Source of the DNA: a virus | DNA length: 64,000 bases | IMG/VR virus record: IMGVR_UViG_3300010158_000036 | Coordinates: 45,332-109,331 of that record | Direction: 5' to 3' (one strand) | Part shown: positions 1 to 64,000 of the stretch, piece after piece | Layout: the number at the start of each line of letters is the position of its first letter | Numbering within the stretch: position 1 is the first letter of the stretch | Notes under the pieces: generated by a model | The model's database searches: none | What the model saw: the letters and a program-made list of their open reading frames with translations, nothing else | What the model was told of the DNA's origin: nothing | Program-made: the position numbers and the translations under genes

Positions 1-235
1 AATCATTATCAATATTGCCAGCTGAAGTTATTCCATATTGACATTTAAGATATTTATGATTTTCACTATCAAAAGTAATAACAAGTTGCCCCTTGCTATT
101 TTTCTCAAGAGCTAAATTCGTGATAAGAATTGGTGTTTGTGAATATTCCCTAGAGAAAATGCCAAAAGATTCAAGTTTGGAATCTGAGAATCGACTTAAA
201 TCTTCTGTATATTGTGGAGTAAAATAAAGTTTCAT
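1..235 (-). CDS. hypothetical protein, 3' end outside window
   Basis: ATG at 235 (MKLYFTPQYTED...), frame open to window edge. Confidence 0.6.
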   Translation of the reverse strand, partial: MKLYFTPQYTEDLSRFSDSKLESFGIFSREYSQTPILITNLALEKNSKGQLVITFDSENHKYLKCQYGITSAGNIDND

Positions 236-356
236 AATATAGTTTGTTTGAGATCATTAGGCTTTTTAAAAGCCCAAACACTATCAACTACAACCTGAGA
301 TTCCTCAGATTTGTTGTTAAACTTATCTTTAAACAATTTAATTACATTCATAAAAC

Positions 357-2333
357 TCAACCTTCAACCATTTTGATAAGGGCGTCTTCATCAATAATCG
401 GAATTCCCCACTTAATAGCATTTTTAATCTTACTTGAAGGTTTATCATCAATATTAGAAACCACGAGATAGTCAACATCGGCTTTCAAAGAATCTACAAG
501 TTCATAACCGGTCTTTGCAAGAGGCTCTGCATATTCATGCTTCTTTTTTCCGCTAAGAAGTCGACCCGTAATGCATACAGTTTTTTTATTCATATTAATT
601 GTATTCGTTTTTTTGTTTGTTATTAGTGTGATATATTTCAGAGTTTGTCGTAAAATACTTTCTTGATCCTTTAATGCTTTAAGAATTGTTTTCCCTACAT
701 TAGGTACCCCAGCTTTTCGTGCAAAGTCTTCATTCAAAAGACTATTATCGAACCAATGCTCAATATTTTCAAGTTCTGGATTTCCTTCAATCATTAGGGT
801 AGCTTTGCGTACACCCAGCGACCTCGTGCCAAATGCACCAAGAAATTCTGGAAGAGTCATTTCAGTTCCTTTCTTTGCAATCTCTTCGCAAATATTAGTG
901 GCACGAGTGAGTCCTAACCTTACGCGTCCATCTCCATCCATGAGCATATTCTCAATCATTTTCGGAGTAAGCTTATATAAATCTGGAACGGTATAAACAA
1001 ATTCGTTGGACACAAGCGCATTAATGATAGAATCACCAAGCCCTAGAATATTTCGAGAAGATACAAATCGTTTAATCTTCCCTGAAATTTGCGCGTCACA
1101 TTTAATATTTTCACAGAATAATACAACCGAATCATTTCCACTTGTATTTTTCCGATGGCTTAGAGGATGACCACATACCGGACATACCTTAGGAATTTCT
1201 ATATGAACCTGAATTGAAGGATCAAATTCAGATACCACGGAGATAATCTGTGGAATAATATCACCAGCTTTTACAACTTCAACCTTAGCTCCAATAAAGG
1301 CTCCAAGAGTTTTAATATTGGCGATATTAGCTAATGACGCTTTTTTTACAGTAGAGCCGCCGATGCGCACAGCTTCAATCATTGCAACCGGACAAATTGC
1401 GCCAGAACTTCCCACCTGCCATTCCACTGAATTAAGTGTACTGATACACTTCTCAGCGGGAAACTTCCAAGCTACCTGTCCTTTTGGCTTACGATCATTT
1501 CCAATACCAAGCGCTTTCTGTGTTGATATAAAATCGTATTGAATTATCGTTCCATCAATCCAAAACGGAAGCTTATCAGCATCACGCAATTCCTTCACTT
1601 TATTATAGAATACATGAACTTCTTCAAGAGTTAAATTTCCCTGACCCGGAACTGTCGTAAATCCAAGAGTCCTGAGAAATGACATCTGATCTGAAACTGT
1701 ATTCAACTCGAATTGATCTTTATCAGATTTGGATAGAAAATCAATGTCGAATGCAAGAGCTGTAATATATTGAGACTTCGCAGAATCGTCACGACCTAGA
1801 ATTCCGTTGGCGACAGCTCGCGGATTACTACTTATAAGAGGATCAGCTTTAGGCCAATCTTCAAGAGTGGTTACAGCCTCACACCGAATTGCCACATCAA
1901 TTTCATATGGAAGCCTAAGAGGAACTCCTTGAAAGTTTCCGGCTTGAATTGAAATATCTTCTCCTTCAATACCATCTCCTCGTGTAACTCCAGAAACCAG
2001 ATTACCCTTCTTGTAATATAGGGCGAGTGATCCACCATCAGCCTTATATGATACATGGAAACAATCTGTATTACGCCGATTTTTCTTCCAGTTCAAGAGT
2101 TCTTCGAATGTATGAACTTTCTCCTGAGACCCCATATGAATCTGATGCTTAGTTTTTACAGAATCAGATTTAAAAATTGAAGTACCAACTTGGTTCAGAG
2201 CCGGTTCTCCTGGATTAAATTCTCGAATTTCTTCTTCCAACTCATCGAATTGTGGATCCGACATAATTGGATATCCGGAATAATAAGTATGTTTGGCCTT
2301 TAAATACAAGGAGATTTTTTCTTGATAGTTCAT
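357..2333 (-). CDS. ligA: NAD+-dependent DNA ligase
   Basis: KADG adenylation motif, TRGDG, NPR, AWKF, KAGDIIP OB fold, CPVC..C..C zinc finger, HhH, C-terminal BRCT (VCITG...KAIKWGIPII). Confidence 0.97.
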   Translation of the reverse strand: MNYQEKISLYLKAKHTYYSGYPIMSDPQFDELEEEIREFNPGEPALNQVGTSIFKSDSVKTKHQIHMGSQEKVHTFEELLNWKKNRRNTDCFHVSYKADGGSLALYYKKGNLVSGVTRGDGIEGEDISIQAGNFQGVPLRLPYEIDVAIRCEAVTTLEDWPKADPLISSNPRAVANGILGRDDSAKSQYITALAFDIDFLSKSDKDQFELNTVSDQMSFLRTLGFTTVPGQGNLTLEEVHVFYNKVKELRDADKLPFWIDGTIIQYDFISTQKALGIGNDRKPKGQVAWKFPAEKCISTLNSVEWQVGSSGAICPVAMIEAVRIGGSTVKKASLANIANIKTLGAFIGAKVEVVKAGDIIPQIISVVSEFDPSIQVHIEIPKVCPVCGHPLSHRKNTSGNDSVVLFCENIKCDAQISGKIKRFVSSRNILGLGDSIINALVSNEFVYTVPDLYKLTPKMIENMLMDGDGRVRLGLTRATNICEEIAKKGTEMTLPEFLGAFGTRSLGVRKATLMIEGNPELENIEHWFDNSLLNEDFARKAGVPNVGKTILKALKDQESILRQTLKYITLITNKKTNTINMNKKTVCITGRLLSGKKKHEYAEPLAKTGYELVDSLKADVDYLVVSNIDDKPSSKIKNAIKWGIPIIDEDALIKMVEG

Positions 2334-2361
2334 ATATTATAGATTAGATAAATTCTTAAAT

Positions 2362-2757
2362 TTAAGCATAACCCGTAGAATTAATTACTCGAAATTTCAG
2401 CTTTTGTTTATTTTGGGCATGCATATCAAGATGATTCTTTGAAATCAGTTTTGAAATTCTCATGAGAGTAATAATATCAAAAGATAATAGAAACAGCTTG
2501 AATTGATATAGATTCGTATATTGTGGTAAATCATCATCTTGCTGAATATACGCCGAATTTTTAGAACGCAGCACACGGAATCTACTTCGATAAAAACTAA
2601 AATGTACAGTGTCTCCGTGGTTGAAATTCGAGAGAATCATACTCACGAGTGTATCATTACCGCGCAGGATTCTTTCCGGCCGTGTTAGATATCAGGTGAT
2701 CGTAATAGTTTCATCCTTGGGAGGAAGAATAGTTTCAAGCGTCATTTTTGTAATCAT
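2362..2757 (-). pseudogene. hypothetical protein with in-frame TGA
   Basis: ATG at 2757 (MITKMTLE...) is in frame with ORF 2362..2646 but interrupted by TGA at 2692-2694. Confidence 0.55.
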
Positions 2758-2884
2758 AATATTAAATGTCTGCAATTTTGTTAAGAATAACTCCAAGAAT
2801 CACGGTAACAATTGCAAGAGCAGAATAAAAGATTACTGCAACTTCGATTTCAATTTGAGATGGACTAATCATAATTTGTGGTAT

Positions 2885-2935
2885 TCCTTACGAAATCAAT
2901 ATACACTAAAACCTGAAACTTGTAAACGAAAAAGC
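2885..2935 (-). promoter_or_regulatory. early sigma70-type promoter (repeat family)
   Basis: GTTTACA-N17-TATATT then CGTAAGGA; T-rich UP element. Confidence 0.85.
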
Positions 2936-3063
2936 GCATAAAATGCGAAAATAATTTTAATCCATTGCAAATCAATTGGTTACGGATATTCATTAAAAAA
3001 CACTCGATTTAATGGTTTTGCCAGAGAATACGAAAAAACCGGAAAATCGTCATTTCCGATTTC

Positions 3064-3090
3064 ATAACTCATTGCAAATCAATGGGTTAT
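3064..3090. promoter_or_regulatory. quasi-palindromic IHF-consensus-like box
   Basis: ATAACTCATTG-CAAAT-CAATGGGTTAT contains WATCAANNNNTTR. Confidence 0.5.
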
Positions 3091-3456
3091 ATTCCGAGAA
3101 ATTCATAAAATCGTGAATTTCTCAATTTACGGGTAAATACCCATAACAAACTCAAATATGCTCTAGATTTGGGCTTTAATTCTTAGAATGTGCAAATTTA
3201 AACTTTTTTCTACCAATCTATCCCAATCGGAACTTTCAATTACTTTTACTGCTTTTATTTTCATATTTACTTAAATAATAGTTTTGGAGCATAATTTCTT
3301 GAAACAGATCTGCTGCGTCATCAACAGCATTTTGAAGGTTTTCAAGTTGAGTACAAGCTTCATCAAGAAATAAACCGATTTCAGTTGGTGTAAACTTTAA
3401 GTTATCTTCTAATCCTCGACACCAACTATTATAAGACGTTATTTTTTCAATGAGAG

Positions 3457-3735
3457 TCATAGAGCCTTAAGCAGTTCCAGTGTGTTCGCAGCTTGTTCGC
3501 TATCTTGTTCAAGAACTTTAGCCCATTCACTATTTTTACGAGTACTCCGGCCAAGATCCCTATCATGAATAATAAGACATTCTTTGGTGTGTTCAAGGCA
3601 ATTAGAAATAGATTGAATCGCCGCATAGATAGTATCTTTTTCAACTGTTATCATTTCTGGAATATAACCTTGAAATTTGGATGGTTCTACACGCTCGGGA
3701 TCTTTAACCTTAATGAAAAAACGGTTTGGTTTCAT
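3457..3735 (-). CDS. hypothetical protein
   Basis: co-oriented, tightly packed ORF; no recognised motif. Confidence 0.6.
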   Translation of the reverse strand: MKPNRFFIKVKDPERVEPSKFQGYIPEMITVEKDTIYAAIQSISNCLEHTKECLIIHDRDLGRSTRKNSEWAKVLEQDSEQAANTLELLKAL

Positions 3736-3850
3736 GAGTTAGTTATAATGAAGAATTGCAAGACCTATAAAAAAGAGCCCGAATGTGATCAGTGTGATCA
3801 GAGAGCGGCCAACAACATAATTTTATCATCTTGATCCATATAATTTCTTT

Positions 3851-4093
3851 TTAGGAATTTGCGTAAGTGCCGAACCGAGAATAATCAACTTCCCGAAGTT
3901 TATAATAAGTTCGTGTTAATGTTTTATCCCCTTTATTTGAAGCGATAATCCACCCATTCGGTTGCCGTGTTAGCCCCCAGGATGCGCCCAAACGGCGATG
4001 TAGAAATTTACCAAGCGCTGATGTAGGACTATCAGCCTCGATGATTATTTCCTGTCCATTTTTATCTAGTACGATGTATGTGCTATTTTTCAT
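3851..4093 (-). CDS. hypothetical protein
   Basis: co-oriented ORF in early operon. Confidence 0.6.
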   Translation of the reverse strand: MKNSTYIVLDKNGQEIIIEADSPTSALGKFLHRRLGASWGLTRQPNGWIIASNKGDKTLTRTYYKLREVDYSRFGTYANS

Positions 4094-4117
4094 AATGTAG
4101 TTTTCTTAAGAATGAAA

Positions 4118-4420
4118 TTAGGCAGGAATTGCAAGAATAAATTCTCCACAGCAATTCAGTACAGAATATCCTTGAAATACACCATTATTATATGGTGTAA
4201 CGTAATTGCCAGACGTACAAATCCAGGCACCCGAAATACCTAAAGTGTAATCAATCATATTGGATCCGGCGGATGCGGCGGGATGAAATGCACTATTTTC
4301 GTTTTCCATCACTGAGTCATACATTCCGTCAAATTTAGACTTAACGTTAATATAGAGATTTGCTCTATTTTTACGGACAAACGATTTGAGAGTTGCAATA
4401 GTTGTCTTTTTAGGATTCAT
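4118..4420 (-). CDS. hypothetical early protein
   Basis: first ORF after promoter at 4436-4490. Confidence 0.7.
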   Translation of the reverse strand: MNPKKTTIATLKSFVRKNRANLYINVKSKFDGMYDSVMENENSAFHPAASAGSNMIDYTLGISGAWICTSGNYVTPYNNGVFQGYSVLNCCGEFILAIPA

Positions 4421-4435
4421 GGTGTTGTGCTTGAG

Positions 4436-4490
4436 GTTTCCTTACGGGCTCAATATACACTAAAACCCATGACTTGTAAACAAAAAAGGT
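4436..4490 (-). promoter_or_regulatory. early promoter (repeat family)
   Basis: GTTTACA-N17-TATATT-GAGCCCGTAAGGAAACC. Confidence 0.88.
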
Positions 4491-4543
4491 GTGTAAAACC
4501 TGAAAATAATAGAATTCTGTTGCAAATTAAGGGTTATGAACGC

Positions 4544-4879
4544 TTATTTTTTGAATTTCTCTGATTCCATGATCATTTTAGCCAAATCCCGAGGATTTTC
4601 AATCTTTCTTAGCTTAGATTGATCACTTGATCTGGCTTTTTTGCCATCAATCCCACAAGAATTTTCAAAAATGAACCAGGAAATCCATCCTTCAATATCG
4701 GTCAGATCCAAGAGAATATCGAAGTTTCTCCAGATAGCTTCATATAGTTCTCCATTTATATCCATTGCACCAACATCAACTACGGCTTGGCAAGCTTTAC
4801 TAAGTCTCTGATAAGATTCTATAATATTAGTAATTTTCTTTTCCAACTCTTTAACTTGGGTTTTTTTCATAATTTCCAT
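4544..4879 (-). CDS. hypothetical protein
   Basis: co-oriented ORF, WISWFIFEN phage-type motif. Confidence 0.6.
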   Translation of the reverse strand: MEIMKKTQVKELEKKITNIIESYQRLSKACQAVVDVGAMDINGELYEAIWRNFDILLDLTDIEGWISWFIFENSCGIDGKKARSSDQSKLRKIENPRDLAKMIMESEKFKK

Positions 4880-5274
4880 TTTTCCTTTATATATTTTTCT
4901 CCATCAAAGTACCATAAATTCTTATAGCCGACCCCCGATAATACTCTAGCACAATTTTCACATGGTTTTGAAATTGCTGCACGATCATTATTATCAATAC
5001 GAATGTTATAAAATGAAAGATCGGAACAATCACTGAATCCCATTTTAATTAATGATGAAATTTCTGAGTGTAATGATGCAACATAATTATCTCCATTGGA
5101 CTTTATATAATCTGTGAACTTATGTCGTCGATGTAGCTTGTTGTAATTATTGGTCGCAAGACACAGCATCTTATTTCCTCGATATACAAATGTGCTATGA
5201 AACGATTTACCAGTCTGAGCTCCAAGTTTTAAGGCTCGTGCGATTTCCTCAAGTCTTGAAAAGTTAATTGCCAT
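4867..5274 (-). CDS. zinc-dependent cytidine/dCMP deaminase-fold protein
   Basis: HSE...KPCENC (HxE / PCxxC). Confidence 0.8.
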   Translation of the reverse strand: MAINFSRLEEIARALKLGAQTGKSFHSTFVYRGNKMLCLATNNYNKLHRRHKFTDYIKSNGDNYVASLHSEISSLIKMGFSDCSDLSFYNIRIDNNDRAAISKPCENCARVLSGVGYKNLWYFDGEKYIKEKWKL

Positions 5275-5364
5275 TACAATTTAAGAATTGCATTTGAAAA
5301 TAATAGAATTACCATAAATGCACAGATTAATGGTAGGAATTCATTATGAGTGATAAAGATAAAA

Positions 5365-5973
5365 CTACAAAGTTGGAACATATTCTTTAATATACTTAAA
5401 TAGTTCTAAGGTTTTTTCAACGTCATACATTGCATTATGTGCTTCACTTTCTTCAAATTTGATGCCTGCAGATTTACACACAGTCTCTAACTTAAAATTA
5501 GGCAATGCCCCCCGCACACGTTGAGTAAACCAAGCGGAGGCTTGCATTACACAAATAGTTGGTACCCAAAACCAAGATCCAAAATAGTTATCACCATTCT
5601 TAGCAAAAAATTCACGAATGAAATCAGAATCAAATGAAGCATTATAAGCAACCATTTGCATCTTATCAGTTTTATCATATTTGTTACAATGACGTGATAG
5701 AATCTTAACGAATTCCTGATAAGCTTCGCCTGCACTCATTTCGAGATTCTCTAGTCTTTCACGACTCATTCCAGTTTTTTCAGTGGAGCCTGCATCAATA
5801 TGTTCTAAAGATAATGGTCGAAATGTAAAATCGAATTTTTCCAAAACATTCAAATCAGGATCAGTGATAATACCAGACAACTGAAATAAATTGTGCAACT
5901 TTCTGTCAACACCTGTTGTCTCTGTGTCAATGAATATGTTTTTATATCCACTATAAGGGGTTTCTTTACTCAT
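5365..5973 (-). CDS. DEDDh 3'-5' exonuclease (DnaQ-like)
   Basis: IDTETTG, YNASFD, HNAMYDVE Exo I-III motifs. Confidence 0.92.
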   Translation of the reverse strand: MSKETPYSGYKNIFIDTETTGVDRKLHNLFQLSGIITDPDLNVLEKFDFTFRPLSLEHIDAGSTEKTGMSRERLENLEMSAGEAYQEFVKILSRHCNKYDKTDKMQMVAYNASFDSDFIREFFAKNGDNYFGSWFWVPTICVMQASAWFTQRVRGALPNFKLETVCKSAGIKFEESEAHNAMYDVEKTLELFKYIKEYVPTL

Positions 5974-6307
5974 GTGTTTTTTCTTTAAGAATTAAAGATG
6001 GATCTAAAATCAATGAAGGAATCTGTTTTACAAATTTGCGTTTACATATACAACCCTTGATTTCTGTGATTGTTCGAATTTGTGCAATCTCTGCTCGAAG
6101 TAATTCATTTTCGGCTTCAAGAGATGAAATGAGTTTTACTTTGGATTGGTTTATTCCATATGTCACATACGAATCATCAATGAGATCAGCTACACGGTTA
6201 TCATGATCTGTGAATAGAACATAATCTCCTTTAGGATCGGAAATCATTGTACCATCAAGGGGCTTGTATCTTTTGATGTTATCAATCATAATTATCTGCA
6301 ATACCAA
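5966..6307 (-). CDS. hypothetical protein (Ea22/Ead-like N-terminal motif, coiled coil)
   Basis: IKRY...GDYVLFTD motif shared with next ORF. Confidence 0.5.
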   Translation of the reverse strand: MVLQIIMIDNIKRYKPLDGTMISDPKGDYVLFTDHDNRVADLIDDSYVTYGINQSKVKLISSLEAENELLRAEIAQIRTITEIKGCICKRKFVKQIPSLILDPSLILKEKTHE

Positions 6308-6311
6308 TCCG

Positions 6312-6608
6312 TTAAAGGTTTCGTCTTATTTTTGTTCGCAATCCCATTACTCTAGCTTTATGAACTAAAGATTTTTCTTTAAGTTCACCAATCTCTTTTC
6401 TAAGTGCTTCATTCTCCACGGCAAATGCTAAATTAGATTCTCTGAGAATTTGAAGATCCATGGGAAGACAAACCATATTTTTATGAGCAACCAACCGATC
6501 TGCATAATTACTCATTTCCATATAATCGTCATATGAAACAAAACGACCCGTTGATGCTTCATCCATACTCCACTCATCATTAGGTTCATATCTAGTCACG
6601 TTTTGCAT
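6312..6608 (-). CDS. hypothetical protein (similar to 5966..6307)
   Basis: VTRY...GRFVSYDD and ENEALRKEI. Confidence 0.55.
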   Translation of the reverse strand: MQNVTRYEPNDEWSMDEASTGRFVSYDDYMEMSNYADRLVAHKNMVCLPMDLQILRESNLAFAVENEALRKEIGELKEKSLVHKARVMGLRTKIRRNL

Positions 6609-6948
6609 AAATTTATTATATTATATTTCCTTTTCAGTTTTTCGTAAAGTTTCTTCTCAGTTTCTGATTTTTTATCATTAACTTTTTTCACACGTTCAGT
6701 GTGAATCTGTTCATACTTGATTCTTTTTTGTATTCATTGTCAGTTTCAAGTCTATCTCCTGTGAGGTTAATTTCATCATAACCACCATCCCAAACACAAC
6801 CACGTGTGATACAAATATCATTGTAACCTTTGGTTGTGTAATATTCCTGCCACTCTGTAAGAGACTTAATGACGGAATCTATCGGTCCGTCTAAATCCAT
6901 AGCATTTAATATTTCTCTAATTTTCTTCTTCATATGATAATGCTTCAT
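6596..6948 (-). pseudogene. hypothetical protein, apparent frameshift at A6 run
   Basis: adding one A at 6724-6729 extends the ORF with RIKYEQ...LYEKLKRKY up to the next gene. Confidence 0.5.
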
Positions 6949-7019
6949 TTGCGATTTTTAAAACTTTCATCTGATGTGATCTCTTCATTATCTTTTAAAG
7001 ATATTAAAAATCTTCATGA

Positions 7020-7664
7020 TTATGCCATTCTAAGTGTTTGTACTTTTGTAACCATACCATCTTTAACAATAATCAATCCGGCTCTACCTGATAGAACTTG
7101 AATAGTGTCCCAACACCATAAAGACTCACCATTTTCCAACTTTAATTTGGAGAATATCTTTTCTTCATACGATGGATAATTATAGTGTTCAATTCTAACT
7201 AGTTCTGAAAAAGGTTGCGCATTTGGATATTCACTAATTGAAACAGGCGTTTTCAATAGAACGAATCCAGCATCATCTTTATCATATATGGAAATGACAT
7301 AAAATCTATCATCCATTCGTTTCCATTCCACATATTTATTATCACTTATTTTAGTGGAACAATATCCATTATTACATTTTTGATCTTCATCTGTAGGAGC
7401 TACAAGATTTAAATCTGAGCATTCATCACTGAACTGTTGCAACTCAGTGATAATACAATCAAGATCGTAAGAATGATCTCTACTAATGTGATAACCAAAG
7501 CCTCGTTTGGCTTCTGGCGTTAATGTAGCTCGCCACATCAATGCGCCATAAACATCTTCAAATGTAATTGAGAAGATGTATGGATTTTTGAATTTACCAT
7601 AGTTGATTAGAGTTTTAATTAATTCGATGTTCATAATTATTTTGTATTTATTGAAAATTGACAT
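7020..7664 (-). CDS. hypothetical protein
   Basis: 214-aa ORF, no recognised motif. Confidence 0.65.
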   Translation of the reverse strand: MSIFNKYKIIMNIELIKTLINYGKFKNPYIFSITFEDVYGALMWRATLTPEAKRGFGYHISRDHSYDLDCIITELQQFSDECSDLNLVAPTDEDQKCNNGYCSTKISDNKYVEWKRMDDRFYVISIYDKDDAGFVLLKTPVSISEYPNAQPFSELVRIEHYNYPSYEEKIFSKLKLENGESLWCWDTIQVLSGRAGLIIVKDGMVTKVQTLRMA

Positions 7665-7665
7665 A

Positions 7666-7860
7666 TTAATTTTTCTTCGCAGATACGCAAATCCAAGTCT
7701 TGATCAAAGTTGCATACTTATTATTTTTATGCCGTTCCTTAATCATTTTTAAAGCTGCAGATTTAGTCATTGGATTTGTAGTATGTGTTGGTGATAATCC
7801 AACTATCCATGCTACATATTTGCAGCCTGGAGCTAACCTCGGATATTCAGTGTATTTCAT
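7666..7860 (-). CDS. hypothetical protein
   Basis: abuts next ORF. Confidence 0.55.
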   Translation of the reverse strand: MKYTEYPRLAPGCKYVAWIVGLSPTHTTNPMTKSAALKMIKERHKNNKYATLIKTWICVSAKKN

Positions 7861-8002
7861 ATTTTATTTTAAAAATTACTTCGAATATTTTTCCATAAAT
7901 CAAAAACAGATTTGTAAATATCTAGTTGAGTTTGTGTCCAAGTTTTATCCTTACATGTTTCAAGAGTTAAGTTTTTAAATCCGCTGTCATAATTTAAGGT
8001 AA

Positions 8003-8055
8003 GGTTTCCTTACGGGTAATTCTACACTATTTTCGGTCTCTTGTAAACAAAAAAC
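8003..8055 (-). promoter_or_regulatory. early promoter (repeat family)
   Basis: GTTTACA-N17-TAGAAT-TACCCGTAAGGAAACC. Confidence 0.85.
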
Positions 8056-8076
8056 CACATAAAATCCCATTTATTT

Positions 8077-8553
8077 TTACCGATCTTTTAACCATTCGGG
8101 TTTATTCCGCTTTGACCATGAAAACAGATGTGATTTCTCGTGTTCATAGTAAGACCTATAAGATTTCACACAATCATTTGACCGATATTTCTCTGGCATC
8201 GCAAGGGCAAATGAAGTTCGATCTTTCTTTGGAAACTCCAATTTATTCATATTTTCCAAAATCCATGGAAGAACATCTCGTCCGGATTTATGAGTCTTTC
8301 CATATCTAAACTGAAATTCATCATGGAGAACAGATGCATATTCATGAACAAACAAAAAATTACTCAAAGATAATCTGCAAAATACAGAACAGGGATGATT
8401 TTTATGAGTTGCTTTATATGGAGCATTAATCCCTTGCAAATGAAATTGGGTACACATGAGTTGTGTAGCTTCAAGAATCATTTTTACAACATGTTTATCA
8501 ACATGATATTGCGCATTCCTAATAGGATCGGAATCGAGAATAAACAAGTTCAT
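8077..8553 (-). CDS. pyrimidine-dimer DNA glycosylase (DenV/endonuclease V-like)
   Basis: MNLFILD..P...HVDKHVVKMILE..Q, YKATHKNHPC, E...RYGK.H, YR.YY signature. Confidence 0.85.
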   Translation of the reverse strand: MNLFILDSDPIRNAQYHVDKHVVKMILEATQLMCTQFHLQGINAPYKATHKNHPCSVFCRLSLSNFLFVHEYASVLHDEFQFRYGKTHKSGRDVLPWILENMNKLEFPKKDRTSFALAMPEKYRSNDCVKSYRSYYEHEKSHLFSWSKRNKPEWLKDR

Positions 8554-8701
8554 AGTACAACACCAACTTCACGCAATGCATAATTAAGTTCACGATCATG
8601 AATGACCAATTTTTTAGCTTCTTCAAGATCACGACAATCCCATTCAAGAAGAATCCATGCTAGTTTATCAGCACGGTCTTTCTTTCTTTTTGCAATCTTA
8701 T

Positions 8702-8959
8702 CTATTTTATCCATGATTTATTTGTTATGATATGCTGCATTACTCGTTCAATCTCCTCTGCATATGCTCGGAAAAAATCAGCATCGGAATGACGACCCAT
8801 GGTATCTTCTTTATCCGCTTCAGATCGCATAGCTTTAGCCCATCTTATCGCGAATGTCGGATTATTAATACACTCACACATCAATCTCCAATGACGAAAT
8901 CCCAAATATATACCAAGAATTCGAACTGAGAAATAGAGGTTGATTAGTTTAAAAATCAT
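8702..8959 (-). CDS. hypothetical protein
   Basis: co-oriented ORF. Confidence 0.5.
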   Translation of the reverse strand: MIFKLINLYFSVRILGIYLGFRHWRLMCECINNPTFAIRWAKAMRSEADKEDTMGRHSDADFFRAYAEEIERVMQHIITNKSWIK

Positions 8960-9143
8960 AATTATACTTCTTTCACAAATTTTGCTTTGGCATAACTCCC
9001 AAATAAGGATGCTTTTTTTGTTGCTTTAACATCAGCTTCTTCTTTACTGTTCGCTCGAAAATCTAGGATAAGACCATCGAGAATTGAATTATCACAATTA
9101 ACAATTTTGTAAATAAACCGAAATTCTGGTACGTTTTCCATGA

Positions 9144-9455
9144 TTAATTCCAGTTCACAAATTTCTTTACTTTCACTTGAAGTGCTGGTTCTTCATCATC
9201 TGCGTAGATAATCATTTGATGTTTTGTTCCAGCCTTAAGATGACAGGGCACTGCAACAAATAACGGATCTTCTTGATGATAGTTTGGAGTCATCTCAATA
9301 AGATGTGTTGCATTTGGAAATAAAGATTTCATATTAGCATCAATCTCATAAAGAGTTCTCCATGATTTCCATCCATCAATTACTACAGAATTACCTGTGG
9401 ATTTCAAGCAGGGGCGAGTCCAAGAACAACCCGTGGATGTTACGAATGTGAGCAT
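9144..9455 (-). CDS. hypothetical protein
   Basis: co-oriented ORF. Confidence 0.55.
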   Translation of the reverse strand: MLTFVTSTGCSWTRPCLKSTGNSVVIDGWKSWRTLYEIDANMKSLFPNATHLIEMTPNYHQEDPLFVAVPCHLKAGTKHQMIIYADDEEPALQVKVKKFVNWN

Positions 9456-9461
9456 ATATTT

Positions 9462-9644
9462 TTAGGAAAGTTTATACTTAATAGACAACCGATCAATCAT
9501 GTCTTCAAGCGTTTGTGCTTTAGCTAACCAGAAGAATGTTTCTTTGGATTCATGACAATTATGAACATAAAATTTCCATGTTTTAAGAGCAGTTTCCTTT
9601 TCATATTCAAGGAATTCAAGTACTTCCGATAATTCGATTTTCAT
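9462..9644 (-). CDS. hypothetical protein
   Basis: ATGA overlap with upstream ORF. Confidence 0.6.
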   Translation of the reverse strand: MKIELSEVLEFLEYEKETALKTWKFYVHNCHESKETFFWLAKAQTLEDMIDRLSIKYKLS

Positions 9645-9916
9645 AATGGTAGATATACAATAACAAGATTTCTGACTCCTAGAATATTCACGGGAAAAAT
9701 AAATTCATTTTCAAATTTTCCAAATTCCCACGATATAACCTCTTCATCGCAGAGCAGATATAGACGAGCAATATTTCCGACAAGTAAGCACTGTATATTA
9801 TTATCATCAAGAATCGTTTTACCAGAATCAAGTACATCTAGCAATGTATCATCATCGATTGCAGGTGCAAGATAATTAGCACTTGCTTTGATTTGGTTAA
9901 TTAATAATGGTTTCAC
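9641..9916 (-). CDS. hypothetical protein
   Basis: co-oriented ORF. Confidence 0.55.
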   Translation of the reverse strand: MKPLLINQIKASANYLAPAIDDDTLLDVLDSGKTILDDNNIQCLLVGNIARLYLLCDEEVISWEFGKFENEFIFPVNILGVRNLVIVYLPL

Positions 9917-10131
9917 TCTTACTTAAAATTGAGTAGGATTCCTGTAATCAGTGGTGGTAAAATTATAACAATCGCAAGTGCAATGCTTAATTGATCTGTA
10001 GTCATAAATTGAATTATTTGTTTTTGCTGGTGATTAAATCATTCTCTAAAAGAGTTGATGGGTTATTAGTCAGGCGACCATTTCAAATCAATTGTCGTGG
10101 ATGTTAAAATTTCCTCAAAATCACAGAATTT

Positions 10132-10539
10132 TCACACCTGAATCAGAGAAATTCCAAAGGTTTTCGCCAATTCTGGAGAATTTGAGCCTGGATAATCCTC
10201 ATGGAAATAGATTTTTTGTACACTGTGAGCGATCAATAATTTCATACAAGCATCACACGGCATCGTCGTACAAAAAACTGTCTCTACTTCACCACGCTTA
10301 AAAAGACTGCACAGATTTTGTTCAGCATGAATTAAGAACTTTTGGCGTGCATCTCGATCCTCCCAGAAATGTTCATCAGGATTGAAACCGGATGGTAATC
10401 CATTATAAGATAAACCAATCACTCGATTTTCTTTATTGAAAGCCGCGGCACCAACTTGCCGAAAAGGATCTTCACTTCTCAATGCGGCTGTTTTTGCAAG
10501 TGCCATACCATAATCAATAATGTTAATTCTATTACTCAT
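10132..10539 (-). CDS. dCMP deaminase
   Basis: RSEDP..QVGA, YNG.P.G, HAEQN, PCDAC. Confidence 0.93.
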   Translation of the reverse strand: MSNRINIIDYGMALAKTAALRSEDPFRQVGAAAFNKENRVIGLSYNGLPSGFNPDEHFWEDRDARQKFLIHAEQNLCSLFKRGEVETVFCTTMPCDACMKLLIAHSVQKIYFHEDYPGSNSPELAKTFGISLIQV

Positions 10540-10792
10540 GTGATTTCATTACTCCATCTTCAATGAGCATATTAAATGCAGAATTATACATTCCTTCAGT
10601 TATGATATTGGGATCTTTATTGATGCAGGAGCTTAGTCGCAAATCTTCCAATGCTGCATGAATACCGATGTGTTTAAAATCAACGAATCCATCATCAGCC
10701 AGTTCAAACTTTATATCAAAAAGAAAAAGTTTATCATCACATCTTTTAAAGTGCCGATGTACAAATAGCATGTCACTTACTGTATCTTTCAT
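10532..10792 (-). CDS. hypothetical protein
   Basis: overlaps deaminase start. Confidence 0.55.
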   Translation of the reverse strand: MKDTVSDMLFVHRHFKRCDDKLFLFDIKFELADDGFVDFKHIGIHAALEDLRLSSCINKDPNIITEGMYNSAFNMLIEDGVMKSHE

Positions 10793-10867
10793 ATGCAGAT
10801 TCCCCTCCAGATTTACGCAAAGCTGAAATCATTTTATCTTGCGACCGTCTAAGCAAATATCCAAGAG

Positions 10868-10936
10868 TTTGGGTTATAACAGATTTCGCAATATTTAGAT
10901 TTCATATTCTTATTACTTAATAATTTTTGTAGAAGT
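10868..10936. repeat. 69-bp direct repeat, copy 1
   Basis: 66/69 identical to 11487..11555. Confidence 0.95.
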
Positions 10937-10950
10937 AGTCATATGTATAT

Positions 10951-11352
10951 TTATACAGTTTCCCATTTATTCATGATTTTTAGAAAAGCTTCGCAACGTT
11001 CTGGTGCAGAAGCTCCGATGGCATGTTCAGCATATTCAATTGCAACCCAATAATCCCAATTTTCTGTTCTTGAACAAACAGTTTCTAATTCCAAGCAATA
11101 TGTACTCCATAAAGAATTTTCACGGATGTACTTTTCAAATTCATGACAACTATTCAAGTCATGGAGATAATCAGGAATTGTTGAGAAATATGGACCGTCG
11201 GTTCCTGGGGCATATCCTGCAGGAGTTCTCATTACGGCCGAGAATATAATAGGATCTTGGATGTTACTCCAGCCCATGATTTGTGCAATCTTAATTCTTT
11301 GGTTTATTTCCTTCATAATCAGTCCAAGTGTCGGATTTATAATAGCTTTCAT
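10951..11352 (-). CDS. phage ABA-sandwich-like protein
   Basis: IAQIMGW...PDYLHDLN...A.APERCEAFLK pattern. Confidence 0.55.
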   Translation of the reverse strand: MKAIINPTLGLIMKEINQRIKIAQIMGWSNIQDPIIFSAVMRTPAGYAPGTDGPYFSTIPDYLHDLNSCHEFEKYIRENSLWSTYCLELETVCSRTENWDYWVAIEYAEHAIGASAPERCEAFLKIMNKWETV

Positions 11353-11524
11353 CGAAACTTAACCTTTTAGTACATCTTCGTTTAGCGAGAAATTTCCAAC
11401 GAGTTTCGAAAATAGTGTGACAATAATCACCAACATCCCAATCCCAACAATCATTTTGATAATCCCAAATTCGATAGGTTTTTGTCTTTGGGTTATAACA
11501 GATTTCGTAATATTTAGATTTCAT
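11291..11524 (-). CDS. hypothetical protein
   Basis: starts inside repeat copy 2 (MKSKYYEICYNP). Confidence 0.6.
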   Translation of the reverse strand: MKSKYYEICYNPKTKTYRIWDYQNDCWDWDVGDYCHTIFETRWKFLAKRRCTKRLSFDESYYKSDTWTDYEGNKPKN

Positions 11525-11555
11525 ATTCTTATTACTTAATAATTTTCGTAAAAGT
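11487..11555. repeat. 69-bp direct repeat, copy 2
   Basis: 66/69 identical to 10868..10936. Confidence 0.95.
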
Positions 11556-11781
11556 CTGTGGCGTCATATTCCTTATATTCACATATCATGTTTGGAGCAA
11601 ATATAATCTCTTCAACAATCCAGTCGGAAGGAATATCTCTATTGTTGTTCTGTTTATATTGAGTTAGATGACTTTTTATAAATTGCTTGGCAGACCAAGT
11701 CTTACCTTTCTTTGTCCAAAATGGAATTATCCCACCCTTTGAGTACAAATATTCAGAGTTTCGGATTTTATAACATTTCAT
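11536..11781 (-). CDS. hypothetical protein
   Basis: YSKGG..P.W.KKGKTW phage-type motif. Confidence 0.65.
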   Translation of the reverse strand: MKCYKIRNSEYLYSKGGIIPFWTKKGKTWSAKQFIKSHLTQYKQNNNRDIPSDWIVEEIIFAPNMICEYKEYDATDFYENY

Positions 11782-11854
11782 AATTCAATAAATAAATTCA
11801 AGTTGATCTTTATTTGCAAACACAAATTCTGAAAATGAATGAATCTTGAAATGT

Positions 11855-12181
11855 TCACATTCTTGACCGCAGAGCATCCTTGAGAATTGGGACAATCAGG
11901 TTAACCTCAGAAGTGGTCAATTCGTATAGGTCCAGCACAGGCCCACGTTTGACGACTAGGACAATCTCTCTGGTTGGGTACACCTCCACACAGGCCTCAC
12001 AATCATCAAGGAATTCGAACATTTGGCTGCCTTCAGGCATTTCACTAATTCGGGTCGGTCGCAGACAATGAAAGTTCAGAACCGCAGCCACCTGTTCGGC
12101 AGGATTTGAAGGCAAGCATCGCGCGGTACTATCAACTTGGCCGTCGCTCTCGCTCAACATATCTGAAGGGGTGATTTTCAT
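11855..12181 (-). CDS. hypothetical protein (GC-richer segment)
   Basis: 108-aa ORF, composition differs from flanks. Confidence 0.65.
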   Translation of the reverse strand: MKITPSDMLSESDGQVDSTARCLPSNPAEQVAAVLNFHCLRPTRISEMPEGSQMFEFLDDCEACVEVYPTREIVLVVKRGPVLDLYELTTSEVNLIVPILKDALRSRM

Positions 12182-12187
12182 ATTAGA

Positions 12188-12544
12188 TTATCCTTTCTTT
12201 TTGAGCTCCTTCAATTCCTTATTCAGAGTAATCAGAAAGCCCGTATAGAGCCTGATAAAGTAGTCATTGTAAAGACCGCCCTTAGTTGGATCCGCTTTGT
12301 ATGCAGCCAAACTCTTTTCAGATTCTGCGATGTCCAGTTCCTTTTCAACAATCGGAGTAAATTTCCGATAAATGAGAGGATTGACTTTTAGGTCTTCATG
12401 TTGAGCAATTGCAGCCGCAACATCTTTGGAATATGTCCGACCTGATTTATCAGGAAGGTCTTGTTCCTTGCGGGCTTTGCGCTCCGCAGCTCGTTCTTGT
12501 TTCTGAGTTGCAACGAGTGCTACGTCTTTAGTCTTAGCAGCCAT
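12188..12544 (-). CDS. hypothetical basic early protein
   Basis: first ORF after promoter at 12560-12610. Confidence 0.7.
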   Translation of the reverse strand: MAAKTKDVALVATQKQERAAERKARKEQDLPDKSGRTYSKDVAAAIAQHEDLKVNPLIYRKFTPIVEKELDIAESEKSLAAYKADPTKGGLYNDYFIRLYTGFLITLNKELKELKKKG

Positions 12545-12559
12545 ATTGTAGTGTGATAT

Positions 12560-12610
12560 CCCTTACAACAAAATTCTACTCTATTTATGACCTGATGTAA
12601 ACAAAAAAGT
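12560..12610 (-). promoter_or_regulatory. early promoter (repeat family, variant)
   Basis: GTTTACA-N17-TAGAAT then GTAAGGG. Confidence 0.8.
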
Positions 12611-12623
12611 AAATAAATTTAAA

Positions 12624-12851
12624 TTATTTTTTGTGATTTTCTTCAGGTTCTAAGGGAGGTTCTTGTTGAGAAAGAAGTTTTGGATCTATCCATTCATATT
12701 GAATTTCCGATCCATTCTTAACTGGAACTACAAATCCATGCTGAAAAGCTGAGCTCATTGTAGCATCTTCACCGGCTATAAATCCCATAACAAAGATACA
12801 TAGAACTAAAAATGGAATTAATACGAGCCCCAAAATAATATAATATTTCAT
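12624..12851 (-). CDS. membrane-anchored hypothetical protein
   Basis: hydrophobic N-terminus. Confidence 0.6.
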   Translation of the reverse strand: MKYYIILGLVLIPFLVLCIFVMGFIAGEDATMSSAFQHGFVVPVKNGSEIQYEWIDPKLLSQQEPPLEPEENHKK

Positions 12852-13246
12852 GATTTGTAATGATCTGTGTTGTAAGCAAAATGGCCAAATAATCGAACCG
12901 CGCTATAAATTAAATACCTCCTAATAAAAGACATTCCTTGAGACTTCATAGCCTCAAGAAAAAGAATATCAGCTTCTTTTTGTGTATAATTTGCCGGAAC
13001 CCATTCTCCAACATATTGAATTTCAAGCTGATTCCTATAAGCAGAATCATGAATTACAGAGGCAAACCAATCACAACTTGCTGCAGGAAAAATACTCTGA
13101 AGACATTAACCATCAGTTGTTCCAGCAATTGGCGCTCGAATTCTTCGATTATTCACCCGAACAAACTCTAGAGGTTCTAACAGAATATCCTCAAGACCGT
13201 TCGAAGTTTTCACATCGAGTGTAATATTTACAAAGCCGGGAGTCAT
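12848..13246 (-). pseudogene. DUF1353-family protein with in-frame TAA (absent from ORF track)
   Basis: MTPGF...GTTDG*CLQSIFP...ASVIHDSAY...KEADILFLEAMKSQG...IYSAVRLFG; TAA at 13106-13108. Confidence 0.75.
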
Positions 13247-13282
13247 TATTTTCTTTCTATAAGTTTAGACAATTTATAAGAC

Positions 13283-13323
13283 CTTTATCATTGATTTTCA
13301 GCGTGATAAAGTCAATGATAAAG
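13283..13323. terminator. inverted repeat, likely terminator
   Basis: CTTTATCATTGA...TCAATGATAAAG. Confidence 0.55.
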
Positions 13324-13386
13324 TTAAGCATATGCTAATGCAACCCAAAATGAGTATTTTTTATTGCTGGAATTCTATTTTTACCT

Positions 13387-13722
13387 TTACAACAAGATAT
13401 CAAATGACCAACCAGAGTCGGGTTGCATTCCTTGCTCAGACCATGCAACTCGCTTAATCCTAGGATCAACATTTTCTTGTAGAAAAGTCAAGAGCTTATC
13501 ATTAACTTCCTTTACAATTCCAGAATCTGTGTAGTGTTGCCAAATAGTTTTAGGCCCGAATAATTGAAGTCCATATGGTTGATTGCCATCACCTTCTTCA
13601 TAATCAATCCAGGAGATATCATAATGAGTAACAAGGAATTCGCCTGTGCTATTACCCCCGCCCCCCCAATAACTATCACCAGCACCGACAATGCTCACTT
13701 CATTTTGTAGTTTCTTATTCAT
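13387..13722 (-). CDS. hypothetical protein
   Basis: YTD.G...WSEQGMQ phage-type motif. Confidence 0.7.
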   Translation of the reverse strand: MNKKLQNEVSIVGAGDSYWGGGGNSTGEFLVTHYDISWIDYEEGDGNQPYGLQLFGPKTIWQHYTDSGIVKEVNDKLLTFLQENVDPRIKRVAWSEQGMQPDSGWSFDILL

Positions 13723-13725
13723 GAT

Positions 13726-13977
13726 TTAATCTAAAAATTTATCTTGACACAATTCTTTTACCATTACAGTATTCACAAATCTTTTGGGAAGAAGTTGAAC
13801 TGCACAGACACCAAGACCCAAATCTTTTATTTGAAAATGGTGAATATTTCCCCGAAATTCTACAAATTCATTCATCAGTAACCACTCCTTAGCAAGAGCT
13901 TTTGCTACTCGCAAGTTTCGACAATTATGTTTAAGAGCTTGCAACGGAATATCGTAATTACTAGTTTCCATAATCAA
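13726..13977 (-). CDS. hypothetical protein
   Basis: co-oriented ORF. Confidence 0.55.
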   Translation of the reverse strand: MIMETSNYDIPLQALKHNCRNLRVAKALAKEWLLMNEFVEFRGNIHHFQIKDLGLGVCAVQLLPKRFVNTVMVKELCQDKFLD

Positions 13978-14240
13978 AGTTTCGTAAACATTTCAAAACA
14001 ACCACCAAATGCGCCAAAAGGAGTTTGATTAAAACTACTATTAATAGCACACCATTGCGTTGCGTAAAACGGATTTTCTGCATTTGTATTTGATCCCACT
14101 AGAATCCATAAATCAGCATGGGATAGTTTGTGAAGTGTCCAGACTAGTGAACTTCCTGGATATTGAAACTGATCCCCTTCTTTTAAGTCTTTTTGTAGTG
14201 TTTTCATGATTGTGAGTAATAAGCATCCAACAGATCCCAA
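13974..14240 (-). CDS. hypothetical protein
   Basis: co-oriented ORF. Confidence 0.5.
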   Translation of the reverse strand: MGSVGCLLLTIMKTLQKDLKEGDQFQYPGSSLVWTLHKLSHADLWILVGSNTNAENPFYATQWCAINSSFNQTPFGAFGGCFEMFTKL

Positions 14241-14304
14241 ATTTCTTCCTCTGTAAGATCATCGTAATCGAACATTGTATATCCTGTAGAGTTTGTTATA
14301 TAGT

Positions 14305-14613
14305 TTAGGAGTTTGCGATTTCTTCCGGAGTAGCAATGTAAGTAAAAATTGAAGTGTCTGGCGCAGGCTCACCAGAATATTTGGCGGCTTTCTTGACGGA
14401 TTTCAATTCGGCTTTAGAAACCAAGTTGGAATCGGTTACAGCATACTTACCGGGGCTCAACTTCTTGGAATTACCCAAGAATAATTCCTTAACAATGCGA
14501 CCGGGTACCTTAAATTCCTTAGCAGTCTTACAAATAAAGACTGGAGAAAATCCTAGTTCTGAATCCGGAAGGGATTTCATGTGGGTGATAAAGGTATTCA
14601 ATTTCTTTTGCAT
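14305..14613 (-). CDS. hypothetical early protein
   Basis: first ORF after promoter at 14631-14685. Confidence 0.7.
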   Translation of the reverse strand: MQKKLNTFITHMKSLPDSELGFSPVFICKTAKEFKVPGRIVKELFLGNSKKLSPGKYAVTDSNLVSKAELKSVKKAAKYSGEPAPDTSIFTYIATPEEIANS

Positions 14614-14630
14614 TGTTGGAGCGGCTTGGG

Positions 14631-14685
14631 GGTTTCCTTACGGGCTCAATATACACCAATTCGACCTTCCTGTACACAAAAAAGT
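14631..14685 (-). promoter_or_regulatory. early promoter (repeat family)
   Basis: GTGTACA-N17-TATATT-GAGCCCGTAAGGAAACC. Confidence 0.85.
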
Positions 14686-14754
14686 ACTAAAAAATGAAAA
14701 TAATTTGGATTTCGAAGAATCCTATTGAAAATCAAGAGGTTATGGATAAAAAAG

Positions 14755-15063
14755 TCCATAATTATTCTTTGAGTTTGGAAGGAAACCAAGAGGAATTTAA
14801 GAGATTCTAAATGATTTTCAAGATTTTTTAAGTCTTAATAATTTCCTATGAAACTCAATTTACATCCTGCAAGGATGTCCTTCGGAAATTCTTTTGTTTG
14901 AATTAAGTATTTTTAAATTCAATTTCTAAGAAGTTGGATTAATTCCTGAAAGGAATTCCCGAAGGGTAATCTTAGTTTTTAGTATTGATATTATTTAAAA
15001 TATTTTTTAATTTATTTTCTATAGTAATTATAACAAACACTAAAACCCTTGTAAAGCAAAAAA
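14755..15063 (-). other. promoter-driven non-coding element A (candidate origin or ncRNA)
   Basis: TTTACA-N17-TATAAT at 15055-15027, no ORF downstream, hairpins, homologous to 60205..60500. Confidence 0.65.
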
Positions 15064-15161
15064 TGATGAAATGAGAAAATAATTATAATGAGTTCCAAGA
15101 TAAAATTGCTGAAACCAGAAAAATACTAATTCCGGCAATTCTATTATATTTTATATTTATC

Positions 15162-15905
15162 TCACTCTATTGTACGAAATTTCTTAACTATAAATTTTAG
15201 AATTTGTGATCTCACAATATCAGATTCATCAAATTCAAATGTAGTAATTCCATTTTCCAATGATTCAGTATCGTTAAAAGTATTAAATACCTTTTCGAAT
15301 CCACTATTTTTAATATCTGGTTGCATCTTGTCTCCTGCTAAAATTAATTTACTGTTCTCTCCTATGCGACTCATTACAGTTAAAATTTCAGTTTTTTCTA
15401 GTTGTTGTGATTCATCCACTAATACAAACATATTATCCCACGTATGGCCTCTAGTGTGGTTAAGCGGCATTGTATCAATAACTCCCGCTTTTTTTATTTT
15501 AAGAATATCACAATCTTCCACAATCTTGTTGATTAACTCAAACATGACTGCATTATATGGGGCCGTTTTCTCGGCTTCAGATCCTGGCAAAAACCCCATA
15601 GATTTAGAAGCACTTTCAACCATAGCTCTTACATATAGTAATTTTTCACAGGTTTTATTTTTAATCATAGTTAAAGCACAAAAAACACTCGTCCATGATT
15701 TTCCCGTACCAGCCGGGCCCTGAATTATAACAACCTTGATATTTGGATCATTAATAATTGCTATTAATTCTTTTTGTTTTTCTGTTAGTTTAAAACTGCG
15801 CTTCTTGAATTTAAAATCTAATTTATTGAAATTTTCAGTTAAGGCTGTTTCAACTTCTTTGAATTCAACTCTTCTTGGTTTCTTCTCGCGTTTTACAGTT
15901 GCCAT
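15162..15905 (-). CDS. phoH: PhoH-family ATPase
   Basis: GPAGTGKS, MGFLPGS..EK, RGHTW, DESQ, SRIGENSK, GDKMQPD, DIVRS; likely start 15905 after TATAAATA. Confidence 0.95.
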   Translation of the reverse strand: MATVKREKKPRRVEFKEVETALTENFNKLDFKFKKRSFKLTEKQKELIAIINDPNIKVVIIQGPAGTGKSWTSVFCALTMIKNKTCEKLLYVRAMVESASKSMGFLPGSEAEKTAPYNAVMFELINKIVEDCDILKIKKAGVIDTMPLNHTRGHTWDNMFVLVDESQQLEKTEILTVMSRIGENSKLILAGDKMQPDIKNSGFEKVFNTFNDTESLENGITTFEFDESDIVRSQILKFIVKKFRTIE

Positions 15906-15913
15906 ATATGAAT

Positions 15914-15939
15914 TATTTATAACCCTATAATTATAAATA
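15914..15939. promoter_or_regulatory. back-to-back T4-type late promoters
   Basis: TATAAATA on minus (15914-15921) and plus (15932-15939). Confidence 0.75.
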
Positions 15940-15946
15940 GTTTCAT

Positions 15947-16306
15947 ATGAACCTACAATTATCACTATTCCTTGCCGTTCTTAACCAAATCCGAGTAGAT
16001 CACTGGCAAACTAAAAGTTTCGCATCTCACATGGCTCTAGGAACTGCATATGATGAGCTTGATGATATCTTTGACGACTTTATTGAAAAGTTTTATGGGC
16101 GTGAAGATGTTTCAACAGAACAAGTACTATATTCTGTGGAAATTGAATCATATAGAGGAGATTCGGTAACAAGATATATAAATCTCAAAAATACACTTCT
16201 TGAATATCTTTGCACTATTACGATGGATAAACCAGATTTAAAAAATATTCAAGATGAAATTGAAGGGATTCTTAATCACTTGATTTATCGGTTGAGACAA
16301 TCATAA
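15947..16306 (+). CDS. ferritin/Dps-like four-helix protein (DUF5856-like)
   Basis: HWQT.SFA.H.ALG..YD.L....D.FIE...G; N..DEI....N...Y.L. Confidence 0.75.
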   Translation: MNLQLSLFLAVLNQIRVDHWQTKSFASHMALGTAYDELDDIFDDFIEKFYGREDVSTEQVLYSVEIESYRGDSVTRYINLKNTLLEYLCTITMDKPDLKNIQDEIEGILNHLIYRLRQS

Positions 16307-16323
16307 ACATAAAGGTATAAAAG

Positions 16324-16363
16324 GAAATCCCTGCCAAGCGAACTATAACTTGGCAGGGATTTC
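16324..16363. terminator. terminator between convergent genes
   Basis: GAAATCCCTGCCAAG...CTTGGCAGGGATTTC. Confidence 0.8.
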
Positions 16364-16384
16364 GTTGGGGTTATCAGAATTAAT

Positions 16385-16645
16385 TTATTTACCATTTCCG
16401 ATTATCAGCGCTTGTCTCCAAGAGAAATCGGAATGAAATACTTGTCCAGTGCCTGTTAGAGTACCTTCTTTGAATTGATACACAACTCCAGGTTGTAATG
16501 TAATCATCGGGGGACTATACAGGGCTGATGCTGTCAATTTTGCGTTGTTTTCTTTTGCCAAGGAGGAGGATGCGCAATTCGACATTAGCAGAATCATTTC
16601 CGCCAGCACTAATAATTTGAGTACATTTCTGAATTTCATCTTCAA
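16385..16645 (-). CDS. putative lipoprotein (o-spanin-like)
   Basis: hydrophobic stretch then MSN-C-ASSS; overlaps upstream ORF by ~130 nt. Confidence 0.4.
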   Translation of the reverse strand: MKMKFRNVLKLLVLAEMILLMSNCASSSLAKENNAKLTASALYSPPMITLQPGVVYQFKEGTLTGTGQVFHSDFSWRQALIIGNGK

Positions 16646-16742
16646 TTTTATCTAGTTCAGTTTCGAATTGCCACCTCGTCCATGCAGAATAAGCATTGCA
16701 AGCAGAAATGAGTGCCTGGAGAAATACATTCAGTGTATTCAT
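16515..16742 (-). CDS. putative i-spanin-like protein
   Basis: weakly hydrophobic N-terminus plus coiled coil; overlapped by lipoprotein ORF. Confidence 0.4.
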   Translation of the reverse strand: MNTLNVFLQALISACNAYSAWTRWQFETELDKIEDEIQKCTQIISAGGNDSANVELRILLLGKRKQRKIDSISPV

Positions 16743-16752
16743 TGTTATTCTG

Positions 16753-16968
16753 TTACTTTGGTGCGCCTGGGGTTGTTGGAGGCACTCCAGTGTCCTTGGC
16801 TTTCAGAATATTAAGTGCAAGAAAATCTAGCACGACATAAACTTTAGACCATGTTGAACCGGGTGCGGGTGTTGGCGAAATTGATGCCACGGCAGATGCG
16901 AGAGCAATAACTGCGGTTACGATGCCAAACCAGTTTTGTGATTGTAGATTTGATAGAATTTCTGTCAT
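16753..16968 (-). CDS. small membrane protein (holin-like)
   Basis: two hydrophobic segments around TP.P; TATAAATA at 17008-17015. Confidence 0.55.
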   Translation of the reverse strand: MTEILSNLQSQNWFGIVTAVIALASAVASISPTPAPGSTWSKVYVVLDFLALNILKAKDTGVPPTTPGAPK

Positions 16969-17137
16969 ATTTTTATTTTGTTATGAGAATTGAATTATCC
17001 TCAATTCTATTTATATAAATTACCTAATAGTTTTGACAATATGTGAATAAAAGTGATGCTAATATATAAATAAGAATAGATGCTGATCGCGATGTTTGAA
17101 CCATCCACCAGCTTTTCACTAGCCAATTACAACTACT

Positions 17138-18023
17138 ATGAAACAAGAAAAATATAATACAAAAGTATATATACCCGAAGGTTTAACCTGTAAAAGCCCA
17201 TACGTTTATTGGATTCAACATATTCCATCTATGATATAACATAGATGGAATATCATAGATGGAATATGAAAAGTCCACATGTGATTCTTCATTACACATG
17301 ACAGAATCTGGTTATAAAACATCATCGGAATATGTTGAAGAATTAATAGAAAGAGATGGTTTGGCTTCTTTTAGAGTATTATGTATTCGACATTTTGCAA
17401 CACCTAAAGAGGTTACTGATTATGAAAAGAAATTTCTTACCAAAGTAGATGCTAAGAATCACCTGAGATATATCAATAAGAATAACGGTTGGGGAGAACC
17501 ACTCTCAGAATAAACTATAAGGAAAATGAGAGAGACCATCAATAATAAATCAGATGAAGAAAAAGCTATCAGTAAACAAAAAGAACTTGATACAAAAAAT
17601 AATAAATCTCCAGAAGAAAAAGCTATCAGTAAACAAAAAAGACTCGATACAAATAATAATAAATCACCAGAAGCAAAAGCGGCAAAAAAACAAAAAGAAC
17701 TTGAAACCAAAAATAATAAAACTCCAGAAGAAAAAGCAGAAACTAGTAAAAAAATGAGGGATGCTAAGATTAATAGAAATCCTGAAGAAAAAGCCGCATA
17801 TGCTAAAAAACAGAGAGAGGCTAGAAAAGATTTGAGATTCTATGACAAACCTGGAGAAAAATATAAGATGTTCAAAGAACAACCAGAAGATACATCATGG
17901 GTTCTTAGATTAAATATAAAAGAATTAAAGGATCTTGGTTACCCATTATATGATCACCCAGATAAACAGTCCAAAAGGTTTCAATATCCACCAAAAGATC
18001 CAACTTGGATTCTTAGAAAATAA
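17138..18023 (+). pseudogene. degenerate GIY-YIG (Seg-like) homing endonuclease
   Basis: PYVYWI, Y.TSS.YV..LIE..G, E...L....A....Y.N..NG; stop at 17237, 14-bp tandem duplication 17240-17267, in-frame TAA 17511; TATAAATA at 17065. Confidence 0.75.
17541..17826 (+). repeat. five ~57-bp (19-aa) coding repeats
   Basis: NNKS(P/D)EEKAISKQKxLDTx units. Confidence 0.85.
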
Positions 18024-18035
18024 ATGAATGGTTTT

Positions 18036-18248
18036 TCAATGTCCTAAACCTAAACACAACGGGCAATTACAAGCAATGCTATTAGGACACCTATTCTGCC
18101 CACCAATGAATCCGGTACCGCTGCATAAGTCACATGATTTATGTTTGCAGTGCAATTCTACATTATCGCCGACGATTTCATTAAGTTGCCCTAGATGACG
18201 TACCGGAAGATGCGTCAGAAATTCTTTGTTATTTTGATTAGAGTCCAT
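18036..18248 (-). CDS. Cys-rich zinc-binding protein
   Basis: CKH..CDLC.GTG...C....C.CPLC. Confidence 0.65.
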   Translation of the reverse strand: MDSNQNNKEFLTHLPVRHLGQLNEIVGDNVELHCKHKSCDLCSGTGFIGGQNRCPNSIACNCPLCLGLGH

Positions 18249-18261
18249 ATAATTCTATTTA

Positions 18262-18609
18262 TCATTTGGATGCGGCCCATAACAATCCAATGTTCGCCAA
18301 ACAATAACACAACCATATGAAACTCCATGGATATTTCCCTTGTAGAAAATACGAAATCGCCACGATAAAATACATTCCTGCAGAAATACCAACAGCTATT
18401 GTATTAATGGTTATCGGTGGTATCATCTCAAACTCCTTACTTAATTCACGATTCATCAAATTACACTTTGTAAGATAATCATTATCATCACTTCGGCACG
18501 AGCATTGAACAACCCGATTCATCTCAAATGAGTAATTACCTTTGGGTTTTCTAGGTCCTGCAATTACTGGAATTGATTCGATTTCCATTGCGTAGGGCTC
18601 AGGTTTCAT
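18262..18609 (-). CDS. membrane protein (possibly two fused ORFs)
   Basis: C-terminal two-TM segment from MIPPITIN. Confidence 0.5.
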   Translation of the reverse strand: MKPEPYAMEIESIPVIAGPRKPKGNYSFEMNRVVQCSCRSDDNDYLTKCNLMNRELSKEFEMIPPITINTIAVGISAGMYFIVAISYFLQGKYPWSFIWLCYCLANIGLLWAASK

Positions 18610-18787
18610 GATCTTTATTTTGATATATTAATTGGATATGCAAAAGACATAAAGGAATGCAAGTTAGCCCCCAAATATAGTCTTTATGAATAAAAGATGT
18701 AATAGAATTGATTATGAATAATAGTGCAACAAAACCTAAACCGATATTAATGTTTTTCATCGTAAGTATTTTCATTTTGATAGCCAT
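18599..18787 (-). CDS. small membrane protein
   Basis: two hydrophobic segments. Confidence 0.55.
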   Translation of the reverse strand: MAIKMKILTMKNINIGLGFVALLFIINSITSFIHKDYIWGLTCIPLCLLHIQLIYQNKDHET

Positions 18788-19544
18788 CGCCTAAAGAAAC
18801 TTTTAGTTTAATTTTTTCTCCACGAATAGGAGGTGATTCAATAGTGAAAGTTTCTGGAATTTCTCCCTTGTTCATTCCCCATGCTTCCAGAGTATATCTA
18901 AATGGATTACCTTCAATATTTTGAACACATTTCAACATACCTTGAGCAATTTCGCGAATTTCCTTCTGAGCATGACCTGAATTTCTCAATGTTAAAAAGT
19001 TATGAAAACTTCGCATATTAAAAGAGATATCAGCTTGGATTTGAGAATTGTAACCCTTGAAAAATCTAGACGATTCTTTAGCTCGTGCTCTGCCAAGTAC
19101 TGGTTCTAAATCTTTAAGACATGTATGATAAAGAGAATTACTCATCACGGTAAAGTCTTTAAGAATAGATGTCCATGCTTTACCTTTCAATTCTAGTTGT
19201 TCAATATCATCTGTCGCAACAATATCACCCCAATCATCCGGAATGAAAAATTTGTCTTCAAGTTCGCGATATCTGGCAGACTCTGCATTCATTGAAGATA
19301 TCCTATGTTTACACAAATGAATATGGGAACTCACGTCTGTGTTCACTAAAAAATGCACCATGCCTTTTTCCCATGGAGTATGATGACCCGCATTCCACAA
19401 GGTTTTAATCATAGTTGGAATTCGTGCTCTTTTATCATCTGTTAAATCTCTAGAAGTACTTGTCCATGCTGAGCAAGCAATAATTTCGTCTGATCCGTAA
19501 TGGCCTAATAGCCAAACACTATTTTTATGTTTTTTTGTTTTCAT
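18747..19544 (-). CDS. thyX: FAD-dependent thymidylate synthase
   Basis: GHHTPWE, KHR.SS.NAESARY, N.RS..NFL.LR...HAQ.EIR. Confidence 0.95.
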   Translation of the reverse strand: MKTKKHKNSVWLLGHYGSDEIIACSAWTSTSRDLTDDKRARIPTMIKTLWNAGHHTPWEKGMVHFLVNTDVSSHIHLCKHRISSMNAESARYRELEDKFFIPDDWGDIVATDDIEQLELKGKAWTSILKDFTVMSNSLYHTCLKDLEPVLGRARAKESSRFFKGYNSQIQADISFNMRSFHNFLTLRNSGHAQKEIREIAQGMLKCVQNIEGNPFRYTLEAWGMNKGEIPETFTIESPPIRGEKIKLKVSLGDGYQNENTYDEKH

Positions 19545-19579
19545 AGTTTTTATATAAATAGATTATATAGTTACAATTT

Positions 19580-20345
19580 TTATTGAAAATTTTCAATAAG
19601 ATTATTTTTAGTATCCGGGACTATGAGCTCCGAACCATCAATCTTAAATAGACCTGTTTCTTTCCAAAAGAAACCAGAACCCAAATTAAGACCTTTGCCG
19701 ACAAGACTAAATGGAATCGGTTCAAGATCACATTCATGATTCATAGCGGCGTTAAAGTCGGCATCGCCGACCCAGCTGCAGTTGGGACATGAATATATCT
19801 TACCTTTCCTATTACCCTTTCGGACCTGAGAACATTGATGGCACCTCTGAGACCGATAAGCACTTTCCTGTTCTACAACTGGAACCTCCAGTTCTTCACA
19901 ACGCCATAAAACCTTATCTCTTATCTCAGGATTCGACCAATGAGTCATACTTCTGGAAGTTTTAACACCTTTATTGAGGTCGATGATCTTTTCTAACCTA
20001 ACTTCCTGTAGGTTAGAAAAATCCAATTGGTTTATAGACCAATTGACAAAATTCTTGCGGTGTACTTGAGCTTTTTTAAAACCTCTAGAACCCTTCTTTT
20101 TTCTTGATAACCTTTTAATAACTGATTGAAGAGAATGTCCATGACAATCCATATCCGGTGTTGTTTGGTCATCGGAAAGAGTTGCAACTGTTTTAAGACC
20201 TTGATCAATACCAATAATCTTATCTCCTTGTGGTTTTGGACTCTTTTCTACGCACCAACTCAGTTGAAAATGATTCTTGAAAATCTTAATTGAGTTACAA
20301 ATTCTTCTTTTGCTTTGCAATAACACCTCTTACAATCCCACAAGC
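19580..20345 (-). mobile_element. tnpB: truncated IS200/IS605 TnpB (RuvC + zinc finger only)
   Basis: IGIDQG, RLEKI, SQRCHQC..CPNC, DADFNAA; N-terminal domains missing. Confidence 0.85.
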
Positions 20346-20456
20346 ATGATCATAATTATATAGGAGATTACCCGCGCCAGTGATTGCAACATCATGCGGA
20401 TTTATGAAGATTTTTGCTTCCGTGTGCCATACCCTAAATTTCCGATTTCTATTCAT
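20295..20456 (-). pseudogene. YopX N-terminal fragment joined to TnpB
   Basis: MNRNRKFRVW YopX start, truncated at TnpB junction. Confidence 0.55.
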
Positions 20457-20618
20457 ACATTTGTTATTCTCTAATATGTACAAACCATTTATCAACTTCA
20501 CGTAAACCTTTACTATTATTACTCATATGTTGTTAAATTTTATTTAGAGTGAAGATTGTTCCTGCTGGAGATGTCATTGGTGCAATTACTTTAATCTCTT
20601 TATCCAGCACTCTAAACT

Positions 20619-21080
20619 TTATGTTTTGATTTTGACTTTGGTTAATAATTTGGGATTTTCACAAATATTTCCAATAACTATAATCTCTTTGTTGGAATAT
20701 AGTTCGGCAGAAAAACATCTAATATCTTCATCATTTATTTTAAAACAATAATTGCCTTCATCAAAGATAACGCATGCAATAAAGTTCTCATTAGAAGATT
20801 CTTCTGAACTCACCTTTACAATATCACCTTCATAGATTTCAATATCATTAGAATCATTCAGTCCTGTATATTGAAGAAATCTATAAAAGCTCCCATTAAA
20901 GGAGTCAAAGAATTGAACTGTAGCTCCTTCATCATCTCTAGACATCTCTTCTGGTAAAAAACAAACAGGCGTATTTTTTCCAACTTGTTTTTTCCAATTA
21001 GTAATCCATTTTTTTTCAAAACAACCCCAAACCTTAAATTTTAACTGACGAGGAGTCCAAGATAGTTTTTTATTACTCAT
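20619..21080 (-). CDS. YopX-family protein
   Basis: LKFKVW, QYTGLND.N..EIYEGDIV, VIGNICENP.LL. Confidence 0.9.
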   Translation of the reverse strand: MSNKKLSWTPRQLKFKVWGCFEKKWITNWKKQVGKNTPVCFLPEEMSRDDEGATVQFFDSFNGSFYRFLQYTGLNDSNDIEIYEGDIVKVSSEESSNENFIACVIFDEGNYCFKINDEDIRCFSAELYSNKEIIVIGNICENPKLLTKVKIKT

Positions 21081-21212
21081 AGTTTATTATTCTCTAATTT
21101 TTATTCTGTATAGTTTAAACCTGATCTAATTGATTTTCGATTCTCGTATTATTTAAAGATATATGTTTCTTTGTACACATATCAACAATTGCTTGCTGTG
21201 TTGTTTCTTGTC

Positions 21213-21633
21213 TCATTTTAGTAATTCTGGGTTTTCAAAAATATTTCCAACAATAATACAATAGTTTCTAACTTCGAGTCAATGCCAGCCGTTATCTCCA
21301 ATAGGATCTTTTTCTACGAAAAACATACCAACCGTTATTTGAGTCATATTTACAAAATATATTTTTATTTACTGTGTCAGAAGTATTGGATGCTTCATCA
21401 AAATTATAATGCACAATATCTCCCTCACAGATTTCTACATTATTATTATCAAAGAGTCCTGTGTATTGTTGAATGATAAAGTTATCGGTTTCATCTGTTG
21501 CGCTATACCATTCATCATATAAATCGCTGAAAACCTTTGTTTCTATTTCTCCACTATGAAGATTTAAGAAATATTTTTCTAAATTACCTCTAAAACACTC
21601 ACCATCCCACACTCTAAACTTAATTTTTCTCAT
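21213..21633 (-). pseudogene. YopX-family protein, frameshifted
   Basis: IKFRVW, QQYTGL, EICEGDIV; conserved VGNIFENPELLK tail is in another frame after ~21320 and behind a TGA. Confidence 0.8.
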
Positions 21634-21953
21634 CTGTAAATAGATTGTTCGGATTCATATAAAGATTCAAGAATTTCAATTCTAGTTTGAGCTGCATAAC
21701 ATAATTCGTGAATAGTTGGCTCAGATTCACCCATATTAATTTCTGAGTAATTTTTGTCTGCCAACTTCTTGATTTTATTATAGAAATCTTTACTATTAAA
21801 ATATTTAGTAAGAAATGTTGTTGCTGCATATTCCAACTCAGGATCTGATAGAAAATGATTTCTATAATATGGTTCACGGTCATCATCCATAATAATCATG
21901 GGATTATCTCCAAGAAGAGGACGAAGAATATCTGCTAATGGATATTTATTCAT
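21630..21953 (-). CDS. hypothetical protein
   Basis: overlapping stop/start with neighbours. Confidence 0.6.
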   Translation of the reverse strand: MNKYPLADILRPLLGDNPMIIMDDDREPYYRNHFLSDPELEYAATTFLTKYFNSKDFYNKIKKLADKNYSEINMGESEPTIHELCYAAQTRIEILESLYESEQSIYR

Positions 21954-22152
21954 AATTTTTAATTTTATCGTTTTGAATTTTAGTTTTTGCTTGAATTAAT
22001 AACATCCATGCATTTTCCAGATAAGATAAAGCTTTATTATGATCTGCTGAGTTTGCCGCATAATCAAGTTGATGAATTGCAGCATGAATTTCATCATACG
22101 CAATTGAGAACTCTCTGCCATCTAACATTGCATTAATTTCTAAATTATTCAT
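21946..22152 (-). CDS. hypothetical protein
   Basis: overlapping stop/start. Confidence 0.6.
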   Translation of the reverse strand: MNNLEINAMLDGREFSIAYDEIHAAIHQLDYAANSADHNKALSYLENAWMLLIQAKTKIQNDKIKNYE

Positions 22153-22155
22153 ATA

Positions 22156-22854
22156 TTATGGTTTATGTTCGTAAATTTCTTCAATATCAAGTATTCTGCT
22201 AGTGCATATTCCGTTGGGTGAAACAGCCCAATCTTTACAATGGAAATGACCTGCATAGTGCCTCTTTGCTCCACACTGTTCAATCAATTGATTATGAGCA
22301 ATTCTTTCTGCATAGCGTTCATCCCATAGAGAAATGTCCTTCAATGTCCATGATGCAAGACCTTCTTTATCGAAGGGGCCACAATATGCTGGGGCGGAGT
22401 GCGTAACAAGTACATCACATTGCACAACTTTATCTGGTTCATACACAAACTTTTCTCCAGCCCACCATGATCGTCCAGGAACTCTATACAATCTATCAAT
22501 AGAAATAGCGCCTCCTACAAATTGAATAAGTTCACTATTAATCACTTCTGTATAATAATCTGATAACAACTTGAAATGAGATAATGTAATTTGCTTTGGA
22601 CCTGAGAAATAATCCGGATCATCGTGATTCCCGCGGATAGACATGAAATGAATATCACGTGCTGCGAAAAGATCATTCAGTTTAGAGCATGCCCGCCATT
22701 CACCAGCTGCGCTATAATTAAAGCCGATGCCAAGATCACCAACACAAATGAGATAACAATTCGATAAATCAATACGTTTCACTTGATCTACAAGACGACC
22801 AAATGCACCGTGAATATCTCCAATCAAAAGTAAAGGTTTGTTGTAATTAGACAT
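22156..22854 (-). CDS. calcineurin-like metallophosphoesterase
   Basis: GDIHG, GDLG, RGNHD, THSAP, GHFH. Confidence 0.93.
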   Translation of the reverse strand: MSNYNKPLLLIGDIHGAFGRLVDQVKRIDLSNCYLICVGDLGIGFNYSAAGEWRACSKLNDLFAARDIHFMSIRGNHDDPDYFSGPKQITLSHFKLLSDYYTEVINSELIQFVGGAISIDRLYRVPGRSWWAGEKFVYEPDKVVQCDVLVTHSAPAYCGPFDKEGLASWTLKDISLWDERYAERIAHNQLIEQCGAKRHYAGHFHCKDWAVSPNGICTSRILDIEEIYEHKP

Positions 22855-23608
22855 AAGGTTTTCGGGATTCTAGGATGATATCTGCAGCAAGTTCTGTATC
22901 AAATTTATATGAAATCTTTGAAGTAGATATCACGGTTTCTAATTCATGAAACTTATTATTTACAATTTTTGTTAATTGTTCACAGGTGAAATTCTCAGGA
23001 TGATTTTTGATTTCCATTAGAAAATCGTGATAAGCTTCATCAGTATCAGACACCTTTACCATATATTCACCAGTCTTAAAAAAGACAATACCTACTTTGC
23101 ATAGGCGAAGAATTTGAACAAAATTCTTTGGGGAGAATCCATACTTGTTAATAGTATTTTTTCTGAGTGATCCAAGCTGACCTGATCGCTCTCCTGTAGC
23201 AAGCCGAATTTCAGAATAAACATATCCCTTTAACGAAGATTTTAATAGATTGGTGTCGATTAATTTATATCGGTAATAATGAATTGTTTTGAATAAATCT
23301 GTCATACATGTAAATGCAGATTCTGGAGCAAATAAAATTTCAAGTACTTGTGTATTTGTTTTTCTCAATAATTTTAAGTACCGAGAAAGTTCATAATATG
23401 TGGAGTCAATTTCATTTGTTTGAACAATAGACTCAATTGTATCAAATCCAGTAATATATTTCTTATCAGTTGCAACGAAAAGCCCTCTATAGTCTACGTC
23501 GCTGTAACTATTATGCAAATTATACAATGTGCTGCCGCCAATCAGTTGACAAATCAGCTTACCATTACAATTAATAAATGCCGGGTGTTTAGTAATGTCA
23601 GTTTCCAT
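22847..23608 (-). CDS. Pol-beta-superfamily nucleotidyltransferase (RlaP/NrdC.11-like)
   Basis: GS.LYNL....SDVDYRG, N...LE.LF. Confidence 0.85.
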   Translation of the reverse strand: METDITKHPAFINCNGKLICQLIGGSTLYNLHNSYSDVDYRGLFVATDKKYITGFDTIESIVQTNEIDSTYYELSRYLKLLRKTNTQVLEILFAPESAFTCMTDLFKTIHYYRYKLIDTNLLKSSLKGYVYSEIRLATGERSGQLGSLRKNTINKYGFSPKNFVQILRLCKVGIVFFKTGEYMVKVSDTDEAYHDFLMEIKNHPENFTCEQLTKIVNNKFHELETVISTSKISYKFDTELAADIILESRKPYV

Positions 23609-23646
23609 ATGATTATTATATTAGGATTAGTTAGACTTGCAAATAG

Positions 23647-24132
23647 TTAAATTGGGATTGGCAGCCTTACTACAGTTACTTGCAATTCATTCAATTCTTC
23701 TCCGACAATTTTCAGAACTGTATTCCAATCACCTCCAGCTCGGTCAGAACCCATACGATACGGAATTCCGATTTCGGTCACTCTATTTCTCAACAGATAC
23801 TCTTGAGTTTTTGCAAGACATGTTCTCAATGCTTCATAATCAAGATGTTGTTTTCCTCTACCATAATTTTGTTGAGCGTGAAGATTAATTACACATTTTT
23901 TAAAATTTGGTAAATATGGCCAAGCATAAGAAATAGTACCAAGAACAAGCCCATGCTTTTCTTGGTATTTTTTATAGTTAGTGTATGCTCCAGGAACATA
24001 ATTACGAATAGAAAATGCAATTCCAGATCCCATTACTCCTTGACAATTACATATATGAGCGATGGCACAATGATTACCTTTGTGAAAATAATCGTGTAAC
24101 AGATCCCCATCAATTTCAATAATATTATTCAT
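23647..24132 (-). CDS. macrodomain protein (Tk.4-like)
   Basis: GDLL, IAH.CNC.G.MGSGIA, PY.MGS..AGGDW. Confidence 0.9.
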   Translation of the reverse strand: MNNIIEIDGDLLHDYFHKGNHCAIAHICNCQGVMGSGIAFSIRNYVPGAYTNYKKYQEKHGLVLGTISYAWPYLPNFKKCVINLHAQQNYGRGKQHLDYEALRTCLAKTQEYLLRNRVTEIGIPYRMGSDRAGGDWNTVLKIVGEELNELQVTVVRLPIPI

Positions 24133-24135
24133 ATT

Positions 24136-24468
24136 TTACCACCAAGAATCATATACAATTTCCAAACCAGCTTTAAGATAATTTCGGGCATTTACAATGA
24201 ATTGTAAATCATCATTTCTATGATATTTTATATTATATGATTCAGTACTATTATAGAATGAATCTTGATTAATACATAATTCCAAAGCATCAATATCAGC
24301 AGAAGTGATATCTACGCAAACACAATTGAATTCTTCTGTGTTTCCTTTGGAGCGCCATAGAGTTTCCATCCAATCATGAATTGGATAATGCTTTCTCCAA
24401 TAATGAAATTCTTTCAAAACAGAAAGAGAATTTGGTAAACGATAGTATGCGTATGAATCAAGTCCCAT
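24136..24468 (-). CDS. conserved phage protein (MGLD...YWRKH family)
   Basis: MGLDSYAY, YWRKH..IH.W, FNC, YDSWW. Confidence 0.75.
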   Translation of the reverse strand: MGLDSYAYYRLPNSLSVLKEFHYWRKHYPIHDWMETLWRSKGNTEEFNCVCVDITSADIDALELCINQDSFYNSTESYNIKYHRNDDLQFIVNARNYLKAGLEIVYDSWW

Positions 24469-24472
24469 ATGA

Positions 24473-24991
24473 TTACTTCTTTTCAATTACAAGATACGTA
24501 TTATCAATAATAGACCAGTTATAGGTTGTGCCTAGATATATAGATTTTTCTTTCAAGTCTCCGCAACTAGTAACCTGTATATTCAGGTTTGGTTCGCCAA
24601 GAGCATCGGCAAGACAGACACAAATATAATCAATATGATTTCTTGCATCATAACCACCATTCAAAATGGCAAGATTAATAACATTTTTAGACTTCAGTTT
24701 TTCCTTGGCTTTCTCTAGTTTAGCTTCCTCTAGTTTAGCTTCCTCTAGTTTAGCTTCCAAATACTTCAGATTCTTTTTAGTCTCTTTAAGTTCTGCTATA
24801 AGTGATTCAATGTTAGAAGCACCTACAGGAATTTCTGCAAAACACTCGGTAGGGTAACAATAGAGATATCCTTGATCATTAATAACTTGATATCCATCCG
24901 CACTGATACTCTCGACGATATATTCGCGGTTGAGAGTTAGAGCTCCATAAACTTTTCCCAGATCCACACATTTCACCATTTTTTTATTCAT
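24473..24991 (-). CDS. hypothetical protein with EAKLE tandem repeat
   Basis: SH3-like N-terminus, LEAKLEEAKLEEAKLE. Confidence 0.65.
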   Translation of the reverse strand: MNKKMVKCVDLGKVYGALTLNREYIVESISADGYQVINDQGYLYCYPTECFAEIPVGASNIESLIAELKETKKNLKYLEAKLEEAKLEEAKLEKAKEKLKSKNVINLAILNGGYDARNHIDYICVCLADALGEPNLNIQVTSCGDLKEKSIYLGTTYNWSIIDNTYLVIEKK

Positions 24992-25046
24992 ATTAATGTA
25001 TTTTTAGATTTCTAAATCTCATTTTGTGTAATATTCTCGTTCAGCT

Positions 25047-25301
25047 TCAAAATCTTTCAAGCCCCCCCCCCCATTCTTTTTCCATTTCATCAGAAATATC
25101 CATTAGAGCATCAACTGGGTCCCGATAAGACCAGAAGCCGAAGAATTCATCTTCTTGACCTTCAAGCTTAGTTCTGGCTTTCTTATCAAAAAACAATCGG
25201 TTATCTCGACAATGAGAACACGATCCATGGCACCGACAAGTGTAATCAAACCTGCGCGAATCGTGCTTACGAGGATAATCTTGTTTTTTGGAGCGACTCA
25301 T
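25047..25301 (-). CDS. small Cys/His zinc-binding early protein ending in a G11 tract
   Basis: TCRCHGSCSHC..NR; first ORF after promoter. Confidence 0.7.
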   Translation of the reverse strand: MSRSKKQDYPRKHDSRRFDYTCRCHGSCSHCRDNRLFFDKKARTKLEGQEDEFFGFWSYRDPVDALMDISDEMEKEWGGGLERF

Positions 25302-25312
25302 ATTGACTTGGT

Positions 25313-25365
25313 GTTCCTTACGGGCTCAATATACTACAAAAACCAAGCCTTGTAAACAAAAAAGT
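25313..25365 (-). promoter_or_regulatory. early promoter (repeat family)
   Basis: GTTTACA-N17-TATATT-GAGCCCGTAAGGAAC. Confidence 0.88.
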
Positions 25366-25446
25366 GCATAAAATCCAATTTATTTTCATTTTTGCGACAA
25401 ATTAAGAGCGTTATTTGGTTTTATAAATAATTTCACATAGAATTCC

Positions 25447-26259
25447 ATGATTATCAATACATATTTGCAGAAACCCGGAGGAATGGGGTTAGGAGATTTC
25501 CTTAGAGGATCCTTAGCGCTTTATCAAATGAGTCACCGATATAGTGTAAGAGCAGAAATTGACTTCAGCCATCACCCCATAGGTAAATATCTAGTTCCAT
25601 CTCATAATGTTGATATGTCAAAATTTGAAATAATAGAAGCATGCAATATTGGTAATTATACGATAGCCGATTTAAGAGACCTTATTGCAAGGCGCTACAG
25701 ATTTTCATATCTTGCTCGTAATGCGAATAATATTTGTGTTTATACAAACGTATTTCCTAAATTTCCGATAACAGAAGAAATCAAGCAAAGTATGCAACGA
25801 GCCTTGATTCCAACTCCTGAATTACAAGACTTAATTCCTCAATATGAGCAAGCATATGAGGTGATTCATATTAGATCGGGAGATTTAATTGCATTCGGAA
25901 CGTGTTACGATTATACTGTAAATCTTGATAAAGATTATTTGGTTGCATCCATTATAGGCTCTATAAAACAAATCGTAGCAAACAGTTCATGCCCAGTGTT
26001 AATAATGTCAGATTCTCTTGAATTGAAAACTACATTAACTGAACTTTGTGGTACGGTTAAAACTGAAACAACCCCAGCACATGTAGGAAATGATTTTAAT
26101 GGAGTTGTAGATACATTGATAGATTATTTCACCCTAACAAAAGCTAGAAAAATACATCAATTTACAACCCATTTTTGGGGCAGTGGGTTTTCGGATTCAG
26201 TCTCGTGGATCTTTGACATACCAATTCAGAAATATCCTCTTATAGAGAATAGATTATAA
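25447..26259 (+). CDS. fucosyltransferase-like glycosyltransferase (GT11/NodZ-like)
   Basis: GLGD.LRG, IHIR.GD, SDS, SGFS; TATAAATA at 25422. Confidence 0.7.
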   Translation: MIINTYLQKPGGMGLGDFLRGSLALYQMSHRYSVRAEIDFSHHPIGKYLVPSHNVDMSKFEIIEACNIGNYTIADLRDLIARRYRFSYLARNANNICVYTNVFPKFPITEEIKQSMQRALIPTPELQDLIPQYEQAYEVIHIRSGDLIAFGTCYDYTVNLDKDYLVASIIGSIKQIVANSSCPVLIMSDSLELKTTLTELCGTVKTETTPAHVGNDFNGVVDTLIDYFTLTKARKIHQFTTHFWGSGFSDSVSWIFDIPIQKYPLIENRL

Positions 26260-26260
26260 T

Positions 26261-26800
26261 TTATCCATCGTATCCCGGCTCAACCAAAAATCCTTGTTTT
26301 GAGCTAAAGATAAATGTCCTAATTGCTTCATCTGATATAAGAATTTTCTCCACAGCTTTCACAAATTCAGATACGGATCCATGTCCAAGATCGGAACAGA
26401 AATCACAGAAAGTATCTACGAGGGAATCATTGAATGAATCTTCATCAACGGCTTCTACTACAGTATATGGGGATATTGTAACATTCCTTTTCAAAGAATA
26501 CTCATAAGATGTTAATGAAGTTACAACCTTAGCCTGTGTGAATAGTTCGATGATAGTGATAAGCCTATCAAATAATGTCTGATTTCCAGTCTTTACAGCA
26601 AAGAATAATAGTAGAGCACTTTTATCCTGAGGCGTTGCGTTTGAAGCATTGGGGCCAGATTCTAACGCAATCTGAATCTCATTATTTTTATTAGGAATAA
26701 ATGTACAATCAAGAGGATTTTGAGGATTCATCGGACAGATGGAGAACGCAGATGTACTGGAGCTGTTGCTCTCCCATACGGATTTTCTTATTGTTTTCAT
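26261..26800 (-). CDS. ETNSSS-motif protein 1
   Basis: N-terminus MKTIRKSVWESNSSSTS. Confidence 0.75.
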   Translation of the reverse strand: MKTIRKSVWESNSSSTSAFSICPMNPQNPLDCTFIPNKNNEIQIALESGPNASNATPQDKSALLLFFAVKTGNQTLFDRLITIIELFTQAKVVTSLTSYEYSLKRNVTISPYTVVEAVDEDSFNDSLVDTFCDFCSDLGHGSVSEFVKAVEKILISDEAIRTFIFSSKQGFLVEPGYDG

Positions 26801-26815
26801 ATGTTTATTTTGTGT

Positions 26816-27022
26816 TTATACTTCTGTGGTTCCAAAGAATACTGTTTTATTTGATAACTTTTTTTGACTTGGATAATAATATGATCCTTCTGCCGGATCA
26901 TTTCCGTCCCAATTTACGAACAATAAATCCGTTCTGGTTCTATATTCATTCTTAGTAACAATATCAATATTTCTTTCTGGAGTTTTCCAACGAAATCCCG
27001 CAATATACAGATTTTCAGTCAT
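26816..27022 (-). CDS. hypothetical protein
   Basis: co-oriented ORF. Confidence 0.55.
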   Translation of the reverse strand: MTENLYIAGFRWKTPERNIDIVTKNEYRTRTDLLFVNWDGNDPAEGSYYYPSQKKLSNKTVFFGTTEV

Positions 27023-27053
27023 CTTATAGAGATTCTGTTCAAGTTGAATTCTA

Positions 27054-27416
27054 CTAATTCCAAGGAATCATTACAATACTCTTTCGCATTACTTTTTGTT
27101 CATATAAAGCAATCGTATTCATTAGAGTGCTCATACCTTGTTGACGAACGCCCAAAATAATCTTAGTGTTCTGAACTGCGATATAAGAACACTTTGAACC
27201 TAATGAAGAATGATTGTTACTATATTCCTCATAATAAAGAGTTTGATATGAATTCATCTCGAATCCATTCGCCATAAGAAAGAATTCCTCAAAGGAGATA
27301 AGTTCTTTTACATTCGGTATTACAGGTTCTGCTTTAGGAAGCTCTGTTCCTTTTAGAATGCCCATTGATGCTGCAGTAACAAGCAAGGAATTAATAACAA
27401 ATGGTCGACGTTTCAT
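27054..27416 (-). CDS. Tat-like signal plus degenerate terminase-type P-loop fragment
   Basis: MKRRPF + hydrophobic stretch; RQQGMST. Confidence 0.45.
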   Translation of the reverse strand: MKRRPFVINSLLVTAASMGILKGTELPKAEPVIPNVKELISFEEFFLMANGFEMNSYQTLYYEEYSNNHSSLGSKCSYIAVQNTKIILGVRQQGMSTLMNTIALYEQKVMRKSIVMIPWN

Positions 27417-27422
27417 ATTTAT

Positions 27423-28382
27423 TTATTTTTCTGATAGAATTAAATTACCACAAGTGATTTTACTTTCATCTTCTTCTTTACTAGCAATGAATACAATTAC
27501 ATCATAACCAGCATTTTTTAGAGCAGTCTCTGTCGATGAATATGGTGTATATTCAGTCCAATCACCAGAAGGCATCATGTTCTTATTATTAACTGCTCTA
27601 GTTTTATGTAAAGGTGTGAGCTTGCATAAATAATATTCTGGATCAAAATACTTAAGTAAAACATCTGGATCAATTTCCCAATCGCCAAGCGCAAAATTAA
27701 GAGTAATCTTACGACCTTTGGGAACAAGACCTTTCATGATTTTTGTAATATCTTCAAGACTTGATTGACTTTTACCAAACATCTTATTGCGATGAATCTC
27801 ATTGGTGCTATTAATGGAAAGTTGTAATCCGGCTTCACCATCAAGCAAGTGATTCTTAATATCCATCCATTCATGAATAAATGTTTTCAGCCTTGTATTG
27901 TCCTTGGGCATCATGGTGGAAACAACAGGATGAATTTTGTGATTTCTATCAATTGCTGATTTCATCCAGCCTGTAACTTCTAACACTGCGAAATTCCATG
28001 ACGGCTCTCCCATTCTGGCAAAATGGAGATTGAGACGATTACTATAACTCACTTCTGGGTGTAAAGATAGTCCAGTTAATATTTGATTTCTCATATCTGA
28101 GAATGTTGCATTAACCCCTTTACCAAGTTTTGGAACATCACAGAACGTGCAACGCGAATTACACCCATATTGAGTTGAGAGTGTAATTACCCATTTTTCT
28201 TCCAATGGTAATAGCTTGGTATGACATACCTGACTCAGTTCTCTATCAAGACCCATAAAGTCAGCTTTGAGATTAACATCCTTGCCATAATCGCCAATAG
28301 ATAACATCTCTAATTTACCAACTTCTCCTTGAACAATTAGAATATCTCCTGTAGGAACTTCAATACGCTTTAGAATGTTCAT
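27423..28382 (-). CDS. RlmN/Cfr-like radical SAM protein
   Basis: STQYGCNSRCTFC, RMGEP, VST, LQLSIN, C-terminal CGNL. Confidence 0.85.
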   Translation of the reverse strand: MNILKRIEVPTGDILIVQGEVGKLEMLSIGDYGKDVNLKADFMGLDRELSQVCHTKLLPLEEKWVITLSTQYGCNSRCTFCDVPKLGKGVNATFSDMRNQILTGLSLHPEVSYSNRLNLHFARMGEPSWNFAVLEVTGWMKSAIDRNHKIHPVVSTMMPKDNTRLKTFIHEWMDIKNHLLDGEAGLQLSINSTNEIHRNKMFGKSQSSLEDITKIMKGLVPKGRKITLNFALGDWEIDPDVLLKYFDPEYYLCKLTPLHKTRAVNNKNMMPSGDWTEYTPYSSTETALKNAGYDVIVFIASKEEDESKITCGNLILSEK

Positions 28383-28385
28383 ATA

Positions 28386-29321
28386 TTAAATTTTTACCTT
28401 TGCAAACAAATTCCGAATATCTTCAGAACCATCAAATTTAAACCTTACATTCGATGTTGAAGCCCGAGCAAAATTCTGCTCAACTGCATCGCAATAGCAT
28501 GTATGATTTCCGTCAAGACCTTGAAAATTTTCAGCCCAAATCTCTTTAGAAACTTGATTCTGTAGATCTAGTTGATCCAAGCCTAGATTGTCGAAGCTAG
28601 CAATAATCCCATCAATCTTAAATAGTTCCTGTATATATTCATTTTTCCATTTATCAAGTTCGAGTTGCAACGCAGGATTGTAATAAGAAATACCATTGCC
28701 GAACTGTTTGTACCCGAGCAACAAAATCTTCGGTTTGATATTACGAGCTTTACTCCATTCGATAACGGCTTTGCAATCATTAAGATTATGCACACCAAGA
28801 ATCAAATGAAACACAACATTTTTATATTCAATATTAGTAGGCAACTGTTTCAGAGAGACAGGACCGCGATATGAAATGCCAAGTCCATAAATGAGTTTCT
28901 CATCTTGAAATTGTTGAATCATGACTGCATATTCCTTCATGTGCAGTATATTCATTGTCACATTAGATATAACACCGTATTCTTTCATAGTCTCCAGAAA
29001 GTCTTTAATATCGGGATGTGACAAAGGATTACCACCTCCGATTGCTAATTCAGTTCCGAGCTTTTGAGTCTTCCAGATTTTCTTTATAGGTTCTAGATTC
29101 GCGTGGCGGCCAGATATGTTAGATTGCTCATGACAGTAAACACACACTGAACTTAATGAGCAGTTGTTGGTAATTTTGATGTCTGCGCTTTCTGGATATT
29201 CTACCCACGGATTTTCCTCATCAGGCCATTCGCGAATTTTAGTCCCGTCACTATAAATTTCTACATTTACATTGCCATTCTTATAGGAATATAGTAGTTC
29301 TGTTGCTTCAATTTTGTTCAT
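28386..29321 (-). CDS. radical SAM protein
   Basis: YKNGN..DGTKIR, DIKITNNC....CVYCHE, AIGGGNP, SFDNL. Confidence 0.88.
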   Translation of the reverse strand: MNKIEATELLYSYKNGNVNVEIYSDGTKIREWPDEENPWVEYPESADIKITNNCSLSSVCVYCHEQSNISGRHANLEPIKKIWKTQKLGTELAIGGGNPLSHPDIKDFLETMKEYGVISNVTMNILHMKEYAVMIQQFQDEKLIYGLGISYRGPVSLKQLPTNIEYKNVVFHLILGVHNLNDCKAVIEWSKARNIKPKILLLGYKQFGNGISYYNPALQLELDKWKNEYIQELFKIDGIIASFDNLGLDQLDLQNQVSKEIWAENFQGLDGNHTCYCDAVEQNFARASTSNVRFKFDGSEDIRNLFAKVKI

Positions 29322-29355
29322 AATAATAGTGTGTTTCAATTTGATCTAAAGTTTT

Positions 29356-29647
29356 TTATTTGTAACCATTTACATCGTGTGGATATGCAATCAACTCAGT
29401 TTTAAGTTTAGTTTCATTATCTTGAATCCATTGTTTGCCGTCAGGATCGGTTGTAAAACATACAAAATCTGGCCGATTCATAATTTTATCAATTATATGA
29501 TCAAGATTTTCTAAATCTCTTAAAATTGGATCTCTTTTAATGACGTCAAATCCTGATTCATTAGAAATCCAAAATAACAGGAGAGCTGGATATTCCTGTT
29601 TACGAATAAAATCTATGATGAATTCTTTCCGATCTTTTTTTAGACAT
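29356..29647 (-). pseudogene. hypothetical protein frameshifted at A7 after start codon
   Basis: ATG TCT A7 GAT; removing one A gives MSKKDRKEF...NGYK, filling the intergenic gap. Confidence 0.65.
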
Positions 29648-30365
29648 TTGTGTTTGTTTCAATTTCATAATGTAAAATATGGTTGCTTAGAATGATATAT
29701 TCCCCAGATTTATAATCATACTTTTCAATTACTGCTTGAATTGTTTCATTATCAATGGTCAGAATTTTCACACGACCGTCAGTATAAGCATCTGGTTCCA
29801 AATAGTTATATGTAGCAGCACTAGCATATTCATTAATAGTACTTTGTTTCAAATCTCGTAAAGCATATCGCAGAGTTTTATCTTCGAGTAATGTTAGAAA
29901 ATATGGAGCTTTCTCAAGTTGATGTTGTGTTAATCGAAAATTTGGAGGGTCATCATCATTATCATTTCCAAGGAAAATCCAAGAAGATTCTGAAATCATG
30001 AAATCCATCAAACCTTCATCAGTATCGAGTTGAGGATTTTCTTTAATCCAAGTAGAGTAATGTTCTGTTCCATTATCGACATACCAGAATTGATCTGTTC
30101 GAGGTTGTAGAAGCTCAAAGTTATATTTTCTGGAAAGCCGTACCATTCTATCAAATAAAGGATGATTCTGGTTATTATGAACTAAAGCCCAGAAGTAAGA
30201 TGCTTTGGTTACAAAATCGTTAAACCTGACAAATTCCCAACCAAAAAACTTTCCCTCAATTTCAAGACCATCTACAGAAGATTTTCTTGTATAAGAAGTG
30301 TCGATTGCTACGGAATGTGTTGACGAAGAATTTGTTTCCCACACGGATTTTCTAATTGTTTTCAT
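29640..30365 (-). CDS. ETNSSS-motif protein 2
   Basis: MKTIRKSVWETNSSSTHSVAI, FGWE, KASY, LGNDN. Confidence 0.8.
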   Translation of the reverse strand: MKTIRKSVWETNSSSTHSVAIDTSYTRKSSVDGLEIEGKFFGWEFVRFNDFVTKASYFWALVHNNQNHPLFDRMVRLSRKYNFELLQPRTDQFWYVDNGTEHYSTWIKENPQLDTDEGLMDFMISESSWIFLGNDNDDDPPNFRLTQHQLEKAPYFLTLLEDKTLRYALRDLKQSTINEYASAATYNYLEPDAYTDGRVKILTIDNETIQAVIEKYDYKSGEYIILSNHILHYEIETNTNV

Positions 30366-30560
30366 TGATCTTCAACGGGGTTTGCAGTAGCCCAAATAAT
30401 AAATAAAGCGACAGCTTCAAAAAAGCTATTATTAATAGCCATACTTAATGTCAAATCTCCGAGTAATGAACATAAAAAATTTCCGACAGTGAGTCCTATT
30501 AATAACGAAATTAAATGATTCAAGGTAATTTGCTTTTTCATAAATAGATTCTATTTTGTT

Positions 30561-31130
30561 TCAGCCATCTTCACACATATAAAATGTGGAAATCATATTA
30601 AAATGCTTTTCAATTTCCACGACTGCTTCTTTCATATGGGCAAAACGATGATTACCACCCGCATATATGAGTTTCATTTGAGAACTAATCATTGCAAAAA
30701 TGTAATCACCGGGTAGATTTGCGCCGGGTTTGATACCAGAATTAATCATAGTATCAAGAAGAACATCTTCGCGCATATCGACTAGATATTTGTCATTGAT
30801 TAGACATTTCCATGCACGGCCGCCTTGCTTACGAACTTCCAAACCAATAATCCGAACACATTTAATGAAGTCATTTTTACAATCAATCACTTCTATATTA
30901 GCAGGAGTTTCATATTGGCGAGTTTCATAATTATATGTTCTACCTCTGGCCCAATTTGTAGCAACTGCATGAGACTTGATATTCATTGCGTCAGTTACAA
31001 ATACGGATTGACACTTAGTTATAAGATTTTTAGGATCTTCATCATTCTGAATATCATCCCATTTGAATTTAAATTCAGATTCAGGACGTGCAAAGAGTTT
31101 GAGATTTTCTGGAATATGACCGATTTTCAT
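30561..31130 (-). CDS. hypothetical protein
   Basis: R.QGGRAWK...VDMREDVLLD phage-type motif. Confidence 0.7.
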   Translation of the reverse strand: MKIGHIPENLKLFARPESEFKFKWDDIQNDEDPKNLITKCQSVFVTDAMNIKSHAVATNWARGRTYNYETRQYETPANIEVIDCKNDFIKCVRIIGLEVRKQGGRAWKCLINDKYLVDMREDVLLDTMINSGIKPGANLPGDYIFAMISSQMKLIYAGGNHRFAHMKEAVVEIEKHFNMISTFYMCEDG

Positions 31131-31393
31131 AGATTTTGTAGAATAGTATTAATGGCTAGATCAAGAGGAGTTGCTGTACGAACAAAAATATTTTCAGTCC
31201 AAGAATGAGATGTATGAAAGGTTTCTTGATACATCAAAGCTGGTGCAGGTTTTGCCCTCATATCAATATAGTGATCTTCTTCACTCCAACCTCCCATGGA
31301 AAGTATGTGTTTGATCGTGATCATTTTGATCTCATAAGATGAGATTTCTACTTCGAGATTTTGAGTTGCGTTAATTTTCATGGCTAATGACAA
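31127..31393 (-). CDS. hypothetical protein
   Basis: ATGA overlap. Confidence 0.55.
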   Translation of the reverse strand: MSLAMKINATQNLEVEISSYEIKMITIKHILSMGGWSEEDHYIDMRAKPAPALMYQETFHTSHSWTENIFVRTATPLDLAINTILQNL

Positions 31394-31397
31394 AATT

Positions 31398-31592
31398 TCA
31401 TTTAGTGTTTGCTACAAGAACGGAAAGTAGATGATCGTAATTTAATGACGTACAATCCTTGATTACTGCATCAATTTCTTCTTGAGGAGTCCCTTGTTTT
31501 CGAGCTGCATTGATAAATGCTCCCATGAGAAAATACGCATTTCCATTAAGACCGACAAGCTTCAGTTTTACCTTTTTAGTTACATGTTGCAT
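31398..31592 (-). CDS. small conserved phage protein
   Basis: L.G.NGNA..LMG...AAR..G...YDHLL. Confidence 0.65.
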   Translation of the reverse strand: MQHVTKKVKLKLVGLNGNAYFLMGAFINAARKQGTPQEEIDAVIKDCTSLNYDHLLSVLVANTK

Positions 31593-31638
31593 TGAATTCA
31601 TATATACAATCTCTATTTTCTTGTAGTTGCAAAGAAGA

Positions 31639-32112
31639 TTATGCGGCAATTTCTTCCGGAATATCCATAATATTGCTAGCCTTAACCGTAAAGCAAGCGA
31701 GAGGATTTTCGGGATTAAGAATCTGGGATGCAGCAGATGGCGTCAGATATTCACAGAATTTCGTAATATCAACTTCGACGGAATTCACAAAATACTTAAT
31801 GATCGTCTTGTGGCTTGAAGGATACAGCCGGATGTAAGTTTCAGATTTATGAGTGATCAGATACGGGAATTGTTCCCATTGTCCCCATGGGAGTTCTTGA
31901 ACTTCTCCACGAGTACCGTCTTTAATTCCCTCTTGAACTGAAGCAAGATTTGAATAATCAATTCCTGCACGAACTACTCCGATAGAAACTTTTTCAAGGA
32001 TAGTTCCTTTAAACAGGGCTTTTGGTGTAGGATTAGACTTCCAGGAAGCCTTAACAAATTGACCTTTGGACTTTAGGATCTTGCTTAGAATTTCTTGAGC
32101 AGTAATTTTCAT
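31639..32112 (-). CDS. hypothetical early protein
   Basis: first ORF after promoter; LPWGQW...Y.R. Confidence 0.75.
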   Translation of the reverse strand: MKITAQEILSKILKSKGQFVKASWKSNPTPKALFKGTILEKVSIGVVRAGIDYSNLASVQEGIKDGTRGEVQELPWGQWEQFPYLITHKSETYIRLYPSSHKTIIKYFVNSVEVDITKFCEYLTPSAASQILNPENPLACFTVKASNIMDIPEEIAA

Positions 32113-32123
32113 GGTGTGATTGA

Positions 32124-32178
32124 GGTTTCCTTACAGGCTCAATATACACCAAAATCGGTCCCATGTAAACAAAAAAGT
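32124..32178 (-). promoter_or_regulatory. early promoter (repeat family)
   Basis: GTTTACA-N17-TATATT-GAGCCTGTAAGGAAACC. Confidence 0.88.
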
Positions 32179-32298
32179 GGGTAAAGGCCGAAAATAAGTT
32201 GGATTTGTTGCAAATCAATGGGTTATAAAAAATGGACTAAACCCTTTCAGATTTAACCCATTTTTTCAGTGCTCTTGCTTTTTAGCCTGTATATTATG

Positions 32299-33258
32299 TT
32301 ATGCTATTTGTTTCTTAATTTTGCCTAGTGTATCAATAACATCATCGAGTTTATCATAAACACGTTCAAAGATTTTCTTATCTTCTAGTGTTCCTCCCAT
32401 TTCATCAATGATTCTCTTTACAAAAATTGTTCTTGTAGAAAGAAGTTTTTGTGTAGCATTGAGATCCTTAATTATAGAATCTAAAGTAGTCTTCTCTGTC
32501 GTAGAGACTAATGATTCCTCGTTTAGGAATTGACGAAATATTCCTTTGATCTCTTTAATAACCTCGGATTTCTTAGGGGATGTAGGCTCCCCTTCAATAT
32601 AATCCATGAAGTCTCCTTCATACCAATCAGCAAATGTTTGGGACATAAGACCTCGTAGAATAGTTTCAGCAACCTCATCGGAAACCGATTCTGTAAGAGC
32701 TGTATCTTCCTTAAGCTTCATTAGTTTAGATAAAACAAGCTCGCTAGAACCTACTTTATATTGACCAAATTTTATCTTAGTTAAAGGAGTATCTTTGCTT
32801 TTAAAAGTGACGGAATCTGTTCCAATCTCTTTTACAACACCGAAATTGGTTTTATCACCAACCTTTAATGTATTAACTTGAGCAGCAATAGTTTTTGCAT
32901 CAACCGCTTCTCCCATTTCTTCTTCAGTATCATCTTCTTCTTTGAGTTCACCCAAAGCCAAATCAGCTAAATCCTTGATGGTTCTCTTGCCATTAATAGC
33001 ATTACCTTTAACTTTAAGATTTGTTTCACTTGAGTACATATCATTACCATCGAAATATACTGGATTAGATTTAACTTTCTTACCAAGAAGAAATTCAACT
33101 TCTTTTCTAATTAAAGCATTGATTGCAGGTAGTTTATTATATGGAGTAACATCGCCAAGGGATAATCCTTCATTGATTGTTACTTGTTTACCTTGTAGAA
33201 TTGCCGCAGCGGCTTCATACATATAGTCCTTGTTGGTGAAATTAATTGGATCGTGCAT
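32299..33258 (-). CDS. late protein, candidate internal head protein
   Basis: TATAAATA at 33264; MYEAAAAIL motif; several (L/I)xE sites. Confidence 0.65.
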   Translation of the reverse strand: MHDPINFTNKDYMYEAAAAILQGKQVTINEGLSLGDVTPYNKLPAINALIRKEVEFLLGKKVKSNPVYFDGNDMYSSETNLKVKGNAINGKRTIKDLADLALGELKEEDDTEEEMGEAVDAKTIAAQVNTLKVGDKTNFGVVKEIGTDSVTFKSKDTPLTKIKFGQYKVGSSELVLSKLMKLKEDTALTESVSDEVAETILRGLMSQTFADWYEGDFMDYIEGEPTSPKKSEVIKEIKGIFRQFLNEESLVSTTEKTTLDSIIKDLNATQKLLSTRTIFVKRIIDEMGGTLEDKKIFERVYDKLDDVIDTLGKIKKQIA

Positions 33259-33271
33259 ATTATTATTTATA

Positions 33272-33529
33272 TTATTGGTTGTTTTTTAGATTTTTCTCAA
33301 AGAGATTTGCGATTTTACAAATAGACTTTTTGACAATTGCCCAATCTTCATCTTCCTTATCAGTTTCATCGACATATTGTTCTAGAGATTTCCAGAAGTC
33401 TAATAGTTGTTCACTATCAAGAGAATCAATTGTTTTGATCAATTTCTTTACTGTATTGTTTTCAGTTTCATAAGCTTCCTTTGCGGCTTCACTTAGAAAA
33501 TGTCGCGTGATATTAATAGTGTCTTTCAT
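33272..33529 (-). CDS. late hypothetical protein
   Basis: N-terminal ITRHFLSE motif. Confidence 0.6.
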   Translation of the reverse strand: MKDTINITRHFLSEAAKEAYETENNTVKKLIKTIDSLDSEQLLDFWKSLEQYVDETDKEDEDWAIVKKSICKIANLFEKNLKNNQ

Positions 33530-33536
33530 ATTATTT

Positions 33537-34520
33537 TTAGTCTTTGTCCATAATTTCAGATTTTACATTATCCCAAATATCTAATGCTTTGTCTATATGA
33601 TCATGTATTTCAGCAAAATCATCTGTATACCCTTTACCAAACTCCTTTATAATACTCTTTGCCAGATTACTGGTAGGAGCAAAAGTATTATATGCATTAT
33701 TAATAGCTTCATCTGCATTTTTGAATCCTAAAGATGGAATATACTTTTCTGCAATGGCTAGATTAATACTCCTCTTGATATTTTTATCAAGTTCTTCTCT
33801 AATATTAATAGATTCTCCCAAAATCATTTCAATAGCCTTAATTTTCTTAGAAGCCCCGACTCCTATTGGTTTTATAATAACAATATCACATCCTTTTTCT
33901 CCTGGGAGATAATCTTGAACTTCAGGAGTAATTTCAATATCTTTAAGTTTCTTTATGATAGATTGAACTTCTTTATCTGATTGATTTACAGAATAACTCT
34001 TAGTGATTACAGTTTCTTCAAGAGATTCGTTCTTCTTTCTGAGTTTAGCTAAAACTGCTCCAGCAACTCGTTCTCCAGCTTCTTTTGAACCATATTCTTT
34101 AGCAGCTTTATCAGCAATTTTTTTAAATGTTTTACCGGGCTTTCCAATATCTTTACCAGCGTGAGCTTTCTTAGCACTATAATCTAGTTTTTCATCAATA
34201 CCTTCACATGCATCCCACAAAGCTTCCTTTGCTTTCTCTTCTTGTTTATCACTCAATTCTACTTCGTCTCCATTCTCATCTTTTGCTGATAGGATTTCAA
34301 TCTCCGCTTCATCATCTGGCTCCATTTGTTGACCATGTGCATCTTTACTACCTTTTATGGATGGGGTATATTCGCCAATCACAGAGATTTCTTTATCACC
34401 TTCATCATAGATTGTAGCTTTGATTGTTTTCTTAGTAGCTTCAGTAACCGCACCTTTCAGAATTGCTTCTGCGGCTTCATACATTTCATCTTTATAGGAA
34501 TGGTAAAAATTGTTTTTCAT
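33537..34520 (-). CDS. late protein, candidate internal head protein
   Basis: TATAAATA at 34526; MYEAAEAIL; GKDIGKPGK.F.KIA..AAK.YGS.EAG.RVAGA module. Confidence 0.7.
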   Translation of the reverse strand: MKNNFYHSYKDEMYEAAEAILKGAVTEATKKTIKATIYDEGDKEISVIGEYTPSIKGSKDAHGQQMEPDDEAEIEILSAKDENGDEVELSDKQEEKAKEALWDACEGIDEKLDYSAKKAHAGKDIGKPGKTFKKIADKAAKEYGSKEAGERVAGAVLAKLRKKNESLEETVITKSYSVNQSDKEVQSIIKKLKDIEITPEVQDYLPGEKGCDIVIIKPIGVGASKKIKAIEMILGESINIREELDKNIKRSINLAIAEKYIPSLGFKNADEAINNAYNTFAPTSNLAKSIIKEFGKGYTDDFAEIHDHIDKALDIWDNVKSEIMDKD

Positions 34521-34577
34521 ATATGTATTTATATTTATATGCAAAAAATCATCACATTTTGTTCTCATAATATTTGT

Positions 34578-35795
34578 TTAATCACGAAACGGATCTTCAA
34601 TATCATCTCCCGCCATAGCAACGCCAATCGGAGTTAAGGTATGAAGAATCTTAATAGTTTCTCCTTGAGCAGACAACACTTCATTCAATCGCTTATAGCA
34701 ATGCGGAGATTCATCAGTACCAGCACCACGAAGACAAACTCCTGCATTTTTAACCCAATCAGTCATCATAGTCTGAGATACAACTCCTTCAGACACCCGA
34801 GTCTTCTTACCCTTGATCCATTTGGAGCGACCCGCAGCCTGCGACCTAGAGAGTACGCGACCAGCTCCGTGAACTGTTGAGTACATTGCAATTTTTGATA
34901 GATCAGAATCAACACCTTCAAGAATAACAGAATCTTCTCCCATGGTACCACCAACAAATCCTTTTTGACCAGGAAATGCGGGAGTTGCTCCTTTACGATG
35001 AACCCATAAATCTTCCCCATCATGATTTTCTAACCATGCAAAGTTATGATGATTATGAACTTCTTCAAAAATTTCAACACCAAGGATTCGAGCAACTTCA
35101 GCACACACCCAGTCTCGTCCAGTGTAGGCATATTCTCCAGCTAATTTCAAGGCTGCAATATATTCACGCCCTAGATCAGAATTAACATCAAGCAAAGCAG
35201 GAGCTACATTGATGCCATCAGTGCCGCCACCAGCTTTGATATAATGAGATGCAATCTTATGTCCAAGTCCTCGTGAACCAAAGTGAACACCTACCCAGAT
35301 ACGGAGAAATTCATCATGAAAAATATCAACGTAGTGATTCCCCGACCCAACAGTACCTAACTGATTACGAGCCATATCTTTGAGATCATTGAGTAAAGGA
35401 ATATCATTCCATACAGGAGAATCAAATATAGCATGTTCATCGGGTTTCTTTTGTCTGACAATATGTTTAGAATTTGAAACACGTCCAATACCAAATGAGA
35501 TATTACGAACAATTGTATCCATGATTTTTTCAATATCCTTATGAACATCAAGGAGAGTTGCATTAGTCAGAACAGCTAAGTTTCCGCATGCACAATCAAA
35601 TCCGACTGCTGATGGAGAAATCTTATCTTTGTAAGCAATAATTCCGCCAATTGGGATGGAATAACCTAAGTGGTGATCTCCTGCCAATACAGCTTTATAT
35701 CCGCCGAAATCCATTGCAAAATCCATCTGGTCAATTGCATTTTGTAATGGTTCCCCAAAGACGGGAATATTTTTATTTTTACCTAGGAGTTGCAT
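34578..35795 (-). CDS. rtcB: RtcB-family RNA ligase
   Basis: DHH.GY..PIGG, GFDCACG, GSGNHY, HHN, HRKGAT, HGAGR, DESP..YK. Confidence 0.96.
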   Translation of the reverse strand: MQLLGKNKNIPVFGEPLQNAIDQMDFAMDFGGYKAVLAGDHHLGYSIPIGGIIAYKDKISPSAVGFDCACGNLAVLTNATLLDVHKDIEKIMDTIVRNISFGIGRVSNSKHIVRQKKPDEHAIFDSPVWNDIPLLNDLKDMARNQLGTVGSGNHYVDIFHDEFLRIWVGVHFGSRGLGHKIASHYIKAGGGTDGINVAPALLDVNSDLGREYIAALKLAGEYAYTGRDWVCAEVARILGVEIFEEVHNHHNFAWLENHDGEDLWVHRKGATPAFPGQKGFVGGTMGEDSVILEGVDSDLSKIAMYSTVHGAGRVLSRSQAAGRSKWIKGKKTRVSEGVVSQTMMTDWVKNAGVCLRGAGTDESPHCYKRLNEVLSAQGETIKILHTLTPIGVAMAGDDIEDPFRD

Positions 35796-35801
35796 ATGAG
35801 A

Positions 35802-36178
35802 TTATAGATGTTCTCCAAATAGTTTAGTTTCTCCGTCACACATCTCAAATCCGTGTGCATAATAGCCATTATGACAATTCCACAATGTTAGAAATAATTC
35901 TTCATTATTTACATCAATAAGGCGGAACACAGCAGATCCACCACACTCGTAAATATGATGATTATCAAGAGTATTATAAAATGTAGTGTCAAATTTATAT
36001 AGACTAAAATCCAAATGTGGATCAGTTATTAGTTCTTTTACATCAATATCATCCGTAGGACAGTCCTTAGTTATAACCCAACCATAACATTCACAACAGC
36101 AGGGCTATAATCAAATCCTACAAAGACATTATAATCATCCACAAAGTTTACTTTACCGTTTCTTTCAAATGTTTTCAT
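35802..36178 (-). pseudogene. CCCE...NGYY-type phage protein, frameshifted
   Basis: MKTFERNGK start; 1-nt shift near 36101 restores CCCECYGW and joins ORF 35802..36014 (NCHNGYY). Confidence 0.65.
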
Positions 36179-36182
36179 ATTA

Positions 36183-36806
36183 TTAGTTATCAGAAATGTT
36201 ACAATATTCTTGACCATTATCAGAAGGTGGCAATTCCATCCACAGATCAAGAACCCAAATTTTATTATCATTAGGAGGAATCTCTGCCTCTTGCCATGAG
36301 CCATCTTTAAATGCAACTACAGCAGGTATAAAAGTTTTTCCTGATAATGCCAAAGAACCCTTACATTTTGCAAGAATATATGTACCATCTTTTGGTGCAG
36401 TCTCAATCGGTTTCCAATTTGTGTTCATATCGTTATTTCGTTTGTTGTGATTATTGCGAAACCATGCAGGGCTTGGATATCGTGGAAAGTCTTTTGCAGG
36501 TTGAGATTGTCGAATGATAGTCATGCATTTATCAAGGACTGTTTGTTGGAAACTTCTTTCCGGAAATCCAAACCATTTATCTCTGGCTGGATCAAGATCA
36601 TATATAAATTCCATCAGAGTTCCTCCTCTGAGTTCAAAATATTCAATGATCTCAATGAGGCCATGAATTACATACTGAATCGGAACATGTTCAACTCGAA
36701 GGGCTTTACCATATCCATAAATTCGTTGCATGATTCTGATATTCGGCTTGTTTCGCTTACATTGCCGAATCAACATTAGTTGCCGATCTTCAATTTCTGT
36801 TTTCAT
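36183..36806 (-). CDS. hypothetical protein fused to DUF551-like domain
   Basis: C-terminal WKPIETAPKDGT..IL...WMELPP (own ATG at 36428). Confidence 0.65.
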   Translation of the reverse strand: MKTEIEDRQLMLIRQCKRNKPNIRIMQRIYGYGKALRVEHVPIQYVIHGLIEIIEYFELRGGTLMEFIYDLDPARDKWFGFPERSFQQTVLDKCMTIIRQSQPAKDFPRYPSPAWFRNNHNKRNNDMNTNWKPIETAPKDGTYILAKCKGSLALSGKTFIPAVVAFKDGSWQEAEIPPNDNKIWVLDLWMELPPSDNGQEYCNISDN

Positions 36807-36807
36807 A

Positions 36808-37071
36808 TTAGTCTCCAATTGTGTTAAGAGCATTTTCCGCAGTATCAAACTGACCATAGCAATTTTTACAGTCTTGAAACAGTGCCAATGCACTATGAAG
36901 AATTTCTCGGTCTTTCCTCAATTCTTCAATCGCAGCATGAAAAGCATAAAATCCTTGAACTAACAATTCAACGCGTTCTGGAAGTGTGTCTTTGGCAATC
37001 AAATATCCTTCAGGAATAAATGCAGTAGCTCGATCAATCTGGTCTTGTAAAAATTTAATTTTTGTTTTCAT
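36808..37071 (-). CDS. hypothetical protein
   Basis: co-oriented ORF. Confidence 0.55.
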   Translation of the reverse strand: MKTKIKFLQDQIDRATAFIPEGYLIAKDTLPERVELLVQGFYAFHAAIEELRKDREILHSALALFQDCKNCYGQFDTAENALNTIGD

Positions 37072-37087
37072 AATTTAGTAATGATTT

Positions 37088-37294
37088 TTAAGTAGGATCA
37101 ACAAACGTAATCATACCAGTAGGGCAAAGCATCTCCTCTTCGGTTACATAATAAATGCAACCATAATCATGCATAAGATAGATTCTCTTCTTTAAAGAAT
37201 TTGCTTTAAAGATTGCTGATTCAAGACATTCTATTGCAAACGTTTCATCGAATTCCCAATCATATGATGTAATTTTTTCAATTTGTACTTTCAT
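37088..37294 (-). CDS. hypothetical protein
   Basis: co-oriented ORF. Confidence 0.55.
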   Translation of the reverse strand: MKVQIEKITSYDWEFDETFAIECLESAIFKANSLKKRIYLMHDYGCIYYVTEEEMLCPTGMITFVDPT

Positions 37295-37499
37295 GTTAAT
37301 GCGGGCCTTAATATCTTCTAAACTCTTACTATGTTTATCATATAATTTCTGGAATGTCGAAAGATCCCCTTACTCATTTCTTTCAATAATTTACGAATGT
37401 CTTTGTCTTTTAAAGATTTGATGTCTTCTTTCATAAAGTTATCCTGGTTGAGAACCAATAGCAATAATCATCTTGTAAACTTTATCAGAACCTTTTCAT

Positions 37500-37754
37500 T
37501 CAAATATGATCCGGAACTAGAAAAAATGCATACTTAGAAACAAGATTACTTTCGTAAATTTTCCGTTTTAGAAGAAATTCTTCTCCAGAAGGTATATTAT
37601 CACAAGCAAATTTAAAAATTGCATTTGCTGGAACATCCTTACATTTGAATGGAATTAGTAGAATCCCATCACGAACAATATTACCCGGCATTACTACAAC
37701 AGGTGGGCTGAAATTATAAACACGAACTCCAGTGTTGAAATAAAAAGTTTTCAT
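37500..37754 (-). CDS. hypothetical protein
   Basis: co-oriented ORF. Confidence 0.6.
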   Translation of the reverse strand: MKTFYFNTGVRVYNFSPPVVVMPGNIVRDGILLIPFKCKDVPANAIFKFACDNIPSGEEFLLKRKIYESNLVSKYAFFLVPDHI

Positions 37755-37931
37755 ATATTTTAGTAGTTCTTGAGATGAATAAACTTTTATTTGTTTTCTT
37801 CCATGATTTCAATTAAAGTCTTGGCACAATATTCATACCATTCTTTTTCAGAAATAAACTTCTTTCTAAATCTTTTCAGCATCAAATAATATTCTTCTTG
37901 GCGGAGAGTTTCGGGGGAATCATTAATAATA

Positions 37932-38153
37932 TTAGCGATTAACGATTGTTGCAAACTTGCGGGTATCGACTTTGAAAAATGATACATTACGGTCAGAATT
38001 CCAGCCAGACCAGACGAACAGTTTGCCGTCATATCGAAGAACTTTATTGGTCAACTTTTTCACATCATCCAATCCATTGGGACAATCAACATGAAGAGCA
38101 ATTCCGTCGTAGAATAGGATCGCAATTTGATCCGTGGCGATTTTGGCAGTCAT
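37932..38153 (-). CDS. hypothetical early protein
   Basis: first ORF after promoter; GWNSDRN. Confidence 0.7.
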   Translation of the reverse strand: MTAKIATDQIAILFYDGIALHVDCPNGLDDVKKLTNKVLRYDGKLFVWSGWNSDRNVSFFKVDTRKFATIVNR

Positions 38154-38170
38154 GGTGTGTTGTGGTTGGT

Positions 38171-38223
38171 GTTCCTTACGGGATCAATATACCACAAAAA
38201 CCGGGATCTGTAAACAAAAAAGT
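38171..38223 (-). promoter_or_regulatory. early promoter (repeat family)
   Basis: GTTTACA-N17-TATATT-GATCCCGTAAGGAAC. Confidence 0.88.
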
Positions 38224-38337
38224 GCATAAAAATGTGAAAATAAATTAAGTCATTGATTTGCAACAAGTTACGGTTTCAATTTTAAACACAAAAAAGCGGA
38301 AATCCGTGAAGAAATCCGCTAATTTAAGTAAATTAAC

Positions 38338-38790
38338 CTAAAGTTTTTTCTTTGTCTTTATTGGTTTCATCACACAGCGATGAATCTCTTGAGTCAAGTC
38401 AGTATTCATTTTAAGCTGTTCACGTAATTCACCCTGTTGTTTCAGAATATTCTCGGCATCCTTAAATGTTTGCAATGCTCTTCTATCAGAAGCTTTAGCC
38501 GAAACTTTTTGCCCAACCATAATTACTGATAGAAGTACCAGTTGTAAAAAAGTTTGTGCTATCCATGAGATTATTGTTGATATCCCACCTTCTAATGCTG
38601 TAGGAAAACTTATTAAAGCAAGTCCTGCAAATAGATAAGCACACCACATAGTAGATACAGCATTAGTAATAGTAACTGCTAGTTTGCCATTAAAGCCGTA
38701 AAGATCAGACCAAGTTAAAGGGATTATTGCTTTTGGAATCTTTGGTTTTTTCGCCTTAGCTTTAGAAGGATGAAAGAATGGTGTTGCCAT
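38338..38790 (-). CDS. DUF1003-like membrane protein
   Basis: LAV.IT..V.TMWCAY.F, WIAQTFLQLVLL.VIMVGQ. Confidence 0.7.
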   Translation of the reverse strand: MATPFFHPSKAKAKKPKIPKAIIPLTWSDLYGFNGKLAVTITNAVSTMWCAYLFAGLALISFPTALEGGISTIISWIAQTFLQLVLLSVIMVGQKVSAKASDRRALQTFKDAENILKQQGELREQLKMNTDLTQEIHRCVMKPIKTKKKL

Positions 38791-38803
38791 AGTTATATTT
38801 ATC

Positions 38804-38873
38804 TTTTGCGGTCAGATTTACTGACATCTATGGTTTACTACTCCCGTTGCTCTACACTTTGAGCTACTCAAAA
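38804..38873 (-). ncRNA. tRNA-like RNA with aberrant anticodon arm
   Basis: acceptor TTTTGAG/CGCAAAA, D-arm GCTC/GAGC, T-like arm GTCAG/CTGAC. Confidence 0.5.
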
Positions 38874-38879
38874 GAAAAA

Positions 38880-38980
38880 TGGCGCACGATCTGGTGTTTA
38901 AACCTCTCCTTATTTCGGTCCATCACTAAGCTTTTGTGAATCTTCGCCGAATAGGAAGCAATCTTGAGATTGCGTCGTGC
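38880..38980 (-). ncRNA. CCA-ended structured RNA
   Basis: GCACGA/TCGTGC-G-CCA closing stem with internal hairpins. Confidence 0.55.
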
Positions 38981-38992
38981 ATATAAAAAAAG

Positions 38993-39092
38993 AATTGTTA
39001 CCCACTACCAGGAAAACCGGAGGAACGATATATGTTGTAATCACTTCAACTTTACGTTCGCGGGCTGGATTTTTCTATGGTGCATCAACAAT
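38993..39092 (-). ncRNA. ~100-nt irregular rod-like RNA candidate
   Basis: AATTGTT/AACAATT ends, nested GAACG/CGTTC and GTTG/CAAC. Confidence 0.4.
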
Positions 39093-39158
39093 TGATTAGA
39101 TTATTCTTCTCCATAGAATACTCTATACATATGTAGCGTATAGAGGCAGGCAACAAAA

Positions 39159-39707
39159 TTAAGAGATTATTTCTAAGTCTTGATTATTAAACACAACTAC
39201 TGTATTATAACCACTTTCATTTATCATAATAGCAGAAACAGGAAGATGTTTTTTTATAATAATGTTGGATATTATCCAGTTTATTATTTCGCTGGTGGTA
39301 AAATAACCATCATCATAATCATTATTATCATATCTAGGTTCAATATGACTATCAATATTTAAATATACTTCATCTATATAACGATCACCCCCCTTAATAT
39401 CGGAAAGCACGTCTATAATAAAATCTTTTACTTCATTATAGTCAATATTATCATTTACATCAAAATCCGTTAAATCTAATACAGGTTGTGATGGAGTGAA
39501 TAATACTTTTACAAGAGCTCCACCTCGACTGGAATAATAATCAATTATTCCGTTCTTAGGTTCTGTAGCAAACCACAGTCCATGTTTTATCGGATCTATC
39601 TTAGATAATTTACTTAAACTTCCATGATATAATATCATTTCTTTAGTAGATTCCTGTAACACTGTTTCATTTAAGATATGACGAGCTACTTCAATTAATG
39701 TTTTCAT
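39159..39707 (-). CDS. ADP-ribosyltransferase-like protein (ART-PolyVal-like), late
   Basis: LYHGS, GLWFA, PVLDL, E...VVVFN; TATAAATA at 39714. Confidence 0.6.
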   Translation of the reverse strand: MKTLIEVARHILNETVLQESTKEMILYHGSLSKLSKIDPIKHGLWFATEPKNGIIDYYSSRGGALVKVLFTPSQPVLDLTDFDVNDNIDYNEVKDFIIDVLSDIKGGDRYIDEVYLNIDSHIEPRYDNNDYDDGYFTTSEIINWIISNIIIKKHLPVSAIMINESGYNTVVVFNNQDLEIIS

Positions 39708-39716
39708 ATATTCTAT

Positions 39717-40451
39717 TTATACTTGAGCTTTAAATATTGTCAAACATTTTACTGACTCAGCACCAGCTTCTTGTAATGTTTGAAAAATAGATACTAAACT
39801 TGAACCGGATGCAATAACATCATCAATGATTAACACTTTCTTACCCTCAAATTTCTTTGCATTGCCAGTATACGAAAACACATTCTTGAGAAACTTTCTG
39901 TAAGGAGGAAGAACCCATTTCATTTGAAAATACCCAAGTTTTACACCTCTCCGAATAGATGACTCTAATTTCTTAATAGTAGAATCTGATAACTTCTTTG
40001 ATTCAAGATCTAGTGTAATTTTGGAAGGATCTTCAGCTTTTACAAAAGAATCTAGAAGAAACTCAATTCCTGGATTTCTTTCTTTAATTTTCTGGGCGAA
40101 ATCTTTAGTTAAAGATGAAGATGATTTCGGAGTAACAATGATATCGACATTTAAATCTCGAATAATTTTTGTTGCATACACAGCCGATCTATTAAGAAAC
40201 TGATTATAGGCACTAACATCAATATGCATAGCTTTCAAGCGTTTAAGAATGATTGTTGCATCTGCCCCTTTTGAAGTATATAAATTAAAAACATCCAATG
40301 TAATACCTTCAATATTTTTTGTGTGTGGTTTTAATTCACTTTTACCGAATCTTAGATTGATTAGATCTCCAGCTTTAGACTCATAATCAATAATAACTTG
40401 ATTATCGGAATTCAATGTCATTGATTCCACGAATTGCAGAAATGATTTCAT
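39717..40451 (-). CDS. type I phosphoribosyltransferase-fold protein, late
   Basis: VLIIDDVIASGSS PRPP loop; likely start MKSFLQFVE after TATAAATA at 40456. Confidence 0.85.
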   Translation of the reverse strand: MKSFLQFVESMTLNSDNQVIIDYESKAGDLINLRFGKSELKPHTKNIEGITLDVFNLYTSKGADATIILKRLKAMHIDVSAYNQFLNRSAVYATKIIRDLNVDIIVTPKSSSSLTKDFAQKIKERNPGIEFLLDSFVKAEDPSKITLDLESKKLSDSTIKKLESSIRRGVKLGYFQMKWVLPPYRKFLKNVFSYTGNAKKFEGKKVLIIDDVIASGSSLVSIFQTLQEAGAESVKCLTIFKAQV

Positions 40452-40469
40452 TTTGTATTTATAAGAAAG

Positions 40470-40540
40470 TGGTGGAACTGCCGGGAATCTCACCCGGATC
40501 CACAACATTATTCATGTTATGTCGAAATAAATTCAGCCCC
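40470..40540 (-). ncRNA. minimal tmRNA: tRNA-like domain only, no tag ORF
   Basis: GGGGCUG-AAUUUAUUUCGA-CAUAACAU(GAAUA)AUGUUGUG-GAU-CCGGG(UGAGAUU)CCCGG-CAGUUCC-ACCA; G3:U70. Confidence 0.8.
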
Positions 40541-40550
40541 TTTTTTAAAA

Positions 40551-40624
40551 TGGCATAGCATGTAGGTAACGATCCCACGCCAAGAAGTTTGGAATTTCTG
40601 GTTCTACCATTGAACTAATGCTAT
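40551..40624 (-). tRNA. tRNA-Trp(CCA)
   Basis: cloverleaf, loop UU-CCA-AA, encoded CCA. Confidence 0.85.
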
Positions 40625-40633
40625 ATTTAAAAA

Positions 40634-40707
40634 TGGTCCGCGCCATGCCAACGCACATGGATAGGCAGATTCGCAGTCTGCGACATTACTCTTATGCTAC
40701 GCTCGGT
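40634..40707 (-). tRNA. atypical tRNA, anticodon GCG (Arg, or Cys-derived)
   Basis: GCAGA-CU-GCG-AA-UCUGC; imperfect acceptor stem and T-loop. Confidence 0.55.
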
Positions 40708-40714
40708 TTAAAAT

Positions 40715-40789
40715 TGGTGCCTCTAGTAGGAGTTCAACCTACTTCATCAGTTTCGAAGACTGAGGTCCTATTCGGTAGACGATAGAGGC
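40715..40789 (-). tRNA. tRNA-Arg(UCG)
   Basis: cloverleaf, CU-UCG-AA, CCA. Confidence 0.9.
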
Positions 40790-40798
40790 ATATGAAAA

Positions 40799-41023
40799 TT
40801 ACTCATTAGACAAACTATATGAATGCACTGCATTATAACCTGCAATCCAAATTCCAAGAACATGTTCAAGATTTTCTGGAGTTGTTTCAAGATTTAATTT
40901 TTTAAGAACCTTCTTAATAATATTTTTATCTACTTGAGTCAATCCCATGAAATTATGAACTAATCCACCTCTTTCTGATAAGACAGCTTCAGCGGCTTCT
41001 GATATTGATGATCGTTGTAACAT
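40799..41023 (-). CDS. small late protein in tRNA array
   Basis: TATAAATA at 41029; EAAEAVLSE motif. Confidence 0.65.
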   Translation of the reverse strand: MLQRSSISEAAEAVLSERGGLVHNFMGLTQVDKNIIKKVLKKLNLETTPENLEHVLGIWIAGYNAVHSYSLSNE

Positions 41024-41178
41024 AATATTATTTATATATTTTGAGAAACTTTCTATTGCTGGATAGAACATGAAATTAATTCCTATGTCCTGAATCTAAC
41101 AGATCAAGATAAGGCATACAAGCCACAAGCTACCCGTTCTACATATAGTGTCGGACCTCTTGAATAACATAAGAAAAA

Positions 41179-41254
41179 TGGCGGAACCGACCAGTTTTGA
41201 TCTGGCTGCCTCCTAAGTGACAGTTAGGTGCTCTCCCGATTGAGCTACGGTTCC
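41179..41254 (-). tRNA. tRNA-Asp(GUC)
   Basis: cloverleaf, CU-GUC-AC, G73, CCA. Confidence 0.92.
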
Positions 41255-41260
41255 GTAAAG

Positions 41261-41335
41261 TGGTCCCGGTGGAGAATTTTGAAATCTCAACCTATCGCTT
41301 ATCGAGCAATTACTCTGCCTTTGAGTTACACCGGG
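41261..41335 (-). tRNA. tRNA-Ile(GAU)
   Basis: cloverleaf, UC-GAU-AA (C33), CCA. Confidence 0.85.
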
Positions 41336-41345
41336 AATTAAAAAG

Positions 41346-41419
41346 TGGTACTCCTAACCGGGCACGATCCGGTCTCTAATCCTTGAAAGGGATTTGTTCT
41401 ACCGCTAAACTATAGGAGC
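41346..41419 (-). tRNA. tRNA-Glu(UUC)
   Basis: cloverleaf, CU-UUC-AA, CCA. Confidence 0.9.
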
Positions 41420-41434
41420 ATATTGAAAATTTAA

Positions 41435-41536
41435 TTAGTGTTGAAAGAATCAAACTTTCTCTTCAGTAATTGTTTACTAATCCTATCGGACAAGAAACCC
41501 TTTGCTAGGGGCGTGCTATCATTACACTAAACACTA
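41435..41536 (-). ncRNA. tRNA-like RNA lacking a normal anticodon loop, two extra hairpins
   Basis: 7-bp acceptor, D-arm, T-arm GAAAG-UUUGAUU-CUUUC; CCCU-AGCAA-AGGG in anticodon position. Confidence 0.6.
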
Positions 41537-41539
41537 AAT

Positions 41540-41631
41540 TGGCGGAAGAAGTGAGATTTGAACTCACGGGAGTTTTAAGGCTCCTCTAGTTTTCAAGACT
41601 AGCGCAATAAACCAGGCTCTGCCATCCTTCC
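41540..41631 (-). tRNA. tRNA-Ser(UGA)
   Basis: long variable arm, CU-UGA-AA, CCA. Confidence 0.93.
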
Positions 41632-41639
41632 ATTAAAAT

Positions 41640-41713
41640 TGGTGCCCCTAGCAGGAATTAAACCTACGTTCTCGCTTTAGAAGAGCGGAGTCCTTTCATT
41701 AGACGATAAGGGC
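41640..41713 (-). tRNA. tRNA-Arg(UCU)
   Basis: cloverleaf, CU-UCU-AA, CCA. Confidence 0.9.
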
Positions 41714-41726
41714 CATATATTAAAAT

Positions 41727-41801
41727 TGGTACACCCGCCGATAATCGAAATCGGTTAGTCGGATTAAAAGTCCGGTACATCGCCAGCAATGTTTCGAGTG
41801 C
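41727..41801 (-). tRNA. tRNA-Lys(UUU)
   Basis: cloverleaf, CU-UUU-AA, CCA. Confidence 0.88.
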
Positions 41802-41829
41802 ATTTTTGAAAATTAAAAAAGATGATATT

Positions 41830-41891
41830 GTGAGTGCAGATTTGAACTGCTCTTCCCCTTAGGATGTGCTTCCGAGTTACACCATATTCAC
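41830..41891 (-). ncRNA. tRNA-like RNA with shortened anticodon arm
   Basis: D-arm GUGU/GCAC, UCCU-AAG-GGGA, T-arm GCAG-UUCAAAU-CUGC. Confidence 0.5.
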
Positions 41892-41900
41892 TCATCATCA

Positions 41901-41966
41901 GAGAGTCACTCAAACATTTGTACTTCATGTTTGGCATTGGTAATTACTCAATGCAAAGTGACTCTC
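41901..41966. ncRNA. three-way-junction RNA candidate
   Basis: GAGAGTCACT/AGTGACTCTC enclosing two hairpins. Confidence 0.5.
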
Positions 41967-41977
41967 GTTAAAATTAA

Positions 41978-42154
41978 TTCTGTATGTATATGAACTTTTC
42001 TACGCCTCTTCGGTTTTAACTACTTTGCAGTTTATTAGGAATTGCGAACCTAATAAGAGTATTCGTTATTAATCTAAAGGAACTCATCGCATTGAGTTTC
42101 TCCAACGTATTTCATTGTTTGTACCTTATTGCTAAGGTTTTTTGCCATACAGAA
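41978..42154 (-). ncRNA. ~175-nt multi-hairpin RNA candidate
   Basis: TTCTGTATG/CATACAGAA ends, four internal hairpins including a GCAA loop. Confidence 0.5.
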
Positions 42155-42161
42155 AAAGGGA

Positions 42162-42233
42162 CTCCCAAGGTTGGTAACGCTCCAACTACCTAGTGTTTAA
42201 CAGACACCCGCTCTGCTAGTGAGCTACTTGGGA
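42162..42233 (-). tRNA. tRNA-Asn(GUU)
   Basis: cloverleaf, CU-GUU-AA, no encoded CCA. Confidence 0.88.
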
Positions 42234-42241
42234 TTTAAAAA

Positions 42242-42328
42242 TGGTGGGTACCGGACGTTACGCTCGTCTCCCCCGTGAAAGGAAGTGTTTTACAGACACT
42301 CTTCAGGAACTACCTGATTTCGTTACCC
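42242..42328 (-). tRNA. tRNA-Tyr(GUA)
   Basis: CU-GUA-AA, long variable arm, CCA; atypical D/T loops. Confidence 0.75.
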
Positions 42329-42360
42329 ATGAAAGTTATTTATACAGAAAGAAAGTGGCA

Positions 42361-42447
42361 AGCTGAAGGTGAGATTCGAACTCACGTGAGGAATTGAATC
42401 CTTCCTGATTACAAAACAGGCGCCATCGACCACTAAGCGACTCCAGC
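42361..42447 (-). tRNA. tRNA-Thr(UGU) with long variable arm
   Basis: GCUGGAG/CUUCAGC, UU-UGU-AA, AGGA-UUCAAU-UCCU arm, UUCGAAU T-loop. Confidence 0.8.
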
Positions 42448-43146
42448 ATTATTATATAATTCAAAAAATTTCTTAAAAATAGGACCATTAAAGGATATAC
42501 CTATAGTACTAAATGCTTTACTCAAAACCCCATGTTTATCGTACTCTATTTTAAGGGCTTCAAAATTATCTTTAACTATATTAGGTTTTGCTAAACATTC
42601 ACACTTTCTAGAACAAAATCGCCTGGGGTATTTATTGGCAAATCGTTTTGAACAATTATCACATATATATTGAAGCTCGAATTCTTTCCACTTATTACGA
42701 CCTTTCACCCACCCAACAGGTATCGGAATCAATCTATTTACGCAAATATTTTCTTTTAATTCTATATTCGATATAAAATGATTTCCGAAATTTGGGTTAC
42801 GGTCTCCTTTATTTGCTATTTTCATTATCTCAGATGTATATTTCGCGCATTCAATCCTAATCCATTCATACAATCTGGCCGATTTTATAAAAGGTTTATC
42901 AGGATCATTCGAATTCTTTCTTTGCATATTATGCAGTGCGAATGAATTTTGAGAGCATCTTTGAAATCTTGCAAGTAACAAATGAGCCATATAATGTTCT
43001 CTCGCAGTCAAATTTACTCTATTGTGTTTATCATCAGAACCACCTAAAGATGATGGGATTATATGATGATTTTCCTTGTATCCAGAAGTTACTGGATTTT
43101 GTTGCCGATTTAATATAAGATCGTTATAGATTTTTTCATAGTTCAT
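42433..43146 (-). CDS. HNH homing endonuclease (MobE-like)
   Basis: MNY.KIY..LI, ENHHIIP.SLGGSD...N.V.LTAREH..AH.LL; CxxC..FCS..C; TATAAATA at 43153. Confidence 0.9.
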   Translation of the reverse strand: MNYEKIYNDLILNRQQNPVTSGYKENHHIIPSSLGGSDDKHNRVNLTAREHYMAHLLLARFQRCSQNSFALHNMQRKNSNDPDKPFIKSARLYEWIRIECAKYTSEIMKIANKGDRNPNFGNHFISNIELKENICVNRLIPIPVGWVKGRNKWKEFELQYICDNCSKRFANKYPRRFCSRKCECLAKPNIVKDNFEALKIEYDKHGVLSKAFSTIGISFNGPIFKKFFELYNNAGVA

Positions 43147-43170
43147 ATAATCTATTTATACTGAACTTAC

Positions 43171-43245
43171 ACTACCAAATTACAAATATTGCACTGCACT
43201 AGCCGGAGTACAAAACCGGTTCATCGCTATCTATGATTTGGAAGC
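43171..43245 (-). tRNA. degenerate tRNA-Thr(UGU) upstream of HNH gene
   Basis: CCGG-UUUUGUACU-CCGG arm and D-arm intact, 3' half eroded. Confidence 0.55.
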
Positions 43246-43335
43246 ATATAGAAAATGTTCGAGTTGCAGTTTAATGCTGTAGGGACCCGTCGCTCCTGTA
43301 AGGCAATGCACCACACATTGCAGATTATTTGAAAA

Positions 43336-43412
43336 TGGTTGCGGATGCATTCTCTGCCCATGCGATCTTCGCCTTATGAGGACGACGAGATGACTGGATT
43401 CTCCAATCCGCG
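43336..43412 (-). tRNA. tRNA-Met(CAU), initiator-like
   Basis: C1:A72 mismatch, CU-CAU-AA, CCA; atypical T-loop. Confidence 0.8.
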
Positions 43413-43440
43413 ATTATAGTTATTTATATCAAACAAAAAA

Positions 43441-43515
43441 TGGTCCCCCCGGTTGGTGCTGCCCCAACGACCTACCGATTATGAGTCGGGTGCTCTCCTG
43501 TTGAGCTACAGGGGG
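43441..43515 (-). tRNA. tRNA(CAU), elongator Met or Ile2
   Basis: cloverleaf, CU-CAU-AA, CCA. Confidence 0.88.
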
Positions 43516-43701
43516 ATATATATAACCTCTGAGGATTCCTGTACCCCGATTATTTCATACCGACCGAGTTATGTCGGAATCTTGAATGTTTTCTCTGTGA
43601 TTGATTCGAACAATCCCATCTTTCATCGTCACTCTATACTGCAAGGACGAGTTGAACGTCACCAATGTGTCATATTGCTCACCATGAGCTTCAAAGAAAA
43701 T

Positions 43702-43789
43702 TGGTACCGATGACGCGATTTGAACACACAAACTATTTAAAACGTGGGTTTTTAAGACCCAAGTGTATTTCCAGTTCCAACACATCGGT
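43702..43789 (-). tRNA. tRNA-Leu(UAA)
   Basis: CU-UAA-AA, long variable arm, CCA. Confidence 0.85.
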
Positions 43790-43804
43790 ATTTATTATAG
43801 AAAT

Positions 43805-43888
43805 TGGTGACCTGGATATCTCGTCATTATTACAATCAAGCGACCATCTTCTGGGTTTATTCGCTTTTATTTTGTGCAGACGCAGATC
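43805..43888 (-). ncRNA. CCA-ended non-tRNA small RNA candidate
   Basis: GAUCUG/CAGGUC-A-CCA closing stem, no cloverleaf. Confidence 0.4.
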
Positions 43889-43965
43889 ATTTATTATAGA
43901 AATTGGTTGGCTGGAACACATATTCATTTAACCCAGGTAATCAATGGGCACCATTATTTAATAAG

Positions 43966-44040
43966 TTGAGATATGGAAGATTCGAACTTCCTTGGGTAGC
44001 TGCGAAAGGCTACATGGTTGAGCTTGTCACCGGGCTTTTT
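43966..44040 (-). ncRNA. degenerate tRNA-like (Glu-like) sequence
   Basis: GUAGC-CUUUCGCA-GCUAC arm and GGAAG-UUCGAAU-CUUCC T-arm. Confidence 0.45.
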
Positions 44041-44164
44041 CTAGAATTAAAAATTTATCGGCTAACATTTTTGAAAAGCCGTATTGTTACAACCCACACT
44101 GGGGAGCAAATGGCAAATGTTTTTTTTGCAAATGGGCCGAAAAGCTCCTTCAGAAATTTAAGGG

Positions 44165-44178
44165 TATGTCAAAGATCG
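44165..44178 (-). promoter_or_regulatory. boxA-like antitermination element
   Basis: GATCTTTGACA ~60 nt downstream of tRNA-operon promoter. Confidence 0.6.
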
Positions 44179-44231
44179 GGGTTTGTAATCAACCAACTAA
44201 ATCAGTTTTTGTGAACTTAATTCAATCAGTC

Positions 44232-44278
44232 GCTTACGGGCTTATTGTAACAGGTTTTTACAAACTTGTAAACAATAA
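44232..44278 (-). promoter_or_regulatory. tRNA-operon promoter (repeat family)
   Basis: GTTTACA-N17-TACAAT-AAGCCCGTAAG. Confidence 0.85.
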
Positions 44279-44511
44279 AATAGAAAGAATTTATACACCA
44301 ATTCCTTTTGATTATCCGTTGTCCGTTTCCACTAAAGGATTGAGAGGCTGACAATAATCAAATGTGCTATTAAAATTAACGGGTGTTACCTTCTGTCATT
44401 TAACCAGCATCTCCTGGCACCGTTTTAAATTTATACAAGATCAGATACGGCAGCCTCTTGGAGGACTGGAGGAGACACTTAGAATCGAATTTCTTCAATT
44501 CTTGGTCACGG

Positions 44512-44550
44512 AGTTATTATAGCAGAATTTTCAGAGATCGTAAACAAGAA
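44512..44550 (-). promoter_or_regulatory. upstream tandem promoter for stable-RNA region
   Basis: GTTTACG-N17-TATAAT. Confidence 0.75.
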
Positions 44551-44564
44551 AGTTGAACTATTTT

Positions 44565-44762
44565 TTACAGACCATGTTCATGCCTCATTCCGAGGGCATG
44601 ACATTTTTGATAGGCTGCAAAAGACTTAGCTTCAAGATCGTGTTGACCTTGAGGAGTGACAAACACACTACCGAGATAGCGATCTTCTTGTTGAAGAGCG
44701 TAATTGTAATCAGTAAGAGCTTTCTTCTGCTCTTTAGTGAGACGTGCTTTTGTAGTTTTCAT
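44565..44762 (-). CDS. hypothetical early protein
   Basis: MKTTKARL start just after promoter. Confidence 0.7.
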   Translation of the reverse strand: MKTTKARLTKEQKKALTDYNYALQQEDRYLGSVFVTPQGQHDLEAKSFAAYQKCHALGMRHEHGL

Positions 44763-44767
44763 AGTCG

Positions 44768-44822
44768 GTTTCGTTATGGGCTTAATATACACCAAAATTC
44801 GGTCCGTGTAAACAAAAAAGTA
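44768..44822 (-). promoter_or_regulatory. early promoter (repeat family)
   Basis: GTTTACA-N17-TATATT-AAGCCCATAACGAAACC. Confidence 0.85.
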
Positions 44823-44881
44823 CGTAAAAGGAGAAAATAATTTAATTCCCTTGATTTCCAATGGGTTACGGCGACGAAAAT

Positions 44882-45634
44882 TCAGTCCTCTGTGGATTCT
44901 GAAGTGCTCATAGCAGCATTTCTTTGAGCCATCGTAGAAAATCCTCCAGATTTCCTTTTCATATCTTTGAGGATTGCTTCGATATTATCACCGCCCTTGG
45001 CAGCTTTTATAATATCCCTATCCCGAGAAGACAATTTTGCTCCAGGATTTTCATGAGCAATTGTAATAATTTTCTTAATTTCAGCTGCCGTCAATTCCTT
45101 TACCTCGTTTCCGTCAAGATCATTTACATCATCTCCATAATGATTATAGAATTTAGAATCAATACCTGCCCAATAGAAATCCTTGAGTTTTAGATTTGTC
45201 TTCAGAGATTCTAGATTCTCTTTTGTAATATCTTTTTCTCTACACCAAAAGACAATCACAGTATGAGAAATATTTTTCGTCCAAATACGACCCGACTTAG
45301 TTGAAATTTTTGAATTACCATTAGTTATATTATCTATATTCTGTTTATCTATAGCATAGTCTGTATCTTTATCCGATAATTCTCCAAAACGTTTCAGATC
45401 TTTAGTTTTATAATTGGTAATAATATCCTGATATAAATTATTATGAGTTTCAAAGGGTCCAGAATTATAAACCAAGATCTCATCTGGTCCAATAAACCCA
45501 AAGGGACCTAATGATTCATGCCACCTAAAAACTTTACCATCAAAATAAGCTTTATCTGGTGTTGAATTATAAGCATTAAATTTCTTACTTGATTCGGATA
45601 AAATAGATAAAGCTTTTTTGATAATAGAATTCAT
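44882..45634 (-). CDS. late protein, paralog of 54287..55147
   Basis: SGRIW...VIVFWC.E.DI, FYW...DSKF; TATAAATA at 45641. Confidence 0.75.
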   Translation of the reverse strand: MNSIIKKALSILSESSKKFNAYNSTPDKAYFDGKVFRWHESLGPFGFIGPDEILVYNSGPFETHNNLYQDIITNYKTKDLKRFGELSDKDTDYAIDKQNIDNITNGNSKISTKSGRIWTKNISHTVIVFWCREKDITKENLESLKTNLKLKDFYWAGIDSKFYNHYGDDVNDLDGNEVKELTAAEIKKIITIAHENPGAKLSSRDRDIIKAAKGGDNIEAILKDMKRKSGGFSTMAQRNAAMSTSESTED

Positions 45635-45643
45635 ATAACTTAT

Positions 45644-46327
45644 TTATAAATTTTCAATGATTTCTTTTTTACTCGACTTCTTAACATCTTTCTCAATCTT
45701 AGCTTTTGCAACATTTCTTTTCTTCTCCCGAATCTTATTCCGATTTTCAAGACGTTCCATTACTTGATCTGTAGTAAACCATAAATCCTTATCATTTGAT
45801 AACTCTTCTAATTCCTTTTCAGTTAAGAAATCTGTATAAGCATCTCTGAAGATTTTTTCGGTCCAAGCTTTTTTATTCACAATATCTGAATACATTTCTC
45901 CTCCTTTGCCAATAGCTCCGCCAGAGTAATTATGTATGAGAAAGAGAGCAGAATTTGTCAACTCCCATTCATCAGCTGCAAGAAAGATGAGAGTTGCCGC
46001 CGACATACAAGCTCCTTCAACACTTACAATAATATGAGCATTTGTTTCTGATAATACTTGAAGGAATTGTACCGCTGAAAAAAGTTCGCCTCCTTTAGAA
46101 TTTATAATGATTCTAATCACATCAGAATCCCTTGCATTCCTCATTTCATGAAACCATTCAATATATTCAGATGGTTCTCCTATATCATCAACAAGATAGT
46201 ATGTTTTAACTGTACCATAATCATAACTAAATGATTCTCGTGGCCCAGTTTTGAGCATTTCCATTAAACCTTTTTGACCGTTATGGTTTTTAGACACTAC
46301 TGTACGATATTGTTTTATTGAGGACAT
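45644..46327 (-). CDS. ClpP-like serine protease
   Basis: INSKGG, ACMSAAT (Ser), IHN (His), DLWF. Confidence 0.88.
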   Translation of the reverse strand: MSSIKQYRTVVSKNHNGQKGLMEMLKTGPRESFSYDYGTVKTYYLVDDIGEPSEYIEWFHEMRNARDSDVIRIIINSKGGELFSAVQFLQVLSETNAHIIVSVEGACMSAATLIFLAADEWELTNSALFLIHNYSGGAIGKGGEMYSDIVNKKAWTEKIFRDAYTDFLTEKELEELSNDKDLWFTTDQVMERLENRNKIREKKRNVAKAKIEKDVKKSSKKEIIENL

Positions 46328-46386
46328 ATTGTGTATATTATGATTTTAAATAACAGAAAGCTCTAAAATAGGATGATTATAGATTT

Positions 46387-47160
46387 TCATAAGAATGGAT
46401 TCATTTCTAGGAGTGAATTGAATGTAGTTCTATCAAGATCCGACATTGGAAGTCGAATATGCAATTCAGAATAAAATCCTTCAGCTAGTTTTTGCGGATC
46501 AGGTACTATCTGAGTAATTCCAAGTACTCGATTCGTCCATTGTTCCCAGGCATCTTTAAATACAGTGTGAACCTTTATGCCCGACTCCCGCACAAGTTTT
46601 GCAAATAATACCTCATCATTTCCCCATCCAATTGCGATTAATTGTTGATTAATATCTCGGTGTCCATCCACATTTAAGCCGAGAGCCCATGTCCATTCAA
46701 TTAGTTCAGTGAAATCCATCGGCACGGGTGACATAACCTTAGACCATACATCATGATGAGCTATAATCGACCCCGTTGCGAGATGTTCTTCACTTCCAAA
46801 AGCTGATACTAGTTTATTATCGGGAACATCCTTAATAGCATTAAGGAAGCGTCTACTAGCTGGGAACTGATCCATACCAGTTACGGCAACAACCTCACCT
46901 GGGAATAAACGCGGTCCATGGATAATTGCCATAGTTGCCTTCCAATTTCTCCCGGGTGGAGGTGTAAATGGAACAGTGCTTCTATCTTCAAGAACACGTA
47001 CATCACCAGTCTTCGGAATCGCAGCTGCATTAGTACCATTTGATACAAATACTAGGCCAGTTTTAATTCCCAGCTTTGCCCACAGTTTCTCATGCATTTC
47101 ATAGAATCCTTCATAAAAAGGATTTCCATCCCACACTAACATTACTCTATCAATTTTCAT
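46387..47160 (-). CDS. putative glycosyltransferase-like protein
   Basis: MKIDRV....D.NP.Y..F, GMDQFP, WG.DE; in glycan cluster. Confidence 0.5.
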   Translation of the reverse strand: MKIDRVMLVWDGNPFYEGFYEMHEKLWAKLGIKTGLVFVSNGTNAAAIPKTGDVRVLEDRSTVPFTPPPGRNWKATMAIIHGPRLFPGEVVAVTGMDQFPASRRFLNAIKDVPDNKLVSAFGSEEHLATGSIIAHHDVWSKVMSPVPMDFTELIEWTWALGLNVDGHRDINQQLIAIGWGNDEVLFAKLVRESGIKVHTVFKDAWEQWTNRVLGITQIVPDPQKLAEGFYSELHIRLPMSDLDRTTFNSLLEMNPFL

Positions 47161-47164
47161 TAAG

Positions 47165-47935
47165 TTAATATTTCCAATTATTTGCTTCACGATCAAGATC
47201 ACTAACAACAGCCCCTGTGGCTGCATACGGATCCATGATACAAAGAGGGTGTTCTGCAAGCTCATGAGTGATGGTTAGTCCCATATTATTACAGATGAGT
47301 TCAAAATACTTCCATGTCAGATTCCGACATACATGTTCAGATGTCCATCCCATACGGGTTGTTAGCCAATTTTTCTCAGTCCATTGTCGGAGTTCTGGAA
47401 AGCTAGACTTATCACAACGGGTCAAAAACTTAGTTTTGTATAATGCTGTCATAGTTTTAAGCATCGAAATGCGGTCATTATGAGAAAGAGTAGCATACTC
47501 ATTATTGTATTGTTTAATGTCGATATCATAGAATAACATTCCATGCCAGTTGGGAATCCGTAAAACAGTCTCTGCATTACAGTTTAATGATGTGAATACG
47601 TTCTGTGGCTCATCTTCAAATGTATTAAGAGGACCACAATGTTTTAAGCTCTCACATATAAGAGTATCTACATGTGAGAATCTGAAATCTTTTAATCTCT
47701 CGGCAGTGCAATCAGCTATATCAGTTCCTAAACCTTTCCACATCTCTACTGGATTAAAGCATACCAACTCAAACGGATTTCCATTCAAACCATTGTAGGC
47801 TCTAAAATAGTTCAGAATGGGAACAATACGACAACTTCCTACTATACAGATTGTATAGAAGGATTTAGGATTACCAAATGAATATTCATTTCGTTCATAA
47901 TGTTCTCGAAGTATATTAGTTGTGATTGGAGTCAT
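47165..47935 (-). CDS. WcbI-like polysaccharide biosynthesis protein
   Basis: IVGSCR, RIPN, N....R...T..H. Confidence 0.5.
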   Translation of the reverse strand: MTPITTNILREHYERNEYSFGNPKSFYTICIVGSCRIVPILNYFRAYNGLNGNPFELVCFNPVEMWKGLGTDIADCTAERLKDFRFSHVDTLICESLKHCGPLNTFEDEPQNVFTSLNCNAETVLRIPNWHGMLFYDIDIKQYNNEYATLSHNDRISMLKTMTALYKTKFLTRCDKSSFPELRQWTEKNWLTTRMGWTSEHVCRNLTWKYFELICNNMGLTITHELAEHPLCIMDPYAATGAVVSDLDREANNWKY

Positions 47936-48591
47936 TAGCTTACAAGGATATCAAATTGTGGTTCAGTCCATTCAAGGTCTTGTGGATATATCTGAAAATT
48001 ACTATAACCGAGACTTTTGAGACGTTCAACAATATCATCAGCACAACATCCATTGGTTTTTAGAGCTTCAGAATTGATCTCGATAAACATAATCGGGCGA
48101 TGTTTTTTAAGGGTCTTCGATATTCCTTGTATTACGTCATATTCCCATCCTTCTGCATCTATCTTAATAAATCCTGGTGGGGGAAGATCAAGAAAATCTA
48201 AAGGAATTGCTGATACTTCAATAGAGCCATCAAATGTAACTCTAGACGCTCCCGCATTATCATATTGAGCAAGCCGGAGCTTTCCTTCCGCTGCGGAAGC
48301 TGCAATATTAAGCAGAGTGGCTTCTGGACAATTATGTGAAAGACACTTGAATGCGAGAGGATTTGGTTCTACTGCAACAACATTTTTTCCAAGGTCAAGA
48401 TAGAATCTTGTGTGATCTCCGATAAAAGCTCCGATATCCCATACTACTTCAATATTATCGAGCCACGGAGTCATGATCTCAAAAAGTGCAGGATCACATT
48501 TAATTGTTCCCCATTCACGAGACCATTTTGATATATGAGTATCATTAGCAATGACCCATTGACCGTTCGGCAATTCTTCGATTTCGTTCAT
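47935..48591 (-). CDS. FkbM-family methyltransferase
   Basis: DIGAFIG, VEPNP, FIKIDAEGWE, P..FIE. Confidence 0.92.
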   Translation of the reverse strand: MNEIEELPNGQWVIANDTHISKWSREWGTIKCDPALFEIMTPWLDNIEVVWDIGAFIGDHTRFYLDLGKNVVAVEPNPLAFKCLSHNCPEATLLNIAASAAEGKLRLAQYDNAGASRVTFDGSIEVSAIPLDFLDLPPPGFIKIDAEGWEYDVIQGISKTLKKHRPIMFIEINSEALKTNGCCADDIVERLKSLGYSNFQIYPQDLEWTEPQFDILVS

Positions 48592-49643
48592 GGTTGAAAG
48601 AATGGGATTTGATGTTCCTTTGAGATAACCAATGTATGCGGACCATAACATGTATAAATACGGGAGTTGCAAGGATTAGCAGTAATCCAATCTTTTAACG
48701 GCTGTCGATATTCATCAAAATTGGCATCATGAAATAGTACATATCGTGATGTATTAGCAAACATATAAAACCAGTCCAAACGATCATCGGCCTGATCATC
48801 AACAAGTACTACTCCCCATTGTTGTTTTGATAATTCTTCAAGTAATTCCCGGTTCTGTTTCAAGACTTCATGAGACGGACCAGAATAATTCATAAATTTC
48901 AATCTCCATTCATCATGCATTTCTGTCGTAACAAGATGATGTCCGAGTGCGGAACAGATAGCATGAAGACATGGTGTGGAGAAATGACCAGATCCGATCT
49001 CAAGTACTGGTCCATTACCAACGGCAACACACGCCATCAATGGTGGTAAATGACTTCCCCAATTTAAAGTTTCTATAGCAGGATTAGTTTCATTCATTTT
49101 ATTATTTCTTCTATTTATTTTATTTTTTTTAGATTTGATATTTCTGATTCTAAGAATGTCTTGGGGAATAATAGAAGAATCTATTATATCAATTGTGCAA
49201 TCCGGCCATAGAAGTCGAATAAATGTAGATAATCGAGTTTGATCCTCAGGATTAAAGAGACGTAGATCATCAATTAGAATAATATCATCAAAACTACGCG
49301 GACTAAAGCTCAAGGCGATAAGTTCGTTAATAAGTGGAAGGTCTGGTTGTAATAGATTGAAGTATCCGATTGGATGAGCATCAAGCCAAAAAGTTGCTGG
49401 AGCATCTAGTGTAGAAACAATATTGGCAAGAAATAAAGCTGAGTCTCCAAAAGCGAAAACAATGTTTGATGATTGTGGTAGAGGTTGATTAACATCCCAT
49501 TTATTATCCGATTCAAGATCAACAGTCCAGATTCGCTCAAACCCAGCCTCAAGTGCTGCTCGTACACCTTCCCCAAGATAAGTTCCTGTTTCTACAAATA
49601 TGGGGTTCAAATGAGCTCTAAGTATATCGGTATTTAATGGCAT
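48588..49643 (-). CDS. two-domain class I SAM methyltransferase-like protein
   Basis: FVETGTYLG..FWLDAH..ILIDD; second domain VLEIGSG.FST..VLVD..HD. Confidence 0.75.
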   Translation of the reverse strand: MPLNTDILRAHLNPIFVETGTYLGEGVRAALEAGFERIWTVDLESDNKWDVNQPLPQSSNIVFAFGDSALFLANIVSTLDAPATFWLDAHPIGYFNLLQPDLPLINELIALSFSPRSFDDIILIDDLRLFNPEDQTRLSTFIRLLWPDCTIDIIDSSIIPQDILRIRNIKSKKNKINRRNNKMNETNPAIETLNWGSHLPPLMACVAVGNGPVLEIGSGHFSTPCLHAICSALGHHLVTTEMHDEWRLKFMNYSGPSHEVLKQNRELLEELSKQQWGVVLVDDQADDRLDWFYMFANTSRYVLFHDANFDEYRQPLKDWITANPCNSRIYTCYGPHTLVISKEHQIPFFQP

Positions 49644-49644
49644 A

Positions 49645-50370
49645 TCAAATATTTATTGATAGTATTTCTTCTATTTGTTGTTTAATATCGGGGGTAACCC
49701 TACCCCAAGACCAAAATTGTTTGGCATATAGTTCAGGTAAAGGATCTTTAGATGAATCAATAAAATTAAATTTTTCAGGCATAAACTTTTCGGCAATAGC
49801 TCCAAGAATATTAAATTCGGATAGTTCTCTACCAGATACTTCATTAATAAATTGTGTAAAAGTTCTACCACAATTCTTTTCAATATGAGTTCTCGTAAAT
49901 TCCAATAAGTCTCTATTATATGTTAATGGCATACGTCGCATATATTCAAACTCTACTGGAAATCCTACCGCATTTTCTGTTATACTTTGCCACGGACACT
50001 CAATTGTATTATATGCGGTTTTAACTAGATTTATACAGCCCGACTCAGATATTATTAAATTTGGTGTTGTATCTCGTATGAAGATTACATCAGAATCAAC
50101 AAAACAAATTGCATCGGATTTACACCAAGTATCTGCCAACATTTTAGTCCCCTGTTGACCAACATAATCATCTGTGTTTAATTTATCACAAATATAAAAT
50201 TCAGTTCCAAATTCAGAAGCTATTGGCTCAATAACTATTTTTGATGATTCAGGAGTTACTATAATAATATTAGAAAAATTCTTACAAAATTTATGTATAG
50301 ATTTAAGACAATATGGTAACCATTGAGCATCTCCTACATATGTACGAATAAAAATATCTATTGTTTGCAT
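49645..50370 (-). CDS. glycosyltransferase-like protein (DUF6492-like)
   Basis: DIFIRTY, CLKSI, GQQ..K, VDSD, SEFN. Confidence 0.7.
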   Translation of the reverse strand: MQTIDIFIRTYVGDAQWLPYCLKSIHKFCKNFSNIIIVTPESSKIVIEPIASEFGTEFYICDKLNTDDYVGQQGTKMLADTWCKSDAICFVDSDVIFIRDTTPNLIISESGCINLVKTAYNTIECPWQSITENAVGFPVEFEYMRRMPLTYNRDLLEFTRTHIEKNCGRTFTQFINEVSGRELSEFNILGAIAEKFMPEKFNFIDSSKDPLPELYAKQFWSWGRVTPDIKQQIEEILSINI

Positions 50371-50385
50371 TATATTATATTGTTA

Positions 50386-50673
50386 TTATTCATGTAATTT
50401 TGGTTCTGTGGAGAATACAGCAGCAGCTAATTCTTTTCCACTAAGTTTACCAGATTTATACGCAACACGCAATTCATCAATAGTGTCATGCAATTCATGA
50501 ATTACATCTATAATCTTATCGTGCTTTTTAGTCATAAGTTCAGAATCCAAATTTTCAATTAGATCAAATAAATGATCATTAATGGATTTCTTCTTAGGAG
50601 ATTCCGATAATATTAATTTTCTCTTTGAAGGAATTTCCAGAATGGTTAATGCTGTATCGACAATAGACTTCAT
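50386..50673 (-). CDS. late hypothetical protein
   Basis: TATAAATA at 50679; ALTILE motif. Confidence 0.65.
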   Translation of the reverse strand: MKSIVDTALTILEIPSKRKLILSESPKKKSINDHLFDLIENLDSELMTKKHDKIIDVIHELHDTIDELRVAYKSGKLSGKELAAAVFSTEPKLHE

Positions 50674-50681
50674 ATATCTAT

Positions 50682-51368
50682 TTATATTTTTGTAACAGCA
50701 TCATATTCTTTTATAGCTTTACGTACTTCCGGTAACCATTTAAACGTATCTTCAATGAATATTAAAGGTTCTTTCTGATTTTCCACGGCCATTATAATTA
50801 CATTTTGTTTAATTGGAATTCCAGTTCTTTCATAAAATGCTGCTGCATAAAATGCCGCTTGAATAAAGTAATTATGAATCCAGGATCTAAGTTTTGCCTT
50901 GGAGGAAGTCTTAAAGTCTATAACAGATAACTCTCCATCATATTCAGCTATAAGATCAACTCGACCTGCGATTTTGAATATATCAGAATATAAAGGAACT
51001 TCTTGCATAAGAACCTTTCCTATATTTTTATTAAGAACGTTTTGAATAGATCGAAACAGTTCCTCCCCTTGGGTCCCTTTATTATCTCCAAGATAAGCTT
51101 TAACATTATTGAGATAATTCTCGGCAATACTATGCATCTCATTACCTCTAGTACAAGCCTGATTTGAGATTCTATCAGCTTCTATATCACCTACTCGTTT
51201 TCTCCATTCAGCAATTGAGTCTTTACTCTTAATCCCTAGTACAGTTGTAATAGAGGGATATTGTGCTCCTGATGGGGTTACATAAATTCTTGTTCCTTCT
51301 ATTGAAGCGTCTCCAAGAGTTTTATATCCAAGATCAATGGGTTCATGTAGAAATACTGGTCGTTTCAT
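50682..51368 (-). CDS. PD-(D/E)XK exonuclease (Cas4-like, T4-like phage type)
   Basis: YPSITTVL, RG..MH, E.PL, AGRVD, IDFKTS, Y..Q...Y. Confidence 0.9.
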   Translation of the reverse strand: MKRPVFLHEPIDLGYKTLGDASIEGTRIYVTPSGAQYPSITTVLGIKSKDSIAEWRKRVGDIEADRISNQACTRGNEMHSIAENYLNNVKAYLGDNKGTQGEELFRSIQNVLNKNIGKVLMQEVPLYSDIFKIAGRVDLIAEYDGELSVIDFKTSSKAKLRSWIHNYFIQAAFYAAAFYERTGIPIKQNVIIMAVENQKEPLIFIEDTFKWLPEVRKAIKEYDAVTKI

Positions 51369-51533
51369 TAATCCAAAAATATGTTCTGTTGAGTTTTCTT
51401 TTTATCTCTTTCTCGGCTTTTTTCCCACTTATCAGCTTTTCGTTTATTAAAGGATTCTGATTCTTCATAGTAATCAGACTGTTTAGTTCCAGAACCTTTA
51501 TGTTTCTTTCCCTTACTCATAACTCATATATTA

Positions 51534-51791
51534 TTACCTCGTCTCTATTGTACACCCTTTTCCAGAACCTTTTTTTACTCGCTTGAGTACATCATTCCAT
51601 TCATGCCCAGCTCTTTGAAGAACAGTCTTATTACCATCATAAGAAATAAAGAGTTTTCCAATAATTCGTTTAACAAACCCTAATTTATTACATTTTGGAC
51701 ATGGTAAAGCCGTAGGAGTATCTCTAAATTGAATCCCGTGAGTCTCCTCCCAAATTTCTCCACATTTTTCACATTGAAAATCATAGCGCAT
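51534..51791 (-). CDS. FmdB-like zinc-ribbon protein
   Basis: YDFQCEKCG...CPKC. Confidence 0.85.
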   Translation of the reverse strand: MRYDFQCEKCGEIWEETHGIQFRDTPTALPCPKCNKLGFVKRIIGKLFISYDGNKTVLQRAGHEWNDVLKRVKKGSGKGCTIETR

Positions 51792-51803
51792 AATTTTATA
51801 TAG

Positions 51804-52127
51804 TTAACAATCTAAAGGTTCTACAAACTTCCATTTCAATCCAACTTTATTCTCTGCAAATATATTCAATCGAATAAACTCTCCAATAGCCTCATCATAT
51901 ACTGTATAAAATGGGTCATAATGTTCTTCATGCCCGAGAAGAATAACAACATTATCAAAGCATAATTTATTTGAACCATCATAATACTTTACCATATATC
52001 TACCTCGTTTTCTAGGAAACTCGGAAGTCCATTCAACCATAAAAGAAAGGCCTTCTCTGAATTTCTTAGGGTCTGATCTATCTCGATCACCCTTTCCAGC
52101 TTGAGTTTGCCGTGGATTATTTCTCAT
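51804..52127 (-). CDS. hypothetical protein
   Basis: AGKGDRDR N-terminal motif. Confidence 0.6.
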   Translation of the reverse strand: MRNNPRQTQAGKGDRDRSDPKKFREGLSFMVEWTSEFPRKRGRYMVKYYDGSNKLCFDNVVILLGHEEHYDPFYTVYDEAIGEFIRLNIFAENKVGLKWKFVEPLDC

Positions 52128-52204
52128 ACATCAAAACATAAAGGGAAACAAAAGCTGATCTTCTGGATATTCTGTAGTAATAGACGTTTCATTATTATTT
52201 TGGT

Positions 52205-52666
52205 TCATACTTGTGTTGTTTCAGGATTTCCTAATAGTGTAGGAAAAGCTTTTATAACAAGATTTTTTGTACATAGAGGATACAACTTATGCAAAGTCTT
52301 ATCTTTTGCTGCACATAGAATTTCTGCATCTTTGGCAGAAATGGATTCAAGAATTCTGATAAACGACATCTCTCTTTTAATTGGAGTTATATTTGGTTGT
52401 TCTCTACACAATCTTGGGAGAATATCCAATTGTTTCTTGAGAGACATATACTGAAGGCCGTTCGGAATTAGGGATGGTGTATATGGAGGAGAACCTTCAG
52501 GTAATAATAATTTAATTCCAGGATGGAATGCTAATTGTAATAGTGTCTTTAATTCATATGTTGCATTATCTTGAAATATTTTTACTCTTTCAGATAGAGA
52601 TTTTGTATTCTCAAGCAATGCCAATATTTCATATGGCAGTGGTTCGATGTGTCGTCTATTAATCAT
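52205..52666 (-). CDS. conserved T4-like phage protein (DUF6433-like)
   Basis: LPEG.PPY, KRE..FI.ILE....DAE.L...KDK. Confidence 0.75.
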   Translation of the reverse strand: MINRRHIEPLPYEILALLENTKSLSERVKIFQDNATYELKTLLQLAFHPGIKLLLPEGSPPYTPSLIPNGLQYMSLKKQLDILPRLCREQPNITPIKREMSFIRILESISAKDAEILCAAKDKTLHKLYPLCTKNLVIKAFPTLLGNPETTQV

Positions 52667-52686
52667 AATAGTTTATGTATATGCTT

Positions 52687-53550
52687 TTATTTAACGAAAA
52701 AATCTTCTGTGCATTCAACTAGATTAACACATCTATTTGCAATAAGATAATTGAAAACTTTACTATTACCAACTAATGGTGCCGTGATATATGCATCCCA
52801 AATTTGTTTGGTAATAATATCAGGAATCTGAGATAAATCAATCATTTGTTTGTTGCGTTCGAAATGTTTATATTCTTCTTCACTAAGAACCGTTTCCATT
52901 TTATTTTCCTTATATGCAGGAAACCATTCATCAATCTTTTTAGATGAAATTGAAGTTTGTCGAACACCATCTACAAATACATTATCATCGGATTTTATAT
53001 TGGGTACACCATCCGAACTGCAGCCCCTCATTACTTGCTCCATTAAAAATTTCTGAGGATCCTTTTCAGTCAACATTTTTTTTGTAGTAGGAGAATACTG
53101 ATATACATTTTTATATTTTTGAAGCTGAATAAAGTCATGATCGGCTGATATAATCATAACATCTTCGTTTGCTCCAAATTCTTGTGTAGTCTCCACTAAA
53201 GTTGCGATAATATCGTCTGCCTCAACATTTGGTAAAGAAATTACCCGATATGGCATAAATTCTGTAATTTCATCTCGGACTTTTCCAATAATTCGAAAAA
53301 TTTCAGTCCAGTCCAAATTGCTCTTTTCTCGATTCTTTTTACGTCCCGCTTTATATTGTGGAAAATATTCTTTGCGCCAAGATCCTCCATCGCAACAAAT
53401 AATAGTTTGACCAAACTTGTCTCGATATTTGAGATTTAAGGCTCGAATATTGTTGAGAATTTGGTGACGTAAAAGGCCTTCGCAAATTTCATTTTTTGCA
53501 CAGACGAAAACTGTACTGATGCTGATACCGCTAAAATCAATAAGGATCAT
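52687..53550 (-). CDS. rnh: T4-type RNase H (5'-3' exonuclease)
   Basis: MILIDF, WRK..FP.YKA.RK, EADDII, SAD.DF.QL, DGVPNI.SD. Confidence 0.95.
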   Translation of the reverse strand: MILIDFSGISISTVFVCAKNEICEGLLRHQILNNIRALNLKYRDKFGQTIICCDGGSWRKEYFPQYKAGRKKNREKSNLDWTEIFRIIGKVRDEITEFMPYRVISLPNVEADDIIATLVETTQEFGANEDVMIISADHDFIQLQKYKNVYQYSPTTKKMLTEKDPQKFLMEQVMRGCSSDGVPNIKSDDNVFVDGVRQTSISSKKIDEWFPAYKENKMETVLSEEEYKHFERNKQMIDLSQIPDIITKQIWDAYITAPLVGNSKVFNYLIANRCVNLVECTEDFFVK

Positions 53551-53577
53551 TTTAAATAATATTGTTTGTTGTGTAAC

Positions 53578-53612
53578 CCTATTATAGCATACGTTTGAAA
53601 GATTGTAAACAA
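53578..53612 (-). promoter_or_regulatory. sigma70-type promoter for rnh
   Basis: GTTTACA-N17-TATAAT. Confidence 0.8.
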
Positions 53613-53617
53613 ATGGT

Positions 53618-54055
53618 TTAATTAATCCAAAGATCTTTTATGTGGATTGCATTGATTTTCCCTGCAATAATGCCGTTATAATATTCTGACCGGCGCAACA
53701 GCACTTCTTTAAGTATTTGGTGTTTCATTTCAATATAATTGAGAACACCTTTACTTTTTGCAAATTCTAGAATTTCTCTATGGAAATCATCCGGTCTCAA
53801 TTCAACTTGTTCTTTCACTGTTTCCGATGAACCGTGATAAATAGACCAATCAGACTCTATTATTTTTGTTCGTTTTCTTTTTTGTCCTTTGAGTGGTGGT
53901 AGTTTTCTTTTTGATAATAAGAGTTTCTTACCAATATATTTCATATTATTTGATATATCAGTAATCTCATAAACAAAGCCAATCATTCCTGCATTAATAT
54001 ATTCTTGGGCTAATTCTTGTGTAAATTCGACTCCTTGATATATCCATGAGTTCAT
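53618..54055 (-). CDS. GIY-YIG endonuclease (endonuclease II/DenA-like)
   Basis: GFVY.IT...KYIGKK, ESDW..Y.GSS, F.REIL, YYNG.I. Confidence 0.85.
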   Translation of the reverse strand: MNSWIYQGVEFTQELAQEYINAGMIGFVYEITDISNNMKYIGKKLLLSKRKLPPLKGQKRKRTKIIESDWSIYHGSSETVKEQVELRPDDFHREILEFAKSKGVLNYIEMKHQILKEVLLRRSEYYNGIIAGKINAIHIKDLWIN

Positions 54056-54073
54056 AGATTATATATCAAGTTT

Positions 54074-54277
54074 TCAATCCCAATCATAATCTTCGTCGGA
54101 ACAATATTCACCATGAGTTCCACAAAAAGGACAAAAATTAGGAACTCCTTCATCTATATCAAACCCTCTATCTGAATCTATGTCATCCTCAACACCATTG
54201 AAATATTTAATAGCATCATCATCCCATGAGATTTCATATACTTGTTTGCAAACAGAACACTTATTTTTTTCTATCAT
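54074..54277 (-). CDS. small acidic zinc-ribbon protein
   Basis: CSVC...FCPFCG. Confidence 0.7.
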   Translation of the reverse strand: MIEKNKCSVCKQVYEISWDDDAIKYFNGVEDDIDSDRGFDIDEGVPNFCPFCGTHGEYCSDEDYDWD

Positions 54278-54286
54278 AAATGTTAT

Positions 54287-55147
54287 TTATATGCCATCTT
54301 CAACTGATTCAGAAGTCTGAGTTTTTGCTTTCTTTTCTACAGGCGTTTTAAATCCTCCATGTGTTTTCTTTGCAATTAAGTTAGTTAAATCTTGATCCAT
54401 AGTGCCCGCTAATTTACCTGGAGAGAACTTTTTCAATACTTCTTTTTCTTCTTCGGTGAACTTTGCATTAGGTTCGAAATGTGCTCTAGCAAGAATACTA
54501 ACAATATCCTCATGAGTAAAATCCTTGTACGCTTTCTCCACTGTATTTTTGCCTCCAAGTTCTTTTACTTTATTACCATATACATTAAAGAATTTAGAAT
54601 CTAAAGCACACCAATAGAAACTCTTAAGTTTAAATTCATTTTTAATTGTTTCAAGATCGCTTGGTTTAATATCATTTTCTTTACACCAGAATACTACGAT
54701 CGAATCCTTTTTAGTACCTCTATTTTTCCATAGACGCCCCGACCTGGTTTTAATTCGTGTAAAATGATCAGCTAGTTTAAGGTGTTGATAGTTGATTGCA
54801 TACTCTAAATCTTTTTCTGTTAATTTATCATCTTTAGGTATATGTAATCTAAAATATTTTAAAAGCTTATCTATACTTGATTTGTTATAGTAGAGAAAAT
54901 ACGATTTTAAGTTTGAAAAAATTATAGTATGAGTTGCATTACGACCCTCCTGGCTATTTTTAATATATACCATTACACCTTCTCCAGACCCAATAAAACT
55001 AAATGCACTTGTCGCGTCGGGCCATCTATAATAATCATTTTTAAAGTCCAAATCATCTGGATCTGTACCCTGTATAGGAATCCGCTCAGAATCATTTATT
55101 GATTCTCTTAATATATTCTGAGCAATTGTGATTAAATGACTATACAT
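54287..55147 (-). CDS. late protein, paralog of 44882..45634
   Basis: SGRLW...IVVFWC.E.DI; TATAAATA at 55153. Confidence 0.75.
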   Translation of the reverse strand: MYSHLITIAQNILRESINDSERIPIQGTDPDDLDFKNDYYRWPDATSAFSFIGSGEGVMVYIKNSQEGRNATHTIIFSNLKSYFLYYNKSSIDKLLKYFRLHIPKDDKLTEKDLEYAINYQHLKLADHFTRIKTRSGRLWKNRGTKKDSIVVFWCKENDIKPSDLETIKNEFKLKSFYWCALDSKFFNVYGNKVKELGGKNTVEKAYKDFTHEDIVSILARAHFEPNAKFTEEEKEVLKKFSPGKLAGTMDQDLTNLIAKKTHGGFKTPVEKKAKTQTSESVEDGI

Positions 55148-55160
55148 TATTATATTTATA

Positions 55161-57689
55161 TTATGAGCAGACAGACCAACCACAACTCTTGCAAACCTTA
55201 CAACCTTCAGAATATATAATACTTTCTTTATTGCATACCGGACAAGTTGAGCCCACTACTTCCTGACCATCTTTAATATATTTTTTGAGAACTCTCGCAA
55301 TCGCAGATGGTAAACTAAACATATCATCAGAGCTTTTTTGCATCTGATCAACAATGAATTCAATAGGTACTCCATGTCGCATCATTGTCGAACCCATTCG
55401 GAATATAGCTTGTTCTTGCGGAGTAAAATGTTGAGAAAAATCTGAAATTTCTAAATCTCCTATAGTTAAACTATATTGACCGCGTTTAATCTTTGTAATT
55501 TCTCCATTCGCAGACTTTTTGATATTGAAACCATTGGCATGTCCTCCGAATATTTCGTATGGTTGGTTATTAAACAATCCTACAGCCACAATATATTTAT
55601 CACCTTTTGCTGTTATACAATGAACTTCAACAGGTAACGTTTTTGGCCGCTTAGGTGCAACATTAGTGTTTATAGAAATAAAATCTGGTTCGTTTTTTGT
55701 TTTCAAAACTGATACCATTGTACCTGCTCGATAAGTTGTAATACCCTTGATAGTTCCAGATTTATACGCATTTAGATATACGTCTTCAAATAATTCAAAA
55801 CTATAATCATTAGGAATATTTATGGTTTTACTACAAGATGCATCCAACCATTTTGTAAAACCAATCATATCATGTAGATGTTCATCAACTGATAAATTGG
55901 AGGTTGTTGCAGCCCAAGGAGCAGTAGCATCCCATTCACCAATAGATTTTAAATATGCAACCGAAAAATCTTCACAACTAACTTCTCTCGTCAATCCTCT
56001 ATTCTTATCTACTTTATACTTTATCCCACTTATAGTAGCAGCTAATAATTTATCACTACCTTCAGTAATATATTTAAAGGTGTCTGTTTCATGGAAATCT
56101 CCCTCCCAATATTTTGGAACGAGTGATAGCAATTCGGTTGGACAATTTTGAACAATAACAGTTCTAATATATTCCGGCATAAAAATAGGTTCACAACCAC
56201 CAGAGATATTATTAGCAAAGATTGATGTATTTCCAGTTGGTTGAATCGAGAAAAATGAGCTATTTCTTACACCATATTTGCCAACCCGTTCTCTTATAGA
56301 TTCTGGTAATTCAATAAGATTGAAGAAATTACATTGAGCATGTTTCTGGGGAATACACCCTACAAACTTCCCTTTCTCTATCGCTAAATTTACAGATTCA
56401 TCAATCACACTATAACAGATTTTTGACATAATAGTCTTTTTAATTTGATCAGCTTCTTCTGATGCAAACTTGATTTTTAGAAGATATAATAAAGAACCCC
56501 AACCTAGAATACCGATACCAACTCGGCGTAAGTTTCTAACAGCATTTTCATATTCCTGCAAAGGTACTACGGTTAAATCATTAACATTGTCTGAAAATCG
56601 TATAGTCAATCTAGCAGTTTTTTCAAGTCCTGATAAATCCAAAGTATTCGTATTTGTATTAAATAGCTTTACAAGATTAATTGATAATAAATTACAGCTT
56701 GAAAATTGTGGCATTGTTTGTTCAGAACATGCATTTGTTTCTTGTATTCGAGATTCACCATAATTAAAACAGTATGTTTCATTTGCTCTATCCAAAAATA
56801 ATACCCCAGGTTCAGCCCTATTATAAGTGGACTTCATTATCAAATCCCATAGATGTAAAATCTTAACAGTTTCGTGCACAATAACATCAAATCCCTTTGA
56901 TTCCCAGGTAAAAATATCACCATCCCATTCCTCTTTATATGAGGGATGTTTTGTATCAGGGAATACTAGATCCCATGTTGTATTTTTATCAAATTCTTTT
57001 GCATAGATAACCTTATCCATGAATTCATTAGTACAATATACTGACATATTAAACTTTGTCAATATACCTTCAGTTTGTTTGGCTGTGATAAATTCCATAA
57101 TAGATGGATGCCAACAACCCAAAATAGCCATCTGAGCTCCTTTACGAATCTTACCCTTTTTTTCTTTCTTGTTAGACGTTGTACCAGATCCAGAAGTGAT
57201 AACATCGGAAGATTTATCGAACAACTCCATAAATTTTACCGGTCCAGGAGATTCTACTCCAACTCCATAGATGAATGAGCCACGAGGTCTAATAAACGAA
57301 AAATTCAGTCCCCATCCGCCTTCGGATTTCAGTGTTAGAGATTGACCATTTAGAATTTCTAAAATTCCCTTCAACGAATCACAATCGTATTTTGGTCTTC
57401 CCCCAGTGAAGCAATTTATCATGCTCACATTTTTCCATTGAGTACCCGCATTTGCTAAAATTCTACCCCCTGGAACAAATCGTAAATTTGACAATTCATC
57501 AAGGAATAAATCTGTATATTTACTTTTAGATTCTTCATTTGTTTCAGCAGATGCTATAAATTTAGAAACTCGCTTGAAGGTATCAATAGGATGAGTTTCA
57601 TCGTGGTTTCGAAATGTTGATTCCCAAACTTCTTTGCTAAACTCATTTGTAAAAAAATTAGTTGTGTTTTGTAATTCGATTTGATTCAT
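55161..57689 (-). CDS. nrdJ: class II (B12-dependent) ribonucleotide reductase
   Basis: PGGRILANAG, NCF, EPG, TNACSEQ, CNL, QPTG, SKTIN, KGIT.YR, C-terminal Cys cluster; no adjacent small subunit. Confidence 0.88.
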   Translation of the reverse strand: MNQIELQNTTNFFTNEFSKEVWESTFRNHDETHPIDTFKRVSKFIASAETNEESKSKYTDLFLDELSNLRFVPGGRILANAGTQWKNVSMINCFTGGRPKYDCDSLKGILEILNGQSLTLKSEGGWGLNFSFIRPRGSFIYGVGVESPGPVKFMELFDKSSDVITSGSGTTSNKKEKKGKIRKGAQMAILGCWHPSIMEFITAKQTEGILTKFNMSVYCTNEFMDKVIYAKEFDKNTTWDLVFPDTKHPSYKEEWDGDIFTWESKGFDVIVHETVKILHLWDLIMKSTYNRAEPGVLFLDRANETYCFNYGESRIQETNACSEQTMPQFSSCNLLSINLVKLFNTNTNTLDLSGLEKTARLTIRFSDNVNDLTVVPLQEYENAVRNLRRVGIGILGWGSLLYLLKIKFASEEADQIKKTIMSKICYSVIDESVNLAIEKGKFVGCIPQKHAQCNFFNLIELPESIRERVGKYGVRNSSFFSIQPTGNTSIFANNISGGCEPIFMPEYIRTVIVQNCPTELLSLVPKYWEGDFHETDTFKYITEGSDKLLAATISGIKYKVDKNRGLTREVSCEDFSVAYLKSIGEWDATAPWAATTSNLSVDEHLHDMIGFTKWLDASCSKTINIPNDYSFELFEDVYLNAYKSGTIKGITTYRAGTMVSVLKTKNEPDFISINTNVAPKRPKTLPVEVHCITAKGDKYIVAVGLFNNQPYEIFGGHANGFNIKKSANGEITKIKRGQYSLTIGDLEISDFSQHFTPQEQAIFRMGSTMMRHGVPIEFIVDQMQKSSDDMFSLPSAIARVLKKYIKDGQEVVGSTCPVCNKESIIYSEGCKVCKSCGWSVCS

Positions 57690-57775
57690 GTTGTGTTATT
57701 TTATATAGTTTCTCGAAAATAGACGTAATTCTAGTGTGAATTATAACACACTTTATCGTTGAAGTAAATGATATT

Positions 57776-58135
57776 TTAGATACCGTTACTGGCTTTGCGA
57801 CGAATTGAACGTAAAGCTCCAGTATCTTTGTTTCTGAGAATTATTGTGTGTTTTGGATTTTTTTGAGCATAAGTCTTAACGATCTTTTCCTCATCAATTT
57901 CATCACTCAAATAATTCTTCCAACGAGCGAATTTGTTGCGACCAACCTCAAATTTCTTAAATGTATCAGATCCCACATCAAATAATCTCCAATCAGTTCG
58001 TTTCAAAATTGAATCTTCTCCTCCATTTTTCAGATCGGATGATTTCATTCCAAGAGGAAATGCTGGCATTGATACCGCACCACTTCCTGCAGTCATATCA
58101 TCGTTAATTACATGATCTTCTTCTATATTGCTCAT
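57776..58135 (-). CDS. conserved T4-like late protein
   Basis: K..RW..YL...YA.KNPK..IIL....TGA; TATAAATA at 58141. Confidence 0.75.
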   Translation of the reverse strand: MSNIEEDHVINDDMTAGSGAVSMPAFPLGMKSSDLKNGGEDSILKRTDWRLFDVGSDTFKKFEVGRNKFARWKNYLSDEIDEEKIVKTYAQKNPKHTIILRNKDTGALRSIRRKASNGI

Positions 58136-58143
58136 ATCCTTAT

Positions 58144-58719
58144 TTATAATTGAACTTGGGACAAATCAGAACTTGTTACAAATATAGTTTGTTTAGTTTT
58201 TTCATGGATTGCTGGATACACAGAAATCCCAAATATAGATCCCACAGGTTTAACGCCTTCTTCTATATTCACCATACTATTTTTCAAAGCAAGTACTTCT
58301 CCGGTTTTAGGTAATGCAATATCATTCAAAAGTTTATAGGTACCAGCTATAATTGAAATATCCTCTTTAAGAATTCGAGATGGATCTGGGTAAGAACCTG
58401 TGATTTCATGTAATATCATGGCTATATGAGAATCATTCATACCAGAATTCTCTTTGATTAAGTATAGAGCGGCAGCATATGAAGCTATGGTGGATTTTCC
58501 TAATGGAATCTTGTTCAACAATTTTTTCAAATTAAAAACTATTCGATGAAATAAAGTATATTTACTATTCTCAAAAGCAGTTCTTGGACGACGTATTAAA
58601 TTTCCTTTATTGTCAATAAGACCTGCTTTATATGCCCCTGTTTTAATCCATGGTGTAGTAAGTAATCGCAAAAAACGAAAACTCATTATTGTATCAGCGG
58701 CTTGAATTATTGCTCCCAT
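58144..58719 (-). CDS. conserved T4-like late protein
   Basis: FRFL.LLTTPW....AYK.G.ID..G, YT.FHR.VFN.K. Confidence 0.8.
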   Translation of the reverse strand: MGAIIQAADTIMSFRFLRLLTTPWIKTGAYKAGLIDNKGNLIRRPRTAFENSKYTLFHRIVFNLKKLLNKIPLGKSTIASYAAALYLIKENSGMNDSHIAMILHEITGSYPDPSRILKEDISIIAGTYKLLNDIALPKTGEVLALKNSMVNIEEGVKPVGSIFGISVYPAIHEKTKQTIFVTSSDLSQVQL

Positions 58720-58727
58720 AGGATATA

Positions 58728-59099
58728 TTAGATTTGTTGAAGTTTTTTCACAATGAACAGATCGACTGGTATATTGATATACTCTTCGTCTGTAATATAA
58801 TTTAAATACAAGAGAAATGTTTTAAGAGCAGGAAAATACTCTTCATTGAACTGAAAGAATAACATTTGTGTGGAAGCCTTCATGAGAAATACATTGTGAA
58901 TTGTAATAATCTCATTTAGAATTTTACGTTCTTCCAGGATATTCTTCTCAAGATATTTTTTAAGTAAGCGCTTTACTATTTTAAATCTGGCGACATCTTC
59001 ATAAAACTCTCGAATATCTAAAATCCTTGGATTATTATAGTGCCGGGCGGCATAAACCATGAAGTTTTTCTGAGTGAGAGTGGAGATTAACAAAGGCAT
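58728..59099 (-). CDS. conserved T4-like protein (DUF7207-like)
   Basis: NF..YA..HY.NP, EF.ED..RF, LKTFL.YLN. Confidence 0.8.
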   Translation of the reverse strand: MPLLISTLTQKNFMVYAARHYNNPRILDIREFYEDVARFKIVKRLLKKYLEKNILEERKILNEIITIHNVFLMKASTQMLFFQFNEEYFPALKTFLLYLNYITDEEYINIPVDLFIVKKLQQI

Positions 59100-59111
59100 A
59101 TATTTTATATA

Positions 59112-59453
59112 TCAACCATCTAAAAGATCAGTGACTGTAGTATCTGCTTGCCACATAAGACAACTCCAATAGTTCGCTTTCCACTTAGGACCTGGATTAG
59201 TATCACAATGATGCCGCAACCTATAATTTTTTAGATGTTCTGGATTGTCTCTCTTGATTTCCATAGAGGGGTCACCAAATCCTAGCTTGATGACATTTCC
59301 CTTTTCATTTCGTACATAAACATAAAACTTGTGTTTTTCATCATCGGAACGCCATGGTTTATTCAGAGTTACAGTACGACCATGATACTCAGCAGTTTCA
59401 ACCAAGGAGCTGCTATAATCTTCTCGAATTTGTTTCAGAGTTTTCATTGACAT
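59112..59453 (-). CDS. conserved phage late protein (DUF6321-like)
   Basis: AEY.GR.V.LNKP, FGDP.M.IK, RH.C, ANYWSC..W. Confidence 0.75.
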   Translation of the reverse strand: MSMKTLKQIREDYSSSLVETAEYHGRTVTLNKPWRSDDEKHKFYVYVRNEKGNVIKLGFGDPSMEIKRDNPEHLKNYRLRHHCDTNPGPKWKANYWSCLMWQADTTVTDLLDG

Positions 59454-60202
59454 GATTTAACTAAAGCTGCTTCCTCATCTCTCCGATCAAGAAGTCCTTG
59501 CATATGAGAATTGATCCATAACCGTTTCATAGATACGATTTGTTGTGAGATATAATCATAGATGTTATCTACTTTGATCTTACCGGAGATAGCATCTCTA
59601 ATATTAAGCATTTCTCTGTGTGAGTCTCCTATAACAGATCCTCCTCTATTGAACACCAAGGATACAAGTGCTCCAAATGCATCTTGTTTCAGCTTATCAG
59701 ACCCAGGGAATGATGTGATAGTCTCCTTAATATATCTTGGAATATCACGGTTTTTGAATACGAGTTCAGCAGACTCCCATGGAATTGATATATTTTTCAA
59801 GGATGTTATAACGGCTTTTGCAGCTAATCCAGACTTACCAAGTTGTGTCAAAAGAGTAGTATAAACCTCTGAACTCAACAGAGATTTCCAATCGGATTCA
59901 AACTGTTGTGCTGAACTGAATCTTAAATCATATCCAATTCCTATCGTGACGCCACTACTACCCCCAGGAAATTCCGGAGATTTGAGCTGTGAATTGTAAT
60001 ACTGTCGTCCACCACCAACTTCATACTTAATAATGAGAGCATATGCAGCATCGGATATAGTGATCGCCGATAAAGTCTCAATGGGAAGTACAACACCTAA
60101 TTGAGATGCTATAGCTTTCCATGTTACTGGTCCTGCAACTCCATCAGATACCAAATTTAGCTTGGTTTGAACGGCTTTGATCAAATTAATTGTGTTATCC
60201 AT
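59444..60202 (-). CDS. endolysin: peptidoglycan-binding domain + lysozyme-like domain
   Basis: DGVAGP.TW, E.GG, SGVTIGIGYD, ALVSLVFNRG, GL..RR.EE. Confidence 0.85.
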   Translation of the reverse strand: MDNTINLIKAVQTKLNLVSDGVAGPVTWKAIASQLGVVLPIETLSAITISDAAYALIIKYEVGGGRQYYNSQLKSPEFPGGSSGVTIGIGYDLRFSSAQQFESDWKSLLSSEVYTTLLTQLGKSGLAAKAVITSLKNISIPWESAELVFKNRDIPRYIKETITSFPGSDKLKQDAFGALVSLVFNRGGSVIGDSHREMLNIRDAISGKIKVDNIYDYISQQIVSMKRLWINSHMQGLLDRRDEEAALVKSCQ

Positions 60203-60204
60203 GC

Positions 60205-60500
60205 TTTTTTGCTTTACAAGGTTTTGATGGTTTGTTATAATTAATATAGAAAATAAATTAAAAAATCTTTTAAAAAGCTCATCAAAAAACTATATAGATA
60301 CAACGGGACGTTGCTGAATTACCTAGTAATATATTAAAACTTCTTATAAAAAACTTAAAATTGAATAAGGAGACTCCGAAGGACATCCTGCAAGGATGTG
60401 AATAGTATTACATTAGTAATAAATCATTAATCTTTAGATCTTAAAAATATCTATAATAACTTTAAGTTTCTTCTAGTTGCTCCAAAGAAAAAATGGATGG
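60205..60500 (+). other. promoter-driven non-coding element B (homolog of element A)
   Basis: TTTACA-N17-TATAAT at 60213-60241, TCCGAAGGACATCCTGCAAGGATGT at 60375. Confidence 0.65.
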
Positions 60501-60507
60501 AAGATTT

Positions 60508-61710
60508 TTAGGATTTTCTTGAAAAATATTTTAAATATGGTTTCCAAGCAGACTTAATTTGTTCATTAGTTGCTTCAGGATACATCTTTTTATGTTGTTT
60601 TTGAAATTCATCAAATTTTGTATAATCTGTAGCTTCATTGGCAATAGAATTATCTATCACTTCATCATGGGTTACATCTTCATTCTTTTGAGCAGCATAC
60701 CAAGCTCCTAAACCCATTTCAATACGCTTCTTTTTAGACTTACCATCAAAGATAGGATTTTTGGAATGAACAAAATCATGAATCCAAACTCTAGCTTCAT
60801 CATTTGGATTTAGAACTTCTTCCAAAGAAGATTCATCTAGCTGTTTTATTAATTGAAAAATTTGTTTCATATATACATCATATTTTGCTTGATATGATCT
60901 AGGACTTATAGAACCTTTAGAATTTAGTTTATCAAGTTCTTTTACTTGAACCATAATATCAGCAATCTTTTTTGTAGTGCTTGAATGATCATAATCTGGT
61001 ATTGAGTCACTATCTTCAAGTCCTAAATCTATTTGGGGTAACTTGGAACGCTCTTCAATCTCTTTTAAAGCCTCTCCAAGATTTTCATACCAGAGTGTAC
61101 CAACGTTATCAGCGATACCATAAGGCTTCTTTTCAGAATCTAGGATTACAAAGAAAGTATCATCCCATTTACCAGCTCGCATAGGAATTCCAAAAAGGTG
61201 TAGGATTTTTCCTTTGGGTGTAGTATATATATCCTTGGATGGATTTTTTACTTCCTTAAATCCCAACTTGTTTAAAGTCTTAATAGTCATCTTCCATGAT
61301 ACATCAAGTTCTACTGGAACAATGCCATGATCAATATCAACCTTTTCATATAGTGTTTCAGCTTGCTTATAAAGAGACTCAATAAGAATTCTTGCATCAT
61401 CTGATTCTAAACTCTCATCAAGTAAAGATATTGTATTATATACATCATCAGTCTTTTCAATAATCTTAGATAAAGTCTTGAGAAGATCCTTTGTTATATC
61501 TGTAGATTCTTTAATACCTCTTTTATCAGATATCTTCTTTCCAATTATCCACAATTTTTTATCTTCTTTAGAAGATTTATTTGTGAGAGCATGAGTTTTT
61601 AACCAAAGAAGAAGTTCTTTATCCTTCATTCCGCGGAAGTTTATAAATTTAGGTTTTTCAACTTTTGTAGATTCTTCGATAGAACCTAATATGTGCGATA
61701 GTTTTTTCAT
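60508..61710 (-). CDS. late multi-module protein, candidate head protein
   Basis: many (L/I)xE-S sites; WI.DF..S.NP.F.GKSK..R..M module. Confidence 0.65.
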   Translation of the reverse strand: MKKLSHILGSIEESTKVEKPKFINFRGMKDKELLLWLKTHALTNKSSKEDKKLWIIGKKISDKRGIKESTDITKDLLKTLSKIIEKTDDVYNTISLLDESLESDDARILIESLYKQAETLYEKVDIDHGIVPVELDVSWKMTIKTLNKLGFKEVKNPSKDIYTTPKGKILHLFGIPMRAGKWDDTFFVILDSEKKPYGIADNVGTLWYENLGEALKEIEERSKLPQIDLGLEDSDSIPDYDHSSTTKKIADIMVQVKELDKLNSKGSISPRSYQAKYDVYMKQIFQLIKQLDESSLEEVLNPNDEARVWIHDFVHSKNPIFDGKSKKKRIEMGLGAWYAAQKNEDVTHDEVIDNSIANEATDYTKFDEFQKQHKKMYPEATNEQIKSAWKPYLKYFSRKS

Positions 61711-61711
61711 G

Positions 61712-62212
61712 TTACTTATTTTTGTTTTTATTAAATTCTTCAAAGGTGTCTATTACTACTTGAATACTAGAAGGAAAAGTTTTAGAATTTGAAATCATAT
61801 AATATACATATGATTCAATTAATTCTTCATCGATGTTCTTCTGCAATGATAATTTAGTTATAGCAATTGCTCGATCTTTTTTGAGAATGTCTTTATCTTT
61901 CTTTTCAAGAACATTACCATTACCCATAAGAGAAACCGATCCTTTTCTGGCTTCAGTATCTACAGATTTAACTATAGTAAGTCTTGGTCTAATATCAGTA
62001 TTCTTTGGAGCCATTATAGGAGCTTCTTCATTTCGTTGAGCTTCATAGTATAGTTCCAGAGCTTTTTCAGTACGTTCTTCTTTAGTCATGTTATTGAATT
62101 GAGAATCTCTAGAATTTACAATTTTCTCAATCCAAACTTCAACTGGATCCGATTTTCTAAGAGTTTCTGAAAGATGCACAACCATATCTTTATTTATATT
62201 TTTGAATAGCAT
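61712..62212 (-). CDS. late hypothetical protein
   Basis: shares WI...S....F...TK..R...YY.AQ.NE module with 60508..61710. Confidence 0.6.
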   Translation of the reverse strand: MLFKNINKDMVVHLSETLRKSDPVEVWIEKIVNSRDSQFNNMTKEERTEKALELYYEAQRNEEAPIMAPKNTDIRPRLTIVKSVDTEARKGSVSLMGNGNVLEKKDKDILKKDRAIAITKLSLQKNIDEELIESYVYYMISNSKTFPSSIQVVIDTFEEFNKNKNK

Positions 62213-63173
62213 CTAGTTGTTCTTGAATAGGAATGATTATTTTATTCGGATCTCCTATATCGGTCTGATTAGAATGATATGAGCCCTTTATTGTTGACAT
62301 CAAACGGTGATTAACCCATATAATAGATCCATCAGAGAACGTATATTCTGTAGATCCTCCATCCATCAGCGTATTTTTATTGACTACGGTAAGAGCTTGA
62401 TTCTTAGCCTCATGAAGATCATTAATGAATAGTTTTATCCTCATCTCGCCATCAAGGGTTTCACATACTACAAAGTTTGTATGTCTCTCCATGATAATAT
62501 ATTCAATTCCCTTCATTCTCTCTGACCATACTTTACATCCAACTTTAAATAAATTACCCGAAATATATTGTTCTCTTTTTTCAGATATATCGTCAATTTT
62601 CGATATAGACTCAGATTTTACGCCAAACCCTTTTTTTACAGCATTAAACAACTCAGTACTATCCTTGAATTCAGGTGGAAGATTTTTAACAAATGAGATA
62701 AGATCGTCATTTAATACAAAATCCCGCATTTTACTTTCAGACTTCTTGATATTTCCAATGATTTTTATATATAGACCATCCCGGAATTTATCTTTAAATT
62801 CCTCCCGGATTTTATCAATATCTTTAAATCCAGACTCTATAACAAGTGTAAGTTTACTGAACTTAGCATCAAGAGCTTTGGTAATAACATCATGTATAGT
62901 CTCGACGTCTTTATCAATAAGAATGTTTCGTCCATAAGTCGGAAACATTTTTCGCATAAACTTAATTTTGTCTTCATAATTTAAAGGATTATTTTCTGAA
63001 TCTACTTCGGGAGAAGCATATATTTGATATGTCTTTCCATTCTTTGCTAACTCAACAACCTTATCTAGTAATTTAGCATGATCTAAATTCGGCGGTTGAA
63101 ATTGTGCAAAGGTCGCAACTAACTCTTTTTCCCGAGAAGCTGTGAATGTTTTAAAAGATTTGATTTTTTGCAT
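62190..63173 (-). CDS. cytidylyltransferase-like protein (T4-like), degenerate HIGH motif
   Basis: TFAQFQPPNLDH, NPL.Y..K...M..MFP, SKMR, RE.Y..G.LF.VG. Confidence 0.75.
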   Translation of the reverse strand: MQKIKSFKTFTASREKELVATFAQFQPPNLDHAKLLDKVVELAKNGKTYQIYASPEVDSENNPLNYEDKIKFMRKMFPTYGRNILIDKDVETIHDVITKALDAKFSKLTLVIESGFKDIDKIREEFKDKFRDGLYIKIIGNIKKSESKMRDFVLNDDLISFVKNLPPEFKDSTELFNAVKKGFGVKSESISKIDDISEKREQYISGNLFKVGCKVWSERMKGIEYIIMERHTNFVVCETLDGEMRIKLFINDLHEAKNQALTVVNKNTLMDGGSTEYTFSDGSIIWVNHRLMSTIKGSYHSNQTDIGDPNKIIIPIQEQLDAIQKYK

Positions 63174-63177
63174 CTAC

Positions 63178-63969
63178 TTATTGTAAAGTTCTTTCGAAGC
63201 GACGGAGTCTTCTATTAATAACAGATTCATTTACAGTGTCATCTCTAGTGCAGATGTCTTGAGTGCCGTAATTCTGTCTCCCCGTTAGTCCACAGGACAC
63301 TCTATCCCACAAGTACTTGAAGTGATCGTTATCATCTCCCAAGTATTTCTTGATTTTATCCAGAGCCCACTTCTGAAAGTTCCGGTCAAAGTCACAATGT
63401 TGACACACCAACCAGAAGTTCTTCCAATCTTTCTCAGAGAAAGATTGGAATTGAAATCCCTTCGCCTTGGTGATGAAGCCGATGTTGTCGGCCTTCTCTC
63501 CAAAGATATCATCCACTTTTCTACCGTGTTTCTTTGCGTAATCTTTAGATCCCTGATCATAGTCTCCTCCATTGCTCTTCACGAATGATATATACTGATT
63601 GCGCTCATTCTGATCCTTCTTCACCAGTTGCTCCAGATAGGAAGAGGTGTTTGATTCATTAACTTCTTGTTTCTGTTTTTCATATACAATCATTTCAAGA
63701 GTATTTGTAAATCGTCTAATAGATTCTTGAAGTTTAGTATCGGTGACACCTTGAATAATATCTTCCAACTTGATCTTATCAGAACCAGATAATACAGGAC
63801 CTTTATTATAAGCGATACTCATAAGTTCATCTATTACTTCTTTTGGAGCGGCTTCTATAATTTCATACCAAGAATTGATATGCATTTCCTTAATAGAATC
63901 TTCTCCAATTTGCCCCCGGTGTCGCTTGATATACTTATATGTAATTAAACCAAGATCATCCTCAGGCAT
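63178..63969 (-). CDS. protein with DUF6624-like domain (may start upstream of window)
   Basis: DQ.ER, WLV.QH.D....FQ, YL.DRV...Q.YGTQ. Confidence 0.65.
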   Translation of the reverse strand: MPEDDLGLITYKYIKRHRGQIGEDSIKEMHINSWYEIIEAAPKEVIDELMSIAYNKGPVLSGSDKIKLEDIIQGVTDTKLQESIRRFTNTLEMIVYEKQKQEVNESNTSSYLEQLVKKDQNERNQYISFVKSNGGDYDQGSKDYAKKHGRKVDDIFGEKADNIGFITKAKGFQFQSFSEKDWKNFWLVCQHCDFDRNFQKWALDKIKKYLGDDNDHFKYLWDRVSCGLTGRQNYGTQDICTRDDTVNESVINRRLRRFERTLQ

Positions 63970-64000
63970 ATCACCTTGAGTATAATCGACATTTATAAGA

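What the first reader, a model, noticed from the sequence alone, without database searches (positions are those of the whole stretch)
14755..15063. Two homologous promoter-driven non-coding elements 45 kb apart in opposite orientation (candidate origins)
Seen: element A (minus, from 15063) and element B (plus, 60205-60500) share a near-identical head, GCTTTACAAG-N-TTTGTTATAATTA(C/A)TATAGAAAATAAATTAAAAAAT. About 130 nt of very AT-rich DNA follows (shared AACTTCTTA), then TCCGAAGGACATCC-N5-GGATGT(A/G)AAT and further co-linear similarity. Neither has a downstream ORF, and B fires against all neighbouring genes. The palindrome loop is flipped between copies relative to the promoter (TTGCA vs TGCAA), which fits a DNA palindrome or binding site better than a conserved RNA loop. 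A has extra GAA-loop mini-hairpins at 14941-14966. Known: T4 oriF/oriG are a promoter plus an AT-rich unwinding element forming R-loops. Inference: a family of transcription-primed origins or a duplicated regulatory ncRNA.
Basis: partly seen in the sequence, partly recalled or inferred. Interest (0 to 1): 0.75.

Follow-up and report, generated by a model that had tools for sequence, protein, structure and literature searches.

The report
Gene-less early-promoter twin-hairpin cassettes
An uncultured T4-like lake phage carries three copies, not two, of a gene-less unit: a near-perfect host-type promoter firing into about 100-140 AT-rich bases that end in two tiny hairpins. Dozens of related phages keep the same kind of unit, usually pointing backwards from the start of a neighbouring gene, and whether it makes a short control RNA or starts DNA replication is still open.

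Summary
A (window 15063->14740, minus) and B (60205-60507, plus) share a promoter that fits the sigma-70 consensus in 11 of 12 positions, an identical start region, and a TCC-GAA-GGA hairpin followed by a palindromic hairpin. Their homology extends weakly along the whole length. A third copy (C) lies 36 kb before the window.

The new result is that B belongs to a conserved family. Every relative found that keeps the two flanking genes has the same backward promoter, followed by twin mini-hairpins (consensus ACCGWAGGT-TCCCGAAGGG). That block occurs in 42 viral contigs. All 22 distinct copies tested have a promoter matching the phage's own TTTACA-TATAAT early type in 11-12 of 12 positions, 46-85 nt upstream on the same strand (mirror control 0 of 22). 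Other sites include the terS/terL gap.

The RNA body is not conserved between sites and shows no covariation. The hairpins fold weakly as RNA, but they have the C-GNA-G form that is very stable in single-stranded DNA. The very AT-rich tract is specific to this phage.

My best reading (0.4) is a self-contained early transcription cassette that makes a short antisense or boundary RNA. An R-loop origin (0.2) is not excluded. It is not a PeSL and has no Rfam match. Earlier follow-ups in this scan reported the same class in other T4-like phage genomes.

The parts
15027..15063 (-). Element A promoter: T-run plus GC, -35 TTTACA (15055-15050), 17-nt spacer, TG-extended -10 TATAAT (15032-15027). Predicted start near 15020.
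   Evidence: 11 of 12, TG present. The same architecture is found in B and C.
14990..15026 (-). Element A start region, shared with B and C (TA(C/A)TATAGAAAATA...; A-rich, no ATG).
   Evidence: +1..+40 z 8.7.
14941..14966 (-). Extra hairpin pair in A: CCC-TTC-GGG (14966-14958) plus AATTCCT-TTC-AGGAATT (14957-14941). The loops read GAA on the opposite strand. It follows AGATTA, as the twin hairpins do in relatives.
14862..14886 (-). Element A twin hairpins: TCC-GAA-GGA, then (A)CATCC-TTGCA-GGATG(T).
   Evidence: The homologous block is present in B and in L021.
14740..14861 (-). Element A tail, weakly co-linear with B's tail. It ends in the shared CCAAA..AAAGAATAAT motif.
   Evidence: (z 5.2).
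60205..60241 (+). Element B promoter: -35 TTTACA (60213-60218), 17-nt spacer, TG-extended -10 TATAAT (60236-60241). Predicted start near 60248. The -35 lies 10 nt from the start codon (60202) of the oppositely oriented 252-aa gene.
   Evidence: Conserved at this site in all relatives examined.
60242..60275 (+). Element B start region, shared with A and C.
60301..60313 (+). Internal hairpin CAACG-GGA-CGTTG, at the position of A's extra hairpin pair.
60375..60399 (+). Element B twin hairpins: TCC-GAA-GGA, then (A)CATCC-TGCAA-GGATG(T).
   Evidence: In L021 the second stem is CATTCC/GGAATG, a paired insertion that keeps the helix.
60400..60507 (+). Element B tail, running up to the stop codon (60508-60510) of the convergent 411-aa gene.
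59444..60202 (-). 252-aa gene back-to-back with B's promoter. Probably a lysozyme-type muramidase with an N-terminal peptidoglycan-binding domain (weak evidence).
   Evidence: Pfam hits below threshold: Phage_lysozyme E 0.0018, PG_binding_1 E 0.0099. Profile against PDB: endolysin 7rum, E 0.023. Homologues at 51-65% identity flank the cassette in relatives.
60508..61743 (-). 411-aa gene of unknown function that converges on B.
   Evidence: Homologues flank the cassette in relatives.

Best explanation
A, B and a third copy C are paralogous copies of a self-contained, gene-less early transcription cassette. The same cassette is found widely in uncultured T4-like phage contigs from metagenomes.

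The proposed mechanism has three steps. (1) Host sigma-70 RNA polymerase starts at a T4-early-type promoter (T-run, TTTACA, N17, TG-TATAAT). (2) It transcribes 100-140 nt of A-rich sequence with no ORF; relatives have 46-85 nt between the -10 element and the hairpins. (3) It meets two adjacent mini-hairpins that mark the functional end of the unit.

At B and C, and at most sites in relatives, the cassette fills an intergenic gap in antisense orientation. The promoter sits back-to-back with the start of the downstream gene: a lysozyme-like gene at B and terL in relatives. The hairpins sit just behind the stop codon of the upstream gene.

I infer that the cassette works early in infection as an antisense or boundary element. 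Convergent transcription, together with a short RNA complementary to the intercistronic mRNA, would damp read-through expression of the gene behind it. The hairpins would keep the antisense polymerase or RNA out of the upstream gene. Copy A is the same module duplicated in sense orientation after phoH.

Shown: the anatomy, the paralogy, the conservation of position and orientation, and the strict promoter-hairpin coupling. Inferred: that the cassette is transcribed at all, where its RNA ends, and any regulatory effect.
For: Promoters fit the consensus in 11 of 12 positions, with an extended -10. They match the T4/PST early consensus TTTACW-N17-TAYWAT given in PMC4122927.

The genome has three copies that share the promoter and start region.

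B's site is conserved. All 12 distinct loci with a homologue of the 252-aa gene (51-100% identity) have CCGNAGG hairpins downstream of the gene's start on the antisense strand. Eleven of them scored an 11-12/12 backward promoter within 120 nt of the start codon in that scan. The twelfth, L052, missed only because its start codon was mis-anchored, and one search had already found its promoter.

The twin-hairpin block occurs in 42 IMG/VR contigs. All 22 distinct copies tested have an 11-12/12 promoter 46-85 nt upstream on the same strand. The mirror control gave 0 of 22 at 10 or more, and the background rate is 1.8% per window.

The hairpins lie 4 nt from the terS stop codon or about 40 nt from the stop of the 411-aa homologue, and the promoter lies about 20 nt from the next gene's start.

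Stems differ but always pair: TCC/GGA, ACC/GGT and TATCCC/GGGATA for the first hairpin; CATCC/GGATG, CATTCC/GGAATG, TAGC/GCTA and TCCC/GGGA for the second.

CCGAAGG-type hairpins occur nowhere else in non-coding DNA of the contig, so they are not generic terminators.
Against: No transcript evidence was obtained. The one lake metatranscriptome that holds the region gave only scattered low-depth contigs.

The hairpins have no U-tract. As RNA they are weak and fold no better than shuffles, so termination there is unproven.

Copy A, and the HNH/exonuclease site in relatives, are in sense orientation, where no gene is opposed.

The near-invariance of the hairpin loops and the C-GNA-G form suit single-stranded DNA better than RNA (PMC13037366).

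The lysozyme identity of the 252-aa protein is weak. That the neighbouring genes are 'late' is an assumption, except for terL and for the gene beside C, which has a TATAAATA motif.
Confidence: 0.4

Rival explanations
1. The cassettes are transcription-primed (R-loop) replication origins of the T4 oriF/oriG/oriE kind. The early transcript stays hybridised to the easily melted body. The displaced non-template strand folds into very stable C-GNA-G DNA mini-hairpins that hold the loop open or mark a primosome loading site. The RNA then primes leading-strand synthesis.
For: T4 minimal origins are about 100 bp, consisting of a promoter plus an AT-rich unwinding element with no sequence requirement, and oriE depends on an early promoter (PMC3016281). 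That fits a conserved promoter with an unconserved body.

A's body is among the 5 least stable 60-bp regions of the 109-kb contig, and B's is in the top 1%.

The hairpin cores are C-GAA-G or C-GTA-G. As DNA these melt at 70-76 C, whereas the RNA version is far weaker. CCGAAGG itself lies in the RSF1010 ssiA priming signal (PMC13037366).

The loops read GNA on the non-template strand in all 22 family copies. RNA folding is weak. There are several copies per genome, as with T4's several origins.
Against: The AT-rich tract is not conserved. Family bodies are 58-77% AT in loci that are 57-68% AT overall.

There is no GC- or AT-skew change at A, B or C.

The second hairpin in A, B and C is an ordinary hairpin, its loop is flipped between A and B, and A's extra pair has its GNA loops on the template strand.

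The tight fit between a stop codon and a start codon looks like gene-expression architecture. T4 itself has no twin CCGNAGG site, and its CCGAAGG sites in the 100-150 kb region that was inspected lie in longer palindromes with no promoter. No replication data exist.
Confidence: 0.2
2. The cassettes are PeSL-like mobile regulatory modules (early promoter plus stem-loop). Their main significance would be as dispersed near-identical repeats that promote recombination and gene shuffling, and the RNA would have no function of its own.
For: The three copies share a near-identical head of about 80 bp, while the rest has diverged. Paralogues in another contig also share their 5' heads (L083 and L087).

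The same cassette sits at unrelated sites and beside homing-endonuclease-like genes.

The relative with 78%-identical PhoH has different DNA where A lies.

One RNA-library contig departs from the window sequence at 60351, inside B (weak).

The promoter matches the T4/PST PeSL promoter consensus (PMC4122927).
Against: The defining PeSL layout is not met. In PeSLs the stem-loop lies just upstream of the promoter, and a Shine-Dalgarno sequence and a start codon follow it. Here the hairpins lie 46-140 nt downstream and no gene follows.

B's site is stably inherited with both flanking genes down to 42-51% protein identity, which is the opposite of a shuffling hot spot.

The strict orientation coupling of promoter and hairpins points to a transcription-linked function.
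Confidence: 0.15
3. The cassettes are genes for a structured, trans-acting small RNA, for example a protein sponge or a base-pairing sRNA. The shared 5' region would be the seed, and the twin hairpins a protein handle or terminator.
For: Each copy has its own strong promoter, lacks an ORF and occurs several times per genome. The 5' region is shared by paralogues within a genome. The hairpin block is conserved. A folds better than shuffles (z -3.2).
Against: The body is unrelated between sites, and RNAalifold finds essentially no covariation. B folds no better than shuffles (z -0.9). The twin hairpins are marginal as RNA. There is no Rfam match, even at a permissive E-value. There is no canonical terminator.
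Confidence: 0.1
4. For A only: it is an ordinary early promoter with a long structured leader for the downstream genes (the 102-aa gene and those beyond).
For: A points the same way as its neighbours. In relatives the sense copies precede an exonuclease gene by about 95 nt.
Against: The 102-aa gene has its own promoter and the leader type seen at other genes of this phage. About 400 nt of ORF-free RNA would precede it. A is homologous along its whole length to B, which has no gene downstream.
Confidence: 0.05

Closest known systems
PeSL cassettes (promoter-early stem-loop) of T4-type phages RB49/phi1, T4/PST and KVP40/nt-1 (PMC2839356, PMC4122927)
   Same: Both are small intergenic composites of a T4-type early promoter (TTTACW-N17-TAYWAT) and short G+C stem-loops. 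Both are dispersed in several well-conserved copies within a T4-like genome.
   Different: In PeSLs the stem-loop lies directly upstream of the promoter, the unit points with the genes, and it ends in a Shine-Dalgarno sequence and a start codon. Here the hairpins lie 46-140 nt downstream of the promoter, no gene follows, and most copies point against the genes. B's site is inherited stably rather than shuffled.
Bacteriophage T4 replication origins oriF(uvsY), oriG(34) and oriE (Kreuzer and Brister 2010, PMC3016281)
   Same: Both combine a promoter with an easily melted AT-rich tract in a unit of about 100 bp, occur several times per genome and put no sequence requirement on the transcribed part. 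oriE uses an early promoter.
   Different: oriF and oriG use MotA-dependent middle promoters and lie within or next to transcribed genes. No hairpin motif is known at T4 origins. The AT-rich tract is not kept in this family. R-loop formation and replication are untested here.
Lambda oop RNA (a short cis-antisense phage RNA with its own sigma-70 promoter).
   Same: Both are short, non-coding, promoter-driven transcription units set convergently at the 3' end of a neighbouring gene.
   Different: oop ends in a canonical hairpin-plus-U terminator and overlaps the cII coding end. Here there is no U-tract, and the unit stops, if it stops, before the neighbouring ORF.
DNA mini-hairpins GCGNAGC and CCGAAGG (Hirao and co-workers; review PMC13037366), as found in the phage G4 origin, RSF1010 ssiA and N4 early promoters
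   Same: The first hairpin of A, B and C and both hairpins of the family have a C-G-closed GNA triloop backed by a second G-C pair. CCGAAGG is the same heptamer as in ssiA.
   Different: Those examples act in single-stranded DNA at priming or promoter sites. Here the context is double-stranded phage DNA downstream of a sigma-70 promoter, and hairpin formation in DNA is only inferred.
C(UUCG)G-type hairpins of T4 intercistronic regions and terminators (for example after gene 23)
   Same: T4 contains CCGAAGG/CCTTCGG cores in its intergenic hairpins. The 12-mer CCGAAGGTTCCC of the family block also occurs in the hairpin after T4 gene 23.
   Different: The T4 sites are single, longer palindromes with a U-tract on the coding strand and no promoter on the GAA strand (best 9 of 12). 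No two T4 sites are adjacent.

Membership tests
T4-type R-loop origin (oriF/oriG/oriE) | A promoter that supplies the primer RNA (MotA-dependent middle promoter at oriF and oriG; early promoter at oriE) | tested here: met
   A sigma-70 early-type promoter, 11 of 12 with an extended -10. It is not a middle promoter: TGCTTTA is present, but 19 nt from the -10 where I recall 11-13 nt for T4 middle promoters (PMC2988021 centres the MotA box at -30).
T4-type R-loop origin (oriF/oriG/oriE) | An A+T-rich DNA unwinding element directly downstream of the promoter | tested here: inconclusive
   A is in the 5 least stable regions of the contig, B in the top 1% and C in the top 4%. Bodies of the wider family are not AT-enriched.
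T4-type R-loop origin (oriF/oriG/oriE) | A persistent RNA-DNA hybrid, and phage-dependent autonomous replication of a plasmid carrying the element | not testable with these tools
   Needs wet-lab assays. Skew shows no inflection at any copy, but T4 oriA and oriC also lack one (PMC3016281).
PeSL cassette | A sigma-70-like early promoter of the T4 type | tested here: met
   TTTACA-N17-TATAAT fits TTTACW-N17-TAYWAT.
PeSL cassette | A stem-loop immediately upstream of the promoter | tested here: not met
   The hairpins lie 95-135 nt downstream of the -10 in A, B and C, and 46-85 nt downstream in relatives.
PeSL cassette | A Shine-Dalgarno sequence and the start codon of a downstream gene at the 3' end | tested here: not met
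   No ORF of 50 aa or more starts within 120 nt of the predicted start site. B and C run into the ends of convergent genes.
Cis-antisense phage sRNA (lambda oop type) | Its own constitutive promoter, convergent with a neighbouring gene | tested here: met
   True for B, C and most family copies. A is in sense orientation.
Cis-antisense phage sRNA (lambda oop type) | An intrinsic terminator (G+C hairpin followed by a U-run) that defines a short RNA | tested here: not met
   No terminator-like site in either region. The tails after the hairpins are not U-runs.
Cis-antisense phage sRNA (lambda oop type) | A detectable discrete transcript overlapping the target mRNA | tested here: inconclusive
   Only one RNA run held the region, and only as low-depth contigs without strand or end information.
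DNA mini-hairpin (GCGNAGC class) | A GNA triloop closed by a C-G pair, with a second G-C pair behind it | tested here: met
   CC-GAA-GG in A, B and C. CC-G(A/T)A-GG and CCC-GAA-GGG in all family copies. The second hairpin of A, B and C does not fit.
DNA mini-hairpin (GCGNAGC class) | Forms and acts in single-stranded DNA | not testable with these tools
   Would need chemical or nuclease probing of the non-template strand during transcription.
Any Rfam RNA family | A covariance-model match at or near the gathering score | tested here: not met
   Nothing for A or B at E up to 10 beyond chance-level hits. Nothing in 9 related loci at gathering thresholds.

The most novel reading that the evidence does not exclude
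The cassettes are the replication origins of a large clade of uncultured T4-like phages. An early transcript forms an R-loop, and the conserved C-GNA-G mini-hairpins fold on the displaced non-template strand. There they lock the loop open and mark where the helicase and primase load. If so, the twin-hairpin block would be the first sequence signature that allows T4-type origins to be recognised in genomes.
Probability: 0.18. Interest if true: 0.85.

Novelty: new variant of a known kind. Interest (0 to 1): 0.6.

Why it matters
Outside T4 itself, almost nothing is known about non-coding control elements or replication origins of T4-like phages. This unit is strongly selected. The promoter stays at 11-12 of 12 consensus positions and the 19-20 nt hairpin block stays identical, while the neighbouring proteins have fallen to 30-60% identity. 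It is absent from Rfam and from GenBank phage genomes at blastn sensitivity.

If it is a boundary or antisense device, it shows how phages with nearly all genes on one strand could shield particular genes, such as terL and a lysozyme-like gene, from early read-through. If it is an origin, it gives a recognisable origin signature and a role in double-stranded DNA phages for very stable DNA mini-hairpins. Both ideas can be tested with a cloned 300-bp fragment.

Tried and rejected
- Rfam (gathering and permissive thresholds) on the window, on A, on B and on 9 related loci: no real match.
- blastn of A, B and two family members against 50,697 GenBank phage records: no match.
- A small protein: the bodies of A and B contain no ATG. 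The ATG-stop inside hairpin 2 and the 34-aa ORF on B's opposite strand are not conserved in A or L021.
- A plus-strand gene ending at A's hairpins: the 124-aa plus-strand ORF scores like a shadow of the 102-aa minus-strand gene.
- The hairpins as generic terminators: CCGAAGG-type hairpins occur in non-coding DNA only inside the cassettes. The one other strong hit is inside a 1332-aa gene. The contig has hardly any canonical terminators.
- GC or AT skew as an origin marker: no inflection.
- Covariation in the RNA body within three site-specific groups: essentially none.
- RNA evidence: one lake metatranscriptome held 14% of the words. The laid contigs are short, of low depth and without strand information. 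The part of B with low cover, and the loose end at 60351, cannot be interpreted.
- A helicase next to one family copy is not UvsW, so the idea that the cassette shields uvsW was dropped.
- A pattern search for closer relatives of the A/B hairpin block returned only chance hits in G+C-rich coding DNA.
- The relative with 78%-identical PhoH has no A-type element in its 25-kb contig.
- The Gp23 and T4-portal Pfam families were not found in this half-genome contig, and the control also failed, so this says nothing either way.
Gene neighbourhoods were fetched with the search for related loci instead.
- A match to the CsrA-binding consensus, and resemblances to lambda boxB/nut and HK022 put, were considered from memory only and not pursued.

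Full report
**Observation.** Read on its minus strand from 15063, element A has a run of T, then GC, then TTTACA, a 17-nt spacer and a TG-extended TATAAT. An A-rich start region and about 130 nt of AT-rich DNA follow. Next come TCC-GAA-GGA and, directly after it, CATCC-TTGCA-GGATG, and then about 120 nt of tail. Element B (plus strand, 60205-60507) has the same plan. The 36-nt head and the 25-nt hairpin block each occur exactly twice in the window, with none expected by chance. Both promoters score 11 of 12 with an extended -10. The pairwise alignment has 79% column identity. Against shuffles the similarity is very strong for the promoter (z 13.5) and the first 40 transcribed bases (z 8.7). 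It is moderate for the tail (z 5.2) and weak for the body (z 3.2). On A's promoter strand the loops of those extra hairpins read TTC.

**Surroundings.** The window is the right-hand 64 kb of a 109-kb IMG/VR contig estimated to be about half a genome. The contig has 35% G+C, and nearly all genes lie on the minus strand. The T4 late-promoter word TATAAATA occurs 27 times on the gene strand and 8 times on the other. Earlier notes of this scan call the phage T4-like, and I did not re-test that beyond promoter style.

- A follows phoH (15162-15965) and points with the genes. The next real gene (102 aa, 14613-14305) has its own promoter and leader, and the overlapping plus-strand ORF is a shadow.
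- B points against its neighbours. Its -35 lies 10 nt from the start codon of a 252-aa gene, and its tail ends at the stop codon of a 411-aa gene.
- The 252-aa protein is probably a lysozyme-type enzyme with a peptidoglycan-binding N-terminus. All the evidence for this is below threshold.

**A third copy.** A scan of the whole contig for strong promoters found copy C at contig 8830-9060 (plus strand), 36 kb before the window. It shares the upstream T-run, the -35, the -10 and the first 15 transcribed bases. It then has TATCCC-GAA-GGGATA, directly followed by TAGC-AGCAG-GCTA. C is also antisense. It lies between a sulfotransferase-like gene and a small gene with a TATAAATA motif just before its start codon. 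That small gene heads a short run of genes that includes an endolysin-like protein.

**The family.** Homologues of the 411-aa protein led to related contigs. In these, the gap between the two homologous genes holds a backward TTTACA-N16/17-TATAAT promoter. Two adjacent mini-hairpins follow it, with the consensus ACC-G(A/T)A-GGT then TCCC-GAA-GGGA.

A pattern scan found this exact block in 42 IMG/VR contigs. With the metagenome loci this gives 50 instances and 24 distinct sequences. In all 22 distinct copies with enough flank, an 11-12/12 promoter lies 46-85 nt upstream on the same strand. The mirror-image control never exceeded 9 of 12, and random 170-nt windows reach 11 of 12 in 1.8% of cases.

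The cassette occupies several sites:
- B's site.
- The gap between terS and terL, with the hairpins 4 nt from the terS stop codon and the promoter about 20 nt from the terL start codon.
- A site next to a helicase gene.
- In sense orientation, a site between an HNH-like gene and an exonuclease gene.

At B's site, all 12 distinct loci with a homologue of the 252-aa gene carry CCGNAGG hairpins on the antisense strand. Eleven of them scored a backward promoter in that scan. L052 was mis-anchored there and has the promoter. The seven loci that were found through the protein, not through the motif, are the unbiased part of this set.

The metagenome contig L021 has a 411-aa homologue at 42% identity and is the closest relative of B's version. 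It keeps the promoter (here TTGACA), part of the start region, ACTT(C)TTA, CTCC-GAA-GGA and the tail motif. Its second stem is CATTCC/GGAATG, against CATCC/GGATG in B. That is an insertion on both sides that preserves pairing.

A carries the same tail motif although no 411-aa gene is near it. A therefore looks like a copy of the whole B-type intergenic unit.

**What is and is not conserved.** Conserved: the promoter, a start region that is shared among paralogues of one genome but differs between genomes, the adjacency of two hairpins, and the C-GNA-G core of at least the first hairpin. Not conserved: the body, which is unrelated between sites, varies in length and shows essentially no covariation. 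The extreme AT-richness is not conserved either: it is marked in A, clear in B and modest in C, and it is absent from the wider family.

As RNA the twin hairpins are marginal, at -5 to -10 kcal/mol. The family consensus folds no better than shuffles, and the 3-bp first hairpin is usually not predicted at all. As DNA, C-GNA-G mini-hairpins melt at 70-76 C. The RNA counterpart is far weaker. CCGAAGG is the heptamer in the RSF1010 ssiA priming signal (PMC13037366).

Neither strand has a U-run after the hairpins. In most relatives I saw no TATAAATA motif between the backward promoter and the downstream gene. The mRNA for that gene probably reads through the hairpins, so their action appears tied to the promoter strand.

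**Comparison with known systems.**
- PeSL cassettes of T4-type phages share the promoter type and the idea of a dispersed promoter-plus-stem-loop module. Their defining layout (stem-loop just upstream of the promoter, then a Shine-Dalgarno sequence and a start codon) is not met.
- T4 origins share the promoter-plus-unwinding-tract logic and the lack of any sequence requirement in the transcribed part. The unwinding tract is not a family feature here, there is no skew signal, and nothing about replication can be tested.
- T4 itself has 30 CCGNAGG sites, none adjacent to another. Those I inspected lie in longer single palindromes with a U-tail on the coding strand and no promoter on the GAA strand.
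- No Rfam family and no GenBank phage record matches.

**Verdict.** The elements are real and under strong selection. They belong to a family that I found neither in Rfam nor in the papers I searched.

I favour, at about 0.4, a self-contained early transcription cassette acting as an antisense or boundary device at the front of particular genes. The R-loop origin reading stays alive at about 0.2, mainly because the hairpins look built for single-stranded DNA. PeSL-like recombination modules (0.15) and a structured trans-acting sRNA (0.1) are less likely. Transcription, RNA ends and any effect on neighbouring genes or on replication are all inferred, not shown.

Earlier follow-ups in this scan reached similar conclusions for the same class of element in other T4-like phage genomes. 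I used them as leads only.

Noticed in passing
window 14614-14676 (minus); also promoters at window 38214, 44272 and 44544 (minus): There is a second class of early promoter (TTGTTTACA-type -35). Its transcripts begin with a conserved CCCGTAAGG (GNRA-type) mini-hairpin followed by a C/A-rich leader with no obvious Shine-Dalgarno sequence, for example before the 102-aa gene. This may be a shared 5' stabiliser or translation leader.
   Followed up: no
G000:C1:1-6000 (outside the window): The first 6 kb of the contig has 44-55% G+C, against about 33% elsewhere. This could be a foreign module or an assembly chimera.
   Followed up: no
G000:C1:8795-8830 (L005 about 1796-1830): The exact late-promoter word TATAAATA lies only about 5 nt before the start codon of the 114-aa gene beside copy C. 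This implies a nearly leaderless late mRNA.
   Followed up: no
window 60351: One contig of a lake metatranscriptome follows the window up to 60351, inside B's body, and then continues for 255 nt with unrelated sequence. This may be a strain variant with a recombination junction inside the cassette, or an assembly artefact.
   Followed up: no
L095:1050-1127 (minus): One terS/terL copy has a third unit (TTTGACC-GCG-GT) inserted before the twin hairpins. It looks like a tandem duplication of the first hairpin unit.
   Followed up: no
L045 about 4560-4700 and L046 about 3030-3150 (minus strand): Other orphan early promoters downstream of 411-aa homologues fire into a different hairpin, TCCG-GGA-CGGA, and later TAGC-GAT-GCTA. 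The CG-GGA-CG core is the same as in B's internal hairpin at 60301-60313.
   Followed up: partly
L006:3760-4600: In the relative with 78%-identical PhoH, the DNA after phoH is unrelated to element A and carries other ORFs. A's site is therefore variable between relatives.
   Followed up: partly
window 15947-16306 (plus): This is one of the few plus-strand ORFs (119 aa). It hits a PHROG annotated as a starvation-inducible transcriptional regulator (E 7e-14) and lies divergent from phoH, overlapping phoH's first codons.
   Followed up: no
L023, L024, L051, L052, L065 (B-site cassettes): In this subgroup the first hairpin has a GTA loop, and the 5' part of the transcript carries AACGG, which is complementary to ACCGT of that hairpin. 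This gives a possible alternative long-range helix. L023 also has a 12-bp inverted repeat that overlaps its -10 element.
   Followed up: partly

Follow-up and report, generated by a model that had tools for sequence, protein, structure and literature searches.

A probable stand-alone tRNA-like domain of tmRNA at the end of a freshwater phage tRNA array, and its relatives in viral contigs

Does the 71-nt segment that closes a phage tRNA array encode a tmRNA reduced to its tRNA-like domain (TLD), and what might a phage gain from such a molecule? The segment lies in the window, by which we mean the whole stretch of 64,000 nucleotides analysed here (positions 45,332 to 109,331 of IMG/VR virus record IMGVR_UViG_3300010158_000036). 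It is carried by an uncultured freshwater phage, AT-rich (34% GC) and represented by a record about 53% complete. The original prediction, made from the letters of the DNA, had read the segment as a TLD with no tag frame, sitting as a discrete unit in a tRNA operon, and its transcription of the minus strand from 40470 to 40540 is identical to ours, letter by letter.

The 71-nt element and its relation to tmRNA

The element divides into the following parts, with RNA positions counted from its 5' end.

40470..40540, minus strand: very probable mini-tmRNA (TLD-only) gene, 71 nt, 3' CCA encoded; recognised by sequence, fold, the Rfam tmRNA model RF00023 and our covariance model R1
40534..40540, minus strand: 5' strand of the acceptor stem, GGGGCUG, RNA positions 1-7; its partner is 40474-40480 and the stem includes G3:U70 and G4:U69
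40522..40533, minus strand: stemless D-loop AAUUUAUUUCGA, positions 8-19; the tmRNA motif UUCGA(C) is kept and the usual GG is absent
40501..40521, minus strand: helix 2a equivalent, an 8-bp stem of positions 20-27 with 33-40, from the fold
40509-40513, minus strand: cap loop GAAUA, 5 nt, positions 28-32, from the fold
40498..40500, minus strand: connector GAU, positions 41-43; with G40 it is the counterpart of the tmRNA GGAC motif before the T-arm (alignment A4; Rfam consensus ...GGACGcGGG...)
40481..40497, minus strand: T-arm with a 5-bp stem, CCGGG/CCCGG, from the fold; non-canonical 7-nt loop UGAGAUU at 40486-40492
40474-40480, minus strand: 3' strand of the acceptor stem, CAGUUCC, from sequence and fold
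40470-40473, minus strand: discriminator A73 and CCA, from sequence and fold

When the sequence is folded alone, the proposed structure (7-bp acceptor, 12-nt unpaired D-loop, 8-bp capped helix, GAU, 5-bp T-stem and ACCA tail) is both the minimum-free-energy and the centroid fold, at -25 kcal/mol; it accounts for 71% of the ensemble, and against shuffled sequences z = -2.8. The three helices keep every one of their 20 base pairs, two adjacent G:U pairs (G3:U70 and G4:U69) stand in the acceptor stem, and the alanine identity set, G3:U70 with A73 on a 7-bp acceptor, is present together with the CCA. Since this closed three-helix structure takes up the 71 nt, it leaves no space for a tag reading frame or for pseudoknots, and the absence of a tag ORF and of an mRNA-like domain that had been claimed from the letters is borne out here as well as by the alignment to RF00023, in which the middle of the model is deleted.

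A search of the whole 109-kb record with RF00023 matched the element at 32.9 bits (E 6.6e-13) over model positions 1-374, with both tmRNA termini aligned and the ~300-nt middle deleted; this score lies below the gathering cut-off of 47 bits, and the same search returned no full-length tmRNA elsewhere in the record. The Rfam consensus termini, GGGGguGAucuGGaUUCGAC (the 5' end) ... GGACGcGGGUUCGAuUCCCgCCacCUCCACCA, bear out the resemblance noted in the original prediction: the 5' end of the element (GGGGCUGA...UUCGAC) and its 3' end (GGA-N-T-arm-CAGYUCCACCA) both fit the consensus, and the alanine identity elements are common to SsrA and the element. We also trained a covariance model, R1, on eight viral members of the family described below plus the TLD of Mycobacterium phage DS6A, with the element's own sequence excluded. 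R1 gave the element 51.9 bits (E 3.6e-10), whereas true tRNAs reached at best 27.4 bits in 248 kb and 18.7 in the window. The RF00023 search and the covariance model had both been proposed as checks, and both recover the element; the TLD hallmarks named beforehand are thus seen in the fold, in two independent covariance models and in family-wide covariation. Because the two models and the covariation support the same identification, we consider the element very probably a stand-alone TLD-only (tag-less) derivative of tmRNA, of the DS6A type.

Several other classes were tried and rejected. A full bacterial tmRNA (SsrA, RF00023) is set apart by its mRNA-like domain, resume codon, tag frame, stop codon, PK1-PK4 and helices 2b-2d, about 300 nt that the element lacks, in addition to the score below cut-off. 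A tRNA-Ala (RF00005) does not fit, as there is no D-stem and the central hairpin has 8 bp and the 5-nt loop GAAUA; neither ARAGORN nor RF00005 calls the element. A two-piece permuted tmRNA (RF04321, RF01849) is contradicted by the standard order 5'-GGGG...ACCA-3', and the permuted models give only sub-threshold partial matches (14.2 and 11.8 bits), in agreement with the earlier statement that the layout is not permuted. A second RF00023 match in the record (42368-42404, 15 bits) is part of tRNA-Thr.

The original prediction had also offered a TLD-only phage tmRNA as a possible novelty, and on this point it gives way to the literature. Phage DS6A was listed as carrying a 'TLD only' tmRNA by Hudson, Lau and Williams 2014 (PMC4131195), and Mao et al. 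2009, as cited in PMC4131195 and PMC11915505, are credited there with the observation that a DS6A-like TLD-only molecule, chargeable or not, strongly inhibits tmRNA in E. coli, according to the same accounts perhaps through titration of SmpB. The DS6A entry of the tmRNA Website (tmID 11587 / Phage__Mycobacterium.9) is classed as 'standard, no CDS', as are nine sequences among the 97,179 of the 2025 tmRNA database, across all of life (PMC11915505). The kind of molecule is already known, and the element is a further, minimal and divergent member of it.

We located the DS6A TLD at JN698994 28478-28560, where RF00023 gives 43.2 bits in the same search and mode as used for the element. The two RNAs are alike in being phage-encoded, in standard order, shorter than 90 nt, and without tag frame or pseudoknots; both have an acceptor stem with G3:U70 and A73, a stemless D-loop ending in (U/G)UCGAC, a helix 2a closed by a cap, and a T-arm after a short connector. 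In both, RF00023 spans model positions 1-374 with the middle deleted; they fall into one covariance-model family, and in both cases RtcB is encoded and no SmpB was found in the sequence searched. They differ in that the DS6A molecule has 83 nt, with an inner helix-2b-like insert (GAAAACC..GCGGUAC), a D-loop GG and a canonical UUCGAUU T-loop, none of which is found in the 71-nt element; it ends in ACUA with no encoded CCA, whereas the element encodes its CCA; and its gene stands by itself in a temperate actinophage of 60 kb, whereas the element sits in the tRNA array of a large AT-rich freshwater phage.

Two further groups invite comparison. The tag-less organellar tmRNAs (jakobid and oomycete mitochondria, RF02544; plastids of Mallomonadaceae, in which CDS-less forms measure ~65 bp) likewise consist of little beyond the TLD, have no tag frame and are presumed to act with SmpB, adding alanine at most (PMC11915505). 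Unlike the element, they are organellar, usually permuted and served by a dedicated nucleus-encoded SmpB, and the mitochondrial tag-less class is ruled out for our locus, since RF02544 has no match to the element at E <= 10 (its best match elsewhere in the record reaches 18 bits against a cut-off of 65). Synthetic TLD fragments share the acceptor, D-loop, T-arm and a helix 2a closed by a short loop, and bind SmpB 1:1 (Gutmann et al. 2003 and Bessho et al. 2007, as cited in PMC3022190); these are laboratory constructs from bacterial tmRNAs with canonical elbows, whereas the loops of the element have diverged and its SmpB binding is putative.

The setting of the element within the window is given by the following features.

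40551..43789, minus strand: co-oriented tRNA array whose last unit is the element; ARAGORN calls eight tRNAs (Leu, Thr, Asn, Ser, Glu, Asp, Arg, Trp)
within 40551..43789, minus strand: three further tRNAs of the array, called by Rfam only
44244-44272, minus strand: promoter-like site
42433-43146, minus strand: homing-endonuclease gene (PHROG 655, HNH/GIY-type), inserted in the array between tRNA genes
39717..40451, minus strand: downstream co-oriented ORF of 244 aa with a phosphoribosyltransferase domain, starting 18 nt after the CCA of the element; context only
34578-35795, minus strand: RtcB-type RNA ligase, 4.7 kb downstream of the tRNA array

Beyond these genes, the window holds an NAD-dependent DNA ligase and a ribonucleotide reductase, the latter nearest to those of 642-735-kb metagenomic phages. 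A spacer of 10 nt separates the start of the element from the CCA of the co-oriented tRNA-Trp; the element encodes its own CCA as the neighbouring tRNA does, and in this sense the discrete unit of the tRNA operon described beforehand is the last unit of a co-oriented array. We found no terminator-like site between it and the 244-aa ORF. At gathering thresholds Rfam reports ten tRNAs and nothing at the position of the element, which ARAGORN does not call either; for this locus, our result is chiefly an annotation correction, a real small-RNA gene having been missed by ARAGORN and by the Rfam thresholds. [quoted passage not shown]

A family of TLD-only RNAs in viral contigs

With a pattern that asked for three tmRNA features in at most 90 nt, namely the 5' start, UUCGA and the acceptor's 3' strand (the acceptor stem being fixed by the pattern), we found 14 viral contigs with RNAs of 65-84 nt that share the architecture of the element; in seven, the RNA is embedded in a tRNA array and has the orientation of the tRNAs. 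In an alignment of the members only, standard pairs fill 97% of the cells, against 37-54% for controls with slid partners, and the family alignment has compensatory changes in 11 out of 11 pairs, namely all six modelled pairs of P2a (helix 2a) and all five of the T-stem. A second scan of viral contigs, anchored on the D-loop and T-loop motifs only and leaving the acceptor unconstrained, returned at least 120 loci, and the family accordingly numbers at least 120 viral contigs with a member. Among the matches listed, the 7-bp acceptor stem is perfect in 115/123 and the T-stem in 116/123. The original prediction had raised the possibility of a simple deletion relic, to be recognised by short forms that do not recur; short forms recur widely, over these 120 or more loci, which favours a real class.

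The unconstrained scan is also informative on alanine identity. Acceptor positions 4-7 covary freely among the matches listed (GGGGCUG, GGGGGUG, GGGCCUG, GGGGCAG, GGGGUAG and others), while G1-G3, G3:U70 and A73 are retained in 116 of 120 of them and the A-C start of the tail is fixed. That G3:U70 and A73 are kept while pairs 4-7 covary, in a scan that placed no constraint on the acceptor, argues for selection on recognition by AlaRS, and hence on alanine charging, beyond mere shape. The CCA end is encoded in many members, including the 71-nt element.

These RNAs are largely invisible to standard annotation. ARAGORN misses 113 of the 116 well-formed members among the matches listed; only 23 of these well-formed members have any tRNA nearby, and 21/116 lie in or beside tRNA arrays, 20 of the 21 on the same strand. 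One canonical member scores 63.4 bits against RF00023, above the cut-off, with 312 model positions deleted. The TLD-only class is common in phages, mostly unannotated, and far commoner than the literature suggests, with at least 120 viral loci in one motif scan against nine database sequences (PMC11915505); our literature search found no description of a broad phage family of TLD-only tmRNAs.

Most members of about 80 nt (L001, L009, L002 and others), and DS6A, carry a conserved inner motif between the strands of helix 2a, made of RAAARCC, a short hairpin and a purine-rich 3' side (alignment A4), which the Rfam alignment treats as an unaligned 18-nt insert. Its 5' side may resemble the strand that forms the 5' half of helices 2b-2c in the tmRNA of E. 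coli. The motif is absent from the 71-nt element, which is the most reduced form, with a plain 8-bp hairpin where DS6A and most members have the helix-2b-like insert.

Family members occur in contexts as different as tRNA arrays and a portal-protease-capsid operon. Neighbours recur in one phage lineage only, where they are head-morphogenesis genes, and we rejected the idea of a conserved neighbour protein acting as a partner. In that lineage, about 27 loci among the matches listed (e.g. L025 5600-10350) have the mini-tmRNA in the head-morphogenesis operon, co-oriented, with the prohead protease ~230 nt upstream and the major capsid gene ~120 nt downstream; such a position is unusual for a tRNA-like gene and implies late, high-level co-transcription. 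In a different contig, L010, two mini-tmRNA-like genes stand ~700 nt apart in a tRNA array (8646-8723 and 9437-9509, both on the plus strand), one of them canonical (61.7 bits) and the other diverged (36.2 bits), ending in AUCA and with an altered D-loop.

A possible competitor of host tmRNA

What such an RNA might do follows from what is known of its bacterial counterpart, in which the TLD is the region bound by SmpB, alanylation is stimulated by SmpB, and Ala-TLD with SmpB mimics an aminoacyl-tRNA entering the empty A site (PMC3022190). Our main reading, to which we give a probability of roughly 0.55, is that the element, charged with alanine and dependent on SmpB, competes with host tmRNA and uncouples rescue from tagging. 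Here we infer each of processing, charging, SmpB binding, ribosome entry and phage benefit. The RNA would be transcribed together with the phage tRNA array, excised by host tRNA-processing enzymes and charged with alanine by host AlaRS through G3:U70 and A73. Host SmpB would bind it at the D-loop/helix-2a side, and the RNA would vie with the tmRNA of the host for SmpB, for EF-Tu and for the vacant A site in stalled ribosomes. With no resume codon or tag frame, nascent chains would be left without the SsrA degradation tag and tmRNA-coupled mRNA decay would not be triggered; the ribosome might then be freed by host back-up factors after the addition of a bare alanine, or host trans-translation might simply be blocked. 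The main argument that charging matters is the retention of G3:U70 and A73 against a covarying stem. Charging may also be dispensable, since inhibition by a TLD-only molecule did not require chargeability in the account given by Hudson et al. 2014 (PMC4131195).

We found no gene for SmpB, ArfB/RF-1 or Pth in the record, an absence that weighs little at about 53% completeness, and no phage SmpB in 14 other carrier records; the search for smpB elsewhere in the genome that the original prediction had called for has thus come out negative, and any such factor would be that of the host. The lack of an ArfB/RF-1 or Pth gene that could release peptidyl-Ala-TLD is counted against the mechanism, with the same reserve about completeness. 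The two mechanisms put forward in that prediction, sequestration of SmpB and codon-independent donation of alanine with SmpB, seem reasonable, and the literature makes matching proposals both for the DS6A molecule and for tag-less tmRNAs of mitochondria (PMC4131195, PMC11915505). A link of the element to host anticodon nucleases is speculation.

If SmpB sequestration were the whole story, the RNA would be a pure sponge for host SmpB (perhaps also RNase R), charging and ribosome entry would be irrelevant, and the phage would benefit from shutting off trans-translation with its tagging and mRNA decay. This has been published as an idea, with the E. coli experiment on a DS6A-like RNA reported in PMC4131195 and PMC11915505 behind it; the TLD is the SmpB-binding domain (PMC3022190), and the absence of phage SmpB from this record and the 14 others fits it too. 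Yet a sponge needs no alanine identity, and G1-G2, G3:U70 and A73 are kept, in the 116 of 120 listed matches given above, while the rest of the acceptor covaries; many members, the element included, encode their CCA; and the element has lost its canonical elbow motifs, which would be odd if tight binding of SmpB were its sole job. We hold the pure sponge to be unlikely. The conserved alanine identity hints that charging matters, whereas the published SmpB-titration idea does not require it.

There is also a broader view of the family, which we put forward tentatively and as rather doubtful: phage mini-tmRNAs might be alanine-charged, tag-free ribosome rescuers selected in phages, and not mere SmpB sponges. 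Such a rescuer would enter the stalled ribosome together with the SmpB of the host, add one alanine as a cap to the nascent chain and let the ribosome be recycled, so that phage proteins would be spared SsrA-directed proteolysis and phage mRNAs spared tmRNA-coupled decay. The gain would be greatest where non-stop complexes are numerous, owing to host nucleases or to heavy late expression. Its footprints could be the near-universal G3:U70 and A73 in a covarying acceptor and the copy that one lineage places directly upstream of the major capsid gene. If it is true that mini-tmRNAs uncouple rescue from tagging, phages would have in them a simple and widespread means of acting on host translation quality control, and the study of SmpB-TLD entry into the ribosome would have a natural minimal substrate.

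Relatives, divergent loops and strain variants

The element stands apart from most of its family in its loops, as the D-loop GG and the canonical T-loop (UUCRA; usual UUCRAnU) are both lost. In 16 aligned sequences, GG and the T-loop motif are kept or lost jointly, with four joint losses including that of the element (Fisher p about 0.01); row L008 had been mis-scored by the alignment, and corrected scoring makes the association stronger. Because three other members share the joint loss, with stems intact, it marks a variant and not an exclusion from the DS6A-type class, and it suggests a tolerated alternative form. Since the D-loop GG and the T-loop UUCRA build the tRNA elbow, the region that SmpB is described as contacting, the SmpB binding of the element could be weakened. 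Its own T-loop type has no relatives in the sets we scanned: a search of viral contigs for a sub-family with the UGAGAUU T-loop and connector gave 13 matches, none of them tRNA-like, and among 185,579 species genomes we found no bacterial tmRNA with this loop, the scan returning one match by chance within coding sequence and, from a Polaromonas MAG, a 3'-end fragment standing alone; we infer no host from these.

A variant strain is present in run X5, an independent 2025 aquatic DNA metagenome, and it keeps the mini-tmRNA gene. Two differences from the element could be located, both in loops (G52>A in the T-loop and an extra A in the cap loop); the short contig has three further mismatches at positions that were not located. 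A T-loop that is unique and differs between strains is consistent with relaxed constraint.

Searches for closer relatives reached little. Among 50,697 phage records, megablast of 39500-44000 and blastn of the element gave, as far as cultured-phage relatives are concerned, tRNA-level or chance matches only, along with likely attP sites and the 3' termini of genuine mycobacteriophage tmRNAs; two other family members used as blastn queries gave nothing in these records, and the downstream ORF with its phosphoribosyltransferase domain led to no relatives in viral contigs. In 80 RtcB-related loci R1 found no mini-tmRNA, its matches of 37 bits or less being ordinary tRNAs, and Rfam, applied to 7 of the 10 closest RtcB loci (59-71% identity), found no tmRNA in them. 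A full-length tmRNA at this spot in close relatives, which the original prediction had named as a sign of simple deletion, was encountered in none of the RtcB-related relatives reached; for this lineage we could demonstrate neither a full-length gene in this position nor a short form conserved among sister phages.

These observations bear on the reading of the element as a decaying or neutral relic, that is, an acquired tmRNA or mini-tmRNA gene that drifts and is no longer useful. It is a singleton whose T-loop/connector type occurs in no other viral contig, it is absent near RtcB in the RtcB-related phages (including L139, with an array of 16 tRNAs), both elbow motifs are gone, the T-loop and cap loop differ between two strains, and the score falls below the Rfam tmRNA cut-off. 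Random decay would, on the other hand, hit stems about as often as loops, and all 20 pairs are intact together with G3:U70, A73 and CCA; both located strain differences are in loops, the spacing and CCA are like those of the functional tRNAs alongside, and the joint loss of GG and T-loop with intact stems recurs in the three other members. We regard a relic as improbable, more so than the sponge.

RtcB itself deserves a comment, as it is encoded both by the phage of the element and by DS6A (gp76). We rejected it as a functional partner, because it is absent from 14 other carrier records, one of them a complete genome (0/14), and RtcB-bearing relatives lack the RNA. The same counts weigh on a different mimicry role, in which the RNA would be a decoy for host defences directed at tRNA or tmRNA (nucleases, or sensors with SmpB-like domains) or an anticodon-less donor of alanine for non-ribosomal transfer. 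CoCoNuTs are defence systems whose SmpB-like OB-fold domains are predicted to bind tmRNA (PMC11090510), the same source cites tmRNA as the commonest target of RtcB in bacteria, and a non-ribosomal donor would likewise fit the conserved alanine identity; besides the distribution of RtcB, the lack of a conserved partner protein beside family members speaks against such roles, which we rank as the least likely of the explanations considered here, slightly behind the relic. The SmpB-dependent competitor of host tmRNA remains our preferred reading of the element.

Two minor observations concern the array itself. The 90-nt gap between tRNA-Arg and tRNA-Trp contains a tRNA-like sequence at 40637-40706 on the minus strand, which RF00005 scores at 24.5 bits, below its cut-off of 29. 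CUGCGAA may be its anticodon loop, and its fold does not surpass that of shuffled sequences (z = +0.7); we take it for a probable degenerate tRNA, called by neither ARAGORN nor Rfam. The X5 variant strain skips 85 nt within 41256-41342, including the Rfam-only tRNA at 41264-41335, so that closely related strains carry different sets of tRNAs in this array.
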